A stretch of 32,000 nt of DNA from Kingella potus. GTDB taxonomy: Bacteria; Pseudomonadota; Gammaproteobacteria; Burkholderiales; Neisseriaceae. Location: assembly GCF_900451175.1 (NCBI RefSeq), contig NZ_UGJJ01000001.1, positions 119,910 to 151,909 of the forward strand, in the 5' to 3' direction. Made by a program: the position numbers and the translations under genes. Positions 1 through 32,000 of this stretch are shown piece after piece; the first letter of the stretch is position 1, and each line of letters opens with the position of its first letter. Below the pieces are notes generated by a model. It was not told the DNA's origin, ran no database searches, and was given only the letters and a program-made list of their open reading frames with translations.

Positions 1-16067: not shown

Positions 16068-16190
16068 TATTGGCACGGATTTAAACCACAGACTCAAATT
16101 TGTCCAATCCCAACTTATCGTCGTAAAAACCCGTTTCCGGCCTTTATGTTAAAATCCCGCCCCGTTTTCAGATCCCGAAACCTTCCATTC

Positions 16191-17756
16191 ATGACCCAAG
16201 ACAAAATCCTTATTCTCGACTTCGGTTCGCAAGTAACCCAACTCATCGCCCGCCGCGTGCGCGAGGCGCATGTTTACTGCGAGCTGCACCCTTACGATAT
16301 GCCGCTGGCCGACATCAAGGCCTTTAATCCGAAAGGCATCATTCTCTCCGGCGGCCCCAATTCCGTTTACAACTCCGACTATCAGGCCGACACCGGCCTG
16401 TTTGACTTGGGCATTCCCGTATTGGGCATCTGCTACGGCATGCAGTTTATGGCGCACCATTTGGGAGGCGAAGTGCAGCCGGGCAACCAGCGCGAGTTCG
16501 GCTACGCCCAAGTCAAAACCATAGACAGCGAACTCACGCGCGGCCTTTCAGACGGCCTGCCGAACACGCTCGACGTATGGATGAGCCATGGCGACAAAGT
16601 GTCGAAACTGCCCGAAGGCTTCAGCATCATCGGCGACACTCCCTCCTGCCCCATCGCCATGATGGAACACGCCGCAAAACAGTTTTACGGCATCCAGTTC
16701 CACCCCGAAGTAACCCACACCAAGCAAGGCCGCGCCCTCATCAACCGCTTTGTCTTAGACATCTGTGCGGCCAAACCGAGCTGGACGATGCCCAACTACA
16801 TCGACGAAGCCGTGGCCAAAATCCGCGAACAGGTCGGCAGCGACGAAGTGATTTTGGGCTTGTCGGGCGGCGTTGATTCCAGCGTGGCCGCCGCACTGAT
16901 CCACCGCGCCATCGGCGACCAGCTTACCTGCGTGTTTGTCGATCACGGCCTGCTGCGTCAAAACGAAGGCAAAATGGTGATGGACATGTTTGCCCGCAAT
17001 TTGGGCGTGCGCGTAATTCACGTTGACGCGGAAAAACAGTTTCTCGACAAACTCGCCGGCGTTACCGACCCCGAGAAAAAACGCAAAATTATCGGCGCGG
17101 AATTTATCGAAGTGTTTGATGCCGAAGAGAAAAAACTCACCAACGCCAAATGGCTGGCGCAAGGCACGATTTATCCCGACGTAATTGAAAGCGCGGGCGC
17201 AAAAAGCAAAAAAGCCCACGCCATCAAATCGCACCACAACGTTGGCGGGCTGCCTGAAAACATGAAACTCAAACTGCTCGAACCGCTGCGCGACCTGTTT
17301 AAAGACGAAGTGCGCGAATTGGGCGTGGCGCTCGGCCTGCCGCGCGAAATGGTGTACCGCCACCCCTTCCCCGGACCCGGTTTGGGCGTGCGGATTTTGG
17401 GCGAAGTGAAAAAAGAATACGCCGATCTGCTGCGCCGCGCCGACGACATCTTTATCCAAGAATTGCGCAACACCTTTGATGAAAACGGCACTTCGTGGTA
17501 CGACCTTACCAGCCAGGCGTTTGCAGTCTTCCTGCCCGTCAAATCCGTGGGCGTGATGGGCGACGGCCGCACTTACGATTACGTAGTTGCCCTGCGCGCA
17601 GTCGTTACCAGCGACTTTATGACCGCGCATTGGGCGGAGCTGCCGTACAGCCTGCTGGGCAAAGTATCCAACCGCATCATCAACGAAGTGCGCGGCATCA
17701 ACCGTGTGGTGTACGACGTGAGCGGCAAACCGCCCGCCACCATCGAGTGGGAATAA
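16191..17756 (+). CDS. guaA: GMP synthase (glutamine-hydrolysing)
   Basis: [25 protein letters not shown] start, GATase motif GICYGMQ, PP-loop LSGGVDSS, and C-terminal [12 protein letters not shown] at 16191 was chosen because the ORF-track start at 16059 lies inside the dif site. Confidence 0.95.
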
Positions 17757-17774
17757 GCCTGCGCTTTAAAAAAT

Positions 17775-17820
17775 AAAGGCCGTCTGAAAACCGTATTTAA
17801 TGGTTTTCAGACGGCCTTTT
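17775..17820 (+). terminator. inverted DUS pair hairpin after guaA
   Basis: GCCGTCTGAA at 17779-17788 and TTCAGACGGC at 17806-17815, followed by a T run. Confidence 0.6.
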
Positions 17821-18044
17821 ATCCGAACATTAAGGCATTAAGGAACACGTGCGTCGTGGGGCGATACACCCTACGTTCGGGTACGGTATCATATTAGGTT
17901 AAGAGGACGTAAAACAGTAAGCCATCTGCTTATCCTTACACAGACGGAGACACAATCTCTGTTATCAAGGTAGGGTGTGTTGCCTAAGTAACGCACGCAT
18001 TTATCGTTCCGCAACGCTTAGTTTGGCTGATAAGAAAACGAGAG
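17821..18044 (+). repeat. structured repeat, copy A (unclassified MITE or ncRNA candidate)
   Basis: Homologous to 19867-20068. The long stem is formed by 17849-17874 and 17970-17996. It is followed by a DUS-pair hairpin (18045-18080). Confidence 0.7.
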
Positions 18045-18267
18045 GCCGTCTGAAAACCGTATTTTCGATTTTCAGACGGCCTTTTCGGTTTGCAAGGGCA
18101 GAAATTCGGTTCGGACAGCGGCAAATAAGCAGTTCCGTCCATCCTTATCGGGAAAACAAGGTAAGACTTTTCAGACGGCCTCATTGCCGAAAGCGCACAT
18201 TGCCATTTGTCCGGCTGAAAGTCTGCCTGAAAATCTCTGCAAAACCATCCGTTTTGTCCGTCCGCAG

Positions 18268-18301
18268 AAAAAAACAGCCTGAAATATTCAGGCTGCTTTT
18301 T
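18268..18301 (-). terminator. bidirectional rho-independent terminator after gdhA
   Basis: CAGCCTGAA / TTCAGGCTG stem (18275-18283, 18287-18295) flanked by A7 and T5 runs, 14 nt downstream of the gdhA stop. Confidence 0.65.
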
Positions 18302-18314
18302 GTACGGGGTGTTT

Positions 18315-19712
<1,398 letters not shown>

Positions 19713-19866
19713 TTACCGGCTGTAAACGTTTTAAGCAAAATTGCAGGCGCAGTCTAACAACAATTGTCTACAATCTTCAACTGTTTTTTTGCAAATTTCC
19801 GCTTTTTTTACCCATGTGAAAATGAAAAATTGTCTACAATTCCCCGCGAACCCCTTTTCAGACGGC

Positions 19867-20068
19867 CTTTTATCGAACGTTAAGAACGCATGCGTCGCCG
19901 TGCGGCACACTCTACGCCCTATGCCGGCAGGAGGATGCAATCGGAAAGCCAGCCGCTTACCCTTGCACAGACAGAGACATAATCTCCGTCATCAGGTAGG
20001 GTGTGCCGCTCCGGCGACGCTCGCGTTTATCGTGCCGCAACGCCTGTTTGCCGCTAAGGATACGAAAG
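19867..20068 (+). repeat. structured repeat, copy B (unclassified MITE or ncRNA candidate)
   Basis: Homologous to 17821-18044. The long stem is formed by 19892-19915 and 19996-20020. It is followed by a DUS-pair hairpin (20069-20104). Confidence 0.7.
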
Positions 20069-20336
20069 GCCGTCTGAAAACGCAGATTACGGTTTTCAGA
20101 CGGCCTTTTTGCCGATTTGCCTTTTTTCCGTATACGGGATACATTCCGCCGCTTTACCAGGCGGCCGGACGGATTTTCCACCGGCAGCAGCAAGGCATGG
20201 TATGCGTCCTGTTTCCCGGCGGCCAAATCCACCCGCCCGTGTGCAAAAAACCTTGCGCAAACCCGTTTCCAATTATCCGTCTGCTTTTCAGACGGCCTCC
20301 TGGCCCAAACAAACCAACAGACAGAAAGAAAGCAAA

Positions 20337-20627
20337 ATGTCCCAAACCCAAGCATCATCCCATTCCGTCCTTACCGTTATCGGCAAAGACCGCATCGGCA
20401 TCGTTTACGATGTGTCCAAGCTATTGGCCGAACACCGCATCAACATCCTCAATATCAGCCAGCAGCTGATGGACGATTATTTCACCATGATCATCCTCAT
20501 CGACACGGGAAAATGCCCGCAGAGCCGCGAAGAAATGCTTGCCGTTTTCGCCGAAGCAGGCAAACGCCTCGCGCTGGACATCCGTATGCAGAACGAAGAA
20601 CTCTTCAACGCCATGCACCGCATCTGA
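20337..20627 (+). CDS. ACT domain-containing protein (UPF0237-like), 96 aa
   Basis: SVLTVIGKDRIGIVYDVSKLLAEHRINILNISQQLMDDYFTMIILID is a typical small ACT-domain protein. ATG at 20337 was chosen downstream of DUS-laden leader sequence. Confidence 0.75.
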   Translation: MSQTQASSHSVLTVIGKDRIGIVYDVSKLLAEHRINILNISQQLMDDYFTMIILIDTGKCPQSREEMLAVFAEAGKRLALDIRMQNEELFNAMHRI

Positions 20628-20691
20628 GCGGAAGCGTTTTCAGACGGCCTTTCCCTTTATACAGCGGCAAAGGCCGTCCGTACTGCACGTT

Positions 20692-22245
20692 ATGGACAAC
20701 ATTCTCAACATTCAAAACCTCAACGCCTTTTTCGGCCGTACGCAGGTGCTGTACGACATCGGTTTCAGCGTCAGGCGCGGCAGCAAAACCGCGATTGTCG
20801 GCGAGAGCGGCAGCGGCAAAACCGTATTGGCGCAGGGCATTATGCGGCTCAATCCTGCCGTGTCGCTTGAAGGCCGTTTGGATTTCAACGGCGAAAACCT
20901 GCTCGGCCTCGCGCCACGCGCCCTGCAAAAGCTGCGCGGGCGCAAAATTGGTATGGTGTTCCAAGAGCCGATGACCGCGCTCAATCCCGTGATGGCCGTG
21001 GGTGCGCAGATTGCGGAAGTGCTGACGCTGCATTTGGGTTTGGACAAAAAGCAGGCGTGGGCAAAAGCCGTGTCGCTGTTGGCGGAAACAGGCATCCGCG
21101 AGCCGGAACAGAAAGCCGCCGACTATCCTTTCCGCCTTTCCGGCGGCCAGCGGCAGCGCGCCATGATTGCGATGGCCGCGGCGGCGGAACCGGAGCTGCT
21201 GATTGCCGACGAGCCCACCACCGCGCTCGATGCGGCGGTGCAGGCGCAGATACTCGCCCTGCTTTCCCGTATGCAGGAGGCGCACAATATGACCCTGCTC
21301 TACATTACCCACGATTTGAATCTGGTGCGCCGCTTTGCCGACGACATTATCGTCATGCGGCACGGGCGCATCGTCGAGCAAGGTGCGGCGCGGGAGGTTT
21401 TCAGACGGCCGCAGCACGAATACACCAAAATGCTGCTCGAAGCCGCGCCGCAGCGCAGCGTTGCGCCGCTGCCGCCCGACAGCCCGGCGGTATTGCAGGC
21501 CGAAGACATCGGCGTATCGGTGCCGCAGAAAAGCGGCTGGTTTTCGAGCAGGGAAAAAGTGCTGCTGCGGCCTTTGTCGTTTGAATTGAAAGCGGGCGAA
21601 ACGCTGGGGGTGATCGGCGAAAGCGGCAGCGGCAAAACCACGCTGGCACAGGCACTGATGCGGCTGATCGAAGCGACAGGCCGTCTGAAAACCAACGGCC
21701 GCGACTGGCAGCCGCAATCGCGCCGCGACATCCAAATGGTGTTTCAAGACCCGTTTTCCGCTTTCAACCCGCGCATGACGGCGGCTGATATTGTGTCCGA
21801 ACCGCTGCGCGTGCACGAGCCGCAGCTCGACAAACACGAACGCCGCCGCCGCGCCGCCGAGGCCATCGCCCAAGTCGGCCTGCCCGCAGACGCGCCTTCG
21901 CGCTACCCGCACGAATTTTCCGGCGGCCAGCGGCAGCGGCTCGCGCTTGCACGCGCCGTGATTGTGCAGCCGAAAATCCTCGTCCTCGACGAGCCTACCA
22001 GCGCGCTCGATGTGCAGTGGCAGCAGCAGATTCTGGCCTTGCTTTCGGGCTTGCAGCGGCAATACGGCCTGAGCCTGATCATCATCAGCCACGATCTGGC
22101 CGTCATCCGCGCTCTGGCGCACCGCGTGATGGTGTTGAAAAACGGCGAAGTGGTGGAAGAAGGAGACTGCGAACAGGTGTTTGCCCGACCGCAGCACGAA
22201 TACACCCGCACCCTGGCCGCGCATTACCGCAATACATATGAATAA
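20692..22245 (+). CDS. ABC transporter ATP-binding protein with duplicated ATPase domains (DppD/DppF-fusion, YejF-like)
   Basis: Two Walker A motifs (GESGSGKT twice), two signature motifs (LSGGQRQR and FSGGQRQR) and two Walker B motifs (LLIADEPTTALD and ILVLDEPTSALD). Confidence 0.9.
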   Translation: MDNILNIQNLNAFFGRTQVLYDIGFSVRRGSKTAIVGESGSGKTVLAQGIMRLNPAVSLEGRLDFNGENLLGLAPRALQKLRGRKIGMVFQEPMTALNPVMAVGAQIAEVLTLHLGLDKKQAWAKAVSLLAETGIREPEQKAADYPFRLSGGQRQRAMIAMAAAAEPELLIADEPTTALDAAVQAQILALLSRMQEAHNMTLLYITHDLNLVRRFADDIIVMRHGRIVEQGAAREVFRRPQHEYTKMLLEAAPQRSVAPLPPDSPAVLQAEDIGVSVPQKSGWFSSREKVLLRPLSFELKAGETLGVIGESGSGKTTLAQALMRLIEATGRLKTNGRDWQPQSRRDIQMVFQDPFSAFNPRMTAADIVSEPLRVHEPQLDKHERRRRAAEAIAQVGLPADAPSRYPHEFSGGQRQRLALARAVIVQPKILVLDEPTSALDVQWQQQILALLSGLQRQYGLSLIIISHDLAVIRALAHRVMVLKNGEVVEEGDCEQVFARPQHEYTRTLAAHYRNTYE

Positions 22246-22317
22246 GGCCGTCTGAAGTATCCGCACCGCCGCCGTTGTTTCCCGAATCCCGCCGTCCGAC
22301 CGCGAGGCCGTCTGAAT

Positions 22318-23367
22318 ATGCCCAAGCTCCACCAACTGATCGAACGCCATTGGCGCAGCCCCTCCCTGCCGCTTACGCTTTTGCTGTGGCCGCTCTCGCG
22401 TCTGTTTCAGACGGCCTCGTCCCTGCGCCGCCGCCTCTACCGTACAGGCCGTCTGAAAAGCGAAAAGCTGCCCGTGCCTGTAATCGTCGTCGGCAACATC
22501 CATGCCGGCGGCACGGGCAAAACCCCGATTGTTGCCGCGCTGGCCGAGGGCTTGCGGCGGTACGGGCTGAAAGTCGGCATCATTAGTCGGGGCTACGGCC
22601 GCAAGGACGGCGGCATACACGTTTTAAACGAAAACAGCACCGCCGCCGAAGCGGGCGACGAGCCTTTGATGCTCTACCGCCAAACCGCCGTGCCGACCGC
22701 CGTCGGCAGCCGCCGCGCCGAAGCCGCCCGCGCCCTGCTCGCCGCCCATCCCGACCTTGACGCAATCATCTCCGACGACGGTTTGCAGCACTACGCACTG
22801 GCACGGGACATCGAAGCCGCCGTTTTCCCCGCCGCCGATTTGGGGCGCAACCCCGACCTCCTGCCCAACGGCGGCCTGCGCGAACCCCTCTCCCGCCTTG
22901 CGGACGTGGATTTCGTCATCGTCAGCGGCGGCGCGGACACAGACGCGGCTTCCGCCGCCGCGCAGCTCGGCCTGCCGCCGGAAAAGGTTTGCGTTTCTTC
23001 GCTGCAAAGCGGAACAATCTACCGCCTCGCCCGCCCTGCCGACACCTTCGACACAGGCCGTCTGAAAAACGCGGACACCGCTGCCCTTGCCGGCATTGCC
23101 CGTCCCGAACGTTTCTTCCAAAGCCTGCGCGCGATCGGCATCAAACCCTGCCACACCGTCGCCCTGCCCGACCATGCCGCGCTCACCGCCGCCGATTTGC
23201 CCGAAGCCGATGCGGTGTTCCTTACCGAAAAAGACGCGGTCAAACTCACCGCCGCCCCCGTTCCCGAAAACGTGTGGGTGCTGCCCGTTCGTGCGATAAT
23301 CCGCCCCGATTTGGCGGCAGAGATTGCAGGCCGTCTGAAAAAACCGTCCACCAAACCCAAAGGCTGA
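22318..23367 (+). CDS. lpxK: tetraacyldisaccharide 4'-kinase
   Basis: 349 aa with [18 protein letters not shown] (P-loop) and ISRGYGRK motifs. It contains four in-frame DUS copies. Confidence 0.9.
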
Positions 23368-23371
23368 AACC

Positions 23372-23923
23372 ATGAAAAAAACCCTGTTCGCCGCCCTGCT
23401 CTCCTGCACCTTTGCCGCTGCTTCTGCCGCGCCGCCCACCGATGCCTCGCTGGAAAAACTGATGCAGGTGCAGCACATCGACAAAATGTGGAAAGATATG
23501 TCCGCCACGATGCCCGACATCGCCAAACAGGTCATGGCGCAAGACGGCGGAATGCAGGCCATACTCCAACGCCTGCCCGAGAGCCAAAAACAGCAGTTTG
23601 TCGTGCTGACCGAAAAACTCCTGGACGACATCGCCGCCGAAGCCGCCTCACCCGCATTCAGAGACCGTATAAAACAACTCGTGATACAGGAAATGAAAAA
23701 CACCTACACGCAGGAAGAAGTCGATGCCATGACCGCCTTCTTCTCCACCCCCGTCGGCCAGTCCGTCATCAAAAAACAAAGCGCCTTCTCCGCCAAAATC
23801 TTACCTGCCGTCTCCCTGGAAACCCAGGAAGCCATCGCCCCGCACACCCGCGCCTACATAGATGCAGTCGCACGCCTCGCCCGCAGCGGGAAAAAAACCG
23901 GCAAAGCCGCCAAAGTAAAATAA
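23372..23923 (+). CDS. periplasmic DUF2059-like protein
   Basis: Signal peptide [19 protein letters not shown] and the motif ...[22 protein letters not shown]... typical of DUF2059. Recognised from memory. Confidence 0.6.
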
Positions 23924-23933
23924 AGGAAACGCA

Positions 23934-24116
23934 ATGGAACAAAAATACCTCGACATTCTCGTCTGCCCCGTCAGCAAAGGCAAACTCGAATACCGCCGCG
24001 ACAAACAGGAGCTTTGGAGCCGCCAGGCCAAGCTCGCCTATCCCGTCAAAGACGGCATCCCCCATATGCTCGAAAGCGAAGCGCGGGTATTGAGCGAAGA
24101 GGAGCTGGCCTCATGA
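23934..24116 (+). CDS. Trm112/YcaR-family small protein (UPF0434)
   Basis: 60 aa, with [13 protein letters not shown]....[12 protein letters not shown]. It lies between lpxK and kdsB as in E. coli, and its stop overlaps the kdsB ATG (ATGA). Confidence 0.8.
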
Positions 24117-24868
24117 GCTTCACCGTCATCATCCCCGCCCGCCTCTCCTCCACCCGCCTGCCGCGCAAAGCCCTCGCCGACATCGGCGGCAAACCCATGG
24201 TGGTTCGCGTGGCCGAACAGGCAGCCAAAAGCCGCGCCGGCCGCATCGTCGTCGCCACCGATTCCGACGAAATCCAGGCGGCCTGCCAATCCTGCGGCAT
24301 CGAAGCCGTCCTCACCTCCGCACAACACGAAAGCGGCACCACCCGCCTGGCCGAAGCAGCGCAAATACTCGGCCTCGACCCCGCCGCCGCCGTTGTCAAC
24401 GTACAGGGCGACGAGCCCCTCATCAGCCCCGAGCTCATCGACCTGACCGCCGCCGCCCTCGCCGCAGGCACCGCCCCGATGGCCACCGCCGCCCATCCGA
24501 TTCGCGATTTTGACGAATTTGCCAACCCCAACGCCGTCAAAGTCGTTGCCGACGCGCAAAACCGCGCCCTTTATTTCAGCCGCGCACCCATCCCCTACCC
24601 GCGCGACACCATGCGCCAAAACCTGCGCACCCTCCCCTCGCCCCCGCCGCTGCGCCATATCGGCCTCTACGCCTACCGCGTCGGATTTTTGCAGGAATAC
24701 GCCGCCCTACCCCCCTCGCCGCTCGAACACACCGAGTCCCTCGAACAACTGCGCGTTCTCGGACACGGCCTCCCCATCGCCCTCGTCATCACCGACACCG
24801 CCCCCGCCCCAGGCGTGGACACACAGGAAGACCTCGACCGCGTACGCCGTCTCTTCCAAATGGGCTGA
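24113..24868 (+). CDS. kdsB: 3-deoxy-manno-octulosonate cytidylyltransferase (CMP-KDO synthetase)
   Basis: [31 protein letters not shown]-terminus, the NVQGDEPLI motif, and a length of 251 aa. Confidence 0.93.
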
Positions 24869-24881
24869 ATGCCGCATAGCA

Positions 24882-24926
24882 AAGAGGCCGTCTGAAAACA
24901 GGAAACCCGTTTTCAGACGGCCTCTT
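24882..24926 (+). terminator. inverted DUS pair hairpin after kdsB
   Basis: AAGAGGCCGTCTGAAAAC ... GTTTTCAGACGGCCTCTT, an 18-bp perfect stem. Confidence 0.65.
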
Positions 24927-25267
24927 CCATCAGGCAGGATGCGCCGTTTCAAGGCGGCGCACTCGGCACTCGTCCTACGGCTTTCGGGAAGATGCAGGCC
25001 GTGTCTGCAAACGTTTATCCGGCACCAGTCCAACTCCCTACCCTGAGCCTGCGCGGGGAGGGTTGGGAAGGGAATGGCGGTTTGCAGAACCGCTTTCCCG
25101 CCCGCCAGCGCAACCGAAGCGGCAACAGCCCCCACCCTGACCCTCCCCCGCAGATGGAGGTGGTAAAGAGGCCGTCTGAAAATCCGTTTTCAGACGGCCT
25201 TTGCACTTCGGTCTGCCCCGTTTTCCTTTACAATACCGCCCTTTTCCAACCATCCCGTTTTCCGCGC

Positions 25268-27571
25268 ATGACTCACGACACCCCCTCTCCCATTTCCGGC
25301 AGCGACACCCTCGACCTCGGACACTACGCCGAACGCGCCTATCTCGAATACGCCATGAGCGTGGTCAAAGGCCGCGCCCTGCCCGACGTTTCAGACGGCC
25401 AGAAGCCCGTGCAGCGGCGCATACTCTATGCCATGCGCGAAATGGGCTTGTTGCCAAACGCCAAACCGGTGAAATCCGCCCGCGTGGTCGGCGAAATCCT
25501 GGGCAAATACCACCCGCACGGCGACGCTTCGGCATACGATGCCATGGTGCGTATGGCGCAAGACTTCACCCTGCGCTACCCGCTGATCGACGGCATCGGC
25601 AACTTCGGTTCGCGCGACGGCGACGGCGCGGCCGCCATGCGCTACACCGAAGCGCGGCTCACACCCGTGGCCGAACTGCTGCTGTCAGAACTGCACATGG
25701 GCACGGTGGATTTCACACCCAATTACGACGGCGCGTTTGAAGAACCCGTCTGCCTGCCCGCACGCCTGCCCATGGTGCTGCTCAACGGCGCGTCGGGCAT
25801 CGCCGTGGGCATGGCTACCGAAATCCCGCCGCACAATCTGGGCGAAGTGAGCCAAGCCGCCATTGCCCTGCTGAAAAAACCCACACTCACCACCGCCGAG
25901 CTGATGCAGTATGTTCCCGCCCCCGATTTTGCCGGCGGCGGCCAAATCATCACCTCCGCCGCCGATTTGCAGCAGATTTACGAAACCGGCAAAGGCAGCG
26001 TGCGCGTACGGGCGCGTTACGAAATCGAAAAACTGGCGCGCGGCCAATGGCGCATCATCGTTACCCAGCTCCCACCCAACACCAGCAGCCAGAAAATCCT
26101 TGCCGAAATCGAAGAACAAACCAACCCCAAACCCAAATCCGGCAAAAAAAACCTCAGCCAAGAGCAGCAGAACACCAAAGCCCTGATGCTGTCGCTGCTG
26201 GAAAAAGTACGCGACGAATCCGACGGCGAATCGCCCGTCCGCCTCGTGTTCGAACCCAAGTCCAGCCGCATCGACCCCGAAAACTTCATCAACACCCTGA
26301 TGGCGCAAACCGGCCTCGAAGGCAATGTCGCGATGAACTTCGTCATGATCGGCCTCGACAACCGCCCCGCACAAAAAAACCTCAAAACCATTTTGCAGGA
26401 ATGGCTCGACTTCCGCGTCCTCACCGTAACCCGCCGCCTGCAATTCCGCCTTTCGCAAGTACAAAAACGCATCCACATTCTCGACGGACGCATGATCGCC
26501 TTTCTTCACATCGACGAAGTGATTAAAGTCATCCGCGAGTCGGACGAGCCGAAAACCGACTTGATGGCCGCATTCGGCCTCAGCGAAATCCAAGCCGAAG
26601 ACATTCTCGAAATCCGCCTGCGCCAGCTTGCCCGCCTCGAAGGCTTCAAACTCGAAAAAGAATTAAACGAACTGCGCGAAGAAGAAGGCCGTCTGAACAC
26701 ACTGCTGGGCGACGAAAACGAAAAACGCCGCCTGATTGTCAAAGAAATGCAGGCCGACATCAAACAATACGGCGATGAACGCCGCACCCTGATTCAGGCA
26801 GCCGAACGCGCCACACTCACCCAAACCACCGCCGACGAACCCGTTACCCTGATTCTGTCGCAAAAAGGCTGGATACGCAGCCGCGCCGGCCACAACCTCG
26901 ACATCAGCCAAACCGCCTTCAAAGAAGGCGACGGCCTCAAACAAATTGTCGAAGGCCGCACCGTATGGCCGCTGGTCGTACTCGACTCCCTCGGCCGCAC
27001 CTACACCCTCGATGCGGCCGAAATCCCCGGCGGACGCGGCGAAGGCGTGCCGCTGTCCTCGCTTATCGGCCTGCAAAACGGAGCCGGGCCCGCCGCCATG
27101 CTTACCGGCCTGCCCGAACAGCATTACCTGCTGGCCGGCAGCGGCGGCTACGGCTTCATCGCCAAACTCGCCGACATGGCCAGCCGCAACAAAAACGGCA
27201 AACTGATGATGACGCTCGAAAGCGGCGAAACCGTATTGCCGCCCGTGGCCGTGGCCGCATCCGCGATTGCCGATCCCGACTGCAAAATCGTGTTGGCCGA
27301 CAGCAGCCACCGCCTTCTGGCTTTCCCGCTCGGAGAACTCAAAATCATGCCCAAAGGACGCGGCTTGCAGCTTACGCCGCTGGCGGACGGCCACAAGCTC
27401 GAACACACCGCCGTCATCTCCACACCCGAATTTGCCGTCGAATCGCAGGGAAGGCGCGGTGCGCTGCACCGTGAAAAGCTGCGCATCCGCGACATCGAAA
27501 GCAAACGCGGCCGCAAGGGCAAAGTGTTGGAAATATCTGGCCGACTGACCGCCCTGAAAGCCGCAGAATGA
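25268..27571 (+). CDS. parC: DNA topoisomerase IV subunit A
   Basis: 767 aa. It has the motifs [36 protein letters not shown], and [10 protein letters not shown] containing the catalytic Tyr. The length and the absence of a GyrA box favour ParC over GyrA. Confidence 0.9.
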
Positions 27572-27575
27572 CAAC

Positions 27576-27614
27576 AGGCCGTCTGAAACCGCAAAACAGT
27601 TTTTCAGACGGCCT
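27576..27614 (+). terminator. inverted DUS pair hairpin after parC (last DUS in the window)
   Basis: GCCGTCTGAA at 27578-27587 and TTCAGACGGC at 27603-27612. Confidence 0.6.
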
Positions 27615-28242
27615 CTGCCGCTAAGGTTAGTATATATCGCCTAATTATCTGTTTAAATTATATTTAGCAGACACGCAAGCAAACCAAGCATATGAATTGC
27701 AAACTGGTGTTGAGCTTGCGCCCGCAGTTTTTTTATAACCATCAGCTCTTCGATTCCCGATACTTTTTCACCCACGTCTTGTACAGCAAGGTAGTCTTTG
27801 GTTTTGCTCCCTACCTTTTCCCGTACTTCGCCGAACTGATTGTTCTAATGCCTGCTCATGCAGGCTACCTCCTTAGCGCGGTTCGCTTCAGATTTGGAAA
27901 ATACAGTGCTCTACATGGAGAAATCGCCAGGTATTGCCCGCTACTGGCAGACTATACGCAAACGGTAGAGGATAGCGCAGAAGACTCCATAGAGGTCACT
28001 GATGTGGTGCAGTCTTGAGGTACAGGGCTTTGGCTCGTTCGCCCGCATTCAAATACTGATTACGGCTCGAGAGGGCGAGCTCCTCGGCAGCGCGGCTGGT
28101 ATTGACGGGGACAATTTCGAAAGGAGACCCGCCAAGCTTAGGAGAGGCTGAGAGCGCAGACTTTCCTGATAGGAGCAACAGATTCAGCAATCGTGCCGAG
28201 ATAAAAAATATTTTTGTCATTTATATTTTGAGAGTTCGTGTA

Positions 28243-29196
28243 TCAATTGATATTTACTTGGCACAGAATTCCTCCAGGCAGCTTGTTATCTGTGTTGTCA
28301 ATATAGGCAATAATGCCGAATGTACCGGAAGCTGCATCTACTACTTGGTCTTTTTTGGCAATGGCAACACTGACAGGCTGATTAAACGGTGCCTCGGGAA
28401 TGACCCTGACCGTGTCGCCCGTTTGGATGTCTCGAAAATACTTAAACGGTAAAACAGCCGTTAATTTTAATCGTTCAATCTGTGCCAGGCGCAAAATGGG
28501 ATTTTTATTGTCGACAGCACTCACCACAGTACCTACATCGGCATAACGCGCAGTTACAATACCATCAAACGGGCTGGTAATGGTGCGTTCCGACAATTCC
28601 GCCAGTGATGTCCGGTAGTCCGCTTTGGCGATTTGATGATTCTCCTGAGCTTGTTTTAATTCGGCCGCTGCAATATTGCGCTCGTTTAATGCATCGTCAC
28701 GTGCTTGTGCTGAAACAAATTCTTGGCGGTACATCTGCTCCATACGGTCGGCTTTTACATTTGCCAACGCCAATTTCTTGCGAGCACCGTCTATTTGTGC
28801 CTGCGCTTGAGCGCGCTGGTGTGCACCTGCAACAGTAGATTTAGCGACGGCTGCATCCAACACCACCAGTACTTGTCCTTTTGTAACGTTATCGCCACGT
28901 CCTACTGTAATTTTATCAACCACCCCCGTTACCGAACTGCGGATTTCTACCGTCTGCTCTGGTTCTATCATGCAACTGAATACCGACTTGGTATCATCCG
29001 GTATGCTGGCAGCTTCAGATGCGGCAATATTAGAATTGGGAGCCGTATCGTTAATTGTAACAGGGTACTCACGGCTAACCTTTGGAACAGGTATGGTTTG
29101 ACTTTTTGACCATGACAGCCAAATACCTAATCCGGCAAGAGTAAAAATAATGCAGATAATGAGTGTTCTGTTTTTAAATGGATTAGGCTGAGACAT
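28243..29196 (-). CDS. HlyD-family periplasmic adaptor (membrane fusion protein)
   Basis: 317 aa. It has an N-terminal membrane anchor (LIICIIFTLAGLGIWLSW), a lipoyl-like segment (VTGVVDKITVGRGDNVTKGQVLVVLD), a coiled-coil hairpin and a beta-barrel segment (ITSPFDGIVTARYADVG). Confidence 0.85.
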   Translation of the reverse strand: MSQPNPFKNRTLIICIIFTLAGLGIWLSWSKSQTIPVPKVSREYPVTINDTAPNSNIAASEAASIPDDTKSVFSCMIEPEQTVEIRSSVTGVVDKITVGRGDNVTKGQVLVVLDAAVAKSTVAGAHQRAQAQAQIDGARKKLALANVKADRMEQMYRQEFVSAQARDDALNERNIAAAELKQAQENHQIAKADYRTSLAELSERTITSPFDGIVTARYADVGTVVSAVDNKNPILRLAQIERLKLTAVLPFKYFRDIQTGDTVRVIPEAPFNQPVSVAIAKKDQVVDAASGTFGIIAYIDNTDNKLPGGILCQVNIN

Positions 29197-29268
29197 AGGT
29201 TCGATACAATCGTTAAAATAAGAAATTAGGGTATTACCGTACGTTAAACTGAAAATGCGAACAGGCTA

Positions 29269-29589
29269 TTAAGACTTTCCCGACATAATGGTTGCCGCAC
29301 CGCATAAACATAATGCCATACCCAGCCAATCATTAGGCTTGGGCGCGACTCCGTCCACCCACCACAACCATAGCAATGCCATGCCGATATAAATCCCGCC
29401 ATAGGCAGCATAAATACGACCACTGGCCGTAGGGTGCAGCGTCAACAACCAAACAAACAATGCCAAGCTTATGGCCGAAGGGAGCAGCAACCACGCTGTT
29501 TTATCTTGTCGCAGCCAAAGATAAGGCAACCAGCAACCGACAATTTCCATAAGAGCGGTCAAAACAAATAATCCGAAAGTTTTCAACAT
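29269..29589 (-). CDS. ynfA: YnfA-family (UPF0060) small membrane protein
   Basis: 106 aa from ATG 29589 ([27 protein letters not shown]...), with four hydrophobic helices as in the YnfA family. Confidence 0.8.
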
Positions 29590-29843
29590 AAACAACACCA
29601 TTCTCAACAAGCACAACCCAAGCGGCAAACACAATTATGTAATCTTTCCTGTACGGTCATGCAGAAAATCGCTGAAGCATACTTGATCTGTGAAGTATGA
29701 ACGTGCCAAATGCAATAGGATGCAATCAAACTGATTTGCAGATTTCCTAAAATAATAACCTATTGTAAAAAAAAATTTTAAAAAGTTCTATCTCAAAAAA
29801 TCATGATAATGTAATCTGCAAACCATTCTAGACCACATTATAA

Positions 29844-31865
29844 TTAACGTACCTTACCCGCAAAACCGATCTGTTTACTTAACTCTCGGTCTTGTTTTAG
29901 TGTTTGCATACGAATGCGGTAATGATGCCGCTGTGCGGTGTATTGTGCCAGTTTGACCGTCAGACCCAGCCACAAGGCAGTCAAGCGGGGAATGCGGATA
30001 TGCTTACCGACAGCGCACAATAAGGCTTGATGGCGACGCAGTAATTCATCTTCGAACGACACAATTGCCTGTACCGTTCCGGCTTCTCCCTGACGAGCAC
30101 AGCGACCGACAAGCTGACGGTCAATACGAGCTGATTCGTGGTATTCGGTCAAAATCACATGCAGACCGCCTGCCTGTTTGCTGTCCTTACTCAACTTAAT
30201 GTCGGTACCCCGTCCTGCCATATTGGTTGCAACAGTAATACGGCCGGGGTAACCAGCACGAGCAACAATTTCTGCTTCCTGCTGATCTTGACGGGCATTC
30301 AATACCACAAAGTCTATCCCAACTCTGTTCTGGATATGAATACCAAGCTGTACGGCAATACACTCGGATGCTTCCACGCTGCGCGTACCAATCAATACCG
30401 GCTGGCCTTGTGCCGCCCTGTTTAGTGCATCTTGGGCAACTGCTGTCCATTTCTGCTCCAAACTGTTCATGCAGCGAGCAGGCAAATAAGTGCGTCGGTT
30501 TTCTTTGTTGGGCGGAATGACGCGTACACGCAAGTGATAAACTGTCCACAATTCTCGTGCCACTTCAGTTGCAGTACCCGTTAAGCCAGACAACAGCAAA
30601 TATTGACGGAAAAATCGCTGAAACGTCATTTTTGCCAATGTTTCCCGCCCTTGACTGAGTGGTAGTCCTTCTTTGGTTTCAATCAACTGATGTAGCCCCT
30701 GCTCCCACGAACGATCAGGCATTCTCCGACCGGTGGATTCGTCGATAATTTGGATTATCCCGTCTTGGATAATATAGTGTTCATTTATACGGTACAGATG
30801 CAGAGCACTTAAAGCTTGTTTAACAATCAGTCGCTGCCATGCAGCATTCTGCCAAACTGAACGCACCTCTGCGGGCGGTGGTTGACTCTCTCGTAATGCA
30901 TCAGGATGCAGCATAATATCGTGCTGCGCATAATTGATGGAAAAATGAATACCTTCCTGCAAACCCCTCGCAATATATATCGCCCATTGCAATAATGCCG
31001 GTTCAATCAAGCTTTCGGTTTCACGCGAAATGATTAGCGGGGTACGGGCTTCATCAATCAGAATACTGTCAGCCTCATCTACAATGCAAAAATGCAATGC
31101 GGGAATTATCGTTTCCTCTGCTTTCTGCTCCGGTGTACTCTGCTGAAACTGACGAATATAGTGTAAACGGGCATAGCCGGCACCATTTGCAAATAACTTG
31201 TCTTTCAGATAATCAAATACGATTTCTTTTGCTGGCACATAGCAAATGTTTTTGCGGTACGCTTCACATCGTTGCTCGTGTTCTGTTTCGCTACCGACAG
31301 CAGCACTCGACAAACCGAAAAAAGCAAATAACGGCTTCATTTCGGCCTCATCACGTTCGGCAAGATAATCATTGGTACTCAATACATGAACATAAGCACC
31401 AGAAACAGCGGCAATGGTTGCCGCCAGTGCCGCAACTAAGGTTTTACCTTCACCTGTCTCCATCTGTGCAAGGCTTCCCGAGAGCAAAGCATATACGCCG
31501 AAAAACTGCACAGGATGAGGAAAATAACCCAAAGTATGCTCGGCTGCCAAACCCACACAAGCCAATACACGTGCCAAGACGGGGAAATGATGCGGTTGCC
31601 TCTTCAAATTGCCAATGGCTTGTTGCAGCAAAATCGTCCATTTTTCAGGTATGTAATGGCGGAATTTTTCGGTTTCTTCCAAAATATATTCATTCAGACG
31701 GTCTATCTCACGACAACTGATTTTTTTGGAGGCAAACCAACCGCTAAAGCCATGCAGCATTAACTCCATCTTACTGGGAAGCTGTTCTGCCCGTTCATGG
31801 CGGATATTGTCAGCCAAGCGAAGCCAGCTACCCGCATAACAACGAATTAAACTAGGATCAGACAT
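29844..31865 (-). CDS. SecA-like ATPase, truncated paralogue (673 aa; motor domains only)
   Basis: SecA motifs are present: METGEGKTL (Walker A), TNDYLAERD, VDEADSILIDEARTPLIIS, MTFQRFFRQYLLLSGLTGTATE, ATNMAGRGTDIKL and GGLHVILTEYHESARIDRQLVGRCARQG. It is about 230 aa shorter than housekeeping SecA and has an unrelated ~120-aa N-terminal extension. Confidence 0.8.
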   Translation of the reverse strand: MSDPSLIRCYAGSWLRLADNIRHERAEQLPSKMELMLHGFSGWFASKKISCREIDRLNEYILEETEKFRHYIPEKWTILLQQAIGNLKRQPHHFPVLARVLACVGLAAEHTLGYFPHPVQFFGVYALLSGSLAQMETGEGKTLVAALAATIAAVSGAYVHVLSTNDYLAERDEAEMKPLFAFFGLSSAAVGSETEHEQRCEAYRKNICYVPAKEIVFDYLKDKLFANGAGYARLHYIRQFQQSTPEQKAEETIIPALHFCIVDEADSILIDEARTPLIISRETESLIEPALLQWAIYIARGLQEGIHFSINYAQHDIMLHPDALRESQPPPAEVRSVWQNAAWQRLIVKQALSALHLYRINEHYIIQDGIIQIIDESTGRRMPDRSWEQGLHQLIETKEGLPLSQGRETLAKMTFQRFFRQYLLLSGLTGTATEVARELWTVYHLRVRVIPPNKENRRTYLPARCMNSLEQKWTAVAQDALNRAAQGQPVLIGTRSVEASECIAVQLGIHIQNRVGIDFVVLNARQDQQEAEIVARAGYPGRITVATNMAGRGTDIKLSKDSKQAGGLHVILTEYHESARIDRQLVGRCARQGEAGTVQAIVSFEDELLRRHQALLCAVGKHIRIPRLTALWLGLTVKLAQYTAQRHHYRIRMQTLKQDRELSKQIGFAGKVR

Positions 31866-32000
31866 ATAATTCTTTTAGAAATAATTGCTTCAAACGTACA
31901 AACCACTGCCATGCCAAAGGTGTATTGCCAAAATCGAAGCGCACATACACACGTTGTCCGAATACCCATGCTTCATCATTTGCCTGATTTCGCGAAATAT
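31858..32000 (-). CDS. 3' end of an unidentified ORF running off the window, overlapping the SecA-like start by 8 nt
   Basis: My own translation of the minus strand: ...ISRNQANDEAWVFGQRVYVRFDFGNTPLAWQWFVRLKQLFLKELYV, then stop. There are no internal stops, and the TGA at 31860-31858 overlaps ATGTCTGA of the next gene. Confidence 0.5.
   Translation of the reverse strand, partial: ISRNQANDEAWVFGQRVYVRFDFGNTPLAWQWFVRLKQLFLKELYV

Follow-up and report, generated by a model that had tools for sequence, protein, structure and literature searches.

A SecA-like ATPase without a helical wing in Kingella potus, putative motor of a conserved module linked to giant proteins

SecA is considered to power the general Sec pathway. 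What, then, is the task of a shortened SecA-like ATPase that is encoded next to membrane-fusion proteins in a foreign-looking part of a Kingella potus genome? The gene in question is an intact open reading frame of 673 codons on the minus strand (29844..31865) of the 32,000-nucleotide stretch of DNA analysed here, which is referred to as the window. A first-pass annotation, made from the sequence alone, had read it as a SecA paralogue with a complete motor and had suspected that it belongs to a poorly characterised system dedicated to export or processing. To answer the question we consider the protein itself, its gene neighbours, the conservation of this neighbourhood in other genomes and the proteins that it might serve.

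According to Pfam, alignment and an AlphaFold model, the protein consists of the first nucleotide-binding domain (NBD1), the preprotein cross-linking domain, NBD2 and the first scaffold helix. The Pfam search, which the first-pass annotation had proposed, returned SecA_DEAD (1.6e-76, residues 50-440), SecA_PP_bind (1.3e-18, residues 294-396) and P-loop_SecA (2.4e-44), and no match to SecA_SW. The DEAD-type motor motifs (Walker A, DEAD, motifs III, V and VI) are all present, as had been read from the sequence. In an alignment of 32 homologues GEGKT (138-142), DEAD (263-266), TGT (429-431), TNMAGRGTDI (547-556), R588 and R591 are invariant. Residues 96-662 align to residues 61-603 of the 841-residue SecA of Bacillus subtilis; the protein thus ends within the long scaffold helix, and about 230 residues from the C-terminus of the housekeeping enzyme are missing, which is the extent of truncation annotated before. 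Alignment and predicted model alike contain no helical wing, no IRA1/two-helix finger and no C-tail. The final element of the model (pLDDT 80.4; TM 0.70-0.72 to SecA structures) is one long helix spanning residues 626-665. At the other end, the supposedly novel N-terminus of about 120 residues was estimated too large: the Pfam and NCBIfam alignments begin at residues 50-53, equivalent to model positions 12-16, so that about 38 residues are extra, while the first ~95 are indeed strongly diverged. This architecture is conserved in length, with more than 120 full-length homologues of 652-703 aa at 48-75% identity. The protein misses the equivalog cutoffs of housekeeping SecA (TIGR00963, 473 vs 800 bits; NF009538, 466 vs 814 bits). 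A canonical secA is expected in the rest of the K. potus genome, because SecA is universally essential and the SecA-like copy lies in a foreign island.

Directly upstream, the window edge cuts a gene of which only the last 47 codons are visible (31858..32000, minus strand). The complete gene, recovered from identical genome sequence (L002:7843-10008), encodes a protein of 721 aa with three parts: a recognition domain resembling PqqD, a membrane protease domain of the S2P/M50 type and, in the periplasm, a membrane-fusion domain of the HlyD type (hereafter M50-MFP). An M50 peptidase had been anticipated among the partners beyond the window, and this expectation was borne out. The protein carries the zinc-binding motifs of site-2 protease/Peptidase M50, HExxH and NxxPxxxxDG (with the core NPxxxxDG), which are invariant in 18 sequences as H213-E214-H217 and NGNPLMRYDGY (N307...D315-G316); its Pfam M50 score, 23.1, lies under the gathering threshold of 27.2. 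In the AlphaFold model of a 79%-identical homologue the C-terminal membrane-fusion fold matches MacA, MexA, AcrA and EmrA with E values of ~1e-10, and the N-terminal domain shows a beta3-alpha3 arrangement. With weak sequence scores (E 0.003) and this predicted topology behind it, the assignment of the N-terminal domain (residues ~17-105) as PqqD-like is tentative. Ahead of the M50-MFP gene lies a gene for a GAF-HlyD protein of 569 aa (L002:6129-7838), which scores 1008 bits against an HMM built for that gene family and matches HlyD_3 (4e-15) and, weakly, GAF_2 (E 0.006).

The stop codon of the M50-MFP gene and the ATG of the SecA-like gene overlap by 8 nucleotides on the minus strand (ATGTCTGA, 31858..31865), exactly as annotated in the first pass. 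To judge from the sequence, this overlap indicates that the two genes are coupled in translation. The same -8 overlap, with the consensus ATGTNTRR, is kept at 48 of 75 related loci from several phyla.

On the other side, the SecA-like gene is followed by an AT-rich intergenic gap of 209 bp with 33% GC (29635..29843). The genes downstream of the gap are probably transcribed from a promoter of their own within it; a scan of the island for promoters and terminators gave promoter results no better than shuffled sequences and no clear operon boundaries. Beyond the gap and a ynfA gene, a short membrane-fusion gene of the HlyD/RND_mfp type (28243..29196, minus strand) encodes 317 aa with a transmembrane helix at the N-terminus, and its product scores 486 bits against an HMM of the fourth gene of the module. 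Gap, YnfA protein and adaptor had all been described before, and only the class of the adaptor has to be amended, since NCBIfam assigns it to RND_mfp and not to type_I_hlyD.

Is this arrangement peculiar to K. potus? In a neighbourhood comparison of 84 loci, the SecA-like gene stands right after the M50 gene at 68 of 72 loci distributed over many phyla. The GAF-HlyD gene precedes the M50 gene at 73 of 77 loci, and the short HlyD gene is found at 59 of the 64 loci with room for it. The neighbourhood is thus very strongly conserved, and together with the M50-MFP and GAF-HlyD partners this supports the idea of a dedicated export or processing system. The partners are not all those foreseen: no ABC transporter occurs inside the module at any locus examined, and an outer-membrane factor is missing beside the K. 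potus copy, while roughly half of the related loci have an OEP/TolC-type gene next to it. A second SecA-like ATPase had been called unusual in Gram-negative bacteria; the module is not very rare. It is common, with at least 590 matching stretches in a collection of species-representative genomes, and its M50-MFP partner forms 5,225 clusters of proteins (50% identity) at E <= 1e-30. At two Roseovarius loci the SecA-like protein lacks ATPase motifs and is encoded beside a LEPR giant (see below), so that ATP hydrolysis by the SecA-like subunit is not always required. A role as a defence system was considered and rejected, as none of the four module proteins has a PADLOC match.

A hint to the function of the module comes from its neighbours. 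Among the 63 loci whose flank reaches 4 kb or more, 43 have the module next to an open reading frame of at least 1,000 aa, which is co-oriented with the module in 40 of these 43 cases and lies at a median distance of 711 nt; no giant gene is present in the visible flank of about a third of the related loci. Five of these giants were called at 10,308, 10,961, 11,698, 11,258 and 10,992 aa. They carry Cadherin_4/5, Big_9, RTX, Calx-beta, PKD and PT-HINT domains, a content that by sequence is of the secreted-adhesin or toxin type. All three giants with a visible N-terminus contain the LEPR-XLL motif, two of them being independent: the L068 and L070 proteins exceed the cutoff of the NCBIfam model NF012209 (LEPR-XLL), and the L071 protein is a 96%-identical copy of that of L070. 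The putative leader is made up of a basic stretch and then F-x-[LV]-E-x-L-E-P-R-x-L-L-S-A-D-P.

The reverse search gave a matching picture. A blind metagenome scan with a revised DNA pattern for LEPR-XLL found module genes beside the gene start in 19 of 101 true hits, and in 14 of the 49 hits whose upstream flank was 2 kb or longer, while ABC genes near the 101 LEPR genes amounted to two weak matches. (An earlier metagenome scan, whose patterns from an alignment of three LEPR N-termini were uninformative, had confirmed nothing.) The genomic linkage between the module and LEPR-XLL giants thus runs two ways. The giants are probably the cargo of the module, a conclusion drawn from linkage, which is not proof; the small substrate genes that the first-pass annotation had envisaged as partners would then give way to very large ones. 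In Chlorobium chlorochromatii, a recently acquired 'secA' has been reported to be co-expressed with two LEPRxLL giants of 20,647 and 36,806 aa that lack known export signals. As for the opposite end of the giants, a C-terminal motif, [DE]xW[LM]xx[LM]E...W, was rejected as a shared signal, as it occurs only in beta- and gamma-proteobacterial giants and in none of the complete small LEPR proteins. It is retained as a lineage-specific feature of the beta- and gamma-proteobacterial giants.

Judged from the sequences, an ABC-less, type-I-like machine for giant proteins is the most likely reading of the module, and we consider it probable, though well short of certain, that the SecA-like gene encodes the cytoplasmic ATPase of such a four-protein, envelope-spanning export system. 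In this machine the protease-type M50-MFP membrane protein would stand in for the ABC transporter at the inner membrane, while the energy would come from the SecA-like motor. The three membrane-fusion domains would bridge the periplasm to a TolC-family channel of the outer membrane. The cargo would be giant repeat proteins, often of more than 10,000 aa, whose N-terminal LEPR-XLL motif may be recognised by the PqqD-like domain and perhaps cleaved off by the M50 protease. Whichever component forms the channel, a role for which a site-2-protease-type domain is not an obvious candidate, the unfolded chain would be threaded by the clamp and motor of the SecA-like protein. A combination of SecA-type motor, TolC-type adaptors and intramembrane protease would power secretion through the two membranes in another manner than the Sec pathway does, and the LEPR-XLL link supplies a concrete cargo hypothesis, and with it a possible answer to the question of how bacteria export some of their largest known proteins.

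How close does this bring the module to classical type I secretion? Systems such as HlyB-HlyD-TolC and LapB-LapC-LapE likewise have membrane-fusion proteins, which they combine with a TolC-family channel as is proposed for the module, and the giant proteins encoded beside both kinds of system are alike in their size and their repeats, with RTX, cadherin-like or bacterial Ig domains. The module differs in that it has no ABC transporter, a SecA-type motor as putative energy source, a site-2-protease-type inner-membrane component and three different membrane-fusion proteins instead of one. Moreover, its candidate cargo shares a conserved N-terminal LEPR-XLL motif, whereas the secretion signals of type I systems are C-terminal. 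One may go further and see here a distinct and widespread secretion pathway, and not a variant of type I secretion, for proteins of thousands to over 10,000 residues. The PqqD-like domain of an inner-membrane protein derived from a site-2 protease would recognise their leader, the protease would remove it, a SecA-type motor without wing would feed the chain through starting at its N-terminus, and three different membrane-fusion proteins plus TolC would form the duct. We entertain this extended reading only tentatively. If true, it would explain how LEPR-XLL giants without known transport signals, for example those of Chlorobium chlorochromatii, leave the cell.

[quoted passage not shown] That work had already proposed the ATPase and inner-membrane roles. 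The composition and order given there are those of K. potus: GAF+HlyD, Peptidase_M50(+HlyD), SecA_DEAD without wing and scaffold, and HlyD/biotin-lipoyl. Both there and at the loci studied here an OEP gene is sometimes adjacent, an ABC transporter is absent and horizontal spread has been deduced. In K. potus, ynfA precedes the fourth gene and an OEP gene beside the module is missing. Neisseriaceae are not among the taxa named in the accessible part of the article, and the article makes no mention of giant neighbours, LEPR-XLL, RTX/cadherin cargo or a PqqD-like domain. Our literature search on SecA-like proteins with HlyD, M50 or PqqD returned this article and passing mentions, and no functional study. 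The description as poorly characterised therefore holds, but the system is not unreported. The adjacency to giant genes and the LEPR-XLL link are new with respect to the literature searched; the supplementary files of both key papers contain nothing on Cag_1676 or on Neisseriaceae members. A related observation is that of SecA_DEAD and PP-bind domains inside giant proteins of Omnitrophota and Actinobacteria (West-Roberts et al. 2023, bioRxiv 10.1101/2023.11.21.568195). These share with the module the SecA motor and preprotein-binding domain without scaffold and wing, the link to giant proteins and a proposed export role. There, however, the SecA-like domains are built into the giant chain itself, and the description includes no partners of the HlyD, M50 or TolC type, whereas the module has a separate motor of 670 aa within a fixed set of four genes.

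Could the cargo be small instead? The module might mature and export a ribosomally made peptide of the RiPP or bacteriocin type in the manner of peptidase-containing bacteriocin exporters, whereby the PqqD-like domain would bind the leader of the precursor, the M50 domain would remove it, and the HlyD proteins and the SecA-like ATPase would export the product. The best NCBIfam matches of M50-MFP are in fact leader proteases, daptide_HExxH (NF041824, 1.2e-46) and YydH/LiaK (NF058609, 2.3e-8), yet their scores stay far under the cutoffs (159.5 bits vs 300 and 34 bits vs 225). The weak PqqD match and the absence of a giant gene at the K. potus locus would also fit a peptide. However, in about 90 loci the module is accompanied neither by a tailoring enzyme, of the radical-SAM type or otherwise, nor by a small precursor gene that is conserved, and the strong two-way linkage is to giant LEPR-XLL genes instead. 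We thus regard peptide export as unlikely. What the module does have in common with RiPP exporters and proteases (daptide MpaP, YydH/LiaK, PqqD elements) is a related HExxH protease and a PqqD-like beta3-alpha3 N-terminus, so that a logic of recognising a leader, cutting it and exporting the rest may be common to both, peptidase-containing ABC exporters included. It is set apart by its fused membrane-fusion domain and by candidate substrates of thousands of residues in place of peptides.

The SecA-like protein might also be an accessory Sec ATPase like Gram-positive SecA2 that feeds SecYEG, with the HlyD and M50 proteins acting later in the periplasm. Like SecA2, it is probably a second, non-housekeeping SecA paralogue for special substrates with a genuine SecA fold and preprotein cross-linking domain. 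Its structural matches include SecA2 of Clostridioides difficile and of Mycobacterium tuberculosis (4UAQ), the latter presumably also without a helical wing domain, and one homologue is named 'secA 2' by JGI. The protein nevertheless falls outside the SecA2 clade and misses the cutoffs of all SecA2 models (TIGR03714, TIGR04221, TIGR04397, NF012136; 335-419 bits vs 725-1100). Canonical SecA engages SecY via the two-helix finger and the helical wing, both of which are absent here, while SecA2 proteins retain the finger and work with SecYEG or SecY2. In addition, secY2 and asp genes are missing nearby, and the start of the SecA-like gene is coupled to the M50-MFP gene across phyla, which points to a membrane partner other than SecY. 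A SecA2-type function hence appears improbable.

Signalling is the classical role of site-2 proteases. A system for signalling or quality control without export across the outer membrane could be pictured in which the GAF domain senses, the site-2-type protease cleaves by regulated intramembrane proteolysis and the SecA-like protein extracts or feeds the substrate. The weak GAF-like domain is compatible with this, as is the article by Kamneva et al. (2015), which proposed a regulatory GAF protein expressed apart from the operon in M. extorquens. Three membrane-fusion domains and, at about half of the loci, a TolC-family neighbour would however make little sense without a duct across the envelope, and a conserved sigma/anti-sigma pair is missing nearby. 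This scenario we hold to be very improbable.

Returning to the export module for giant proteins as the preferred reading, the K. potus copy shows signs of a foreign origin. The part of the window from 27613 to 32000 belongs to a DUS-free island of about 8.3 kb (L002:5950-14253) between ruvB and parC, which contains the four-gene module, ynfA, one unassigned 108-aa open reading frame and nothing else. In agreement with the first-pass annotation, GC content is 42-49% in the island compared to 56-65% in the flanks, and the DNA uptake sequence DUS (GCCGTCTGAA) is absent from 27613-32000, with 47 copies in the whole window; an inverted DUS pair (27578..27612) marks the parC-side edge. The island was likely acquired horizontally. 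Within the ~42 kb examined, the K. potus locus has no giant gene, LEPR motif or OEP gene, and neither an HMM of the conserved giant C-terminus nor LEPR-type regular expressions gave a match in L002 or the window. When proteins were searched with the last 1,596 residues of the closest relative's giant, there were 24 matches, none of them from K. potus and all of at most 1,525 aa; the database thus apparently holds fragments only, which makes the negative result for a K. potus giant uninformative.

Without an outer-membrane gene or a giant gene, and with ynfA inserted, the module of K. potus is either an orphan or a copy whose cargo is remote, and as such less informative than its relatives. The genus, however, has relatives among the commensals and pathogens of humans and animals. 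The K. potus copy is intact and either serves cargo and a TolC protein encoded elsewhere or has recently lost its cargo. That the gene is a functionless remnant of a duplicated or transferred secA is, in spite of its shortness, the foreign-looking island, the missing cargo and outer-membrane genes and split neighbour genes in the assembly L001, essentially refuted by the intact reading frame of conserved length, the invariant motor motifs and the purifying selection on it (dN/dS of 0.05-0.10 for all four module genes). The split genes in L001 result from insertions of TA or of 1 nt, and as the same type of insertion disrupts the essential parC, these are assembly errors and no sign of pseudogenes.

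The small membrane protein gene ynfA (UPF0060; 29269..29634, minus strand) is well assigned by Pfam (1.3e-36) and NCBIfam YnfA (149 bits, cutoff 114). It lies between the third and fourth module genes only in K. potus and is missing there in L005, L090, L092 and all other loci. It is a K. potus-specific insertion and probably not a functional part of the module, and its translation likely starts at the ATG at 29589.

The SecA-like gene is an uninterrupted ORF of 673 aa (window 29844-31865, minus strand). Its product matches the Pfam models SecA_DEAD (1.6e-76), SecA_PP_bind (1.3e-18) and P-loop_SecA (2.4e-44) and gives no match to SecA_SW, scores 473 bits on the SecA equivalog TIGR00963 (cutoff 800) and misses all cutoffs of the SecA2 models. 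Alignment to solved structures places its residues 96-662 on residues 61-603 of B. subtilis SecA, and an AlphaFold model (pLDDT 80.4, pTM 0.77; TM ~0.7 on SecA structures) ends in a single long helix at 626-665. It follows that the protein retains both nucleotide-binding domains (NBD1 and NBD2), its preprotein cross-linking domain and the beginning of the scaffold helix, and that the helical wing, IRA1/two-helix finger and C-tail are absent. Across 32 aligned members of the family, no variation is seen at Walker A, DEAD, TGT, TNMAGRGTDI or the arginine-finger positions. Retention of the motor motifs and the cross-linking domain and loss of the C-terminal domains had all been recognized in the first-pass annotation, whose novel N-terminus of ~120 aa was too generous: only ~38 residues are additional, with strong divergence over the first ~95. 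Canonical SecA engages SecY via its two-helix finger and helical wing. The protein is thus a SecA-type motor whose active site and substrate clamp are intact and whose SecY-engaging elements are gone.

As initially noted, its ATG and the stop of the upstream ORF overlap by 8 nt (ATGTCTGA). The two upstream genes, which encode 721 aa and 569 aa, were read from L002, a K. potus locus identical to the window across 12,157 bases. The 721-aa protein shows a weak PqqD match (residues 35-101), a HEWAHG motif and membrane region matching a daptide intramembrane metalloprotease model (1.2e-46, under the model's cutoff), and HlyD similarity at its C-terminus. HExxH and NGNPLMRYDGY, invariant among 18 homologues, correspond by sequence to the zinc-ligand motifs of site-2 proteases, bearing out the M50 partner predicted upstream. 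According to the model of a 79%-identical homologue (pLDDT 79.6), the N-terminal domain is a beta3-alpha3 fold, as in peptide-recognition elements of the PqqD type, some eight helices span the membrane, and the C-terminal domain matches the MacA, MexA, AcrA and EmrA adaptors (E ~1e-10). This inner-membrane protein, hereafter M50-MFP, accordingly unites a domain resembling peptide-recognition elements with a site-2-type protease that appears to be active and with a membrane-fusion domain. The 569-aa protein is of the HlyD type, with a long N-terminal cytoplasmic part of weak GAF similarity (GAF-HlyD). Together with the SecA-like gene and a short HlyD gene, these genes form a four-gene module.

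More than 120 homologues of the SecA-like protein (652-703 aa) cover 98-100% of it at 48-75% identity, and conservation of M50-MFP runs in parallel. A genome scan with conserved peptides of this partner confirmed at least 590 stretches (590/600), from which 80 loci were kept, and an M50-MFP profile search of 1.84 billion representatives returned 5,225 clusters at E <= 1e-30. Carriers among the loci listed include Acinetobacter, Moraxella, Psychrobacter, many Burkholderiales, Nitrospira, Desulfobacterales, Syntrophorhabdus, Mesorhizobium, Roseovarius, Flavobacteriales, Myxococcota, Rokubacteria and Deferribacteres. HMMs of the module proteins were used to score every ORF in the loci, and each feature was counted only where the locus left room for it. 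The neighbourhood proved conserved: the SecA-like gene lies directly 3' of the M50 gene in 68/72 loci, GAF-HlyD lies 5' of it in 73/77, the short HlyD gene is present in 59/64, and an OEP/TolC-type gene occurs at either end in about half. The 8-nt overlap is kept in 48/75 loci across phyla. Genetic coupling of the motor to M50-MFP is obligatory, and two more membrane-fusion proteins and frequent TolC-family neighbours accompany it. An ABC exporter, which had been suggested as an upstream partner, was not found within the module in any of the scored loci. In two Roseovarius loci (L070:12127-13848 and L071:12127-13848) the gene after M50-MFP encodes a degenerate 573-aa SecA-like protein, which keeps the cross-linking-domain (clamp) region and has lost Walker A, DEAD and motif V; motor function must thus be dispensable or replaced in some lineages.

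The module was described by Kamneva, Poudel and Ward in 2015 (PMC4452313), so its kind is already known, and the K. potus gene adds a member to it. [quoted passage not shown] There, the SecA-like protein is proposed to supply ATPase activity and the M50 protein possibly an inner-membrane pore, and the authors stress that the biological role is unknown; the text mentions no substrates, giant genes, RTX, cadherin or adhesins. We found no functional work on the module published after 2015.

Very large genes adjoin the module in related loci, with calls of 10,961 aa in Marinagarivorans, 11,698 aa in Niveibacterium, 11,258 aa in Variovorax, 10,992 aa in Roseateles and 10,308 aa in the closest metagenomic relative (74% identity). 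Where 4 kb or more of flank can be seen, 43/63 loci carry an ORF of at least 1,000 aa within ~4 kb, many of the others simply having no upstream sequence; this ORF is co-oriented in 40 and mostly lies upstream (median distance 711 nt). The visible C-terminal parts of these giants contain Cadherin_4/5, Big_9, RTX nonapeptide, Calx-beta, PKD, matrixin-like and PT-HINT domains, which are typical of secreted adhesins and toxins. Beta- and gammaproteobacterial giants share a motif of roughly [DE]xW[LM]xx[LM]Exx[AL]xxxW at their extreme C-termini (module loci L005, L007, L009-L013, L018-L021, L025, L027, L031, L033, L034, L036, L041, L060, L088 and L092), whereas alphaproteobacterial giants end in W..R.GLL.RL.SLF; the former motif is absent from small complete LEPR proteins.

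In three loci (one Ramlibacter MAG, two Roseovarius) the giant lies downstream with its N-terminus visible, and all three carry a LEPR-type motif; in both Roseovarius loci the giant directly follows the degenerate SecA-like gene. The NCBIfam model NF012209 (LEPR-XLL), run on two giants, gave 24.2 bits for that of module locus L068 and 28.4 for that of L070 (cutoff 17). Independently, starting from the cargo, a degenerate DNA pattern encoding ExLE[PQ]RxLL[SA]AxP was run against metagenome contigs and yielded 120 loci. In 101 of them the motif lies a median of 35 residues from the start of an ORF, many of these ORFs being very large (visible part up to 4,853 aa). Module genes immediately adjoin the LEPR gene in 19/101 loci, and in 14/49 of those whose upstream flank reaches 2 kb or more; ABC matches nearby number two, both weak. 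The module is too rare for this adjacency to arise by chance, and the link between module and LEPR-XLL giants thus holds in both directions. A 2026 preprint on Chlorobium chlorochromatii reports proteins of 36,806 and 20,647 aa that start with LEPRxLL, lack known export signals and share a co-expression cluster with a "secA" acquired recently (Cag_1676), a connection its authors do not draw. The consensus in the metagenome loci (L093-L212), a basic stretch followed by F-R-[LV]-E-x-L-E-[PQ]-R-x-L-L-S-A-D-P, is sharper than the motif's name, its invariant E, R, A and P being fixed by the search pattern and hence not independent evidence. Between the giant and OEP genes of a gamma- and a betaproteobacterial locus (L004:2908-3642 and L087:3956-4669) lies a protein of 237-244 aa without family assignment (32% identity), which may be an accessory factor.

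We consider it probable that the module is a trans-envelope exporter for LEPR-XLL giants, and propose a leader-guided mechanism, in its details, tentatively. Hereby, the PqqD-like domain would read LEPR-XLL, the SecA-like motor, by analogy to SecA, would thread the unfolded giant from N- to C-terminus, the M50-type protein would provide inner-membrane passage and cleave the leader, the three adaptor domains would build a periplasmic duct to TolC, and the GAF domain may gate or sense. A small-peptide (RiPP-like) exporter is unlikely, given the strong giant-gene linkage and the lack of tailoring enzymes and precursor ORFs. An accessory Sec ATPase feeding SecYEG is more doubtful still, as the protein lacks two-helix finger and wing, misses the SecA2 cutoffs and is coupled to the M50-MFP gene. 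Signalling through regulated intramembrane proteolysis, slightly less credible again, leaves three adaptor domains plus TolC unexplained. Conservation and purifying selection make a decaying fragment highly improbable. With export of giants as the preferred reading, the cargo link renders the module's function directly testable; the initial observation was real, and its interpretation as a dedicated export or processing system essentially right.

In K. potus the whole gene set occupies an island of ~8.3 kb between ruvB and parC, with 42-49% GC and no DUS, flanked by DNA of 56-65% GC with many DUS copies; the window holds 47 copies of the 10-mer and none in 27613-32000, in keeping with the DUS-free low-GC segment first described. 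Equally as described, a 209-bp gap (33% GC), ynfA and a 317-aa membrane-fusion protein gene follow 3' of the SecA-like gene on the same (minus) strand, so that ynfA and the AT-rich gap separate genes 1-3 from gene 4. In every other locus examined, those of Conchiformibius steedae and of two close relatives from metagenomes among them, ynfA is absent from this position, which makes it an insertion specific to K. potus. The exact SecA-like protein occurs in two K. potus assemblies, and all four genes show a dN/dS of 0.05-0.10 against the nearest relatives; the copy is intact and constrained. Compared with L002, the complete-genome K. potus assembly CP091516.1 (L001) has a 1-nt insertion at 9459 and TA insertions at 13202-13203 and 14358-14359, inside GCGGCCG, which split the M50-MFP, short HlyD and essential parC genes. 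The identical TA insertion, in the same context, in parC speaks against a pseudogene reading; the insertions are therefore most likely systematic assembly or sequencing errors.

The anticipated outer-membrane factor did not appear: neither an OEP gene nor a LEPR motif lies in the 32-kb window or in 10 kb on the other side, and no ORF there exceeds that of ParC in length. Hence, either cargo and TolC are encoded elsewhere or cargo was lost recently. The closest relatives still have, directly upstream of the module, a large ORF that runs off the contig, and two of them have an OEP gene downstream.

A further possible gene of the island, an ORF of 108 aa without Pfam match (window 27692-28018, plus strand), separates the short HlyD gene from parC. 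An SMI1/KNR4 gene (SUKH-type, often toxin-immunity) is found at L002:4280-4669 (minus strand), 1.4 kb past ruvB from the island; the giant of the closest relative carries a PT-HINT pretoxin domain and a CdiA-like toxin gene adjoins the C. steedae module, which may point to toxins as cargo. A second low-GC (33-45%), DUS-poor segment next to guaA (window 7800-16500), with minus-strand ORFs at 10199-11356, 11365-11649, 11676-13001 and 14429-15739, encodes Zot (8.9e-37), DUF2523 and a Rep_trans replication initiator (2.3e-28), and looks like an integrated filamentous (inovirus-like) prophage.
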